Assembly: GCA_963758525.1 (NCBI GenBank)
Contig: CAVWVQ010000003.1
Coordinates: 4,960,001-5,024,000 of the forward strand
Length of the DNA stretch: 64,000 nt
Source of the DNA: an uncultured Phycisphaerales bacterium
Lineage (GTDB): Bacteria > Planctomycetota > Phycisphaerae > Tepidisphaerales > Tepidisphaeraceae
Direction: 5' to 3'
Under the pieces are notes generated by a model. That model made no database searches and was not told the DNA's origin. It saw nothing but the letters and a program-made list of their open reading frames with translations. Of this stretch, positions 1-64,000 are shown piece after piece (the stretch's first letter is position 1; each line of letters starts with the position of its first letter). Position numbers and translations under genes: made by a program.

Positions 1-2278
1 GCGTGACGCTCACCGCGACAATGGCCGCGGTCAGCCCCGGCGCCGGAACACCCACGGGTACCGTCACCTTCATGGACGGCAGCAACGTGCTCGGAACCGG
101 CGCGGTCAACTACAACGGCATCGCAATGTTGACGACCACCGCCATTCCCACCGGCAGCAATGCAATCGACGCGGCCTACAGCGGCGACTCTGATTTCACT
201 GCCAGTACTTCAAGCTCCCTCAGTCAGACGGTACATCAGTCGGCAACGACCACGGCGCTGAACGCGAACCCTACGACCACGATCAAGTTCGGCCAGGCAG
301 TCACCTTCACCGCGACGATGGCCGCCGTCGCTCCGGGTTCGGGGACGCCCACCGGCACGGTCACCTTTGAGGACGGCGCCGCGGTGCTGGGAACCGGCTC
401 GCTCAGCAGTGGCGTCGCAACATTGACAAGCACGTCGCTTGCCGTGGGAACCCATTCCATCGTGGCGGTCTACAGCGGCGATTCGGATTTCACCACCAGC
501 ACATCAAGCTCCCTCAGTGAGATGGTGGCCCAGGCGGCAACGACCACGACGCTAACGAAGAGCAGCACCGGCGTCATCGCCACCGGCCAGAGCGTGACCT
601 TTAGCGCGACGCCGGCCGCGGTAAGCCCGGCGCGGGAACCCCCAGCGGCACCGTCACCTTTTTGGACAACGGCACGTCGATCGGAACCGGTACGCTCAGC
701 GGCGGGGTCGCGACGTTGACCACCACCACGCTCGCGCTGGGCAGCCATTCGATCCAAGCTTCCTATGCCGGCGACACGGACTTTGCCGCCAGCACCTCCA
801 ACTCCCTGACTCAAACCGTGGCCGCCCCCAAGGCGCCGGCAATCACCAGCGCCAATCATAGCGCGTTTACGGTGGGTCTCAGCGGATCGTTCACGGTCAA
901 GGCCAGCGGTCTTCCCGCCCCGACCTTCAGCGAAACCGGGACACTGCCGAGCGGCATGACACTCGACACCACCTCCGGCGTGCTGAGCGGCGTCCCCGCT
1001 TCGGGAACGGTCGGCAGTTACAACCTCACATTCGTCGCATCCAATGGAGTGGGAACCCCCGCAAGCCAGGCGTTTACTCTCACCATCGCCAAGGCGGTGC
1101 CCGGCGTTCAGCTCAACAGCATCCCCGCCGGCGGTACCGTCAGCTATGGCCAACATGTCAGTCTCGTCGCAACGGTCAGCGGAAACTCCATCGTCGCGAC
1201 GGGGACGGTCACGTTCATGGACGGCGCCACCGTGCTCGGAACTGGAACTGTCGGCGCCGGCGGCGTTGCAATGTTCACAACCACAAGCCTGAGCACGGGC
1301 AATCATCCGGCAATCACGGCTGTCTATGGCGGTGACAGCAACTTCAACACCGCGACGTCTAATGCGCTCGATCAAAACGTCACGCCCTCGGCCACCACCA
1401 CCAAGTTGACCAAGAGCACCACCACGGCCGTCAAGTTTGGGCAAAGCGTTACATTTACCGCGACAATCGCTGCCGTCAGCCCCGGCAGCGGTATTCCCAC
1501 CGGCACCGTGACTTTCGAGAACAACGGCGCCGTGCTCGGGACGGCCACACTCAGCGGCGGAATCGCGAAATTCACCACCAAGACGCTCAGCACCGGCAGC
1601 CATCCGACGATTACCGCGGCGTATGGCGGCGACAGCAACTTCCTGGCCAGCACGTCCAGCGCAATCGCTCAGACTGTCACACAGTCCGCGACGACCACCA
1701 CGCTGACCAAGAATACAACCGCAGCGGCCAAGTTCGGCCAGAGCCTCACCTTCACCGCCACCATGGCCGCGGTCAGCCCCGGCGCCGGCACGCCGACCGG
1801 CACGATTAAATTCGAAGACGGCGCGACGGTCATCGGCACCGGCGCGCTCAGCGGCGGCGTCGCCAAGTTCACGACAACCTCGCTTGCCGTAGGAAGCCAT
1901 TCGATCAAGGCCGTCTACAGCGGCGACACGAACTTCACCACCAGCACGTCCGTGTCCACGAGCCAGACGGTGGCCCAGTCATCGACAACCACCAAGCTGA
2001 CGAAGAACACGACCACCGCAATCCACTCTGGCCAGAGCGTGACGTTCACGGCGACCCTGGCCGCAGTCAGCCCCGGTGCGGGAACGCCCACCGGCATCGT
2101 CACCTTTTACGATAACGGCAGCACGATGCTCGGCACCGGCGCGCTCACCGGCGGGGTTACCACGTTCACTACCACCACGCTGCCGCTCGGGGGCAATTCG
2201 ATCACGGCTGTCTACGCAGGCGACACGAACTTCAGCACCAGCACTTCCGGTGCGGCGAGTCAGACGGTGACGTCTTAA
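1..2278 (+). CDS. Array gene 1 (5'-truncated by window): secreted adhesin-like protein with Ig-like group 3 repeats and a putative-Ig domain; one frameshift near 627
   Basis: ORFs 3..719 and 662..2278 join. Repeated ~98-aa modules (GQSVTFTAT..PGAGTPTGTVTF.DG..LGTG.LSGG.A..TT..L..GS.SI.AVY.GD..F..STS), an APAITS..FTV..PAPTFSETG.LP module, and the array-typical end SQTVTS-stop. Confidence 0.85.
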
Positions 2279-2309
2279 GAGTATCGTCGACTCAGTGGGA
2301 GGCGCTGAT

Positions 2310-3160
2310 ATGACAGGCAACTCGCGACGGCTTCGCCAGACAGACATCCGCGACGTCTTTCGATTGCTGGGCGAGCTGACCGAACTGGGGCGCGATCCTG
2401 CCGGTTGGCGGCTGCATTTGCTCAACAGCCTGCTCTCGATGGTGGACGCGCGGGTCGGATTCACGGGCGAACATTTCATTTCCCCGGACGATCCCGCGGA
2501 TACCCGCATTGTTGGGGGAGTGCATGTCGGCTGGCTGCCGGGGGAACAGGAGATATTTTTCGGCTATTGAACTCCGGCGGAATGGCGCAGGATCCGCTGC
2601 ATGCCCAAACCCAACGCTTGCTCTTCCGCTCCTTCACCCGTCGGCGGCGAGACCTGGTGCCCGATGCGATATGGTATGCCTCGCCGGTGGTTGACCCGAT
2701 GCGGCGGCAGGCGAACGTCGATGACAATATTTATTCGCGCTGCAGACTTCCGCAGCCCGGCTGGGCCGTCTTTATTGCACTGATGCGGTCGTGGGGGAAG
2801 AAGCCATTTGGCGCGCGCGAGCGGTTGGTGGTCAGCCTCCTGCACCGGGAGATGGGCAGACTCTGGTCCAAAGCGGATCGCTCAGACCTGGCAGCGCTGC
2901 CGCCACGATTGCGGCAAACGCTCGATCTGCTTTTTTGCGGCTACAGCGAAAAAGAAATGGCAACTGCCTTGAGCCTCAGCCCGCACACGGTTCACGACTT
3001 CACCCGCCGCCTGTATCGCCACTTCGATGTGAGCGGGCGTGGCGAGCTTCTCACCAAGCCCGCGTGCCGGCAGTTGATGTTTCGCCCCGCGCTTTCGCCA
3101 GCGTATTACGCTTCCGAGAGAGGCGATACCGCCGGCACGTTTCCGGAAGTCGATCGATGA
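2310..3160 (+). CDS. LuxR/NarL-type HTH transcriptional regulator, copy 1; frameshift near 2566
   Basis: GGAGG at 2298-2302 before ATG 2310. ORF 2295..2570 continues into 2405..3160. C-terminal LPPRLRQTLDLLFCGYSEKEMATALSLSPHTVHDFTRRLYRHFDVSGRGELL is a LuxR HTH. Colinear with the intact paralog downstream. Confidence 0.85.
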
Positions 3161-3176
3161 TGTATACGGCGGTTCA

Positions 3177-4016
3177 ATGCTTGACAAATCACAACGGCTG
3201 CGAGCCGGACATATCCGGTGCGTGTTTCACTTGCTCGGCGAGCTTGTCGAACTCGGGCGCGATCCATCGCAGTGGCGCACGCACTTGCTGCAGAGACTCC
3301 TGGCGCTGGTCGATGGGAGGCTCGGATTGGCCGCCGAGCACTTCATCTGCCCGGACGCTCCGAAGATGGTGGGATTGGTGGAGGTGGGATGGGAACCGGC
3401 CGAGCAGCAGTTGTTCTACTCGCACGTCAACGCCGGCGGGATGGCGAATGATCCGCTTCATGAGCCGGTCCAGCGACTGCTTCACCGCTCGTTTACCCGC
3501 CGGCGGCGGGACTTGGTGCCGGACGAGATCTGGTACGCCTCGCCAACAGTTGTCGTTCGTCAGCAGTGCAATATCGATGACCAGATTTATTCGCGGTGGA
3601 ATCTTCCCCAGTCCGGTTGGGCGCACATCATCACTCCCATGCGCGCCTGGGGAGCCAGGCCCTTTGGCGTGCGCGATCGATTCATAGTCAGTCTGCTGCA
3701 CCGTGAACTGGGCAGGCTTTGGTCACAGGTAGACCGGGGACACTTGGCGCAGTTGCCGCCCCGACTGCGGCAAACGCTCGATCTGCTATTTTGCGGCTAC
3801 AGCGAAAAGGAAATGGCAACCGCTCTCAATCTCAGCCGGCACACGGTTCACGACTTCACCCGCCGGCTGTATCGCCATTTCAACGTGAGCGGTCGTGGCG
3901 AGCTTCTCACGCAGCCCTCCAGCCGGCAGCTCATGTTCCGACCCGCGCTCTCACCAGCGTATTACGCTCATGAGCGAGGTGATAACACCGGCACGTTCCC
4001 AGCGGTCGAAGCTTAA
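3177..4016 (+). CDS. LuxR/NarL-type HTH transcriptional regulator, copy 2 (279 aa)
   Basis: Intact ORF with the same C-terminal HTH. The N-terminal region lacks receiver-domain motifs. Confidence 0.9.
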   Translation: MLDKSQRLRAGHIRCVFHLLGELVELGRDPSQWRTHLLQRLLALVDGRLGLAAEHFICPDAPKMVGLVEVGWEPAEQQLFYSHVNAGGMANDPLHEPVQRLLHRSFTRRRRDLVPDEIWYASPTVVVRQQCNIDDQIYSRWNLPQSGWAHIITPMRAWGARPFGVRDRFIVSLLHRELGRLWSQVDRGHLAQLPPRLRQTLDLLFCGYSEKEMATALNLSRHTVHDFTRRLYRHFNVSGRGELLTQPSSRQLMFRPALSPAYYAHERGDNTGTFPAVEA

Positions 4017-4512
4017 GCGGCGGCTGGGCCGTCTCCGGTTCTTCGTGCCTCTCGGCGTCTTGTTCTTATCACCAATCATCAATTATCCGCTCCGTCGTCA
4101 AGACCGGTCATCGTGAACAGTTTTCCGGAAAATATTTTTGAGTGAATGCGTGGCAGTATGCCAAAACACCTAAACAGGGTGATTGCATCACAATGAGCAT
4201 GTCGTAGCGTGCCGCCGCAGATCTGCCGAAAACTGGGCACGGGTGGGGGGTTCAATGGGGGGGCGGCAGCTCAATACCCTCGCGCATGGTTGTAGCATGC
4301 GCTCGAATTGTTCTTTCGAAGTGGATTCGAACAGATGGGCGCAGCGGCGACTTCTCCACAGGTCCCCGCGATTCCGAACTGGGAGCAAACGTGAAAAGAT
4401 TAATCGTCGTAACCGTTGGGCATCCGCTCGGATTCTTCTTCCGAAGCCGATTCGAACGGACAGGCGCGGGTGGCTTCCGCAGCGGCCACCGCTTTTCCGA
4501 AAGGAATGCAGC

Positions 4513-7500
4513 ATGTCTCGAAGATCCCGTCGTATTGCGGGGACATCGGTCATTGCCTCGAAGATTGCCGGCAAGCTCATGGAAAGACGGACGACCGTGG
4601 ATTCTGAACTTCGGCGCCGGATCGCTGCCGCGGCGGTTGAAACCCTTGAATTGAGGGTGATGCTTTCCACCATCGTCTGGACCAACGAAGGTCAGACCAG
4701 CGACGGATTCGCCAGCGTGTTCGGCTCCAATGCGGCCGTGGCGCGATCGGACATCGACGCGGTGATTACGACCTGGGAGCGGGAGATCATCAACTTCAAT
4801 TACGCCGGCGGTGGGAACACGTTCAACGTGTCAATCCAAATGGCAAGCAGCGGTACCAGTTCGGGCGCCAACACCAGCATCACGTCGTATAACAGCAACG
4901 GCAGCCCGACGGCCGCGTCAATTACCATCGGGCGGGGATACAACGGCTCTGGCGGGGGATATTTTCTGGATCCGACGCCGCTCGATTCGTCCGAGTTCAC
5001 CAACTCCACGACCAACGCGTATTCCGCCTATTCTGGTTCCTCAAGTCCGGCGAACGGCCTGAATGACTTATACGAGATTGTCCTGCACGAGATGGGTCAT
5101 GCGATGGGCTTCGTCGGCAATGGGCCCGAGGGACTTTTGGTCACCAATACCAACGTAAGCGACACGGTCGACTCCAATTTCGGCGGAGTGAATCCTCCCG
5201 TAGGTACGTATTGGCGGTTTGACGGGTCGGCCGGACACTTTCTGCTGACGAGCTTCGATAGCGGGGGCCAGAGCGGCACCGCGATCAATCACGGATCGCC
5301 TGATCACTTTGCCGATGCCGGCGCTTCTTACACGTCGAACGGCATAACGTATCTGGGTGAAGACGATTTGATGACGCCATACTACTCTAATAGTCAGCGG
5401 CGCCAGATCTCGCAGGACGACCTGGCCATACTCCAGAACAGTTATGGTTACACGGTCCAAACCGCCGACTACTACGGGACGCAATACGACACGCTGGATG
5501 CCGATGGCGAGCTGCACATCGGCGGACCGTCCACTGGAAACAATACGGTCAAGCTCTCAGCATCCGGCGGCAATATTACGGTCAACCTGACGCTGGGAAG
5601 CCCCGTTGCGGGAGCCGACCCCTCGACCATCACCAGCATCTTTCCCGCCTCGGCGGTGTCATCGATCGATATTACCAACGCTCCCGGGGGCACCGACACC
5701 ATCAGCCTTCCCGGGCTGGGCGTCCCCCTCACGCTCAACGCCAATGGCGGCAGCGACAACGTCAGCTTCATGGTGACCAACACAAATGATTCGGGGGATG
5801 GCTCGCTGCGCAGGCCATCAGCCAGGTAGATTCCTACGCCCAGCCGACAAGCATCATTTTTAACATCCCGACCAGCGATTCGGGCTACAGCGGAGGGGTC
5901 TTCACGATCAAGGCACTCTCCCAGTTTCCGGCGATTACCGACGCCCATCTGAGCCTGGATGGCAGTACGCAGGAAAACTACACCGGCAGCACCAATGGCG
6001 GCCGGCCGGTGATCTTCCTTTCCGGAGCGTCCGCCCCGACGAACACCAACGGTCTGGTTGTCAGCGCCCAGTGGGTGGCCGTCTCAAATCTCGCGATCGA
6101 CAGCTTCAACGGGTCATCATTCACCGGCGGCGGCGGGTTGGTGATTACCGGCGTTGCCGCGACAGACAACGTCGTGGTTGGCTGCCTGATCGGCGTGGGG
6201 GCGTCGGGGGCGTCCTCCGCTGGAAACAACGTCGGCATCGCCATCGACGGCGGCGCCAGCGGCGCGATCATTGGCGAGACCTACTCCGGATTCGCTGACG
6301 TGATCGGCGACAATACGATTGGCGTGGGGATCCTCGGGGGCTCGGGCAACAACCTGACCGCCGACGATATCGGGTTCACCAGCACCCTCGGCTCGGCGCC
6401 CAATGGCACCGGCGTGGAGATTCTCGGCAACGCACAAACCGGCGCGAGCAACAACAACTTCGTGGGTGACTGTCTCATTGGCAACAACACCGGCTCGGGC
6501 ATTCTTCTCTCCGGATCCGGCGCCCAGCACAATACGATCAGCGATAACTTGATCGGCGTCACCGACGTTACAGGCATCGGTTATTACGCAGTTCCCAATG
6601 ACGACGGGATCATGATCAATCTCGGTGCGTCGTCCAACGTCATCGGTGGCGTGGAGAGTCTCGAAGCGAACGTCATTGCCGGCAACAGCGGCAATGGCGT
6701 CGAGATCGATGGCTCGGCGAGCAACACCGTCGAAGGCAACACGATTGGCGAGGCGACCCGCACCCTCTTCAACGGCCATACGCTCACCGTCACCAACAAT
6801 CCCAATGCCGGCGTCGGCGTCTTCGTGCACGACACCGCAACGGGAAACACAATCGGCGGGTCAGCGTCCACGGACGCAAACGTCATCTCCGCCAACGGAG
6901 CGGCCGGCGTACTCTTCGGTGACGCCGCCTCCACCGGTAACACCGTCGAGTACAATTACATCGGAACAGATTCCTCCGGCGATTCCATCGGCAACGCCCA
7001 CGAGGGGTTGCTCGATTTCGGCAACAGCGAAACCATCAGCAACAACGTCATCAGCGGCAACGGGTATTCGGGCATGAGCCTGCCCGGCAACTCCAACACC
7101 GTGACCGGAAACCGGATCGGAACCAACCCCGCCGGCACCGCCGCGGTCCCCAACGCCCACCCGGGAATCTACATCAACGGCTTCTACAACGCCATTAACG
7201 GCAACACGATCTCCGGCAACTCCGAGAGCGGCGTCGAGATCGACACTTCCAGCTTCAACACCGTCGAAAACAATCAGATCGGAACCAACCCTGCCGGCAC
7301 CGTCGCCATTCCCAACCAGCAGGCGGGGGTCTTGGTCACCGGTACGCTCAACCAGATTTCAGATGATTTAATCTCCGGCAACGTCACCTCGGGAGTGGCG
7401 CTGGAAGGCGAAAGCAACACCGTCGAGGGATGCCTCATCGGCACCGACAGCACCGGCTCGACCGCCATCCCCAACATCCGCGAGGGCATCTACGTCAACA

Positions 7501-10030
7501 GCTCCTACAACACCGTCGGCGGAACGACGGCGGCGGCGCGCAACGTGATCTCCGGCAACACCGGCGGCAACGCCAGCTTCGGCGTCTCGCTGGACACGGT
7601 TTCAGCCACGAACAACGTCGTCGAGGGGAATTACATCGGCACCAACTCCGCCGGCACCGCCGCTCTGGGGAATGTCGATGGCGTCATCGTCCAGGAAGGC
7701 GCATCTGACAACACCATCGGAAGCGCCACCGCCGGGGGCGGCAACGTCATCTCGGGGAATACCAACGACGGCATTCTCATCACCAATTCCGGCACCACTA
7801 CCACCGTGGAGGGGAACGACATTGGTACCGACTACACCGGCCTGCAGCCGCTGGGGAACGAGAACGACGGCATCGTGGTGGATGGCGACCAGACAACCAT
7901 TGGCGGGTCGGCCAGCGGAGAGGGAAACACCGTCGACTTCAACAGCGAGGATGGAATCGCCATCGGTGGTTCCTACACCGTTTCCATTACCGGCTCCACG
8001 ATCTATGACAACTCCGCAGGCGGGATCAACAACGCCGGCAACCTCTCGATCTACAACAGCACCGTCACTGGAAACAGCGGGACATTCGGCGGCGGCATCT
8101 TTGACACCGGCGCGCTGTCCATCTGCGACAGCACGATCACCCTGAACTCGTCTGACTTCACCGGCGCCATCGACGTGGTCGACAGTGCCGCCTACCTGGC
8201 GAATACCATCGTCGCCCAAAACACCGGCGGAGACGTCAGCGGTGCTCGTCAGCTCGTCGAAGCGCCAACAACCTCATCGGCGATGGAACCGGTCTGACCG
8301 GCATTACCAACGGAACCAGCGGCAACCAGATCGGCACGGACGCCTCTCCCATCAACCCCCTGCTCAATTCCCTGGCCAACAATGGCGGTAACATCGAAAC
8401 CCTGCTCCCGTCGGCCGGCAGCCCGGCAATCAACGCCGGCTCCAACGCCCTGGTCCCTTCCTCGCTCACCACCGATCAGCGCGGCCAGCCCCGCATCGCA
8501 TTTGGCACGGTCGATATCGGGGCGGTTGAAGTGCAGCCGGGAACGCTGGGCACCACCACCAAGCTGACCAAGAACACCACCGCACCCATCAAGTACGGCC
8601 AAAGCGTCAGCCTCACCGCCACGGTGGCCAAAACCGGCAACAGCACCGCCAGCCCGACCGGCACCGTCAACTTCATGGACGGCACCAACTTGCTCGGAAC
8701 CGCCACCCTCAGTGGCGGCGTTGCCACCTTCACCACCACGATCCCCGTCGGCAGCAACTCGATCTCCGCGGTCTACGGCGGCGATGCCAATTTCGCCACC
8801 AGCACATCCAACACCCTCACCCAGACCGTGACGAAGTCGGCCACGACCAACATCCTGCAGAAGAGCGCCAACGCCCCCATTCGTTTCGGCCAGGCGGAGT
8901 ACTTGACGGCGACGCTGACCCCGGTGAGTCCCGGCGCCGGCACGCCCACCGGCACCGTCGGTTTCATGGACGGCTCCGCCCTGCTGGGCTACGGAACGAT
9001 CGGCGTCCTCGGTGGCGACGCTGCCTTCTTCACCACCAATGCGCTTCCGGTGGGGAGCAATTCGATCACCGCTGTTTACTACGGCGACAGCAATTTCGCC
9101 GCCAGCACCTCAGAGACCCTCATTCAAGTAGTGAACCAATCCGCGACGACCACCAAGCTGACCAAGAACACCACCGCCGCCGTCAAGTTCGGCCAGCAGG
9201 TGACGTTTACCGCGACAGTGGCCCCGGTCAGCCCCGGCGCGGGGACACCCACCGGGTATCTCACCTTCTACGACAGCGGCGCCATGATGGGCACTGCCCA
9301 ACTCGCCGCCAGCGGCGTCGCCATATTCACCATTGGGCTGCCTTCCGTGGGAAGCAATTCCATCACCGCGGTCTACAGCGGCGACACCAACTTCACCACC
9401 AGCACCTCGGGCGCACTCACGCAGACGGTCAATCAGGCAGCGACGACCGCGAAATTAACCAAGAGCACCTCGGCCCCCATCACCTACGGCCAGAGCGTGA
9501 CGTTGACGGCGTCGATAGCAGCCGTCAGCCCCGGGAACGGGATGCCCGCCGGCACCGTGAATTTCATGGACGGAAGCACTCTGCTCGGAACCGGCGCGCT
9601 CAGCTTCGGCACCGCGATGCTGACGACCACCACGATTCCCGCCGGCAGCAATTCGATCACCGCCGTTTACACCGGCAACGCGGATTACACCGCCAGCACG
9701 TCGGGTGCCCTGAGCCAGACCGTCAACAAGGCGGCGACGACCACCAAGCTGACCAAGAGCACCACCACCGCCATCCACTCCGGCCAAAGCGTGACGTTCA
9801 CCGCCACACTCGCGGCGGTGAGTCCCGGCGCCGGAATGCCGAGCGGCATCGTGACGTTCTATGACAACGGCAGCACGATGCTCGGCACCGGCGCGCTCAG
9901 CGGCGGAATTGCGATGCTGACAACTACGACGGTTCCCGTCGGCAGCAACTCGATCACCGCCGTCTACGGAGGAGACACAGACTTTACCACGAGCACCTCG
10001 AATGCGCTGACCCAGACGGTCACCGCCTGA
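4513..10030 (+). CDS. Array gene 2: secreted protein with zinc-metallopeptidase-like head, parallel beta-helix, anchor-Q-like domain and five Ig-like group 3 repeats; frameshifts near 5810 and 8260
   Basis: AAGGA before ATG 4513; VETLELRVML export motif; HEMGHAMGF at 5086-5112; VTNTNDSGDGSLR cap; many N.I.GN.IGT repeats; SPAINAG..TDQRG..DIGAVE. Joins ORFs 4183..5829, 6009..8297 and 8531..10030. Confidence 0.8.
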
Positions 10031-10106
10031 TCGACTGGGCACCAGCCTGCTACCGTCTCGCGGCGGTCGCCGATACATACATCCCAAGGGAAGGAAGCAG
10101 CAAGCC

Positions 10107-13040
10107 ATGTTCTTCACGAAACATCGTAACCGGGCCAAGTTCAGTGCGCGCTCGCTCAACTAACTTCGGGGTGGAAGCCCTGGAGTGCCGGCAATTGTTT
10201 AACGTCCTGGTGGTCACGACCGCCTCTGACGCCAGCCCGCATACCGGCGAGTCGCTGCGCGACGCGATTGTCTCGGCGGACTTCGACGCTGCGCTCGGCG
10301 TTTCCGATACGATCACGTTTGACGTAGATGTGATTGAGCTCTCGCAGGGGCAACTGGAATTAGGCTCCGGCGGCGGGACGGGCGTCATCACCATCGATGG
10401 CGCAAGCCAAGTCACGATCGTCGGGGACGGCTCGGACAGGGTGTTCTCGGTTGACAGCGGCACCAACGCCGTCCTCACGGAATTCGACATCTGGGAGGGC
10501 AATCCGGAGGGGGCGGGCGGCGGCCTCATGAACGAGGGGAATCTCACGCTCAATAGTTGTACGTTCTACGCCAACGGCTCAACCGGCGACGGAGGCGCGA
10601 TCTATAACGCGGGCACACTGAACGTGAATACCACAGCGTTTTCTGAGAACGGCCCTGGCCAAACCGACGGCGGCAATACCCCCAACGGCGGCGCCATATA
10701 CAACGATGGCGGCTCGATGACGATCAGTGATTCCACGTTCACCGGTAATAGCGCGGAGAACGACGGCGGGGCCATCGACAACGCCAACGGCGGATTAGCG
10801 ACCGTCAGCGGATCAACCTTTTATTGGAACGGATCCATAGCCGCCGCAGACGGCGGCGCTATCGAAAACGACAGCACCATGACCGTCATCAACTCGACGT
10901 TCAATCAGAACACAGCCAGTAATGATGGCGGCGGCATTAAGAACACCTCTGCCCTGACGGTAACCAATTCCACGCTCTGTGGAAACACAGGCGTTGCAAC
11001 CGGCGGTGGCATCGCCACGACCGGCACGTGCGAACTCCTGAGTACCATCGTCGCCGGAAATACCAGTACGCACGGGAACCCTGACGTCGACGGCACATTC
11101 CAAAGCAGCAGCTACAACCTCATCGGCGACGCGACCGGTGAGGTAGGCATTACCATCGGAAGCATGGGAAACCAAGGTGCCTTTAGTTCCTTTGCTTCCG
11201 AGGACTACGTCGACGCGTTGGCCTACAACGGCGGGCCTACGCGAACAATGGTTCCCGTTCCCTATCAGAGCGGCATCAATGCCGGCGGGGAGGTCACCTA
11301 TCTCAATGGCCCGATCAACAGTACGCAGACCAGCATTCCAGTCGGGCGCGCATCGGCAATCGCCAGCACGGCGGGGGACTACGTTATCCGCGCGGGCGGT
11401 GAGCAGATGCTGGTCATGGGCGTGGATCTGCCGGATAATTCCCTGACGGTCGTCCGCGGCTACGATGGCACCACGGCCGCGTCGGAGAATTTCGCGACCG
11501 CTGTTTATGTTGCCACTGATCAAACCGGCGAGCTCCGCGATAGCGCTCCCGACATTGGGGCATTTGAGTACCAGCCCCTGTTCAGCACGGTTGCCCCGCT
11601 CCCGGCAACGGAAACCTCGACAAGCTTTCCCGTGAGCTGGTCGGGCCATCCGGCCAGCGGCGACTCCCCAATTGCCTACTACACCATATATGATTCAGCC
11701 AATGGCGGCGGCTACACGGTCTGGCAAGCAAAGACCACCGCGACGTCCGCAATCTTTACCGGCTCCGCCGGCCAAACCTACAGCTTCTACAGCATCGCCA
11801 CCGCGTACCCCGACGGGGGGGTCCTTTCCGGCCAAACTCAAGCCGCGCCGGGCACCCAGGCAACAACCACGGTCGTGGCGCCGGCAGCGCCGAAGATTAC
11901 CAGTTCCAGCCAGAAGACCTTTACCGCGGGAGTTACCGGCTCCTTCACGGTAATTGCCAGTGGATCACCCGCTCCGACCTTTAGCGAATCGGGAGCGTTG
12001 CCCAACGGCATCACGTTGAATAGCACCACCGGCGTCCTGGGAGGAACCCCCGCTTCGGGTACCGTGGGAACGTATCCACTGACCCTTTACGCAGTCAATG
12101 GCGTCGGTGCGCCCGCAAGCCAGTCATTTAAGTTCATCGTGGCGAAAGCCGCGACGACTACGAAATTGACCAAAAGCACCACCTCCGCCATCAAGTACGG
12201 ACAGAGCGTGACCTTCACGGTGACCGTGGCTCCCGCGGGGGCCAACACGCTCGCCCCCGGCGGCAGCGGCGCCGTCATCCTCGAAGACAATGGCAACTAC
12301 TTCGCGCAAGCCACGCTCAGCAACGGCGTCGCCACCTTTACGACGAAGAACCTGCCGGCGGGCTCCAATTCGATCTATGCTGCTTACGACGGTGATACGA
12401 ATTTCAGCGCCAGCTTCTCCAGCTCCATGACCCAGACGGTGACCCAATCGGCAACCAGCACCAAGCTGACCAAGAACACCACCGCCTCCACCAAATTCGG
12501 GCAGACCGTCACCTTCACCGCGACGATGGCCGTCGTCAGCCCCGGGTCGGGCACCCCCACCGGTATCGTCACATTCAAGAACGGCTCGAACACCCTCGGA
12601 ACCGGCACGCTTACCGGCGGCGTTGCAACACTCACCACCACAAACTTCCCGTCGGCAGCAACTCCGTCACCGCCATTTACGGCGGCGACACCAACTTCAC
12701 CACCAGCACCTCCGCGTCCATGAGTCAGACGGTGGCCCAGGCTTCGACGACCACCAAGCTGACCAAGAGCACCACCACCGCCATCCACTCCGGCCAGAGC
12801 GTGACGTTCACCGCCGCAATCACGGCGGTGAGTCCCGGCGCGGGGACGCCGAGCGGCATCGTCACGTTCTATGACAATGGCAGCACCATGCTCGGCACCG
12901 GCGCGCTCAGCGGCGGAATTGCGATGCTGACAACTACGACGCTTCCCGTCGGCAGCAACTCGATCACCGCCATCTACGGAGGAGACACAGACTTTACCAC
13001 GAGCACCTCGAATGCGCTGACCCAGACGGTCACCGCCTGA
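10107..13040 (+). CDS. Array gene 3 (type A): CSLREA-like cap, GGAI repeats, anchor-Q-like, FN3-like, putative-Ig and Ig-like group 3 domains; frameshifts near 10140 and 12647
   Basis: GGAAGGAAG before ATG 10107 (MFFTKHRNR as in paralogs); VEALECRQLF motif; ORFs 10144..12723 and 12720..13040. Confidence 0.82.
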
Positions 13041-13106
13041 TCGACTGGGCACCAGTTTGCTACCGTCAGACGGTGAACTCGTGAGACGAGAGTTGCCGGC
13101 CGGCAT

Positions 13107-13273
13107 CCGGCGACAAGTCGCTCGGCTCCGCCTGGCGCGGCGCTTTGAACGCCTCGGCGGAATGAGCGGTCATACCCCGGGGCACTCTCGCGTCGAGCAA
13201 GAAGTCGAAGCATCGTTGCTGTTCGGGGACGCTCGGAGTCGCGCCAGCGCGGAGCCGAGCGACTTGTCGCCGG
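13107..13273. repeat. Inverted-repeat element, copy 1 (MITE-like or hairpin)
   Basis: CCGGCGACAAGTCGCTCGGCTCCGC (13107-13131) is the exact reverse complement of 13249-13273. Pairing extends inward imperfectly, leaving a spacer of about 100 bp. Confidence 0.85.
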
Positions 13274-13408
13274 GCGCATCGCGGACCGGTTTCCGAACGT
13301 CTGCCTCAGGCCGGCGTATCAGCATATGACAGCCATGGGCATAAACTCGTTCCTCGGGGACGAGCGAACGGCGGGTCGGCAAATCCTTAGGGAAGGAAGC
13401 AGCACATT

Positions 13409-16320
13409 ATGTTCTTCACGAAACATCGGAACCGGTCAAAGTCGTTGCGCGCGCATCGTGGGATATTTCCCGACTTCGGAATCGAATCCCTGGAGCCACG
13501 GCGGCTGTTTTCATCACTGGTCGTGACGACCGTCGACGACTCCACGTCGCACCCGGGCTTTGTTTCGCTGCGAGACGCGATGTTCACCGCCGACACCGAC
13601 GCTGCCAACGGCACATCAGACACGATCACGTTCAAGCCCAGTCTGGACGGCGATACGATCACGCTACAGCAGGGCGTCCTCTCACTGGGTGCCGACGGCA
13701 CCGTTCGCGGCGTCATTACGATCGATGGCGGTAACCAGATCACGATCAGCGGCAACAACGCCAGCGGCGTCTTTATGGTGGCTCAAGGCATGACTGCCGT
13801 CATCAAGGGACTCACAATCACGGGCGGCACAACCGCAAACGGCGGCGGTATAGATAATGCGGGCGCGCTGTCGGTTGCCAACAGCACCTTCTCGGATGAC
13901 TCCGCCGCCAACGGCTACAGCGGCGGCGGCATTTACAACTCCGGCACACTCACCGTCGCCAACAGCACCTTCTCGGATGACTCCGCCGGCGGCTACGGCG
14001 GCGGCATTGACAACGACGGCGCACTCACCGTCGCCAACACTACCTTCTCGAATGACTCAGCCGACGCCGGCGGCGGCGGCATTCTCAACGAGGACGCACT
14101 CACCGTCGTCAACAGCACCTTCTCGGATGACGTAGCCGCCCCCGACGGCGGCGGCATTTTCAACATTGGCACACTCACCGTCGCCAACAGCACCTTCTCG
14201 GATGACTCAGCCGGCACTGCCGGCGGCGGCATTTACGACGAAGGCGGCGGCACACGCACCGTCGCTAACAGCACCCTCTCGGGAAACTCGGCGTCGGTGG
14301 GCGGCGGCATTTACGAGGACGGCACCCTGACGTTGCTGTCCACCATCGTTGCCGGCAACACAGCCGATTCCGAAGCGCACGGGCCGGATGTTGCTGGAGT
14401 GGTCGCGCCTCCCAGCACGTACAACCTGATCGGCGACGGTACCGACATGACCGGCATCACCAACGGCTTCAACGGCAATCAGGTCGGCACAAGTGCTGCC
14501 CCCATCGGCCCGGGACTTCTGTCACTCGATGACAATGGCGGGCCGACGCAAACGATGGTGTTGACGGCGAACAGCCCCGCACGGCATGCGGGCGGATCGC
14601 TGACAAAGCTGACCGCCGCCGTCACCGCTTCGACGACCACGATCCCCGTGGCCCTCGCCTCGGCCATCGCCAGCACGCCGGGCAGCTACGTCATCCAGGT
14701 TGAAAGCGAACAGATGCTGGTCACCAACGTCAGTGGGAATAATCTCATTGTCACGCGCGGCTATGACGGCACCACGGCAGCCGCACACGCCGCCAACGCG
14801 AAAGTTTATCTCCCCACTGACCAAACCGGTTCGTCGCGCCTTGGCATCCCCGACATCGGTGCATTCCAGTATCAACTGGTTACCAGCAGCGTCAATCCGC
14901 TGCCGGCAACGGAAACTTCCGCCACGTTCAACGTTTCCTGGAGCGGAACACCGGGCACCGACGATTATGGCGTTGCTAACTATTCCATCTATGTTTCCGA
15001 CAACGGCGGCCAGTACACGCCCTGGCAAGACCAGACCACCGATACTTCTGACCCCTTCACCGGCGTGAACGGGCACACGTACCGCTTCTACAGCGTCGCC
15101 ACGGATACCGCCGGCAATGTTCAGCCGAAGCCGACGGCGCCCCAGGCGAGCACGAGCGTGCGGGTGGAGATCCCTCCCGCCTTCACCAGCGCCAACCACA
15201 CGACCTTCACCGTTGGCACTGCCGGTTCCTTTACGGTTGCCGCCAGTGGAACGCCGGCGCCAGCCTACAACGAAACCGGCACGCTCCCCTCGGGCATCTC
15301 GCTCAATGGCATCACCGGCGTTTTGAGCGGAACTTCCGCCGCGGGGTCGGTTGGAACTTATCCTCTGACGCTGATCGCCTCCAATGGAGCTGGCGCTCCG
15401 GCGACCCAGGCATTTACGCTGACCATCGCCGCCGCGTCCTGCAAGACCACGCTGACCAAGAGCACTACCTCCGCCATCAAGTATGGCCAGAGCGTCACGT
15501 TTACCGCCGCTGTCGCGCCGGCCGGCACCAACTCCCTGAAGCCGACCGGGACAGTGACTTTCTATGACAACGGCGGTTCGATCGGCACCGCCACGCTTAG
15601 CGGCGGCATCGCAACATTGACGACCACGTCGGTTTCCCTGGGCAGCAATTCGATGGCGGCAATCTATTTCGGCGACGCGAACTTCACCGGCACCACGTTC
15701 GGCGCCCTGAGCCAGACCGTAACCCAGTCGGCCACCACCACGGCCCTTACCAAAAGCACCACGACCACCGCCAAGTTCGGCCAGAGCCTCACCTTCACCG
15801 CGACAATGGCTGCCGTCAGCCCCGGCAGCGGCACACCCACCGGCACAGTTAAATTCGAAGACGGCGCGACGGTCATCGGCACCGGCACGCTCAGCGGCGG
15901 GGTCGCCAAGTTCACGACTATGGCGCTTGCGGTGGGAAGCCATTCGATCAAGGCCGTCTACAGCGGCGACACCAACTTCACCACCAGCACCTCCGCGTCC
16001 ATGAGTCAGACGGTGGCCCAGGCTTCGACGACCACCAAGCTGACCAAGAATACGACCACCGCCATCCACTCCGGCCAAAGCGTGACGTTCACCGCCGCAA
16101 TCACGGCGGTGAGTCCCGGCGCGGGGACGCCGAGCGGCATCGTGACCTTCTACGACAACGGCAGCACCATGCTCGGCACCGGCGGCTCACCGGCGGGGTT
16201 ACCACGTTCACTACCACCACGCTGCCGCTCGGGAGCAATTCGATCACCGCCGTCTACAGCGGCGACACGGACTTCAGCACCAGCACTTCTGTTGCGGCGA
16301 GTCAGACAGTGACATCCTAA
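13409..16320 (+). CDS. Array gene 4 (type B): same modular architecture; frameshift near 16184
   Basis: ORF 13409..16312; IESLEPRRLF motif. The terminal module resumes in another frame and ends QTVTS-TAA at 16320. Confidence 0.85.
13865..14290 (+). repeat. Intragenic tandem repeat, about six units of ~72 bp (LTVANSTFSDDSA..GGGI.N.G)
   Basis: CACTCACCGTCGCCAACAGCACCTTCTCGGATGACTC recurs nearly verbatim. Confidence 0.85.
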
Positions 16321-16436
16321 ATTAACGTGCGCGAGCACGCCGCGTGCGCAGTTATGATGTTGCCCTTCGGGCCGCAGCTAAAAGATGCCCGGAAGCCCAT
16401 GGGCGCGCACGGTCATTAGAAAAGGAGACCCAAAGG

Positions 16437-19399
16437 ATGCAACTTAAAAAGCGGCGCAACCCGTCGAAATATCTTCCCGTGATGAGCCGAGTCAACCGAC
16501 GAATTGAAATCGAGGCATTGGAGTGCCGTCGCTTGTTCAATGCGTTGGTCGTCACAACCGAGTCCGACAGTCCCATGCACACCGGCGAATCGCTGCGCGA
16601 TGCCGTCGTCGCGGCAGACTTCGATGCTGAGTTCGGAATCTCCGATACGATCACTTTCAAGCCCGGCTTTGGCACCTTTTTTAAACTGTCCCAGGGCGAA
16701 CTGGTCCTGGACGACGGCGGAGTCTCCACGAGCGCGATCATCACAATCGATGGGGCAAGTCAGGACGAAATCTTCGGCGACGGCTCGGACAGGGCGTTTC
16801 TGGTCGACGGCGGAGTCAACCTCATGCTCAACGGGTTGCAAATCAGCGGCGGCACCGCCGGGCTCGGCGGCGGAATCGTGAATGAGGGAAACCTCACACT
16901 GAACAGTTGCACTTTTTACAACAACGGCGCGACCAGCGACGGTGGGGCAGTCTATAACACCGGCATACTAAACGTGAATACGTCGACGTTCGTCGGGAAC
17001 GGGGCTTTTGAAAGCCGGGGAGACACGCAGAGCGGCGGCGCGATTTACAATAACGGCGGCACGATGACGATCAGCGAATCCACCTTCAATGACAATCATG
17101 CGGTGATTAACGGCGGAGCCATAGACAACGTCGCCGGCGGATCAGCAACCGTCAGCGGTTCAACGTTTGTGAGCAACACGTCCGGGGGGGATCAGCTTGG
17201 GGGGAACGGGGGTGGCGTTGAAAACGACGGCACGATGACCGTCCTCAACTCAACGTTCAACCAGAACACTGCCGGAGGGGATGGCGGCGGGATCGGGAAT
17301 AGTTCCGCTCTCACCGTCACGTATTCCACCATTTCAGGAAACACATCCGACACAACCGGCGGGGGGCTCAGCACAACCGGTACGTGTACGCTCCTATCCA
17401 GCGTAGTCGCCGGCAATTCCTGCACGGATGGCGGCGCCGTGGATCTCGTGGGCACCTTCCAGGCCACCAGCAGCCACAACGTCATCGGCGACGGGTCGGC
17501 TGAGATCGGAATCAGCGACGCAAGCAATGGAAATCAAGTCGGAAGCGGCGCCTTCGATCTTCCATCGGCTGACTATGCCGATGCGCTGGCCTACAACGGC
17601 GGCCCCACTGAAACGATGGTCCCCACCTCTCGCAGCATCAACCAGGGAGGAAGCGTCACGTATATCAGTGGTCCGATCAGCGGCACGCAAACCACCATTC
17701 CTGTCGGTTTCGCGTCTGCGATCGCCAGCACGGCGGGGAACTACGTGATCCTGGTGGGCAGCGAGCAAATGCTGGTGACGGGCGTTGATCTTCCCGACAA
17801 CACTCTCACCGTCGTCCGCGGATACGACGGCACCGCGGCGGCGTCCGAGAATTTCGGAACCGCCGTCTACGTGGCGACAGATCAGACCGGGCAACTCCGC
17901 GACAGCGCTCCGGACGTCGGGTCATTTGAGTATCAGGAGCTGTTCAGCAGCGTGACGCCGCTGCCGGCAACGGAAACCTCGACAAGCTTTCCCGTGAGCT
18001 GGTCGGGGCATCCCGCCAGCGACGACGCCCCGATCGCCTACTACACGATCTATGATTCAGACAATGGCGGCGCCTACACGGTCTGGCTGGCGAAGACTAC
18101 CGCCACCTCGGCAATCTTCACCGGCATCACCGGACACACCTACAGCTTCTACAGCCTGGCCACCGCATACCCCGATCTCTATTCCCTCGGCGAACCACAA
18201 CCCGTGGCGGGCCCCCCGGCAACAACCACAATCGTGGCGCCGGCGGCGCCGAAGTTTACCAGCTCCAGCCAGAAGACTTTCACGGCGGGAGTTCCCGGCT
18301 CCTTCACGGCGGCCGCCAGCGGGTCGCCCGCTCCCTCTTTCAGCGAGGCAGGCGCGCTGCCCAACGGCGTGGCATTCAATTCCGCCACCGGCCTTTTCAG
18401 TGGAACGCCGGCGTCCGGAACCGTGGGGACGTACGCGCTGAACCTTTACGCGTTCAACGGGGTCGGGTACGCCGCAACTCAGTCGTTCAAGCTCATCGTG
18501 GCGCAGGCCGGGACTACGACGAAGCTGACGAAGAATACCACCAGCGCTGTCAAATACGGACAGAGCGTGACGTTTACCATCACCGTAAGTGCCGCCGCCG
18601 CCAATGCCCTCACTCCCGGCGGCAGCGGCAATGTCGTGCTGGAAGGTAATTCCACGCCGTTCGGCACCGCCACGCTCAGCAACGGCGTTGCCACCTTCAC
18701 TACCCGCAACTTGGCGTTGGGCGCCAACTCGATCAGTGCCTTCTACGACGGCGACGCGAACTTCGCCGCGAGCGCTTCGGGCTCGCTGACCCAGACGGTC
18801 ACTCAATCCGCAACGACCGCGACGCTGACCAAGAACACCACCGGCGCAACCAGGTTTGGACAGAGCGTAACCTTCACGGCCAAGCTCGCCGCTGTCAGCC
18901 CCGGCGCAGCGCCCCAACCGGCATCGTGACCTTCAAGCACGGTTCGACCACCCTCGGCACCGGCACGCTCAGCAGCGGCGTCGCCACGTTCACGACCACC
19001 TCGCTTCCCGTGGGCAGCAATTCGATCACTGCCGTGTACGGCGGCGACACGGATTTCACTGGCAGCACGTCGGGCGCATTGACTCAGACCGTCAGTCAGT
19101 CCGCAACCACTACCAAGCTGACGAAGAATACGACCACCTCCATTCACTCCGGCCAGAGCGTGACCTTCACCGCCACCCTGGCGGCAGTGAGTCCCGGCGC
19201 GGGGACACCTACGGGAATCGTCACCTTCTATGACAACACCAGCACCATGCTCGGCACCGGCACGCTCACCGGCGGGATCGCTACGTTCACCACGACAACG
19301 CTGCCTGTCGGCAGCAATTCGATTACTGCTGTCTACGGAGGCACTGCGGACTTCGCAACCAGCACGTCGGGTGCGGTGAGCCAGACGGTGACCTCGTGA
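16437..19399 (+). CDS. Array gene 5 (type A, closest to gene 3); frameshift near 18912
   Basis: AAGGAG before ATG 16437; IEALECRRLF. Shares DY.DALAYNGGPT, GVDLPDN.LTVVRGYDGT.AASENF and SWSGHPAS with gene 3. ORFs 16344..18929 and 18926..19399. Confidence 0.85.
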
Positions 19400-19421
19400 G
19401 GCAAGAGCCGCCGGCCCGCAT

Positions 19422-19592
19422 CCGGCGACAAGTCGCTTGGCTCCGCGCTGTCGCGACGCTTTGAGCGCCTCGGCGAAATGAGCGGTCATACACCGGGGCG
19501 CGTTGCGTCGAGCCCCGCGGGAGTCGGACAATCGTTGCTGTTCGGGGACGCTGGGAGTCGCGTCAGCGCGGAACCGAGCGACTTGTCGCCGG
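19422..19592. repeat. Inverted-repeat element, copy 2
   Basis: 36-bp arms at 19422-19457 and 19557-19592 with three mismatches. The spacer is homologous to copy 1 and in the same orientation. Confidence 0.85.
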
Positions 19593-19725
19593 GCGGGTCG
19601 CGAACGATTCCGAACCTCTGCCGCGGGGCGGCGTATGGGCATGTGACAGCCACGGGCATAAACTCGTTCCTTGGGGACGAGTGAACGGCGGGTCGGCACA
19701 TCCTTCGGGAAGGAAGCAGCACATC

Positions 19726-22700
19726 ATGTTCTTCACGAAACATCGGAACCGGTCAAAGTCGTTGCGCGCGCATCGTGGGATATTTCCCGACTTCGGAATC
19801 GAATCCCTGGAGCCACGGCGGCTGTTTTCATCACTGGTCGTGACGACCGTCGACGACTCCACGTCGCACCCGGGCTTTGTTTCGCTGCGCGACGCCATCA
19901 CCACCGCCAACACCGACGCCCGTGCTGGGACCTCGGATACGATCTCATTCGCAGCCAGCCTCAACGGGCAGACGATAATGCTGCAACAAGGGCAACTGGA
20001 ACTCGGGCAAGGGGGCGCGGGCAGGGGGGTGATTACGATCAATGGCGCAAATCAGATCACTGTCAGCGGCAACGGCGTCAGCGGCATTTTCCGGGTTGAC
20101 CCGAGCGTCTCCGTCATCGTCAACGCATTGACCATCACGGACGGCAATAGCCCATCCATTCCCGGCGGCGCGATTTACAACGATTTCCACGGCAGCCTGA
20201 CTCTCGAGGACTGCACCGTCTCGGGGAACTCAGCGCCGACCGCGGTTGGCGGCGCTATCTTCAACGATGGGACGATGAGCGTTTCCAACTCCGCGTTCTC
20301 GGGAAATGCGTCGGGTGACTCAGGCGGCTGCATCTATAACTCCAACACGATGACTGTCACAAACTGCACATTTTTGCAGGATAGCGCGGGACGGCGCATA
20401 CGGTCGATGACTCGGGCGGCGCCTTGTATAACTCCGAGGCGATGACCGTCACGAATTGCACGTTTTCCGATGAGACCGCGAGCGGTGATGGCGGCGCCAT
20501 CGAGAACGCCGGCGCAGGAAACATGACGGTCGCCAATTCCACATTCTCAGAAAATACGGCGGGCAACACCGGCGGCGGGGTCAAAAACGAAAACACCATG
20601 ACGGTCACCGGCTCGACGTTCACGGGAAATACAGCGTATTCGGATGCCAACGGCAACGGCGGCGGCGGCATCTGCAACAATTTCACCATGAGCATCAGCA
20701 ACACCACGTTCACGGGAAATTCCGCGCCCGAATCGGCCGGCTATGGCGGCGCCATCGCGAGTTTCGGCCCCTCCACCATCGTCAGCTCTACGATCTCGGA
20801 AAACTCGGCAGGTGACCAGGGCGGCGGCGGTATCGGCGGCAATGTGAACCTGCTGAACTGCATTGTCGCAGGCAACACCGTCGCGGCCGGAGCGGAAGGA
20901 CCGGACATTGAGGGAATCGTGACTAGCGGCAGTACGTACAACCTGGTCGGCGACGGCACCTCCATGACCGGCATCAGCAACGGCAGCAACGGCAATCTCG
21001 TTGGCACTGGCGCCAACCCCCTCGTCCCGGAACTTTTGCCGCTCGACTACAACGGAGGTCCGACCGAGACGATGGCGTTGATGCCCAACAGCCCCGCGCG
21101 ACACGCCGGCGGACGCGTGACGAGCTTGACCGCCGCTGTGACCGCAACAGCCACCAACATCCCCGTGGGACTGCCAGCGGCCATCGCCAGCACCCCGGGC
21201 AGTTATGTCATCCGAGTCGAGAGCGAACAGATGCTCGTCACCGATATGAGCGGAAACAATTTGATCGTGACACGCGGCTACAACGGCACAACCGCCGCGG
21301 CCCACAGCATCGGCGCAAAAGTCTACCTAGCCACCGACCAGACCGGCGCGGCCCGCGGCAGCCCGTCCGACATCGGGGCATACGAGTTTCAAACCGTGTC
21401 GAGCAGTGTCAGTCCGCTTCCGGCGGCCGAACCCGGCTCCAGCTTTATCGTCTCCTGGACCGGCACCCCCGGAACCGAGGATTACGGCGTCGCCAACTAC
21501 TCCATCTACGACTCCGACAACGACGGGCAATACGTGCTCTGGAAGCATGCGACGACCGCAACATCCGGAACCTTCACCGGCATCAACGGCCACACCTACC
21601 GCTTTTACAGCGTCGCGACAGACATCGGCGGAAATGTGCAGCCCACGCCGACTGCTCCTCAGGCGATGACGACCGTCGATGTGCTCACGCCATCGGCGAT
21701 CATCAGCACCAACACGGATTTCATGTACGTCGGCGCTTCCAGCACGTTCACCGTTCTCGCTTCCGGTTACCCGGCGCCGACGTTCACCGAAACGGGGACA
21801 CTCCCCGCCGGGCTGAGCTTCGATGCCGCCAGCGGCATTTTGAGCGGCACCCCGGCGCGGGGAGCGTGGCAAGCTATGCTCTGACATTCGGCGCCTCGAA
21901 TGGAATTGGAACGGCGGCGACCCAGGCGTTCACGCTGACGATTGCCAAGGCCCAAACCACCACGAAGCTGGTCAAGAACACCACCAGCGCCGTCAAGTAT
22001 GGGCAGAGCGTGGCGTTCACCGCCACGGTCTCTTCCAGCGGCGCCAACTCGCTCAACCCATCCGGCACGGTCAAATTCATGGACGGCGCCACAATCCTGG
22101 GGACTTCCGCGCTCAGCGGGGGCGTCGCGGTATTCACCAGCAATGCCTTGAGCACGGGAAGCAACTCCGTCACGGCGGTGTACGGCGCCGATGCCAATTT
22201 CGCCGCCAGCACGTCGGCCGCGCTGACCCAAACGGTGAACCAGTCCGGGACCACGACCACGTTGACCAAGAGCCCCACGGCAGCAATCAAGTTCGGGCAA
22301 AGCGTCAGCTTCACGGCGACCGTGGCCGCGGTAGGCCCCGGCGCGGGAACCCCCACGGGTATCGCACTCTTCGAGGATGGCTCAACGGTCATCGGCACCG
22401 GGACACTCAGCGGCGGCATTGCCACCTTCACCACTGCCTCTTTTGCCGTGGGCAGCCATTCGATCAAGGCGGTGTACGGCGGGGACTCCAACTTCACCAC
22501 CAGTACGTCCGCATCGATCGGTCAGACGGTGGCCCAGGCGTCGACGACCACGAAGCTGACGAAGAACACGAGTACTTCCATTCACTCCGGCCAGAGCGTG
22601 ACGTTCACCGCCACGCTGGCCGCCGTGAGTCCCGGCGCGGGCACGCCAACTGGCATCGTCACCTTCTATGACAGCGGCAGCTTGCTCGGCACTGGCACGC

Positions 22701-22834
22701 TCAGCGGCGGGATCGCAACGTTCACCACCACGACGCTGCCCGTCGGCAGCAACTCGATTACGGCTGTCTACGGAGGCGATACGGACTTCAGCATCAGCAC
22801 GTCGGGTGCGGTGAGCCAGACGGTGACGTCCTGA
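19726..22834 (+). CDS. Array gene 6 (type B); frameshifts near 20392 and 21860
   Basis: First ~55 codons match gene 4. Joins ORFs 19681..20445, 20424..21884 and 21866..22834. Confidence 0.82.
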
Positions 22835-22884
22835 TCGGATCCAATCCGCGTCCACGGCCCTCTTGGGAAAGGAAACACCGCATC

Positions 22885-25732
22885 ATGTTCTTCAAAAACC
22901 GTCGCCATGCCTTCAAGTCCCGCGCGGCAAGCTTTCTCGCCACGTGCAGAATCGAAATCGAGGCGCTGGAGGGCCGGCGCCTGTTTACCGCGCTTGTCGT
23001 GACCACCGTCGACGACTCAGTGAACCACACCGGCGAATCGCTGCGCGATGCCATCGTTCGCGCCAACTCTGACCTCTCCACCAGCGTGTCTGACACCATT
23101 ACGTTTCTCTCCAGCCTCAATGGTGACACGATAGCGCTTTCCCAGGGTCAGCTCGAGATTGGCGCGGGCGACCCCGGTTCCGGCGCGATTACCATCAACG
23201 GCGGGAATCAAATCACCGTCAGTGGCGCGAACAAGAGCCGCGTCTTCGAGGTGGACTCCGGCGCCCAGACGGTGCTGACCGGTCTGACAATCTCCGATGG
23301 CTCCTCGACGACAGACACTGAAAATGGAGGAGGAATTGAAAACGACGGCGTGATGACCGTTAACGATTGCACGCTCTCCAATCTCCTCGCTGCTCTTGCC
23401 GGCGGCGGAATTTACAATAATGGGGCAATGCTGGTGATGAACTCAACAATCACCGGAAATTCCGCCTCGTTCGCCGGGGGTGGAATCTTTAACGCCGGTC
23501 TTGGGACAATCACCGGCTCCACCGTCTCTGGCAACAGCAGTGAAAAGGGTGGCGGCATTTACAACGGAGAGACCCTCACGGTCAGCAATTCCACGCTGTT
23601 CGGAAACTTTGCCACGCAAGGCATCGGCGGCGGGATCTTCAATTTCTCATTGCTGACGGTCAGCCACTCAACCCTTTCCGGCAACTCCGCCACGTTGGGA
23701 GGTGGCGGCATCGGCAACTCCGCTTCCAACCAAACGTTGGTGATCACAACTTTGGAGGACTCGATCGTTGCCGGGAACACGACAACAACGGAAACTGACG
23801 GACCGGATCTTCAGGGCAATTTTCCGCCCAGTACCTACAACCTGATCGGCGACGGCACGAACCAGAGCGGGTTGAGCAACGGCAACGGCGGGAATCTCGT
23901 AGGCACCAGCGCCAATCCGATCCCGGCAGGGCTGCTGCCGCTGGATTTCAATGGCGGACCGACTCAGACCATGGCCCTGACGGCCAACAGCCTGGCGCGG
24001 AACGCGGGCGGGCGCGTCACGAGCCTTACGGCGGCGGCCAGTTCATCCGCTGCCACCATCTCCGTCGGCTTGGCTTCAGCTATCTCCAGCGTGGGCAGCG
24101 GCGTGATACAGATTGACGGTGAGCAGATGCTTGTCACGAATGTTGACTCAAATTCCCTGACCGTCACGCGGGGTTACAACGGCACGACAAAGGTCGCCCA
24201 CAGCCTCGGCGCCAAAGTCTACCTGGCCACCGACCAGACCGGCGCAGTGCGCGTCCTTCCGCCGGACATCGGTGCATACGAGTATCAGACGGTCGCCAGT
24301 ACCGTGAAAGCGCTCCCCTCCACTGAATCGAGCGCCAGCTTCACCGTTTCCTGGTCGGGCACTCCAGGGACTGAGGGCTACAGCATCTCCACCTATACCG
24401 TTTACGTCTCTGACAATGGCGCGACATTCGTGCCGTTCGAGCACCAGACGACTGATACATCCGACACGTTCACGGGTGTGAACGGCCACACCTATCGCTT
24501 CTACAGCGTCGCCACCGACGCTGCCGGGAATGTGCAGCCCACGCCTGCGCCCCAGGCCAAGACCACGGTGCAAATCCCGATTGCGCCGACCATCACCAGC
24601 GCCGCCGCCGCGACCTTCGCCGTCGGTACGGCAGGATCGTTTACCGTCATGGCAACCGGAACTCCCGTAGCGACATTCAGCGAAACGGGGACACTGCCAA
24701 CCGGCGTGACCTTTAACGCCGCGACCGGCGTCCTGGGCGGCACTCCCTCCGCCGGGAAGGTCGGGACGTACACCGTGACTTTTGGAGCGTCCAACGGAGT
24801 AGGCACTCCCGCCAGCCAGTCATTCACGTTGACTGTAGCGAAGGCGGCGACGACCACCGCGCTGACCAAGAGCACGACCACGACCATCAAGTTCGGGCAA
24901 AGTGTCACGTTTACCGCGGCTGTGACCGCGGCAAGCGCGAACACAATTACCCCGACCGGCACTGTCACCTTCGAGGACGGGACCAACGTGCTGGGAACCG
25001 CCGCGCTCAGCGCCGGAATCGCCAAGTTCACCACCACGACGCTGCCTGCGGGCAGCCATTCGATCAAGGCAGTCTATGGCACGGACAGCAACTTCTCCGC
25101 CAGCACATCGAGTTCGATGAGCCAGACGGTGAGCCAGTCATCGACCACGACCACACTTAACCAAGACCCCGACGACGGCGATCGTGTTCGGCCAAAGCGT
25201 GACGTTCAACGCATCCCTGGCGGCGGTGGCCCCCGGCGCCGGGACACCTACCGGAAGCGTGATCTTCGAGGATGGGACGGCCGTGCTCGGAACCAGCACG
25301 CTCAGTGGCGGAATTGCGACGCTTACCACCACCGCGCTGAGCGTGGGAAGCCATTCCATCAAAGCCGTCTACGGCGGAGATTCCAACTTCACGACCAGCG
25401 TTTCGAGCACTCTCAGTCAGACGGTGAATAAGTCGGCGACAACCACCAAGCTGACCAAGAACACGACCGGTTCCATCACGTCAGGCCAAAGCGTGACATT
25501 CACGGCAACGCTGCTGGCCGTGAGCCCCGGCGCGGGAGTGCCTGCGGGAATCGTGACGTTCTATGACAATGGCAGCACCATGCTCGGTACCGGCACGCTC
25601 ACCGGCGGGATCGCCACGTTTTCCACGACGGCGCTGCCAGTCGGGAGCAATTCGATTACGGCTGTCTACGGAGGCGACACAGACTTCAGTACCAGCACTT
25701 CGGGTGCGGTGAGTCAGACGGTCACATCATAA
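22885..25732 (+). CDS. Array gene 7; frameshift near 25158
   Basis: IEALEGRRLF motif and the same module order. ORFs 22885..25431 and 25184..25732. Confidence 0.85.
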
Positions 25733-25804
25733 GCGGAGAGCCTACGTGTATTGGGCGCAGCGGGACAAGGGATCGGAAGTCGCTATTTTGCGGGCGGTGA
25801 AGGC

Positions 25805-28043
25805 ATGATCGACGCCGAGCTCGCCAGCGGACTAAAGCTGCAACGGGCCGGCCGCTTTGCGGACGCGGCACGCTGCTATCACTCCTTTCTGCAGAGGCAT
25901 CCGCGGGATGCCGATGCGCTGCACCTGTTTGGCGTCCTGCACCATCAGAACGGATATTTCGACAGGGCTCTCGAGTTGATCGGCCAGGCGATCAACATCC
26001 GTCCCGGTGCCTCCGCGTTCCACGCCAATCTGGCCGAGGCTTATCGTGCGCTGGGACGGTATTCGGAGGCGATCGAATGCTGCCGGGAAGCGCTGAGGCT
26101 GCAGCCCGATTATCCCGAAGCCGCCAATAACCTTGGACTGTCGCTGCATGATTCGGGCCGGTTTGCGGACGCTGTGGAGCAATTTAAGTCCGCGCTGCAA
26201 ATGCGACCCTCCTACGCGCTGGCTCAGAATAATCTGGGCACGTCGTTGCGCGAGTTGGGTCAGATCGGGCTGGCACTCAAGGCCTATCGGGCCGCCGTTG
26301 AGCTTGATCCGGAACTTGCCCTCGCGCGGAGCAATCTCGGCCAGCTGCTCGTGGATGAGGGTCAAGCCGAAGAAGGTCTGACGCACTGCCAGGAATCGGT
26401 TCGACTGCAGCCGGGCGTGCCCGCCGCGCTGAACAATCTTGGCAACGCCTATCGCGCTCTGGAGCGATGGAGCGATGCGCAGGGCGCCTACGGTCAGGCG
26501 CTGGATTTGGCCCGGCGGGATCCCGCGCGATCCGCCGATGTCCCGCGCATCCTCGCCAACCGCGCATTGGCGTTGTTTCTGGAAGGCCGGCGCGCGAACG
26601 CTTTCCAGTTGTTCCGTCAGGCCATCGACCTGACTCCCAACGACGCGGCATTGTGGCGCTATCCGGGCGCCGCTCACGATGCCAACGAAGACCACGCCGC
26701 GGCGCTTTCCGCGCGGGAGAAGATGGTCGAACTGACTCCGAACGATGCCAGTGCACAAAATGCGCTGGGCTGGTCTCTCCAACAGGAAGGGCGGTTGGCC
26801 GACGCCGCCAAGTGCTATCACCGCGCGATTGAACTTCTACCATATCATTCCGACGCGCTGCTGAACCTCGGCGGTCTGTCGGAGGAAATAGGGGATCTTC
26901 CCGAAGCGCAGGCGTACTATCGGCGCTCCAGGGCGCTCTATCCGAATGCGCCGCATCCGCTCGCGCGGCTTGCTCAGCTGCTTCGCGGTAAACTTCCCGC
27001 GGATGACAAGCAGGCGATTGCGGATTACTTGCGACCGGGTAGTGACGGTGATGCTCGGACACTGCCGCCCTATTCACCCGCGCGGCCCATTGCTCTACGG
27101 GCTGGCCCAAGTCCTCGATGCGCAGGGCGAGTATGCCGGCGCCGCCGACTGCCTGGCGCAAGCCAACGCGATGGCGCAGGATCAACGGCGCCTGGCGGGC
27201 AGGAAATACAATCCGGCGTCCTACTCGGAACTGGTCGACAGGATAATTGCCGGCTTCACGCCAGCGCTTTTCGAGCGCCTCCGCGGCGCCGGCGACGAGA
27301 CGCATCTTCCGGTGTTTATTTTCGGCATGCCGCGCTCGGGAACGACGTTGGTTGAGCAGGTGCTTGCCAGCCACTCCAAGGTCTACGGCGCCGGCGAACT
27401 TCGCGTGGCGCGCGATGTCTTCGAATCAGTTCCGTCGGTGATGGGTCGTTCTGACGAGATGCTCCCCTGCCTGGCAGATCTGGATGCAACGATGGTGAGC
27501 AAACTGTCCCAGCGTCATCTGGATGCCCTCCAGGCCATATTGAAAAGTTCGTCGATCGATGAACAGCCGCTGCGCATTGTGGACAAGATGCCGGACAACT
27601 ATTTGTACGTCGGGTTCCTGCGCATCCTGTTTCCGCGAGCCGTGTTCATTCACGTGCGCCGCGACCTGCGTGATGTGGCCGTTTCCTGTTGGATGACCAG
27701 TTTTCGCAATATTCGATGGGCGGACGATCCAGAGAATTTGGGGATGCGGTGCAGAGACTACCGGCGTCTGATGCGCCACTGGGAAAATGCCTTGCCGGCG
27801 CGGATGCACGAAGTGGTCTATGAACGGCTTGTGGACGATTTCGAAACCGAAGCCCCCCGTCTGCTGGCCGCCTGCGGCCTGGACTGGGAACCCGCCTGCG
27901 GAAAGTTCCATGAGACGTCCCGTCCAGTGCGCACGGCCAGCGTGATTCAGGTCCGCCAACCGCTCTACCGCAAGGCGGTGCAACGCTGGAAGCACTATGA
28001 ACAGCCGCTGGCGGAGCTGTTCGCCCGGTTGCCTCTAGACTAA
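25805..28043 (+). CDS. TPR-repeat sulfotransferase family protein; frameshift near 27075
   Basis: Many TPRs (e.g. PDYPEAANNLGLSL, ALAQNNLGTSL). Then FIFGMPRSGTTLVEQVLASH (5'-PAPS loop), IVDKMPDN, IHVRRDLRDVAVS and VRTAS.IQVRQPLY. Confidence 0.9.
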
Positions 28044-28260
28044 ATGGGCGATTCCTTGCCGGCGCGGTAAGCGCGAAAATAGGCAAAGCATTTAGTGCCT
28101 TTTATCCCTACTTCCACCGGCAGGAGGCTGAAACACGGGGTCTTATCGTCCTGGCCAGGAAGCCCGGGAGAAGTGACGCACGTCTCGCTCTTTTCGCTTG
28201 CAGTTTGTTGCGAAGCCCGTATTCTGCCATCGCTCCAGCACACTTCCGGAAGGGAATTAA

Positions 28261-31062
28261 ATGCCGCGCACATCCTGGTTGAAGAAGTCCTGCCGTTCCG
28301 CCTCTATAGGAACGATGCCGCTCGCGATACGCTTGCGACACGCTATGCGGCCGGTTCTCGAAGCGTTGGAACCCAGGCGGTTGCTTTCGTCGTACACGGT
28401 CAGCAACACCAATGTGACCGGGTCGGGAAGCCTCACCAATGCCATCAACTCTGCGGTCGCGAACGGCGGCACGTCCACGATCACCTTCAGCGGAGTGGCG
28501 AGCAATTCCTCGATCAACCTCGGTTCAGGTGACGCCAACTTGAACGCCGCCATGTATGGGCCGACGGCATACTTCATCCACGGCAGTGCCGGGACGCAGA
28601 TCACCATCGATGGCTCAGGCGCGCCGGGTCTGGCGATAGACGGGGGTAACGATCTTCGGTTGTTCGCGGTGACGAGCGGCAACACGCTGATACTCAAGAA
28701 CCTGTCGGTTTCAGATGGTTTGGCATCAGGCGGTGACGGAGGCGGCATCGCGGGCGGCGGCGGCGCGGGGCTCGGCGGCGCAGTCTACGATGATGGGGGC
28801 ACGTTCACGGCTCAAGCCTGCACCTTCAGCAACAACGTAGCCTCTGGAGGAAACGGGGGCGAAGGGTCCGGGGACGGGGGTGGAGGCGGCATGGGAGCGC
28901 AAGCCGTCGGCTTTGACGCCAGCAATGGCGGCGGGGGCGGTGGACAGGCTGGCGGGACTGGAGGCCAAGGCGGCCCCGGCGGATTTGGTAGCGGAGGCGG
29001 GGACGGTGCCCCCGGAATCGCGGCGTACCAAACAACGACTGGGGCGGGCTCGTCCGGAGGCGGCAACATCCACCAACATTCGGCCGCATCTGGCGGCAGT
29101 GGCGGTGCCGGCGGATTTGGCGGCGGCGGCGGCGGAGGCGGTCCGGCTGATAGCGGTCCTCGGGGCGGCCCCGGGGGCACGGGAGGCTTCGGCGGCGGAG
29201 GCGGAGGGGGCGGCACCAAGTTCGGGAGCGCCGGGTCGGCCGGCTTCGGTGGTGGTGCTGGCGGCGGCGGCGGCAGCGTTCAGCAGACCGGCGGCAGCGG
29301 CGGCGGAGGCGCGGGCCTCGGCGGCGGGATCTTCGCCAACGGCGGCGCGATCACTCTCAACGATGACACTTTTAACGATAACTCGGCCATCGGCGGTGCA
29401 GGCGCCAACAGCGGCCAAGGGTTGGGCGGCGCTGTTTTCGCCCGCAACGCCACCCTTACCGCCCTGAACGACACCTTCAGCGGGAACACCGCCGATCAGG
29501 GTGCTCGCGGCGTTTACCTTCTCGGCGATGGCGCGTCCGCGTCGGCAACCATCAGCAATACCATCATCGCGCAGAGCGACACCGCCGTCACCGACTTCGT
29601 TGCTTCCTCTCTGAACGGCGGAACGAGTTCCACGAGCGGCGTCGGCAACCTCATCGGTTCGCAGACCGGTTTCAGCGGCACCATCGTCAGCAGCGCAAAT
29701 CCGCAGTTGTCGCCGCTGGCTGCCAACGGCGGCCCGTCCGAGACGATGGCCCCCAGCAAGACCAGTCCCGCGGTCGGCGCCGGCAACCTCGCGGCGAGCT
29801 CGAGCCTGAAACAGGATCAGCGCGGCTTGCCGCGCCTCAGGAACAACAACTCGCTGGATATTGGAGCCTACGAGATACAGGATTCCGAAACCACTACTAC
29901 TTCCCTTGCAAAGAACACGACTGCTGCGGTCACATACGGACAGAGCGTCACATTCACGGCGACGCCAGCGGTTGTGAGCCCCGGCACGGGCACCCCCACC
30001 GGAACAGTCAAGTTTGAAAACGGCTCGGTTGTGATTGGAACCGTCACGCTGAACAACGGGATCGCGACCCTCCCGATCAATCTGCCTGCAGGCAAGTATG
30101 CGATCACGGCGGTCTACAGCGGCGATCCCACGTTCGTTGCGAGCACCTCTGGATCGGTCACTCAGACCGTGAATATGGCGGGCACGACCACCACGCTCAC
30201 CAAGAGCAGCTCCACCGCCCTGCACTACGGCCAGAGCATTACCTTTACCGCCAAGTCGGTCGCCGTCAGCCCCGGCTCGGGGACGGCCGCTGGCATCGTG
30301 ACGTTCGAGGCTGGAACCACGGTGCTCGGCTCCACTACGCTCAGCGGCGGCGTAGCCAAGTTCACCACAACCGCAGTTCCCGCAGGCAGCAATTCGATCA
30401 AAGCTGTCTACGGCGGCAGCGTCAATTTCGTGACCAGCACATCTGGTTCACTTAGCCAGACGATTACTCCGACGGCGACAACCACTAAACTGACCAAGAA
30501 CACGACCGCGGCTGTCAAGTTCGGCCAAAACGTGACGTTTACCGCGACGCTGGCTCCCGTCAGCCCCGGCGCCGGAGCGCCCTTTGGCACTGTCACCTTT
30601 ATGGACGGCTCGAACTCCATTGGAACCGCTGCCCTAAGCGGCGGCATCGCAACGCTGACAGTCGGCTCACTTCCCCCGGGAAGCAATTCGATCTCGGCGG
30701 TCTACGGCGGCAACGCCGACTACACCACCAGCAAGTCAGGGGCGATCGCGCAGACCGTCACGCAAGCGGCAACGACCATCAAGTTGACCAAGAGCGCGAC
30801 GGCGGCGATTCATTACGGCCAGAGCGTGACGTTGACCGCTGCAGTTGCCGCGGTGAGTCCCAGCACCGGAGTACCAGTGGGGATGGTAACCTTCTTCGAC
30901 AACGGCAACTCCATCGGCACCGGCACGCTTGCAGGCGGCGTCGCGACGCTCACGACGAGCACGCTCCCTTTCGGCACCAACTCCCTCACCGCCGGCTACA
31001 GTGGAAACGCGGACTACGCGCAAAGCATGTCGGACGAGCTGACTCAGACTGTCACGGGTTAG
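28261..31062 (+). CDS. Array gene 8: glycine-rich (PGRS-like) secreted protein with anchor-Q-like domain and four Ig-like group 3 repeats (933 aa, intact)
   Basis: LEALEPRRLL motif; long GGxGG tract with GGFGGGGGGG repeats; DQRG.PR..LDIGAYE. Confidence 0.88.
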   Translation: MPRTSWLKKSCRSASIGTMPLAIRLRHAMRPVLEALEPRRLLSSYTVSNTNVTGSGSLTNAINSAVANGGTSTITFSGVASNSSINLGSGDANLNAAMYGPTAYFIHGSAGTQITIDGSGAPGLAIDGGNDLRLFAVTSGNTLILKNLSVSDGLASGGDGGGIAGGGGAGLGGAVYDDGGTFTAQACTFSNNVASGGNGGEGSGDGGGGGMGAQAVGFDASNGGGGGGQAGGTGGQGGPGGFGSGGGDGAPGIAAYQTTTGAGSSGGGNIHQHSAASGGSGGAGGFGGGGGGGGPADSGPRGGPGGTGGFGGGGGGGGTKFGSAGSAGFGGGAGGGGGSVQQTGGSGGGGAGLGGGIFANGGAITLNDDTFNDNSAIGGAGANSGQGLGGAVFARNATLTALNDTFSGNTADQGARGVYLLGDGASASATISNTIIAQSDTAVTDFVASSLNGGTSSTSGVGNLIGSQTGFSGTIVSSANPQLSPLAANGGPSETMAPSKTSPAVGAGNLAASSSLKQDQRGLPRLRNNNSLDIGAYEIQDSETTTTSLAKNTTAAVTYGQSVTFTATPAVVSPGTGTPTGTVKFENGSVVIGTVTLNNGIATLPINLPAGKYAITAVYSGDPTFVASTSGSVTQTVNMAGTTTTLTKSSSTALHYGQSITFTAKSVAVSPGSGTAAGIVTFEAGTTVLGSTTLSGGVAKFTTTAVPAGSNSIKAVYGGSVNFVTSTSGSLSQTITPTATTTKLTKNTTAAVKFGQNVTFTATLAPVSPGAGAPFGTVTFMDGSNSIGTAALSGGIATLTVGSLPPGSNSISAVYGGNADYTTSKSGAIAQTVTQAATTIKLTKSATAAIHYGQSVTLTAAVAAVSPSTGVPVGMVTFFDNGNSIGTGTLAGGVATLTTSTLPFGTNSLTAGYSGNADYAQSMSDELTQTVTG

Positions 31063-31222
31063 TTGCTAATGAAAAAAAAACTGATGAATTCATGACCTTT
31101 CCGCCGCATTACGCCCAATCGTATGCATTTAAAGCCGGTCGTCGTGGCGCGGCTTGAGTCTGATCGTTCCACACGTTTTGCCCCACTGGAATTGTCGGGC
31201 ACATTTTATGAAGGTGAGCTTC

Positions 31223-34003
31223 ATGGCCCGCAACACGTCGCTTCAGAAAAAGTCAGACCATCTTTCCTTCGTCCGGCTGAGTCATCGAGCGCGGCGCTTG
31301 CACCCACGCTTTGCGGCCCATCCTCGAAGCGTTGGAACCCAGGCGGTTGCTTTCGTCGTACGTGGTCACCAACACCAGCGCGAGCGGATCAGGAAGCCTC
31401 ACCGATGCCGTTAGCGCGGCGGTGGCGAACGGCGGCGCGTCCACGATCACCTCCAGCGGAGTACCCAGCGATTCCCCGATTCACCTCAATTCCGACGACG
31501 CCAACCCCGATGGCGCGGTAGAGGGGCCCACGGTGTTCGTCATCGACGGCAGCGCTGGGACCCAAATTACAATCAATGGCTCCGGCGCCCGGGGTTTGGT
31601 AATAGGCGGGGGCTTCTATGTTCGCTTGTTCTCGATTTTCAGCGGCAATACGCTGACGCTTAAAAACCTCTCCGTTTCGGCTGGTTTTGCAGCGGGCGGT
31701 GAAGGGGGCGGCGCCTCGGGCGGGGGCGGCGCCGGGCTCGGCGGCGCGGTCTACGATGACGGCGTTACGTTCACGGCTCAAGGCTGCACTCACCAACAAC
31801 GTAGCCTCGGGAGGATACGGGGGCGGAGGGTCCGGAAACGGCGGCGGAGGCGGCCTGGGAACGGGAGCCGACGGCTTTGACGACAGTAATGGCGGCGGAG
31901 GCGGCGGCGAGCTTGGTGGGGCCGGCGGCGGAGGCGGAGGCGGTGGATTTGGTGGCGGAGGCGGGGATAATACCGCCGCGGGAGTGCCAACGGTGCGTAC
32001 AACAACTCCCACACCCAACGGTGGCCATTTCACGAACACGATACCGGGCGGTACCGGCGGCGCAGGCGGTGGCGGAGGATTTGGCGGAAGCGGCGGCGGC
32101 GGCGGTCCGGCGGCGGGCGGCCCTCGGGGCGGCCGCGGGGGCAACGGAGGGTTCGGCGGAGGCGGGGGCGGAGGCGGCACCGGCTACGGGAGCGGCGGGT
32201 CGTCCGGGTTCGCTGGCGGTTACGGCGGCGGCGGACAGGGCGGCGGCGCCGGCGGCGGCGGCGCGGGCCTCGGCGGCGGGATCTTCGCTAACGGCGGCAC
32301 GATCACCCTCAACGATGACACCTTTAACGATAACGCGGCAATCGGCGGCAACGGCGCCAGCAATGGCCAGGGGTTGGGCGGCGCCGTTTTTGTCCGCAAC
32401 GGTACGCTGAATGCCTTGAACGACACCATCAGCGGGAACACCGCCGACCAGGGTGGTCGCGGCTTCTACATTCTCGCCGATGGCGCATCGGCTTCGGCGA
32501 CCATCAACAATACCATCATCGCGCAGAGCGACACCTCCGTCACCGACTTCGTGGCTTCCGACAATGGCGGCGGAACGACCACCAGCGGGGTCGGCAACCT
32601 CATCGGGTCGCAGAGCGGCTTCAGCGGCACCATCGTGAGCAGCGCGGATCCGCAGCTATCGCAGCTGGCCGACAACGGCGGCCCGTCCGAGACGATGGCC
32701 CTGAGCATCAACAGCCCTGCCGTCGGCGCCGGCAACCTCGCGGCGGCCTCCGGCCTCAAGCAGGACCAGCGCGGCCTGCCGCGCCTCAGGAACAACAACT
32801 CGCTTGATATTGGAGCCTACGAGCTTCAGGATTCCGAGAAGACCACCACCTCTCTTGCAAAAAATACGAGTGCTCCGATTACGTACGGTCAGAGCGTCAC
32901 ATTTACGGCGACCTTGGCGGTTGTGAGTCCCGGCTCCGGCACACCCACCGGGACCATAAAATTTGAAAACGGCTCGACTGTGATCGGCACCGTCGCGCTC
33001 AACAACGGGATCGCAACGCTCACCACCACGCTTCCCGCGGGAAGCAATTCGATCAAGGCCGTCTACAGCGGCGACCCCAACTTCACCACCAGCACTTCTG
33101 GTTCCCTCACCCAGACGGTTCATCAGGCGGCAACGACCACCACATTGACCAAGAATAGACAGCTGCCATCACCATACGGGCAGAGCGTCACGTTCACCGC
33201 GAAGGCCGTGGCGAGCCCCGGCGCCGGAACTCCCAGTCGGCGTCGTCAGCTTCATGGACGGCACAACCCTGCTCGGAACTGGCACGCTCAGCGGCGGCAT
33301 TGCGACATTCACCACCACCATGATTCCCGCCGGGAGCAATTCGATCAAGGCGGTCTATGGCGAGCGATACCAACTTTACCACCAGCACATCTGGTTCTCT
33401 CACTCAGACGGTTAGCAAGTCCGCCACGACCACCAAATTGACCAAGAGCAGCACGACCGTCCCGAAGCTTGGCCAGAGCGTGACGTTCACCGCGACGCTG
33501 GCCGCCGTCAGCCCCGGCGCGGGCACGTCTACCGGCGCCGTCACGTTCAAGGACGGCTCCGCCACGCTTGGCACCGGCACGCTCAGTGGCGGGGTTGCCA
33601 CATTCTCAACCGCGTCGCTCTCCGTTGGCAGCCATTCGATCACCGCCGTCTACGGCGGCGACACAAACTTCACCACGAGCACTTCCAGTTCCCTGCACAG
33701 ACGGTGAACAAGTCCGCGACAACAACGAAGCTGACCAAGAACACGACCACCGCCATCCACTCCGGCCAGAGCGTCACGTTTACCGCCGCTCACGGCTGTA
33801 GCCCGGCGCTGGGACGCCAAGCGGAATCGTCACCTTCTACGACAATGGCGCCACGATCGGCACGGGCACGCTCAGCGGCGGGATCGCCACTGTCGACGGT
33901 GACGCTGCCGGTCGGCAGCAACGCGATCACCGCTGTCTACGGCGGAAACGACATGATTCATACCAGCACGTCCGGATCCCTCAGCCAGACGGTGGACTCT
34001 TGA
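31223..34003 (+). CDS. Array gene 9: glycine-rich paralog of gene 8; at least five frameshifts, possibly a pseudogene
   Basis: AAGGTGAG before ATG 31223. Fragments 31154..31414, 31311..31880, 31687..33441, 33357..33707 and 33704..34003 are colinear with gene 8. Confidence 0.7.
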
Positions 34004-34503
34004 GAGCACTGGCAATGATTGTCGGCTGGATCGCATGACGCAATTATTGTTTTGGTGAGGAGGGGCCATGCCGCCCGCCGGCAAGTCCCGTATTGTCCGG
34101 CGGCCAAGGCCTTGGTCTTCACAACCGGCGCATCACCTCGGGCCTTAGCGGCACGGCCTTTGGCAACGTGCCGCTGCAATCAAGGGACAGCACCGCCGAC
34201 GGCGTGATTCTACTTCCCAACGGGAATATCGTCGTTGGCATCACGCGTTCTCGTTACGCATCGGCGAAAAACGATTTTATGCTTGCTTCCGAACGCGGCT
34301 TTGATAATCTCCCCCGCGACTCAATTCACACCCTTTGAGAATTGATGTTCGGCTCATCAGGGTGCTGCGCCGGGTTGCCTGGGGCATCCGGCATTTGCTC
34401 ATTTCAACTCCTTTTTTTGACGCCGTGGCGGATTGTACGACGACGGGGAGCTGGGCAGCTCAACCTCGTTTGATGCGATTCTCCGCGGAGGGAACAGTAC
34501 ATC

Positions 34504-37500
34504 ATGATCTTCCAGAAGCGCAGCGGTGCTTCCAAGTCTCTTGGCGCGAAGCAGGCCATTCGTCGTTGTGTCGATATCGAGGCTTTGGAATGTCGGCGGC
34601 TGCTGACGGCGATCATTGTAACGACCGCCGACGACTCCACGTCGCACAGCGGCGAATCGCTGCGCGATGCCATTACCACGGCCAACACCGACGCGTCCAA
34701 CGGCGCTTCGGATACGATCACCTTCGATGCCACTCTGAATGGACAAACGATCGCGCTCGAGCAGGGAGTGCTGGAGTTGCGCAAGCACGCAAGGCCAGAT
34801 CACAATCGACGGCGGCAATCAGATCACGGTCAGCGGCAACAACGCCAGCAGCGGCTTCCAAATCGACTCGGGGAGCGACGACATCTTGATCGGCTTGACG
34901 ATCACGGGTGGCAGTTCAACGGGATCCGGCGGCGGCATCGTGAACAACGGCACGCTCGTGATCCTCAACAGCACGGTTTCCGGTAACACCACGACTATGC
35001 TCGGCGGCGGCATCTATAACAACGGCGCGCTGGAGATCGCTAATAGTACGATCTCCGATAACTCGGCCCCGCAAGCCGAGGGTGGCGGGATTGAAAACGC
35101 CGGCGCGCTGCTGCTGGGGAATTGCACGCTCTCGGGAAATTTAGCCGCGTATGACGGCGGCGCAATCGATAGCGGCCAAACCGTGGCAACCGTGACGGTG
35201 GTCGGTTCGACCTTTTCCGATAACAGCAGCGATGCCGCCGCCAGCGACGGCGGCGCTATCAGTAATGACGCCAGTGGTTCCATGACGCTCAGCAACTCCA
35301 CGATCTCGGAAAACTCCGCGGTTGGGGACGGCGGAGGAATCAGAAACGGCGGTACTCTGACAATCAGCAACTCCACCCTCTCCGGGAACACCGCGAGCGC
35401 CGGCGGCGGTGGCGGCATCAATAACGCGGGAATTCTCAGGTTGCTGAGTACCATCGTAGCGGGCAACTCCGACTCCGTTGGCGACGCGGACGTCAAGGGA
35501 ACCGTCCAAAGCACCAGCACGCACAACCTCATCGGCGACGGCCAAGGCACGACCGGCATCACCAATGGTTCGAACGGGAACCAGATCGGCGCCAGCGGCA
35601 GCCCGATCAATCCGCGTTTGGCGCCTTTGGCCTATTACGGAGCCACAACGCAGACGATGCCGCTCCTGGGGGGAAGTCCGGCGATCAACGCCGGGGGGCC
35701 GCTGACCAGTCTCACTCAAAGCATCACGCCCACGGCAACAACAATCCCCGTCGCCTTGGCGGCGGCAATTGCCAGCACGTTCACCGGCAGCTTGATCCAG
35801 ATCGACAGTGAACAAATGCTCGTCACCGATGTGAGCGGAAACAACCTGATTGTCGCGCGCGGTTACAACGGCACCATGGCAGCCGCGCACAACTCAGGCG
35901 CCACGGTGAATCTCCCCACCGATCAGATCGGCCAGTCGCGGGTCGGCGCTGCGGACATCGGCGCGTATGAGGCACAGTCGCCATTTGGATCTCAGATTGT
36001 GACCACCGTTTCCGACGCCGCAATTCATACCGGCATTTCGCTGCGCGATGCTCTGGCGCTGGCCGGAGGCGATGCGTCCAACGGAGTTTCGGACACGATC
36101 AGCTTCGCTCCGGGTCTCAACGGGAAGACAATTATCTTGCGCAGGGGCAGCTGGAACTGGGCGGCAACGGCAGCGGCGAGATTACGATCAATGGCGGCAA
36201 TCAAATCACGGTCAGCGGCAACGGCGCCAGCGGGGTTTTTGGCGTTGACTCCGGGGTCAATGCCAGCATCAACGGCCTGACGATTACCGGCGGCAATGCC
36301 AGCGGCACCGGCGGCGGGATCGACAACAGTGGCACCCTCGACATCAGCAACTCCATGTTCTCGGTGAACTCGGCCTCGGAGGGGGGCGGGATTTACAATA
36401 CTGCCAGCCTGAGCATCAGCAACTGCACGTTTTCGGCAAACTCAGCCACGTACGGCGGCGGGATTTTCAATAGCGGGATGCTGTCAGCGAGCACTACCAC
36501 ATTCACCGGAAACTCAGCTTCCAACGGCGGCGGCCTGCTCAGTGCGAACGCCTCGACCGTCAACGCGTGCGCCTTTATCCAGAACTCCGCGGTGAGCGCC
36601 GGTGGTGGAATCGCCGCCGGGGGCGATATGACCATTTCCAACTCCACGTTTTCCGGCAACCTCGCCAACGCTGTCGGTGGCGGCGTGTACTGCGAGACAG
36701 GGGCGTTCGTGACGGTAGGCAATACAACGATCTACGCAAACTCCGGCTCGAACGGAGGAGGAGGCATTTTTGTGGAGCCCACGGGCGCCGATACCACGCT
36801 GCTGAACAGCCTCGTTGCCGACAACCGCACCAATACTGAATCCAATGGCCCGGACATCAATGGGATTTTGCAAAATACCAGCACGTTCAACCTCGTTGGC
36901 GATGGCACTGCGATGAGCTACGTCATCAATGGCTACAACGGCAATATCGTCGGCACCAGCGCCAGTCCCATCGCTCCCGGGCTCTTGCCGCTCGACTACA
37001 ACGGCGGCCCAACCGAGACAATGGCGCTCCTGGCGAACAGCCCGGCGCGTCATGCCGGCGGGCGCCTGACCAGCCTGAGCGCTGCCGTGACGTCCACAGC
37101 GAGCAGTATTCCAGTGGGCTTCCGAGCCGCCATCGCCAGCACACCTGGTAGTTACGTTATCCAGGTCGAGGGCGAGCAGATGCTCGTCACCAACGTCAGC
37201 GGCAACAATCTGACCGTGACGCGCGGGTACAACGGCACAACCGCCGTTGCGCACGGCCTGGGTGCGAAAGTCTACCTCGCCACCGACCAGACCGGCGCGC
37301 CGCGGGCCGGCGCTGCGGACATCGGGGCGTACCAGTATCAAACGGTCAACAGCGCCGTCAATCCGCTCCCCGCGACCGAGTCGAGCATCAGCTTCCCCGT
37401 CTCCTGGACGGGCGCGCCCGGCACGGAAGATTACCCCATCTCCTACTATTCAATTTACGTCTCCAACGACGATGCGCCGTTCACGCTCTGGAAGCACAAC

Positions 37501-38784
37501 ACAACATCCACCAGCGGCACATTCACCGGTGTCAACGGCGACACCTACCGCTTCTACAGCATTGCCACCGATTCCAATGGTGACGTCCAGATCACGCCGC
37601 CGCCGCAGGCGACGACGACCATCACCGTGCCGGCGCCCGCGGCCATCACCAGCGCCAGCGCCGCGTACATGATCGTCGGGGCTTCCAGCCCGTTTACCGT
37701 TACCGCCACCGGTTACCCGATGCCGACATTCAGCGAAACGGGGACACTGCCGGGCGGACTGACGTTCAATACGACGACCGGCGTGCTGGGCGGCACGCCC
37801 GCCACCGGCACGGTCGGCAGCTATTCCCTGACCATCGGCGCTTCCAATGACGTTGGCGCCCCCGCGAGCCAGCCGTTCACGCTCACCATCGCCAAATCAC
37901 CGGCGAAAACCACGCTGACCAAGAACACCACCGGCGCCACGAAGTACGGGCAAAGCGTCACGTTCACCGCGGCTGTGGCTCCAACCGCCACCAACTCGAT
38001 TACCCCGACCGGCACGGTCAGTTTCCAGGACGGCGCCACGGTCTTGGGGACCGCAACGCTCAGCGGCGGCAAAGCGACTTTCACCACCAGTTCGCTCGCC
38101 GTTGCCAGCCATTCCATCACCGCCGTCTACGCCGGCGACGGCAACTTCACCACCAGCACATCCAGCGCATCGACGCAAACGGTCAGCAAGGCGTCGACTA
38201 CCACCACCCTGACCAAAAACACCACCGGCGCCACTAAGTTCGGCCAGAGCGTGACATTCACGGCAAAGCTTGCCGCCGTCAGTCCCGGCGCGGGCACACC
38301 GACCGGCACCGTCACGTTCAAGAATGGCTCGACCACGCTTGGCACAGCCACGCTCAGCAGCGGCGTCGCGACGCTCACAACCACCGCGCTCCCCGTCGCC
38401 AGCAACTCCGTCACCGCCGTCTATGGAGGCGACGCCAACTTCAACACCAGCACGTCTGGCGCATTGAGCCAGACCGTGAGTCAGTCGGCAACAACCACCA
38501 GGCTGACCAAGAACACGACCTCCGCCATCCATTCGGGCCAGAGCGTGACGTTCACCGCCACACTGGCGGCGGTGAGTCCCGGCTCCGGAACGCCAAGCGG
38601 CATCGTCACCTTCTACGACAACGGCAGCACCGTACTCGGCACCGGCGCACTCACCGGCGGAATCGCGACGTTCACCACGACGACGCTTCCCCTGGGGAGC
38701 AATTCGATCACGGCCAGTTACGGAGGAGACGCCGACTTCTCGGCCAGCACGTCGGCAGCGCTGAGTCAAACGGTCACGTCATAA
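34504..38784 (+). CDS. Array gene 10: two beta-helix/anchor-Q units, FN3-like, putative-Ig and three Ig-like group 3 repeats; frameshifts near 34780 and 36140
   Basis: IEALECRRLL motif. ORFs 34504..34986, 34739..36280 and 36355..38784. Confidence 0.82.
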
Positions 38785-39037
38785 CGGTATCTGAATAATC
38801 GCCGGCAATTTCGATTCCGCCCGGGAAATAGCTCGCGACGCGGGTGGCGATGTTGTACTGTTGCCACACCGCACGTGGGCGCGCAAGGGTGGCGTATTCA
38901 ACTCTTCAGAGCGCGGCAAACGGCGCGGCGGTGCCGCGCACGCAAAATCGCTGCAGGCGGTGGTGATCGCTTTTACGGGAGACGATCGGCCAACCGCCGT
39001 GCTGATTCGCACATCCCCGAGGAAGGCTGCGTGGAGC

Positions 39038-42000
39038 ATGTGGTTGAAGAAACGTCGCGGAAGTTGGAAGCGCGCGAACCTCGGACCCAAGAGCCGCGCC
39101 CGATTCGAGGTGCAGGTTCTGGAGCCACGGCGGCTGTTTTCATCGCTGGTCGTAACCACCGTCGACGACTCCACGTCGCACGCCGGCTTTGTATCGCTCC
39201 GCGACGCCATTGCCACTGCCAACACCGACGCTGCCGGCGGGACGTCGGATACGATCACGTTCGCTTCCAGTCTCAACGGAGACACGATCATCCTGGAGCA
39301 GGGGCCGCTGCACTTGAACGGCATGGCAGGCTCGGGCCAGGGGGCCATCACGATCAACGGAGCGAATCGGATCACCGTCAGCGGCAACGGCGGCAGCGTT
39401 TTCCAGGTCTCGGGGATAACCGCATCCATCTCGGACTTGACTATTACCGACGGCGACGCCGGCAACAGCTTCTACAGCGGCGGCATTCTCAGTTACAGCG
39501 ACAGCACACTCACCGTCGCGGGCTGCACCTTCTCCAATGACTCAGGCGGCGACAGCGGCGCCGGCGGCATTTACAACGAGGGCGCACTCACCGTGACCAA
39601 CAGCGCCTTCGTGAATGACTCAGCCGGCACCGAAGGCGGCGGGATTTACAACGCAGGAGGCACGCTCACCGTCGTCAACAGCACGCTCTCGGACGATACG
39701 GCCGGCGGCAACGACGGCGGCGGCATTTATAATCTGGGCACGCTCACTGTTGTCAACAGCACCCTCTCGGACGATACGGCCACCGATGGCGGCGGCATAT
39801 ACAACGAGGGGACGCTGACGCTGCTCAACACCATCGTCGCGGGAAACACCGCGTCATCGGAGTCCGATGGGCCGGACATTAGCGGCGCCGTGCAATCCAC
39901 CAGCACCGATAACCTGATCGGCGACGGCACCGACATGAGCGGCATCAGCGACGGAAGCGGCGGGAACCATATGGGTTACGATCCTCATCTGGGACCGCTC
40001 ACCTATTACGGCGGCGCCACGCAGACGATGGCGCTGTTGCCCGGCAGTCCGGCCATCGACGCCGGCGGCGCGATCACCAGCCTGACGAGCATCATCGGTT
40101 CCACGGACACGACCATCCCCGTAACCCTGGCGGCGGCCATTGCCAGCACGCCAGGCAGTTATGTCGTCCAGATCGACAGCGAACAGATGCTCGTCAGCAA
40201 CGTGGACACGATCGGCAACAACCTGACGGTGACGCGCGGTTACAACGGCACCACGCCGACCGCGCACAACAATGGTTCGTCAGTGATCCTGCCCTTCGAT
40301 CAGAACGGCCGCGCGCGGGTCGGGGTGGTAGACATCGGGGCATATGAGGCAACATCGGCCGTGAACTTCGGCTCGCAGGTCGTCACCACCGCATTCGATG
40401 ATCCGGTGCATACCGGCATTTCCCTGCGCGATGCGATCGGTCTGACTGAAGTCGATGCCTCCAATGGTCATTCCGACACGATCACGTTCGCTTCGGGCCT
40501 CAACGGCGACACGATCATCCTGGCCCAGGGGGTGTTGGAACTCGGCGGCGTCGGCAGCGGCCTCACCACGATCAAAGGCGCGAATCAGATCTGGGTCAGC
40601 GGCAACGATCTCAGCGGCGTGTTCGAAGTAGACGATGGCGCGCAGGCCGTGATGAGCGGCCTGACGATCACGGGCGGCGGCGCCGTAGCAGGTGCCGCCA
40701 TCGATGACGAGGGATTTTTGACCGTCAGCAACTCCACGTTCTCCGCGAATTTGGCCGGCGGGCTTGAGGACGGCGGGACGCTGACTGTCGCCGATTGCAC
40801 GTTTGTCGGAAACTCCGGCGAGTCCGGCGGCGGTATCGACAACTTTGGCATTCTCAGCGTCAGCAATTCCACCTTTTCACAAAATACAGCCTCGCTCGGC
40901 GGCGGCATTTATAACGCCGCGACGGCGGCTGTCAGCAATTCCACCGTCAGCGGAAATTCCGCGGAGGAAGGAGGCGGCATCTTTACGAAGATCGGTCCGC
41001 TGACGCTGTTGAACACGATCGTTGCCGGCGACACCGACTCATTGGCCGGCCCCGACGTGTATGGCACTCTCCAAAACATCAGCACGTACAACCTGATCGG
41101 CGACAACACCGGTATGAGCGGCATTAGCAACGGCAGCGGCGGCAATCTGGTCGGAACCAGCACCGCACCCGTCGCGGCCGGGCTTTTGCCGCCGGACTAC
41201 AACGGCGGACCGACCCAGACGATGGCGTTGACGGCGGCCGGCCCCGCCCGCCATGCCGGCGGCCGGATCACCAGCCTGACCGCCCCGGCCACCGCCAGCG
41301 CAACGGGCATCGCCGTCGGGCTCCCCTCTGCGGTTGCCAGCACGCCCGGCAGCTACGTCATTCTGATCGACACCGAGCAGATGCTGGTGACGAATGTCAA
41401 CGGAAACATGCTCATCGTCACGCGCGGTTACAACGGCACCACTGCGGCGTCCCACAGCCTGGGCGCGAAGGTCTTTCTGGCCACCGACCAGACCGGCGCC
41501 CGCGCGTTGGAGCGCCCGACATCGGCGCGTATCAGTATCGGACCGTCACCAGCAGCGTGAAGCCGCTTCCTGCCACAGAACTGACAACGAGCTTTCCCGT
41601 GTCATGGTCAGGCACCCCCGGCAGCGACGGGTACGGCGTGGCGAACTATTCGATCTACGTCTCCGACAACGACGCGCAGTACACGCTCTGGAAGCATATG
41701 ACCACCGGCACTTCCGGCACGTTTACCGGCGCGAACGGCCATACCTATCGCTTCTACAGCGTGGCTGAGGACACCGACAACAACATTCAGGCAACACCAA
41801 CCGCTCCCCAGGCGACCACTACGGTTCAAACCGCGGCCTCCAGCAAGACGACCCTGACCAAGAGCACCACCTCCGCCATTGCGTATGGCCAGAGTGTCAC
41901 GTTTACCGCCATGGTTGCCCCGGCCGGCACCAATTCCCTGACGCCGACCGGCACGGTGACGTTCGAGGATGGGTCGACCGTGCTGGGTACCGCCACGCTC

Positions 42001-42720
42001 AGCGGCGGAGTCGCCAACTTCACCACGACCATGCTTCCTACCGGCAGTAACTCCATCAAGGCGATATACGGCGCCGACAGCAACTTTGCCGCCAGCACAT
42101 CAAATTCCCTTGCTCAGACCGTCGCTCAGTCGGCCACGACCACGGCGTTGACCAAGAGCACCACGACCACCGCCAAGTTCGGCCAGGGCATCACCTTCAC
42201 CGCGACCATGGCCGCCGTCAGCCCCGGTGCCGGCACGCCCACCGGCACGGTCACGTTCGAAGACGGCTCGACGGTCATCGCCACCGGCGCGCTCAGCGGC
42301 GGCGTCGCAAAGTTCACCACCACGTCCCTTGCCGTGGGAAGCCATTCGATCAAGGCCATCTACGCGGGCGACACCAACTTCACCACCAGCACGTCCACAT
42401 CCGTGGGTCAGACGGTGGCCCAGTCGTCGACAACCACCAAGCTGACCAAGAACACCACGTCCGCGATCAAGTCGGGCCAGAGCATGACGTTCACCGCCAC
42501 GCTTGCCGCAGTGAGTCCCGGCGCGGGGACGCCCACCGGCGTTGTGACGTTCTACGACAACGGCAATTCCATCGGCAACGGCACGCTGAGCGGCGGGATC
42601 GCGACACTGACCACGACGACGCTCCCGGTCGGCAGCAATTCGATTACGGCTGTCTACGGAGGCGACACAGACTTCACGACGAGCACGTCGAGCGCAATTT
42701 CGCAGACAGTTACGTCGTAG
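39038..42720 (+). CDS. Array gene 11: two beta-helix/anchor-Q units, FN3-like and three Ig-like group 3 repeats; frameshift near 41505
   Basis: GGAG before ATG 39038; VQVLEPRRLF. ORFs 38861..41560 and 41557..42720. Confidence 0.83.
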
Positions 42721-43113
42721 CCAGTCTGGAACAACCGCGGCCATCCCCGCGGCTCACGCGATCGCGGCCCACGCTCACGAACCCGATCGTGCCAGCGCAC
42801 GGGCATTGCCACGATAAAGGCGGCAAGCTGGGTGAAACCGGTGATTTGGGTGCGAATGCGATCATCTTTCGGACTATCTAGTCAATGGCCCGATAACATT
42901 TACTTCAGAGGTGGAAGTTGCTAGCTTCGCCGGACAAACGGTGAGTGCAGTCTCGCACAATTTTCCATTTCGATCGATTCACAAGATTGGATGTGCCGCA
43001 CATCCCGCAGCGACTTGCTTCTCTCTTTTGTGCATGGAGGTCGTCTCGGGGAAGCGAACGACCGGCAAATCACCGCTCTGATCCGCGATTGTCCCGGGAA
43101 GGAATTGCAAATC

Positions 43114-46100
43114 ATGGCATCCAGAAACCGCCGTAAGGCATCTTGGTCAGCGCGCACGAGAATTCAATGTTGTTGCGAGGCCCTGGAATTCCGGCGGTTG
43201 TTGACATCGATTGTTGTGACCTCCACGGCTGACGACGGAGGGAGCGGGGAACTGCGGGCCGCTGTTGCCCAGGCCTATACAGCCGCAAAGTATGGAACTG
43301 CCGACACAATCACGTTCGATCCAAGTTTGAGCGGCCAGACGATCACGCTGACCCAGGGTTTTGTGAGACTCGGGTTGGGGGATGGCAACTTGGTACCAAC
43401 CCCGGTCACCATCGACGGCGGGAATCAGATCACCGTCAGCGGTGGAGGCACGAGTCAGGTGTTCGACGTGAATTCAGGCGCTGTCGCGGTGGTCACGGGG
43501 CTGACAATTACGCGAGGCTTCGTTGACGGCACGTCCGGTCTCGCGACTGCGTCCGGCGGCGGTGCAATTTTCAACAACGGCACGCTGACGCTGACAAACA
43601 GTATCGTGTCAGGGAGCACGGCGTCCACGGCCACCGGCGGCGGTCTCTACAACGCGGGCACACTCACGGTCAACAACACGACTTTCTCGGGAAACAATGC
43701 CGACAACGGTGGCGGCGGAATCGAAAATGTCGGCACGGCGACGGTGGCCAACTCAACATTCAGCGCAAACAGCTCATTGGGATCGGGTCTGTTTACCAGC
43801 GGCGGAGGAATCGATAATGAAAACGTGCTGAGCGTGGTGAACTCCACGTTCTATGAAAATGCGGCATATGACGGCGGCGGGATCGGCAACTTCGGCACGC
43901 TGACGGTCAGTCAATCCACGTTGAGCGGCAACTCCGCGGTTTCGACGGGCGGATCAGCCAACTCTCCTGCCGGCGGTGGAATTGCCGACTTCGGTGACTC
44001 CGCGACACTCTTGAGCACGATCGTGGCGCAGAACGGCGGAAGCGACGGCGTCATCGGGCCGGATGTCTACAGTCATTCGACATCATCGAGCACAAACAAC
44101 CTGATCGGCGACGGCAGCGATTATTTCGGTGCGACCAACGGCAGCAGCGGAAACAAGGTGGGCACGGACGCAAGTCCGATCGATCCGAAGCTGGCGCCAT
44201 TGGCCAATTACGGCGGTTTCACGCAAACCATGGCGCTCAAGCCCGGCAGCCCGGCAATCAACGCGGGTGGTTCGGTCACATCCCTCAGCGCTGCGGCAAC
44301 GTCATCCGCGACGACGATCAACCTAGCCAACGGCGCGGCGATCGCCAGCACCAACGGGCAATATGTCATTCAGATCGGCAGCGAGGAAATGCTCGTCACG
44401 GCAGTGTCGGATAACACGCTGACAGTCACTCGCGGATATCACGGCACCACGGCCGCTTCGCACAGCTCGGGGACAGGCGTAATTGTGCACTTCGATCAAA
44501 CCGGCCGGCCGCGCCTGGGCACAGCCGATATCGGCGCGTTCGAAGTGGAAGGGACCAGTCAGGTCGTTACGACCGCATCGGACGCGGTGAACCACACTGG
44601 TGTGTCACTGCGTGATGCGATGGCGCGAGCGGATTTCGATGCGTCCAATGGCCAATCTGACACGATCACTTTTTCCGCGGCGCTGGCGGGCCAGACGATT
44701 ACGCTGGTCCAGGGGACTTTGGTTCTGCAGGATGCAGGAAGCGGAACAACGACCATCAACGGCGGCGGTGTGATCACGGTGGGCGGCAATCCCAATTTTG
44801 GTGTTTTCAGTGTTTCCAGTGGCGTGCATGCTTCGCTATCGGGCCTGCAGCTCAGTGGGGGAGAAAAGAATGGAGGCATCAGCGGTGGGGCAATCTACAA
44901 TGACGGCACGCTCGCCGTTGCCAATTGCACATTCTCCAATGACGGGTTCTCCAATGACGGTGGAGCGATCTACAACGACAGCGCTGGTGCGCTGACCATC
45001 ACAAATTCCACGTTCTCAGGAAACTCTGCCAATGACGGCGGTGCAATTGATAACTTCGGCACGGCAACCATCGCGAACTCCACTTTCTCCTCCAACACTG
45101 CTTTTGAACACGGCGGCGCCATCGATAATGATTCGGGCACGCTGACGGTCAGCAACTGCACCTTTTCTGGAAACCACGGCGAATACGGCGGGGCTGTTGA
45201 CAACGGGGGCACGCTTTCGATCAGCAACTGTACGATCTCCGGAAATTCCGCGCACAACCCCGGTGGTGGGGTCAGCAGCAACGGCCCTTCCCTTGTTCTG
45301 ATGAATTCAATCGTCGCGCAAAACACCGACGATGGCATGGGGCCGGATATCTCTGCTGATCAGTCAGGCGGAAGCAACAATCTGATCGGCGACGGCACGG
45401 GCGACGGCGGCATCACCAACGGCACGAACGGTAATATGGTGGGCACGAGCGCCAACCCGATCGATCCGAAGCTGGGGCCATTAGCCAACTACGGCGGGGC
45501 GACGCAGACCATGGCGCTCAAGCCCGGCAGCCCGGCAATCAACGCGGGCGGTTCGATCACATTGCTCAGCGCGGCGGCAACTTCATCCGCGACGACGATC
45601 ACCGTCGCCAACGGCGCGGCCATCGCCAGCACCAACGGGCAGTACATCATTCAGATCGGCAGCGAGCAGATGCTCGTCACGACAGTGTCGGGTAACACGC
45701 TGACAGTCACGCGCGGATACAACGGCACGACGGCGGCATCGCACACTTCCGGAACGGGCGTGATTCTTCCGTTCGATCAGACCGGCCTGGCGCGGGTGGG
45801 CACGCCGGATATCGGCGCCTTCGAGGCCCAAGGAACCAGCCTGGTCGTGACAACGGCCTCGGATGCGGCAAACCATACGCAAATCTCGCTGCGCGATGCG
45901 ATGCAGCGGGCGGATGCTGATGCATCCAATGGCCAATCCGACACGATTACCTTTGCCGCTGCGCTGGCGGGCCAGAAGATTACCCCGGTCCAGGGAAGTT
46001 TTAACTTGCAGGATGCCGGCAGTGGAACGACGACCATCAACGGCGGTGGTGTGATCACGTTAGGCGGTAATTCGCTTGCAGATGTATTCAATTTTTCCAG

Positions 46101-48291
46101 TGGCGTGCACGCTTTGCTAACGGGCCTCAAGATCAGCGGAGAACAAAATGGAGGCTCCAGCGGTGGCGCAATCTACAATGCCGGCACGCTCGCGGTCGCC
46201 AATTGCACATTCTCCAATAACACCTCTCAAAACAATGGCGGAGCGATCTACAGTGATGGTGCGCTGACCGTCACAAATTCCACGTTCTCTGGAAACACTG
46301 CCTATGACGGCGGGGCAATCGACAGCGATGGGGATATAACCATCATCAGCAGCAGCTTTACCGGCAATTCGGCGGAGTTTGGCGGCGCCGTTGAAAATGG
46401 TTCAGGTGGGACCCTCGCAAACTCAAGCTTCACCAGCAACAGTGCAACTTCCGACGGGGGCGCTGTCCATAACTGGGGCACGCTTTCGATCAGCAACAGT
46501 ACGATCTCCGGAAATTCCGCGACTCGTAACGGTAATGGGATCTACAGCGGCGGCCCTTCCCTTACTCTGGTGAATTCGATCGTGGCGCAAAACACCGACG
46601 CTGGCACGGGGGCGGATATCTCGGCTTCTCAGTCAAGGGGAAACAACAATCTGATCGGCGATGGCACGGGCGACGGCGGCATCACCAACGGCACGAACGG
46701 TAACCAGGTCGGCACGACAGCGGCCCCCATCGACCCCGGCGTAGTTTCCCAGAGTTACAACAACGGCAACAGCACGGTGCTCGCGCTCAAGTCCACCAGC
46801 CCCGCCCGCGATGCCGGCGGTGCAATCGCCTTGTTGGACGGAGCCGTCGCCAGCACCGACACGTCAATTGCCCTTCAGGGTAACGCTGCTGGCATCGCCA
46901 GTACGCCGGCAAGCTACGTGATCAAGGTCGACAACGAGCAGATGCTCGTGACTAGCGTCGACATCGCTGGTGAACAGCTGACAGTCGTCCGCGGGTACAA
47001 CGGAACAACGGCCGCGGCACACGCCGGAAGCGCGGGGATTTCCTTTGCATACGACCAGATCGGCCAGTTGCGCGACAGCACGCCGGATATCGGCGCGTTC
47101 GAATACCAACCGTCCACCACCACGAAACTCACGAAGAGCACCTCGACCGCCATCAAGTTTGGGCAAAGCGTGACGTTCACGGCGACGATTGCCGCGGTGG
47201 GAACCAACGCCAACACCCCTTCCGGCAGCGTCACCTTCCAGGACGGAACAACCCTGCTCGGAACCGGCGCCGTCAGCGGCGGCGTTGCCACCTTGACGAC
47301 CACCACGATTCCCACTGGCAGCAATTCGATCGAGGCCGTCTACAGCGGCGACTCCAACTTCACCACCAGCACGTCCAGCGCCCTGACGCAAACGGTCAGC
47401 AAGGCTTCGACAACCAGCGCACTGACCAAAAACACCACCGGCGCCACCAAGTTCGGCCAGAGCGTGACGTTCACGGCAAAGCTTGCCGCCGTCAGCCCCG
47501 GCGCCGGCACACCGACCGGCACCGTCACGTTCAAAGACGGCTCGACCACGCTTGGCACAGCCACGCTCAGCAGCGGCGTCGCGAAGTTCACAACCACCGC
47601 GCTCCCCGTCGCCAGCAACTCCATCACTGCCGTCTATGGTGGCGACGCCAACTTCAACACGAGCACGTCCAGCGCGTTGACGCAAACGGTCAGCAAGGCT
47701 TCGACGACCACCGCCCTGACCAAAAACACCACCGGCGCCACCAAGTTTGGCCAGAGCGTGACGTTCACGGCAAAGCTTGCCGCCGTCAGCCCCGGCGCCG
47801 GTACACCGACCGGCACCGTGACGTTCAAGAATGGCTCGACCACGCTTGGCACAGCCACGCTCGGCAGCGGCGTAGCGAAGTTCACAACCACGTCGCTCCC
47901 GGTCGCCAGCAACTCCATCACCGCCGTTTATGGTGGCGACGCCGAGTTCAACACGAGCACTTCCGGCGCGTTGACCCAGACCGTCAGCAAGGCCTCAACG
48001 ACCACCAAGCTGACCAAGAACACCACCACCGCCATCCATTCGGGCCAGAGCGTGACGTTCACGGCCACACTCGCCGCAGTGAGTCCGGCGCGCGGGACGC
48101 CCACCGGCATCGTCACGTTCTATGACAACGGCAGCACCATGCTCGGCACCGGCACGCTCAGCGGCGGGATCGCGACGTTCACCACCACGACGCTGCCCGT
48201 CGGCAGCAACTCGATCACGGCTGCCTATGGAGGGGACACGGACTTCACGACGAGCACGTCGAGCGCGATTTCGCAGACCGTTACGTCGTAG
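43114..48291 (+). CDS. Array gene 12: three beta-helix/anchor-Q units and four Ig-like group 3 repeats (intact, ~1725 aa)
   Basis: GGAAGGAA before ATG 43114; CEALEFRRLL; uninterrupted ORF 42991..48291. Confidence 0.9.
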   Translation: MASRNRRKASWSARTRIQCCCEALEFRRLLTSIVVTSTADDGGSGELRAAVAQAYTAAKYGTADTITFDPSLSGQTITLTQGFVRLGLGDGNLVPTPVTIDGGNQITVSGGGTSQVFDVNSGAVAVVTGLTITRGFVDGTSGLATASGGGAIFNNGTLTLTNSIVSGSTASTATGGGLYNAGTLTVNNTTFSGNNADNGGGGIENVGTATVANSTFSANSSLGSGLFTSGGGIDNENVLSVVNSTFYENAAYDGGGIGNFGTLTVSQSTLSGNSAVSTGGSANSPAGGGIADFGDSATLLSTIVAQNGGSDGVIGPDVYSHSTSSSTNNLIGDGSDYFGATNGSSGNKVGTDASPIDPKLAPLANYGGFTQTMALKPGSPAINAGGSVTSLSAAATSSATTINLANGAAIASTNGQYVIQIGSEEMLVTAVSDNTLTVTRGYHGTTAASHSSGTGVIVHFDQTGRPRLGTADIGAFEVEGTSQVVTTASDAVNHTGVSLRDAMARADFDASNGQSDTITFSAALAGQTITLVQGTLVLQDAGSGTTTINGGGVITVGGNPNFGVFSVSSGVHASLSGLQLSGGEKNGGISGGAIYNDGTLAVANCTFSNDGFSNDGGAIYNDSAGALTITNSTFSGNSANDGGAIDNFGTATIANSTFSSNTAFEHGGAIDNDSGTLTVSNCTFSGNHGEYGGAVDNGGTLSISNCTISGNSAHNPGGGVSSNGPSLVLMNSIVAQNTDDGMGPDISADQSGGSNNLIGDGTGDGGITNGTNGNMVGTSANPIDPKLGPLANYGGATQTMALKPGSPAINAGGSITLLSAAATSSATTITVANGAAIASTNGQYIIQIGSEQMLVTTVSGNTLTVTRGYNGTTAASHTSGTGVILPFDQTGLARVGTPDIGAFEAQGTSLVVTTASDAANHTQISLRDAMQRADADASNGQSDTITFAAALAGQKITPVQGSFNLQDAGSGTTTINGGGVITLGGNSLADVFNFSSGVHALLTGLKISGEQNGGSSGGAIYNAGTLAVANCTFSNNTSQNNGGAIYSDGALTVTNSTFSGNTAYDGGAIDSDGDITIISSSFTGNSAEFGGAVENGSGGTLANSSFTSNSATSDGGAVHNWGTLSISNSTISGNSATRNGNGIYSGGPSLTLVNSIVAQNTDAGTGADISASQSRGNNNLIGDGTGDGGITNGTNGNQVGTTAAPIDPGVVSQSYNNGNSTVLALKSTSPARDAGGAIALLDGAVASTDTSIALQGNAAGIASTPASYVIKVDNEQMLVTSVDIAGEQLTVVRGYNGTTAAAHAGSAGISFAYDQIGQLRDSTPDIGAFEYQPSTTTKLTKSTSTAIKFGQSVTFTATIAAVGTNANTPSGSVTFQDGTTLLGTGAVSGGVATLTTTTIPTGSNSIEAVYSGDSNFTTSTSSALTQTVSKASTTSALTKNTTGATKFGQSVTFTAKLAAVSPGAGTPTGTVTFKDGSTTLGTATLSSGVAKFTTTALPVASNSITAVYGGDANFNTSTSSALTQTVSKASTTTALTKNTTGATKFGQSVTFTAKLAAVSPGAGTPTGTVTFKNGSTTLGTATLGSGVAKFTTTSLPVASNSITAVYGGDAEFNTSTSGALTQTVSKASTTTKLTKNTTTAIHSGQSVTFTATLAAVSPARGTPTGIVTFYDNGSTMLGTGTLSGGIATFTTTTLPVGSNSITAAYGGDTDFTTSTSSAISQTVTS

Positions 48292-48482
48292 CCTTCGCGT
48301 TTGTGAGCAGAATTCGAGGGATTTGTTTATCACGCCCCCGGGCAACAATCGGCACGGGCAAATCGACACGGGCAAATCTTGCAATTTTCCTGCAACAGAA
48401 TTAGCCTCGCCGCATGTTGTAGTACGTGTCTGGGCGGCACATGCGTGTTTGAGGCGGCGGCAAATCTTAACGGAGGAAACTC

Positions 48483-49237
48483 ATGAATCTCTCCTGCTCG
48501 CGATTCGTCAGGAACTTTTGGGCTGCAAGTGCGTCCATGCTCATGGCTGCGCGCTGGGCTGCGCAAGCAACTCGGCCGCTCCCAAGGCGCAGGGCTGTCC
48601 GACGACGGTGCCCGCCAACACGATTGCGGCGTCGGCAAGCTCGGTGCGCGGGCTGGGAGAATTGGATACGCCCTCAATGGCGGCGGGGGCTGGAGCTTCG
48701 AAAGAAGGTGCGGTCAATGAGCGCGCTCTGACGGGCGGCGCGAGCGCACGTGGATTTGACTTTGGCGACAGTGGCGGCGGGGGCGCCAACGGCGGACCGT
48801 TGAGCTTCGAACAACTCGGGCAGTTGCTGCAAAGTCTTGGCAGCGCTCCGCAGGTTCATGCCGGAATGTATGTCTACCAGATCAAGGAAGAGTCGGGGCT
48901 CACCTATCCCCTGGTCATCAGCTTGAGCCAGGATCAGCGGGCAGTTTATTTTCTGGTTCCGTTGGTCCCCGTCGATCCGCAGGGCTGGGCCAATCAGGAG
49001 TCGTTGTTCAAACTTCTGGCGGGAAACTCGGTTATCTGCCCGGCATCGTTTGGGATCGTCGGCCAGAAGCTGTTCCTGCTTTTGGGCGTTGCCAACATGA
49101 ATGTGAGCGCGGAGAGCCTGAAGCTCGATATCTCCTATATGTTCGAGACAGTTCATAAGACCAAGCCGCTGTGGGTTCCGTGGATGGGGACCGGCGGCGG
49201 AGGTGGGAATAGCGGCGGCGGCAACCCGTTCCAATAA
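48483..49237 (+). CDS. Putative lipoprotein with CesT/YbjN-like (type III chaperone-like) domain, ending G(n)NPFQ; frameshift near 48550
   Basis: GGAGG before ATG 48483. The signal-like MNLSCSRFVRNFWAASASMLMAA joins ALGC (lipobox) in the 48122..49237 frame. Pattern Y.I..YPLVISLSQD..VYF..LFKLLAGN..F. The fold call is by resemblance only. Confidence 0.65.
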
Positions 49238-49330
49238 TGGTGACGCCGCGATCGATTCGATGATTGGCGCTCTCTGTTACGTACAACTAATAAGTGAAGA
49301 ACTCCTGATACCCCATTTGAAAGGGCAGTC

Positions 49331-50092
49331 ATGAAGACCAATTTTGCACCGGGATTGAGAACCGTTGTTCTGGCGGCGTCGTCCATGCTGGCGGCATCCG
49401 CGGGATGCTCCAGCAACTGCGGCACCAATGAGAAGCCCGTCGCCGCTGCGGCGGCCGCGGTTTCAATTCCCGAAACGCCCCGCGGAACCGCGGCGCAGTC
49501 GAAGTCGGTGGTCAGCACCAGCGCGCGCGATCTGGCGGATTCGCAGCCGGACAGCGTAGTGGCGGGTAAGGGCGGAACACGCGACCTGGATCTTGGGGGC
49601 GGCGGGGGAGGCGGCGGTAACCAGAGCGGGCAGTTGAGCTACCAGGCGCTGGGTGAGGCGCTGCACCAACTGGGTGTGGCGGCGGAAGACAAGCAAACCT
49701 TCTATAGCGTCAAGGTCAAAGCCACCACGCCGGACAACATCACGTGGTCATACCCCGTCACCGTCTCGCTGTCGCGAGACTCGTCGATCGTCTGGGTTTC
49801 GTGCAATCTGGTTCAAGTCGGGGCGAACGGAACTCCCGCTCCGCAGACACTCATCAGCCTGCTTGCCGCCAACTTCCAGATGGGAACCACGTTTTTTTCC
49901 GTCGATACTCAACCGATGCTGATGCTGCAGCACCCCTTTGAAAATGCCGGCATCACGCCAGAGGTGTTGGGCGCGCATCTGAAGCTGTTCTTCACCAATC
50001 TCAAGGCCAGCGAGCCAGTCTATAAGACGCTGACCGGAACCGCCGGCGAGGGCGGCGGCGGTGGTGGTGGCGGTGGAAACCCGTTCCAATAA
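49331..50092 (+). CDS. Putative lipoprotein with CesT/YbjN-like domain, paralog of the upstream gene, ending G(n)NPFQ
   Basis: Signal peptide with SAGC lipobox; WSYPVTVSLSRDSSIVWVS and LISLLAANFQMG..FF. Confidence 0.72.
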   Translation: MKTNFAPGLRTVVLAASSMLAASAGCSSNCGTNEKPVAAAAAAVSIPETPRGTAAQSKSVVSTSARDLADSQPDSVVAGKGGTRDLDLGGGGGGGGNQSGQLSYQALGEALHQLGVAAEDKQTFYSVKVKATTPDNITWSYPVTVSLSRDSSIVWVSCNLVQVGANGTPAPQTLISLLAANFQMGTTFFSVDTQPMLMLQHPFENAGITPEVLGAHLKLFFTNLKASEPVYKTLTGTAGEGGGGGGGGGNPFQ

Positions 50093-50160
50093 ACTGACAG
50101 ACGATTGTGTTAGTGTTCCTGGGGCAGGAACTCTGACGTTCAAAAAGAGAGAGGACTTCT

Positions 50161-52632
50161 ATGCGTCACCTTTCCCCAGGTGTGTGTCTGCGCATTGCTA
50201 TCATCGGCCTGGCGTCACTTGGCGCCTGCATCGCGGGCTGCGCTGGTCACAACAGCGCGGACGACGCGATTCTGTCCGAATCGCCCGGCAGGGATATCGT
50301 GGCGCCCGAGCCCAGCCGCGGGCTTGAACCGCCCGCGAAGCTCGCCCCCGCGCTGCAGCGATTGTCGTCGGCTTCTGAAGCCTCGCGTGACCTGGCGCCC
50401 GCGGATGGCGGATCGGGAAGTCTTCCCCCGGTCAACGAGGTCGGCTATCCCGTTGCCGGCACGAAAGACGTTTTTGATGTCGCGATTCACGTCAAGTCGG
50501 ACGTCGATGTGAAGGCAGTCGCGGCCGCCGGTGCGGATATCCAGGTGCGCCTCGGCAATATTTTGTACGCCACGGTTCATGCGCGCGATCTGTCGCAGGT
50601 GGCGGCGGTCGATGGGGTGGAGCGTATCGCGCCGATGCCGGGCAGCACGATCCCCAGGCCGCCGGCAACTCCCGTTCAGACGGCGCCGCGCGGCGAAGGG
50701 ACGCGAGGCCTGGAGCCTGGCACCGGCGAAGCGGCGCAGTTCGATCATCACGGACTGACCGGGAAGGGGACCATTGTCGGAATCATCGATACGGGAATCG
50801 ACTGGCATCACCCGGACTTTATGAGTCCAGACGGAACCACGTCGCGCATTCTTTATTTGTGGGACGTTTCCGACAATTCGTGGGAGGAATCGAACCATAC
50901 CGTTGGCTCTGAACCGCCCATGAGCGCAAATGGCAAGCCGCTGGGAACTCTGTATACGAATGATCAGATTAACGCAGCCCTGAAGGGGCAAATGAAGATC
51001 GCCAGGACCGACCATGTGGGCCACGGCACCGCGTGCGCGAGCACCGCCGCTGGAAACGATCTTGGGGTCGCGCCCGAAGCGGATCTGGTGATTGTGAACA
51101 GCTATCGCGACGATCCCGATCACCCGTTCAATGACGGGTTTCATGGGGTTCAGGGCGCTTGGTGGATCTCGCAGGTTGCCGCGCAGCGGCATGAGCCGTG
51201 CGTCATCAGTCTCAGTTACGGCGGTCATATGGGTCCGCACGACGGCACGGGTGAGCAGGAAGCCGGGTTCAACGGGGTGGTCAAGGGTGGCGATGCGCCG
51301 GGCGTGGTGATTTGCGCGTCAGCCGGGAACGAAGGGGAGGCGATCATGCACGCGCACGGCCGCTTCGGCCCGCGCCGTCCGACGGAACTCAGGGGCGGGA
51401 TCGGCACGATCACTCAATTATTCATCCAGCAGGAGACTCCCCTGGAGGCAGTGTTCGATTCGCAGGATGACTGGATGCTGCGGATCGTCGGATTGGACAA
51501 ATTTCTCGTTGGCTCCGACGGAAAACCGGCCCGCGTGGACTTCGCCAAGGCCCAGGGAAATGACAAGGACGATCTCGATCTGCACATCATCGGCTCGGAT
51601 AACGTGACAGAAGCCGATGGGCAGAAAATCACCTCGCTGAGGAAAGACAAGAATATCCAGGCCAGCACGCTGCCGGGCGGGAGCGATGTTCTTCTCATTG
51701 ACCTGCCTCCGGGCTCTTACCTGGTGGTGGCGGCCGGCGCGTCTGAAAAGGTGACTCACGGAGTCTACGACTTCTACGTGCCGGACAATTCCAGCGGAAC
51801 CTTTGGCACCGGCGGGGATCACAAAATGGTGATCGGAAACCCCGGAGACGCCGACAGCATCATTACTGTCGGCTCGTATGATTTCCGCAACCAGTGGGAC
51901 AACGCCAGCGGCGCGATGACCCGTTCCGATCAGGTGGACCTGGGAAATATTTCGCCCTACTCGAGCCCCGGCTTTCGGCGCGACGGGGCGGTGAAGCCTG
52001 ACATCGCCAGTCCCGGGCAATACACGATTTCCGCGATGGCCGATGGATCATTAATGTCGAAGGACGGGGCGGCGTTCGTGACCAAAGACGGGAAGCACCT
52101 TGCATGGGCCGGTACCAGCGCGTCGTGTCCTTACACCGCCGGCGTCATCGCGCTGATGCTGGAGAAAAATCCGCAGCTCACTGCCAATCAGGTGAAGCAG
52201 ATCCTTCATGACACAGCGGACCATGACTTCGCGGTGACCGGCGCGGTTCCCAACCCCGAGTGGGGCTACGGAAAGTTGAATCCCGAGAAAGCGCTGGAGA
52301 AGGTGACGGCGGGCGCGGCTGCGCCTCCTGTCGCGCCGCCATCTCCGGTTAATCCGTCGCCGACGCCGCTTCTCAAATCGCCGTTCGCCGGCACATTCAA
52401 GGGAGAGGGTCTCACGTTGGTGTTGACGCCTACAGCCGACAAAACCTTCGGCGGAACATTGCTCAAGGGGGACACCACCTTCCCCCTTGACGCGCGGCTG
52501 GTCGCGTCGCTGCTAGAGGGAACCGTGCACGGCCAGGCGGGCGACTTCACGTTCACCGCCACTTTGGATGGCGATAAACTGATGCTGAACGCCAATGGGA
52601 AGGTCTTTGAGCTGACGCGGCAGGCGCCGTAA
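50161..52632 (+). CDS. S8 subtilisin-family serine protease, CspA-like, probable lipoprotein (823 aa)
   Basis: Triad motifs GIIDTGID, GHGTACAS and GTSAS.P; SAGNEG; RILYLWD and YT..QINAAL typical of CspA-like subtilases; long insertion; IAGC lipobox; Pro-rich linker and small C-terminal domain. Confidence 0.92.
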   Translation: MRHLSPGVCLRIAIIGLASLGACIAGCAGHNSADDAILSESPGRDIVAPEPSRGLEPPAKLAPALQRLSSASEASRDLAPADGGSGSLPPVNEVGYPVAGTKDVFDVAIHVKSDVDVKAVAAAGADIQVRLGNILYATVHARDLSQVAAVDGVERIAPMPGSTIPRPPATPVQTAPRGEGTRGLEPGTGEAAQFDHHGLTGKGTIVGIIDTGIDWHHPDFMSPDGTTSRILYLWDVSDNSWEESNHTVGSEPPMSANGKPLGTLYTNDQINAALKGQMKIARTDHVGHGTACASTAAGNDLGVAPEADLVIVNSYRDDPDHPFNDGFHGVQGAWWISQVAAQRHEPCVISLSYGGHMGPHDGTGEQEAGFNGVVKGGDAPGVVICASAGNEGEAIMHAHGRFGPRRPTELRGGIGTITQLFIQQETPLEAVFDSQDDWMLRIVGLDKFLVGSDGKPARVDFAKAQGNDKDDLDLHIIGSDNVTEADGQKITSLRKDKNIQASTLPGGSDVLLIDLPPGSYLVVAAGASEKVTHGVYDFYVPDNSSGTFGTGGDHKMVIGNPGDADSIITVGSYDFRNQWDNASGAMTRSDQVDLGNISPYSSPGFRRDGAVKPDIASPGQYTISAMADGSLMSKDGAAFVTKDGKHLAWAGTSASCPYTAGVIALMLEKNPQLTANQVKQILHDTADHDFAVTGAVPNPEWGYGKLNPEKALEKVTAGAAAPPVAPPSPVNPSPTPLLKSPFAGTFKGEGLTLVLTPTADKTFGGTLLKGDTTFPLDARLVASLLEGTVHGQAGDFTFTATLDGDKLMLNANGKVFELTRQAP

Positions 52633-52662
52633 TCGGTGCGCAGCCGTACTGATGAGGTTGCG

Positions 52663-54822
52663 ATGACACAACGAACACGAATTTGGCACCCACGGTTGAT
52701 TCCCGCCACCAGCTGCGTTGGGTCGGTTGTCATATTTCTCCTGGCTTCCTCTGCGATGCTTCGAGCGGATGACTCGCCCGCCGGAACGCGCATTGATTTC
52801 CCCACGAGCGACTCGCTTCCCTGGGATAAATTCGGAGTCTTCATCGGCATCGACAGCTATTCAAAGCTGCCGCCGGAGAATCAGCTTCACGGTTGCGTGG
52901 CGGATGCCAACGGCATGAAGGAAGCGTTCGTCCGTCTTGGCGTGCTTCGATACGCAATGATCACCAATGGAGAGGCAAGCCGTCAGGGGATCGGGCGGGT
53001 GCTGAGCGAACTGGTCGATCAGGTGAAGGCGGCCACGACCAGGACAAAGGAGCCGATCACGGTCGTGATCACCTATGCCGGGCACGGATGCCGCCTCAAG
53101 CGGCTGGCGACGGAGGAGGAACCGAACAGTCTTGATTCCTCGTGGGTGGCGGCGGACAGCGACTTTGCCGGAACCCACGACGTTCGCGGATATGAGCTTC
53201 AGGAAATCCACACCCAGCTGGCCAAACTCGGGGCGCAGGTGCTGATCATCTCCGACTCGTGTCACTCCGGCAGCAGCTATCGCGGCACCGACGAGCTGAG
53301 GCAACGGACGTTGCCCATGGCGTCGCGCGGCGGCTTCGCATCCCGCCTCGGTCCGCAGGAAAACCTTTTTCCGCAGTTCGTCATCGATACAGCGGCAGCG
53401 GGAGCAAAGGCATCGGGGAGCTCCGGCGGCCCGCTGCCTGGATTTGTCTTTTACTCGGCCTGCGGCGACCAGCAGTGCGCCTATGAGACCGAGGATGATC
53501 ACGGCCGATCGTGCGGAAGACTGTCGATGGTGATGCGCGTTCTGCTGGCGAACATGGGCGATCAGACGACTTACCAGGAATTGGCCGCAAAGATTGCGGC
53601 GGAGTTCGCGGCGCGCTGGCCGGGCGACGTGAAGCAATCCCCCGAGTTTCATAGCGCCTACGGCAAAGCCGATGAGCGTTTTTTCCGCGGCGGATTTCCG
53701 CCGCCCCACGCCAGCATCGTTCCAAAGAGCATGCACGACGGAATGGTCAAGCTGACGATGGGCAATGTTCTTGGAGTTGCCGAGGGATCTCGCTTCACGT
53801 TCTATAAGGACCTGGACGATCTGGCCCTGCACAAGAATCCGATCGCGACCGGCGAGGCGACGGCGGTCGATCCTGTTACATGCGATGTGCAACTCGAGAA
53901 CGGCGCGAGCGTGCCGGTCAGCGCCTGCGCTGCGATGACGACTGTGACGATCGCGGACTTTGTGGTTGCAACCGAAGGAGACGTGCCGGAATTTATCCTG
54001 GCGAAGCTTCGTGAGCTGGATCATAACCATCAGATCGTGTTGACCGGGCAGCTCGCGAAATGTTCGGCCGTGCTTCGCTACGACGCAACAAGCAAAACGA
54101 TCAACCTCTATTCTCCGACGGCATTGCCCCCCTTGAACCAATCGGCGTCGGACGTTCCCACGTTGCGTCCGCCGATTCCATGCCGCGGCCCCGACGACGC
54201 CGAGTTGGTTGCGTCCAACTTGCTGTACGCGGCAAGGATTCAGCGGATGATGACGCTGGACCACCAGGACGACGACTTACTGAAAGCCGAGATCGCCACT
54301 TCCAGCGGAGCCGTCAGAAGCGAGAATGGCGTGCGCCGGCTCAGGGAAAACCAGCGATTTGCCATTCGTCTGACGAACAAGTCGGAAGACACCAGGCTCT
54401 ATGTGACGCTGTTGACGCTGGATCGAACCGGCAATCTGCAGATCCTTTATCCGCCGCCGGGCGCTGACGCAAGGCCGATCGAGCCCGGCAAGACACGGGA
54501 TGTGACGTTCAATGCAACGATCGACGATCCCTCGAAGCTGAAGCCCGGCGACGCTGAAATATCGGTGCTCAAGGTGCTCGCAACAGATCAGCCGATGGAT
54601 CTTTCCGCGCTGGCCGTCCCTCCGCAGACCGGCGCGGGAAACGTCGCCGGCACGCGCGGCGTCGGCGGGACGGACAATGCGGTCTTCGATCTCATGCGCG
54701 ATGTCCTGCACGGCGGTGAACTGGCGAGCCAGGTTTCCAGAGGAGTTCCCCGAGCCGTCATTTCCCAGCAGTGGGCCACGGATAATCTGATTTTCGGGGT
54801 GGATCAGGCTGAATCGAAATAA
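52663..54822 (+). CDS. Caspase-family (peptidase C14, metacaspase-like) protein with signal peptide and DUF4384-like C-terminal domain
   Basis: FIGIDSY, LHGCVADA, TYAGHG (His 53083-53085), ISDSCHSG (Cys 53260-53262), SAC..Q.AYE. C-terminal LTNKS..LYVTLLTLD.TGNLQILYP..LKVLATDQP. Hydrophobic N-terminus. Confidence 0.9.
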   Translation: MTQRTRIWHPRLIPATSCVGSVVIFLLASSAMLRADDSPAGTRIDFPTSDSLPWDKFGVFIGIDSYSKLPPENQLHGCVADANGMKEAFVRLGVLRYAMITNGEASRQGIGRVLSELVDQVKAATTRTKEPITVVITYAGHGCRLKRLATEEEPNSLDSSWVAADSDFAGTHDVRGYELQEIHTQLAKLGAQVLIISDSCHSGSSYRGTDELRQRTLPMASRGGFASRLGPQENLFPQFVIDTAAAGAKASGSSGGPLPGFVFYSACGDQQCAYETEDDHGRSCGRLSMVMRVLLANMGDQTTYQELAAKIAAEFAARWPGDVKQSPEFHSAYGKADERFFRGGFPPPHASIVPKSMHDGMVKLTMGNVLGVAEGSRFTFYKDLDDLALHKNPIATGEATAVDPVTCDVQLENGASVPVSACAAMTTVTIADFVVATEGDVPEFILAKLRELDHNHQIVLTGQLAKCSAVLRYDATSKTINLYSPTALPPLNQSASDVPTLRPPIPCRGPDDAELVASNLLYAARIQRMMTLDHQDDDLLKAEIATSSGAVRSENGVRRLRENQRFAIRLTNKSEDTRLYVTLLTLDRTGNLQILYPPPGADARPIEPGKTRDVTFNATIDDPSKLKPGDAEISVLKVLATDQPMDLSALAVPPQTGAGNVAGTRGVGGTDNAVFDLMRDVLHGGELASQVSRGVPRAVISQQWATDNLIFGVDQAESK

Positions 54823-55080
54823 GGTGCGGGAGACGGTGCGCTCGCGGCTCAGTGCGGCGTTGCGCGAATCTAATCCGTTTTTATTACCCCTCTCCCGGAA
54901 TACCGACGGAATACCGGGAGAGGGGGTACGTCGCTCCTTGTTCTACGATTGCCTCGCAGCGGGGGCCTCGTCACCTTGGACTGTTATCGGCATTGATCTG
55001 CGCGAATGTCTTGAGCCGTCTCACCTTTACCGATAAAGAGATTCAGGGGAACGATCAGTCGAGCGTCTTTTACTTCGCCC

Positions 55081-56187
55081 ATGAGCACGCACCGCGCGAA
55101 CGCACACCGACTGCCCGGGCTCGACGGGCTGCGGGCTGTCTCCATCGCGCTGGTTATCGGCTACCACCTGGAGATGGCGGGCTCGCTGCCTCGCTGGGCC
55201 AATCCGTTTTTTCACAGCGGCTCGTTCGGCGTCGAGATCTTCTTCACCATCAGCGGCCTGCTGATTACCTGGCTCCTGCTCCGGGAAGAAGCGGCGCATG
55301 GAGCGATCTCCCTCCGCCAGTTCTACGCGCAGCGCGCGGTGCGAATTCTGCCGCCTGCAATGGGGTATCTCCTTGTCATTCTCGTTGTGTCCGTTCTGCA
55401 TGGGACGATGCTCTGGAAGCCCTGGATTAGCGCCGCGCTGTTCTACCGCAATTTCCATATGACCGACGCCGTGAGCGCGGGGGCGGTCGATACCTCTCAT
55501 TACTGGAGCTTGTCGACTGAGGAACAGTTTTATTTGATCTGGCCCTTGCTGTTCATTTTGCTCCGGCCGCGGCTGCGTGTTCCATTTCTTCTCGCGCTGC
55601 TGGTTGCCGCGCCAATCTGGCGGCACGTGAACACCCACATGGCGCATGGCGGCACGATCGATATCTTCCGGATCGATCTTCATTGCGATGGGATTTTGAT
55701 GGGCTGCCTGGTTGCGTGCGCGATGGAGGATCCGCGCTATCGCGGGCTGCTGGCGCATCCGCTGTTTCGCAGCGATCTGACCGCACTGATTTGTGTGATC
55801 ATCGTCGCCGCGACTTTTACGGAGAAGGCGCTGAGGCTTCCGGGCCAGGTGATCTACCCGTCGATTCGCGCGGTCTGCGTGGCGCTGTTCGTCTATCGCA
55901 TGATCCGGCGCAGTGCGCAAACGCCTTCCGCTTTGGATTGGCTGCTGAATCTGAATGTGATGGTGATCGTCGGGCAGTTGTCGTACAGCCTGTATCTGTG
56001 GCAGCAGCCGTTCTGCATGCCCAATGGCGCTCTGAGAACCAGTTCGCAAGTGCTCAATGTGTTGGCTGCGTGCGCTTGTGCCGCCGCGAGCTTTTTGCTG
56101 ATCGAGCGTCCCGCGCAACTGCTTCGGCGCAAGCTCGGGTCGAGGACCGCTGCGGTTACGCCGGCGCTTGCGCAAGCACCGGCGTAA
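55081..56187 (+). CDS. Membrane acyltransferase family 3 (OafA-like O-acyltransferase)
   Basis: LDGLRAVSI..V..YH, GVEIFFTISGLLIT, FY.QRAVRILP, HYWSLSTEEQFYLIWP, G.LSYSLYLWQ, S..LIERP. Confidence 0.93.
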   Translation: MSTHRANAHRLPGLDGLRAVSIALVIGYHLEMAGSLPRWANPFFHSGSFGVEIFFTISGLLITWLLLREEAAHGAISLRQFYAQRAVRILPPAMGYLLVILVVSVLHGTMLWKPWISAALFYRNFHMTDAVSAGAVDTSHYWSLSTEEQFYLIWPLLFILLRPRLRVPFLLALLVAAPIWRHVNTHMAHGGTIDIFRIDLHCDGILMGCLVACAMEDPRYRGLLAHPLFRSDLTALICVIIVAATFTEKALRLPGQVIYPSIRAVCVALFVYRMIRRSAQTPSALDWLLNLNVMVIVGQLSYSLYLWQQPFCMPNGALRTSSQVLNVLAACACAAASFLLIERPAQLLRRKLGSRTAAVTPALAQAPA

Positions 56188-56470
56188 CCGCGGCGGTTCA
56201 CAACGCCGGCGGACTGACGCGTGGGGTCGCCAAGTTTGCCTGGGTTGATCGCGACAACTACAGTTCCGCCCGCTTGACGTGAATTCAGCGGGTGCTGCGA
56301 GCACTTCAGAACTCACCTTTTTAGTCTATTCGGGCGCATTTTGCCTGAGACGGAGCAAAACGCGGGGTTAGGCGAAGATTCAGACTGCCTTCACGATTTC
56401 TTAACAATAACAACCAGAATTCCCCACTTTAGCGGAATGTACATATCGTTTTACAGGAAAGGAGCGATAC

Positions 56471-57930
56471 ATGTTCTTCCCCCAACGCCGACTGAGGTCG
56501 GCGATTCTCGCCGGGACGATGAGTTCCGTTCTCGGCATGAGCGCAGCGGTGAGTTCCGCGGCAGACTCGGCGGCGCAGGAGATGCAGGCGCAACTCAAAG
56601 CCCTGCAGGCCAAAGTCGATCAGATGCAGGCAAAACAGGACGCATTGGACAAGGCCAATGCCCAGTCCACCGCCAATCGCGTGCATGACGACGCGGTCAA
56701 GCACGACAGCCAGATGCTCGACATCGGCGGGGTGACGGCCGGATACGCCGACAAGCGTTTCTTCATCGGAAGCGATGACGGCAACTTCGTGCTCAAGCCA
56801 TGGATTCACATCCAGGCTCGTTACAGCCTCAACTACCGTGAAGATGAGAAGCACAATCACACGGATTCAGACACCGAAGACGGGTTCGAATTGCGTCGCG
56901 CCCGCCTTGGGTTCGACGGCAATCTCTTCGGAAAAGATTTCACCTACTTCATCAATTGGGCGAGCAACCGCGAAAATAGCACGCTCACCGTCAAGAACAC
57001 CGCGGGCGCGACCGTCGGCACGACAACCGGGCCGACCGGCGGCCTGCCCGTGCTCGAAGAAGCGTGGATGAAATATCACTTTCACGACTCGCCGTACTAC
57101 GTGAAAGTCGGACAGATGCACGATCCGCTGGATCACGAAAACATCGTCGGCTCCAAGTATCGCGCCCCGAAGCATCGCTGCAGGGCGACATCTTCGGAAA
57201 CACCGATACCTTCACGCAGGCATTAACCTTCATTTACGACGACAAGGGTCCGATCCGCTTTGAAGGCGGCATCACTGACGGTATCCGAGCCGCCAACACC
57301 AACTTCCAGGATTATCCCAATAACGGCATCGCCTATGACGGCGGACTTGCCGCTCGCGTCGAATACAAGGTGATGGGCAACTGGAAAGACTACGACCAGC
57401 TCACTTCCTACGGCGACAAGAAAGATCTGCTGGTCCTGGGTTCGGGGATCGATTACTCCTACTCCGGCAGCCGCTACCAACTGTCACACACGCTGGACGC
57501 CCAGTATGCGAGCCCCAGCGGTTGGTTCGCGTATGCCTGCTACTTCGGACGCTACACTGATAATCAGCAGGGAATTCCCAATACCAGCGGCGTGTCTGCG
57601 TCGTTTGGCGGTTCGCCTGGAGATCTCGGGCAGGACACCTACGAGCCCTCCATCCTCCTCCAGGTCGCATACCTGATCGATCAGAAGTTTGAGCCGTTCG
57701 CCCGCTTCGAATACCTGCACCTTGCAGGAACGCCCAAAGGGAGTCAGAACAACGTCACCGATATCTCGGTGGGTTTCAACTACTATTTTTACGGGCATAA
57801 CCTCAAGTTCACCGGTCTGCTGACCTACCTGCCCAGCGGCATTCCGATCAACGATGACGGATCGGATATTCTCATCAGCAACGATAAGGGAGAGTTCATC
57901 GCGATCTCGCAACTGCAATTGCTGCTGTAG
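56471..57930 (+). CDS. Outer-membrane porin (phosphate-selective porin O/P-like); frameshift near 57168
   Basis: Signal peptide, coiled-coil N-terminus, DGFELRRARLGFDGN, KVGQ, alternating beta-strands, C-terminal QLQLLL. ORFs 56471..57226 and 57064..57930. Confidence 0.8.
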
Positions 57931-57958
57931 GAACATCGTCGCATATTTCCGCAACTCG

Positions 57959-57993
57959 AACGGGGCTGGCAGTCGCCAGCCCCGTTTGTCGTT
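57959..57993 (+). terminator. Hairpin downstream of the porin, probable intrinsic terminator or RNA-stabilising stem
   Basis: AACGGGGCTGGC-AGTC-GCCAGCCCCGTT is a perfect 12-bp stem followed by a weak T-rich tail. Confidence 0.55.
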
Positions 57994-58121
57994 CGGCTGC
58001 CGCCAGGAATCTCGGATACCGCTTTGCCCGCTCTCCGGAATTGTTCATATGGGCAGGGGCACCCCATGGAGTAAAATCCGATGCGGTGCTGCTCCGGTCG
58101 TCCTTTCTGGATAAGCTGCCA

Positions 58122-59276
58122 ATGCGTCGCAGGCTTGGAAATGTTTTATGTCGTTACACCCTTGCCGTTTTGACGGTGGGCGCAGCGGCGCTGATCACTC
58201 AATCTCTGGCAGGCATCGGCGATGCGGGATTAACGCCTCTCTTTTTCGCCGCCGTCCTGCTCAGCGCATGGTACGGCGGCCTGGGCCCTGGGCTGCTCTG
58301 CACGCTCCTTTCCGGCGTCGCAACGGCCATTCTCCTGATTCAGCCTCATGCGATTACCAGGCAGGGGGTTGAGGATCACGTGCTGCGGCTAATTGTATTC
58401 ACGACCGTCGCACTGCTTACGAGTTCGCTTCACGGAGCGATGAGGCGGGCGGCGGAAGAGTCGCGCCGAGGCAGGGAAGCTGCCGAGAGTGCGAACGCCG
58501 CCAAGAGTCGTTTCCTGGCCATGGTCAGTCACGAACTGCGAACGCCATTAAGTCCCGTGTTGATGGTGGCGGAAATGCTGGAGCAGGATCCCACGTTGCC
58601 ACCTGGCATTCGCAAGGATATTCAGACGATTCGGCGCAACGTTGACCTGGAAATCCGGCTGATCGAAGACTTGGTTGACCTGACGCGGATCAGCGTGGGA
58701 AAGCTGCACCTGCGACGCGAACTGCTTGATCCGCATGAAGCCCTGCGGGCGGCAATTGAGGTTTGCCGCGCCGACCTGAGCGACAAGGCGCTCGACTTGA
58801 CGACCGATTTTGCGAGCGGCGCCTGCCGTGCGGAGGGCGATCCGACCCGGCTGCAACAGGTTTTCTGGAACTTGTTGCGCAACGCGATCAAGTTTACGCC
58901 CCCCGGCGGGCGAATCGAAATCACCAGCCGGGTCACGGCTGATGGGCAAGTTGCCGTCCGCGTCGCCGATACCGGGATCGGCATCGAAACGCCGCAACTC
59001 GTAAAGATTTTCGAGGCGTTTGAACAAGCCGATCCCGACATTCAAGTGCGGTTCGGCGGTCTCGGACTCGGCCTTGCAATTTGTGAAGGCATCGTGGAAG
59101 CGCATGGCGGTTGGATCACGGCCGCCAGTGCGGGACCGGGCAAGGGGGCGACGTTTACGGTGATGCTCCCGCTGGGACCGATGAGCAGATCAGGCGGAAT
59201 CGCCGCGGCGGGGAGAAATTCAAACCCTCCCGCGACGCCAATGGTTTCATCTCTCGTTACTTCCGGCGATGATTAG
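58122..59276 (+). CDS. Sensor histidine kinase with KdpD-like four-helix membrane domain (DUF4118-like)
   Basis: AVLLSAWYGGLGPGLL; H-box FLAMVSHELRTPL; NLLRNAIKFT, DTGIGI, GLGLGL. Confidence 0.93.
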   Translation: MRRRLGNVLCRYTLAVLTVGAAALITQSLAGIGDAGLTPLFFAAVLLSAWYGGLGPGLLCTLLSGVATAILLIQPHAITRQGVEDHVLRLIVFTTVALLTSSLHGAMRRAAEESRRGREAAESANAAKSRFLAMVSHELRTPLSPVLMVAEMLEQDPTLPPGIRKDIQTIRRNVDLEIRLIEDLVDLTRISVGKLHLRRELLDPHEALRAAIEVCRADLSDKALDLTTDFASGACRAEGDPTRLQQVFWNLLRNAIKFTPPGGRIEITSRVTADGQVAVRVADTGIGIETPQLVKIFEAFEQADPDIQVRFGGLGLGLAICEGIVEAHGGWITAASAGPGKGATFTVMLPLGPMSRSGGIAAAGRNSNPPATPMVSSLVTSGDD

Positions 59277-59282
59277 CGGCAG

Positions 59283-60005
59283 ATGAGCACGCATACCGTT
59301 CTTGTTATTGAAGACGAAAAGGATCTGCGCGCCCTGTTGCAGAGGTGCCTGGAACAGGAGGGGTTCGACGTGATCGTCGCGACCGGCGGTGTTTCGGGCC
59401 TCCGAATCGCGAAAGAGCATCGCCCCGATCTGGTCCTGCTTGACATCAACATGCCCGGCCTCGATGGTTTGCAGGTCTGCCGGGAACTTCGCTCCGCACC
59501 ACGACATGCCGACCTGCCCATCCTGTTTCTCTCGGCTCGGGCCAGCGGCGCGGATCGTGTGATGGGACTTGAACTGGGCGCCGACGACTACCTTGTCAAG
59601 CCATTCCTGCCCCGTGAGCTGGTGGCACGAGTGCATGCGATCCTGCGCCGCACAGCTGATCGGAGGGACAAGCCTGCCATCATTTGCAGCGGCGATCTTG
59701 TCATCAATCTCCATGCCCACCAGGTGACTTACCGACGCCAACAGGTGCCCGTGACGGCAGCGGAGTTCGCGATCCTGGAGTTGCTGGCGTCCCATCCGGG
59801 TCGCGTCTTCTCGCGCGATGAAATCATAGAGGCCGCGCCGCGAAACGATGCGGTGACTGCCCGCACTGTCGACGCTCACATCGTTGGTATTCGTAAAGCG
59901 CTGGGGACAGCGGCGGCCTACATCGAGACGGTGCGCAGCGTCGGTTATCGCTTTCGATCAACCGATCTTGGAATTAATCCCTTGGGGCGGCTGCCTGGAA
60001 GATGA
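59283..60005 (+). CDS. OmpR/PhoB-family response regulator
   Basis: VLVIEDE, LLDINMP, GADDYLVKPF; winged helix RTVDAHI..IR and IETVRSVGYRF. Confidence 0.95.
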   Translation: MSTHTVLVIEDEKDLRALLQRCLEQEGFDVIVATGGVSGLRIAKEHRPDLVLLDINMPGLDGLQVCRELRSAPRHADLPILFLSARASGADRVMGLELGADDYLVKPFLPRELVARVHAILRRTADRRDKPAIICSGDLVINLHAHQVTYRRQQVPVTAAEFAILELLASHPGRVFSRDEIIEAAPRNDAVTARTVDAHIVGIRKALGTAAAYIETVRSVGYRFRSTDLGINPLGRLPGR

Positions 60006-60332
60006 CAATCAATTCAGAAGACTTTCCGCGCGGCCTGGGAAAAAGGTAACACTCAAGGAATGACCGACACTCGTGAAGCCCTTTTGCGAGACCAAGAAGC
60101 CGTATCAAAGGCTCTTGACGGAACACATCAAGGAGTTGAAAAGCCGGGAAGGTCCTCAATTGTTAACCGATCGTGAAAGGCGTGCCGAAATGCGTCAGTC
60201 CCAGCTCCTTCTCGATTGCTTTTGCAACATCTTGGCGGCTATATGCTGAACAATCGGGCGCCCGACTGAGAGGTGCGGCGGCTGAGAATTCATCCGCCCG
60301 CGCGCCAAACGGTATCACGAGGAGCCGGTTTA

Positions 60333-63300
60333 ATGGGTCTTATCAAGTTCGTGCTGCGGCGCCCATACACGGTCGCCGCCATGATCATCCTGGTTTGTCT
60401 GCTCGGGATCGGTGCGGCCCTGCGCATGCCGACCGACATCTTCCCCGAGATCAATATTCCCGTTGTATGCGTCGTGTGGACTTACAACGGCATGAGCGCG
60501 GACGAAATGCAGAACCGAATCGTCGCTCTGCATGAGCGTCAACTCGCGTCGCTGGTGGACGACATCGAAAGGATCGAGGCCAACAGTTACCAGGGAGTCG
60601 GTGTCGTCAAGGTCTACCTTCACGAAGGCGCGGACGTCAGTCGTGCGGTTTCGCAGTTGGCAAGCAGCTCGCTGGTTGTGCTCAAGTACATGCCTCGCAA
60701 CATCACGCCGCCGTTGATTCTGCGGTATGGGGCAACCGATGTTCCGATCATCCAATTAAGCGTGTCGAGCAGCTCGCTATCTGACACCCGACTCAACGAT
60801 CTCGGGCAGAACATCATCCGGCCCGATCTGGCGGTGGTGCGCGGAGCTTCAGTTCCCTACCCGTATGGCGGCAAGCCGCGCGTCATCATGGTCGACCTCA
60901 ACCAGCAGGCGCTGCAGGCGCGCGGCCTTTCGCCAGTCGACGTGAGCGAGGCGCTGCAGCGGCAGAACGTCATTCTTCCTTCAGGGGATGTGAAGCTGGG
61001 CGACCGCGACTACGCCGTCTCGATGAACAACAGTCCCAACGTCATTGACGCGGTCAACCAGTTCCCGATCAAAGAAGTTGGCGGGAAGCTGGTCTTCATT
61101 CAGGATGTGGCCCACGTCCATGACGGGTACCAGGTCCAGACCAATTCGGTAACCGTGGGTGGTTTGCCCGGCAGCTTAATGATGGTGCGCAAGACCGGCG
61201 GAGTTTCGACCCTCGCAGTCGTCAAGGGTGTCCGCGCGGCAATTCCCGAACTCAAGAAGCTCCTGCCCGCCGGCGTCAGCGTCAAAGCGATCTTCGACCA
61301 GTCCATTTTCGTGAAGGCGGCGCTCAACGGCGTGCTCATGGGCGGGACGATTGCCGCAGTCCTTACTGGGCTGATGATTCTCTTGTTTCTGGGCGACTGG
61401 CGGCTGACGCTGATCATTCTCGCGTCGATTCCCCTCTCGATCGTCGCGGCGCTGCTCATCATGTATTGCGTGGGGCAGACGCTCAACACCATGACGCTGG
61501 GCGGATTTGCCCTGGCCGTCGGCATCCTCGTGGACAACGCAACCGTCGTCATCGAAAACATCGATCGCCATCTTCACGGTGGCGAGGAACTTGAGGATGC
61601 CATCGTTAGCGGCGGGTCGGAAATCATGACGCCGACGATACTCTCGACGCTCGCCATCTGCATCGTCTTCATCCCGGTCTTCCTGCTGCAGGGGACGGCA
61701 CATTACCTCTTTTCCCCGTTGTCGCTGTCAGTCTGCACGGCTCTGGTCGCGAGCCTGGCGCTGTCATTTACTCTCGTGCCGGTCATGTTTAAGTTTCTCA
61801 TGCGCCGGGCCGTGGAGAAGCGAGCGCATTCCAACTGGCAGCGCAAAGTGAAGGAGCGTGCGCCGCATCGGGCCAACCGTCGCACGTGGTGGAGCAGGCC
61901 GTTTGCAGCAATCCACTATGGTTTCGAAAAAAGCTTCAACAGCTTTCGCAGGAAATACCGCAACGTGCTGGCATGGGCCGTCGATCGGCCGGCCCTGACC
62001 AGCGTCTTCTTTGTCGCTCTGATGGTAATTTCCCTCTTGCTCTTCCCGATCCTGGGAATGGATTTCTTTCCGCAGGTCGACGCCGGCCAGATGCGCCTCC
62101 ATGTCCGGCGCCGCCGGGCACGCGCCTCGAGAAAACGCAGGAGGATTTTGCGAGAGTCGAATCGAGTATTCGGCAGATCGTCGGCGACAACCAGGTTGAC
62201 GTCGTCCTGGACAACATCGGGCTTCCGTACAGCGGCATCAACATCGCGCTGAGCGATGCCGCCACTGTCGGTCCAATGGACGGCGAGATTCTGATCTCGC
62301 TCAAGGAGAAGCACACTCCGACCGCCGGCCACGTCGCGGATCTGCGCCGCGAGTTGCCCAAGCGCTTCCCGGAAATGCAGTTCTTTTTCCAGCCGGCCGA
62401 CATCGTGAACCAGGTGCTGAACTTCGGTCAGCCCGCTCCGATCGACATTCGCGTGACCGGTCCCAAAAACGATCAGGCCTATGCTCTGGCCAGCAAGATC
62501 ACCCGCGACCTCAAGGCTGTTCCGGGCGTAGTCGACGCTCACGTCTTTCAGGTGCCCGACGCGCCTTCAATGAGGATCGACGTCGACCGCGCGTTCGCGC
62601 AATACCTGGACCTCAGCCAGCAGAACGCAGCCAACAGCCTGCTGGTGGCGCTGAATTCCAGCGCCAGACGGCTCCAAACTTCTGGCTCAACTCGCGCAAC
62701 AGCGTGAGCTATCCGCTGGTGGTGCAGACGCCGACCTATCGCATCCGGTCCATGGAGGATTTGCGGACGCTGCCCCTGCCGACGCCCAACGGGCAGGGTC
62801 AACTCCTCATGAACATCGCCCAGTTCAGCCGCGGCAGAGTTCCGATGATCATGTCGCAGTTGAACATCCGGCCGGTGTTCGATGTGAATGCCGACGTTCA
62901 AGGCCGTGACCTCAAGAGCGCGGCCGACGCAATCCAGAACGTGCTCGACAAGGACCGGCCCACCGATGCATCGGCGATGAAAGTGACTCTCGCCGGCCAG
63001 GTGGAGACGATGCGGGAGAGCTTCGACGGCCTCTTCTCGGGGATGGCGCTGGCGGTGGTACTGGTCTTCCTTCTGATGGTGATGTACTTCCAGAGCTGGC
63101 TCGATCCGTTGATCGTGCTGATGGCGGTGCCGTTCGCGTTGGCGGGGGTATGCTGGATGCTCTATTTGACAAACACTCACATCAGCGTGCCCGCCCTTAT
63201 GGGAACGCTGATGTGCATCGGGCTCACCACCGCCAACAGCATTCTGGTGGTAACGTTCGCCAATCAGCGGATGGGGGCGGGAGACAGCCCGCTGACGGCT

Positions 63301-63549
63301 GCGGTCGCGGCGGGGTACACTCGTTTGCGCCCGGTGCTCATGACTGCCGGCGCCATGATCCTCGGAATGATTCCAATGGCTCTGGGTGTCGGTGAAGGAG
63401 GGGAGCAGAACGCTCCGCTTGCCCGCGCGGTCATCGGAGGACTGCTGTTCGCGACGTTCGCCACGCTGATTTTTGTGCCGGCTATGTACCGGCTCATGCG
63501 GCGACCCAATGTGCCCGGTCCGGAGGAGACGACTCGTGCAATCGCCTGA
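60333..63549 (+). CDS. RND efflux permease (AcrB/CzcA-like family); frameshifts near 62110 and 62665
   Basis: DIFPEINIPVV, LNTMTLGGFALAVGILVDNATVVIENI, FFPQVDAGQ, RLRPVLMTA.AMILGMIPMAL. Three ORFs join. Confidence 0.9.
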
Positions 63550-64000
63550 AATCGATAATCCGCGCGACACCGGGGCCGCCGCTGACGGCGGCGTCGCGGG
63601 CGCTCCTCGTGCGCGATCGGAGCCCCAATGGCATCATGTTCCCGTGAACTACGATACGAAGACGGGGCGATTTCTGGCGATCGCCGCCGGCGTCCTGGCG
63701 ATGGTGCTCGTCATTGCATTTTTCCTGATGCACCACCGCCGAAGCCGTCAGGAGGCTTCGCTGCGCGAAGAGACCGCCGGCGCCGAGTCGGCGCCTCCCG
63801 TCGTTGACGTCGTAACCGTCAAACGCGCCGCATCCATGCAGTCTGTGAGTCTTCCCGGCGAGACCAGGGCCTGGTACGAATCGACGATCTACGCGCGGGT
63901 CAGCGGCTACATCGACAAGTGGTTTGTCGACATTGGGGACAGGGTGAGCAAGGGAAAGGTGCTTGCAACCATCGATACTCCGGAGCTCGACGCGCAGCTT
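63536..64000 (+). CDS. RND periplasmic adaptor (membrane fusion protein), 3'-truncated by window
   Basis: Not in the ORF track. GGAGGAG precedes GTG 63536; my manual translation gives a TM helix then LPGETRAWYESTIYARVSGYIDKWFVDIGDRVSKGKVLATIDTPELDAQL. Confidence 0.88.
   Translation, partial: MQSPEIDNPRDTGAAADGGVAGAPRARSEPQWHHVPVNYDTKTGRFLAIAAGVLAMVLVIAFFLMHHRRSRQEASLREETAGAESAPPVVDVVTVKRAASMQSVSLPGETRAWYESTIYARVSGYIDKWFVDIGDRVSKGKVLATIDTPELDAQL

Follow-up and report, generated by a model that had tools for sequence, protein, structure and literature searches.

The window analysed here, 64,000 nucleotides from an uncultured Phycisphaerales bacterium of the family Tepidisphaeraceae (GCA_963758525.1, contig CAVWVQ010000003.1), encodes a set of exported proteins that share a conserved Arg-[Gly/Asp/Ser]-hydrophobic linker motif, and the C14 caspase-like protease encoded among them would, on balance, be the enzyme that cuts after the motif Arg. 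This reading, drawn from sequence and structure prediction, is supported by motif enrichment, conservation, gene co-occurrence, intact catalytic residues and predicted folds.

The four-gene operon and its products

The four genes are co-oriented and closely spaced, with junction gaps of 93, 68 and 3 nt. Here the observation made in the initial annotation is confirmed, as it is for the 13 linker motifs that it listed, all of which occur in the proteins to which they were assigned. The features are:

48374..48421, + strand: conserved upstream element, 48 bp, promoter-like
48483..49237, + strand: lipoprotein 1 (L1), frame break near 48545, lipobox Cys at 48560; two linker motifs (Arg codons at 48647 and 48749), then predicted chaperone-fold domain, then Gly-rich NPF tail
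49331..50092, + strand: lipoprotein 2 (L2, 253 aa); Cys26, motif linker, predicted CesT/YbjN-fold domain, NPF tail
50161..52632, + strand: Csp-like S8 subtilase of 823 aa with a lipid anchor and an insertion inside the catalytic domain
52636..54822, + strand: exported caspase-like protease of family C14 (ORF of 728 aa), with catalytic domain, small β-barrel and DUF4384-like domain

The three lipoboxes and one Sec-like peptide described earlier are retained across homologs. The lipobox Cys lies at 48560 in L1, C26 in L2 and C27 in S8, and the caspase N-terminus has a hydrophobic stretch with an A-x-A-like site near residue 44. The L1 signal peptide is nevertheless interrupted, its ATG (48483) being out of frame with the lipobox and mature part. 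Since the frame is intact at this position in L1 homologs and split genes are found elsewhere in the same assembly, the break is likely an assembly indel. Two soil sequencing runs yielded short, scattered contigs, none of them spanning the break. Among the homologous neighbourhoods compared, neither the adhesin-like repeat genes upstream nor the acyltransferase downstream is conserved as a neighbour.

The upstream element, laid out as TGCAAC, about 17 nt and a CG-containing box, is present in 8 of 10 aligned upstream regions. When the model is trained without the window's copy, this copy reaches a score of 70.6 and the runner-up in the genome 7.9; the lack of a second genomic copy gives no sign of a regulon. 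The layout resembles an ECF-type promoter, and the element may act as one. A scan for sigma-70 promoters and terminators returned nothing above chance.

L2 is disordered over residues 1–97, with motifs at R66 (49526) and R84 (49580) and a less conserved one at R51. The domain that follows (about 100–236) is, in the predicted structure, a type III secretion chaperone (CesT/YbjN) fold, which bears out the earlier description of these lipoproteins as chaperone-like. Foldseek matched it to CesT (5z38, E 1.8e-5), YbjN (6vu7) and ExsC (3kxy), with 29 matches at E ≤ 0.001. Pfam gave no chaperone-family match among 14 lipoprotein members; one distant homolog reached 21.7 bits against the CesT cut-off of 22.

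The subtilase retains its triad (D210, H288, S653), and PF00082 matches it in two stretches, the domain being interrupted by the insertion. As for the proposed CspA-like identity, the triad, the insertion and the best NCBIfam matches (CspBA and CspC) fit a Csp enzyme, but the scores are far under the cut-offs (NF040809, 90.4 vs 1250; NF040808, 85.9 vs 675).

The caspase matches PF00656 at 56.4 bits (cut-off 21.4) and comprises a catalytic domain (60–353), a small β-barrel (355–437) and an Ig-type DUF4384-like domain (545–725). H150, C209, D90 and D207 are present in all 20 family caspases. Its model aligns with Arabidopsis metacaspase 4 (AtMC4; 6w8r) with Z 23.6 and rmsd 3.6 over 247 residues, and with GSU0716 (3bij) with Z 23.3. 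D90 and D207 align with the Asp residues of GCVND and ISDSC in AtMC4, and we take both pairs to form an acidic pocket for P1 Arg/Lys. The intact dyad and these two Asp, typical of Arg/Lys-cutting relatives, agree with the Arg-cutting type of caspase first proposed. The acidic stretch after the catalytic His of AtMC4, presumably its calcium site, aligns with DVRGY in the present protein, although the alignment is gapped there. Among the 20 caspases this stretch reads R184-G185 in 15 and D-D-like in one, and the calcium site may be lost. The fold, the His-Cys dyad and the two pocket Asp are shared with the metacaspases and orthocaspases (C14), whereas the signal peptide, β-barrel and DUF4384-like domain are additions. 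The orthocaspase MaOC1 is described in a review as self-activating at an Arg independently of calcium (PMC7475262).

Enrichment and conservation of the arginine motif

The strict pattern [STA]R[GD][LFIV] takes in 10 of the 85 Arg in the four proteins, where 0.56 are expected (binomial P 3e-10) at a genome-wide background of 0.66% per Arg; as the pattern was derived from these proteins, P values overstate the effect and the held-out tests carry the weight. The four-gene window ranks best among 4,798, and no unrelated one does better than P 1.5e-3. Of 8,653 Arg in polar low-complexity context, 66 fit the pattern, and the first 80 residues of lipoprotein-like proteins genome-wide give 12 of 645, a count that includes the present genes. 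In the held-out set, every one of 28 distinct lipoprotein linkers has at least two motifs. Linker Arg fall inside a motif in 69 of 77 cases, followed by D (36), G (19) or S (14), R-D being the commonest. Four Sec-only, unanchored paralogs carry no motif (one mis-parsed row was dropped); their linkers are short, leaving little room for one, which tells against the caspase reading.

S8 has conserved motifs at R53 (50317), R76 (50386) and R182 (50704), the last 28 residues ahead of D210. Among orthologs the first two are kept in 7/7 full-length copies and the third in 8/8, with G and D interchanging at fixed positions. The frequency far above background, these G/D swaps and the 28 linkers indicate a motif under selection. 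The present S8 stops where long homologs add two further motifs and an extra domain, for which an atlas search gave only unnamed clusters.

Ten of the 13 motifs first listed are conserved in homologs. GRDI shows no conservation, PRGT is usually replaced by PRS-hydrophobic, and ASRGG is retained in only 14/20 caspases. HARDL (S8 prodomain) and KTRDV (caspase), both among the ten strict matches, were absent from that list and probably lie within folded parts. Among 811 crudely predicted exported proteins we found no genome-wide motif-bearing secretome: two motifs near the N-terminus occur in L2, in S8 and in just two further, unrelated calls.

In the caspase the motifs lie at R216 (53281, seven residues after the catalytic Cys, or Cys+7), R231 (53326), R674 (54655) and R702 (54739). 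R216 and R702 are invariant in the 20 caspases and R674 is kept in 18; the segments around these three all have pLDDT under 50. We extended the comparison to 150 distant representatives under 50% identical, in 141 of which the catalytic motif could be parsed. The first Arg stands at Cys+7 in 139 of these, followed by G (58), D (40), A (13), S (12) or T (7), a G/D preference that matches the partner linkers; the Arg is fixed while the +2 residue varies widely. PCaspase, a characterised relative, is reportedly cut at Cys+7. The Cys+7 Arg may instead be structural, which would count against cleavage by the caspase. A complex prediction of the caspase domain (58–358) with the L2 linker (56–100) scored 0.01 against a mark of 0.32, a result that we count neither for nor against the cut-site reading.

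The larger module and competing explanations

The four genes co-occur in relatives and the operon is conserved, though patchily: the caspase is found in 8 of 141 Tepidisphaeraceae genomes, and all S8-, CHAT- or kinase-positive genomes among the 141 are caspase-positive. Five of the eight belong to one genus, close relatives that are not independent. The host is known here only from metagenomes; its proteins are open to study in vitro.

The cascade of four genes drawn in the initial annotation was incomplete, having missed a TPR-CHAT protein, a membrane kinase and an ECF sigma factor that adjoin the operon in relatives and lie 490 kb from it in the present genome; CHAT is a second clan CD protease and could cut some of the sites. 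CHAT, caspase, sigma factor and kinase genes are contiguous in L016, L018 and L010, and split between two loci in the present genome. Pfam identified TPR, PDZ-like and CHAT domains in the L005 CHAT, with no SAVED, and the module CHAT has a signal-like N-terminus. In the near clade the site in the kinase outer domain reads R-D-P and departs from the hydrophobic pattern, and the likeness of this domain to the caspase DUF4384-like domain is weak (probability 18%); both points weigh against the caspase reading. L010 (genome G496) represents a second subtype, its caspases about 40% identical, with motifs in the caspase, the kinase and a trypsin-like protease, where SRGI stands directly ahead of the protease domain. 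None of 20 neighbourhoods taken from distant planctomycete caspases contained a match to the lipoprotein domain, and strict motifs were few there; the four-gene operon is thus narrow.

PADLOC (2023 version) returned only generic subtilase, caspase and TPR matches and a weak IetS match for six proteins, and no toxin domain was found in the module. Nothing in the analysis supports the 'conflict' role initially suggested, or favours the surface over the periplasm as the site of action, and the interpretation offered there is, overall, partly supported.

The exported TPR-CHAT could itself be the main cutter of the partners, with the caspase as one of its substrates. CHAT genes flank the operon in eight loci (L004, L005, L013, L014, L016, L018, L132, L137), and at E 1e-30 TPR-CHAT is found in 7/8 caspase genomes, the remaining genome encoding two other CHATs; moreover, CHAT retains an R-G-[LV] site in 9/10 copies. 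Because every caspase genome has a CHAT, gene loss cannot separate the two, and among these genomes we found none with motifs that clearly lacks CHAT or caspase. We nonetheless consider this arrangement unlikely, as the motif-rich genes here stayed with the caspase while the CHATs lie 490 kb away, no CHAT was found within the 36 kb read around the G496 motif genes, and in the available portion of the Haliangium ochraceum study CHAT cut only the caspase, which cut the other partners (bioRxiv 2023.06.23.546230).

A somewhat less probable explanation is that the motif is a binding peptide that docks on the chaperone-fold or DUF4384-like domain and holds one complex together. In its predicted fold the lipoprotein domain matches secretion chaperones that bind peptides, the partners strongly conserve the hydrophobic +2 residue, and one motif stands directly ahead of each chaperone domain, as in the two-domain lipoprotein L133, encoded away from the operon. 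Against this, the same Arg-G/D recurs at Cys+7 in a caspase family not tied to the lipoproteins, none of which turned up in the 20 distant neighbourhoods, and the motif also marks the pro-domain junction in each of two serine proteases that are unrelated to one another.

Subtilisins favour a hydrophobic P1 residue, and the +2 position in the lipoprotein and S8 linkers is L, F, I or V. The subtilase, whose triad is intact, might then cut after the hydrophobic residue, a role that in the second subtype would fall to its trypsin-like protease. This is improbable, given that the motifs persist in G496 (81% complete), where S8 was not found, and that the caspase Cys+7 site fixes the Arg and not the +2 residue. 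Furthermore, clostridial Csp subtilases such as CspB self-process by position at junctions not conserved in sequence (PMC3567191). The same finding weakens the earlier claim that the caspase activates the subtilase. S8 resembles Csp in its pro-domain and interrupted subtilase domain, but is lipid-anchored and conserves its junction as R-[GD]-L. Chance or common ancestry of GC-rich linkers, suggested by a pattern defined on these proteins, by related genomes and by three poorly conserved sites of the 13, is very improbable: the four-gene window ranks first of 4,798, fewer than 2% of Arg fit the pattern in the linker and lipoprotein backgrounds, and the motif is retained in unrelated protein families and the second subtype.

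Proposed circuit and relation to known systems

If the caspase does cut at the motif, it would be switched on by cleavage at R216, by itself or by TPR-CHAT. Judging by motif position, the active enzyme would then detach the chaperone-fold domains and the subtilase from the lipid that anchors them, with two cut sites in each protein. It would also trim the subtilase at R182, the junction with its pro-domain, and remove the additional C-terminal domain of long S8 forms. Less securely, a similar site in the kinase outer domain might pass a signal to the ECF sigma factor. A further, tentative possibility is a full signalling circuit that is based on proteolysis, lies outside the inner membrane and is governed by one Arg code, running from TPR-CHAT through caspase, kinase and ECF sigma to the operon. 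Here TPR-CHAT would sense a ligand and activate the caspase, which would release the chaperone-fold proteins and subtilase and clip the outer domain of the Ser/Thr kinase; the kinase would turn on the sigma factor, and this would transcribe the operon from the upstream element, closing a positive loop akin to complement or clotting cascades.

Arg-gingipain (clan CD, family C25) cuts lipoprotein pilins off their anchor after Arg in Porphyromonas. The present enzyme is likewise an exported clan CD protease, with lipoproteins as candidate substrates whose release is predicted, but it belongs to C14 and these candidates have a chaperone fold.

In H. ochraceum, the SAVED-CHAT/PCaspase/PCc-sigma/PCi/PCk cascade, whose PCaspase is promiscuous, responds to cA3 that comes from CRISPR type III (bioRxiv 2023.06.23.546230). 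Both modules combine a CHAT protease, a C14 caspase, a sigma factor and a Ser/Thr kinase, and CHAT-to-caspase activation there is a model for the R216 step. The present CHAT, however, has TPRs and a signal-like N-terminus in place of SAVED, and the caspase is exported, with lipoproteins and a subtilase as partners. The characterised relatives PCaspase and PsCaspase are promiscuous Arg cutters that need no code, which argues against the caspase reading. The cytoplasmic LcCaspase cuts an alpha-beta-hydrolase zymogen at two conserved R-G sites, putative per its authors (bioRxiv 2025.11.14.688446); the term 'signal peptide' is absent from that text. Activation of a neighbour by cleavage at R-G is thus shared, here as a prediction, but LcCaspase has one substrate, a death effector, whereas the present module has several exported families, often with R-D. 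The R-G precedent does not extend to R-D, which also counts against cleavage by the caspase.

The ECF classification places ECF54 near subtilases and TPR-CHAT, gives ECF25 anti-sigmas a zinc domain and DUF4384, and puts a kinase at +1 of planctomycete ECF59; the word 'caspase' is absent from its main text and from the portion of the supplement searched (PMC7826278). No description of the present module was found in the literature searched, whose coverage largely omits subscription journals.

The bacterial caspases in the literature compared act on cytoplasmic targets, and the present module offers an exported case with named candidate substrates and residues. It also gives a candidate role to DUF4384-like domains and chaperone-fold proteins outside the cytoplasm. 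As the Cys+7 Arg is common to a large family of distant caspases, the proposal bears on many uncharacterised loci.

The operon and its Arg motifs

Gene and domain analysis confirmed the four co-oriented genes of the initial annotation: two lipoproteins, an S8 subtilase and a C14 caspase-like protease, all on the same strand.

48483..49237 (+), lipoprotein 1
49331..50092 (+), lipoprotein 2
50161..52632 (+), S8 subtilase
52636..54822 (+), C14 caspase-like protease

The caspase is the single PF00656 match in the genome; among named homologs, the nearest belong to metagenome bins of Tepidisphaeraceae and related planctomycetes. A 48-bp promoter-like element lies 5′ of the operon (window 48374-48421), recurring in 8 of 10 upstream regions and present once in the genome. 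The ATG of lipoprotein 1 (48483) is in a different frame from its lipobox and mature part, with a break near 48545; since homologs have an unbroken frame and several further genes of this assembly are split, the break is likely an assembly indel. Gly-rich tails with an NPF end (49200-49237, 50050-50092) are kept in the lipoproteins and unanchored paralogs and occur seldom elsewhere in the genome. Genes for secreted repeat proteins of beta-helix and Ig-like (Big_3_5) type form a long array over window positions 1-48291, and many of them are split by frame breaks. Also in this stretch are two LuxR-like regulators, as well as a TPR/sulfotransferase-like gene judged by eye.

All 13 Arg motifs originally listed in the four proteins were found. 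Against a background of 4,816 proteins from our own crude gene calls, [STA]R[GD][LFIV] accounts for 10 of the 85 operon Arg versus 0.66% of Arg genome-wide, and the operon ranks top of 4,798 four-gene windows (best unrelated window, P 1.5e-3). The pattern is also infrequent in polar linkers (66/8,653 Arg) and lipoprotein-like N-termini (12/645 Arg, operon genes included). This enrichment was obtained with a pattern derived from the operon proteins themselves, and weight was therefore put on held-out tests.

Conservation and structural context of the motif

Subtilase orthologs hold the motif at R53 and R76 (7/7 full-length copies) and at R182 (8/8), with Gly and Asp interchanged; the R44 and R177 motifs are not conserved. 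R182 lies 28 residues N-terminal to the catalytic Asp. The catalytic triad is intact, and the enzyme resembles Csp proteases, with scores below the Csp family thresholds. Long forms carry two further motifs in a linker to an extra domain, the point at which the window protein stops. This C-terminal domain (275 aa; locus L004:8987-9808 and homologs) is not encoded in this genome and is without a Pfam name; its atlas neighbours are unnamed clusters from other phyla.

Every distinct lipoprotein linker collected (28/28) contains at least two R-[GDS]-[LFIV] motifs, and 69 of the 77 linker Arg fall within one, versus motifs in 0/4 Sec-only paralogs of the chaperone-fold domain, whose linkers are short (one mis-parsed row left out). 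One of these paralogs is from a 94% complete genome without a caspase or CHAT match. A stand-alone lipoprotein away from the operon (L133:8644-9942, genome G464) has two chaperone-fold domains with a motif ahead of each. In the lipoprotein model, residues up to 97 are disordered and precede a CesT/YbjN/ExsC fold, a domain with no named family in Pfam or NCBIfam.

The caspase dyad H150/C209 and residues D90/D207 are present in 20/20 sequences and align to the corresponding residues of Arabidopsis metacaspase 4. The model best matches metacaspases (Z 23.6); past the caspase fold come a small beta-barrel and then an Ig-type DUF4384-like domain, in which a loop bearing R674 and R702 precedes the last strand. 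R216 and R702 are invariant (20/20) and R674 is kept in 18/20, all three in poorly ordered model segments; the R231 motif is kept in 14/20. The catalytic motif could be parsed in 141 of 150 distant representatives (<50% identical); in 139 of these 141 the first Arg falls at Cys+7, and the next residue is G (58) or D (40), together 70%. In 112 full-length distant caspases, [ST]RG occupies 50/644 Arg in the C-terminal window versus 57/4,482 elsewhere.

The wider module

In relatives, one to four lipoproteins, the subtilase and the caspase adjoin a TPR-CHAT protease, a one-helix membrane kinase, an ECF sigma factor, a cyclase and an ABC protein. In this genome the genes that directly adjoin the caspase operon in relatives lie apart from it; a second subtype was also found.

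G000:C3:4,492,000-4,521,000 (L038, L039), outside the window, ~490 kb from the caspase operon: cyclase, ABC protein, three TPR-CHAT genes in pieces, membrane kinase, ECF sigma, mla-like operon
L010:7361-21966 and L099/L100 (genome G496), second subtype: exported trypsin-like protease, small exported protein, caspase(s), kinase, ECF sigma

In this genome, a chaperone-fold paralog lacking the motif adjoins the distant CHAT, kinase and sigma genes. The second-subtype caspase is ~40% identical, and its trypsin-like partner has SRGI directly before its domain; at L010, two caspases flank the CHAT-kinase-sigma block. CHAT keeps one R-G-[LV] site in 9/10 copies, amid ~50 conserved Arg. The site retained in the outer domain of the kinase reads SRDP in the near clade and, in second-subtype kinases, SRDL or GRGI.

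Of 141 family genomes, 8 carry the caspase (five from one genus) and 7 the CHAT family; S8 and the kinase outer domain occur in 6 each, and the chaperone domain occurs in 11. No genome with S8, CHAT or the kinase lacks the caspase, bearing out the anticipated co-occurrence of the operon genes. No lipoproteins appeared in 20 neighbourhoods of more distant planctomycete caspases. One distant planctomycete locus (L076; G270:C1:2,386,000-2,405,900) has two kinases, one with an RDL site in its outer domain, an ECF sigma, a caspase and a 2,100-aa CHAT.

Candidate proteases and biological role

The Arg-[G/D/S] motif is probably a cut site for clan CD proteases, caspase and CHAT taken together. This prediction from sequence draws on the fixed Arg and G/D/S between anchor and domain in the partners, the motif at the pro-domain junction in both serine proteases, which are unrelated, the Arg seven residues past the caspase's own Cys, and the Arg-type caspase pocket.

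That the caspase would be the main cutter has a slightly better than even chance. The motif-rich genes travel with it, and by analogy LcCaspase is reported to cut a neighbour at conserved R-G (bioRxiv 2025.11.14.688446, section 7), a precedent that leaves the R-D motifs of the exported module outside it. In the SAVED-CHAT cascade, CHAT cleaved only the caspase, which cleaved the remaining partners (bioRxiv 2023.06.23.546230). TPR-CHAT, never clearly absent, is a second candidate. Also counting against the caspase, PCaspase (bioRxiv 2023.06.23.546230) and PsCaspase are promiscuous, and Csp self-processing is set by position (PMC3567191).

The exported caspase module with its shared motif is real. 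Its components and the R-G rule are already known. In the source excerpts, DUF4384 is recorded only as fusions to proteases, kinases, Csx30 and anti-sigmas. ECF54 near subtilase and TPR-CHAT, like planctomycete ECFs with kinases, is catalogued (PMC7826278 supplement), and further passages do not mention a caspase. The exported multi-substrate arrangement appears undescribed: a literature search, thin in subscription journals, turned up no account of an exported caspase whose substrates are lipoproteins and a subtilase. Patchy spread and variable lipoprotein number may be compatible with a conflict role. Six module proteins compared with anti-phage system profiles gave only generic subtilase, caspase and TPR matches and weak IetS ones; neither a toxin domain nor a set of defence genes was seen, so envelope signalling would fit better.
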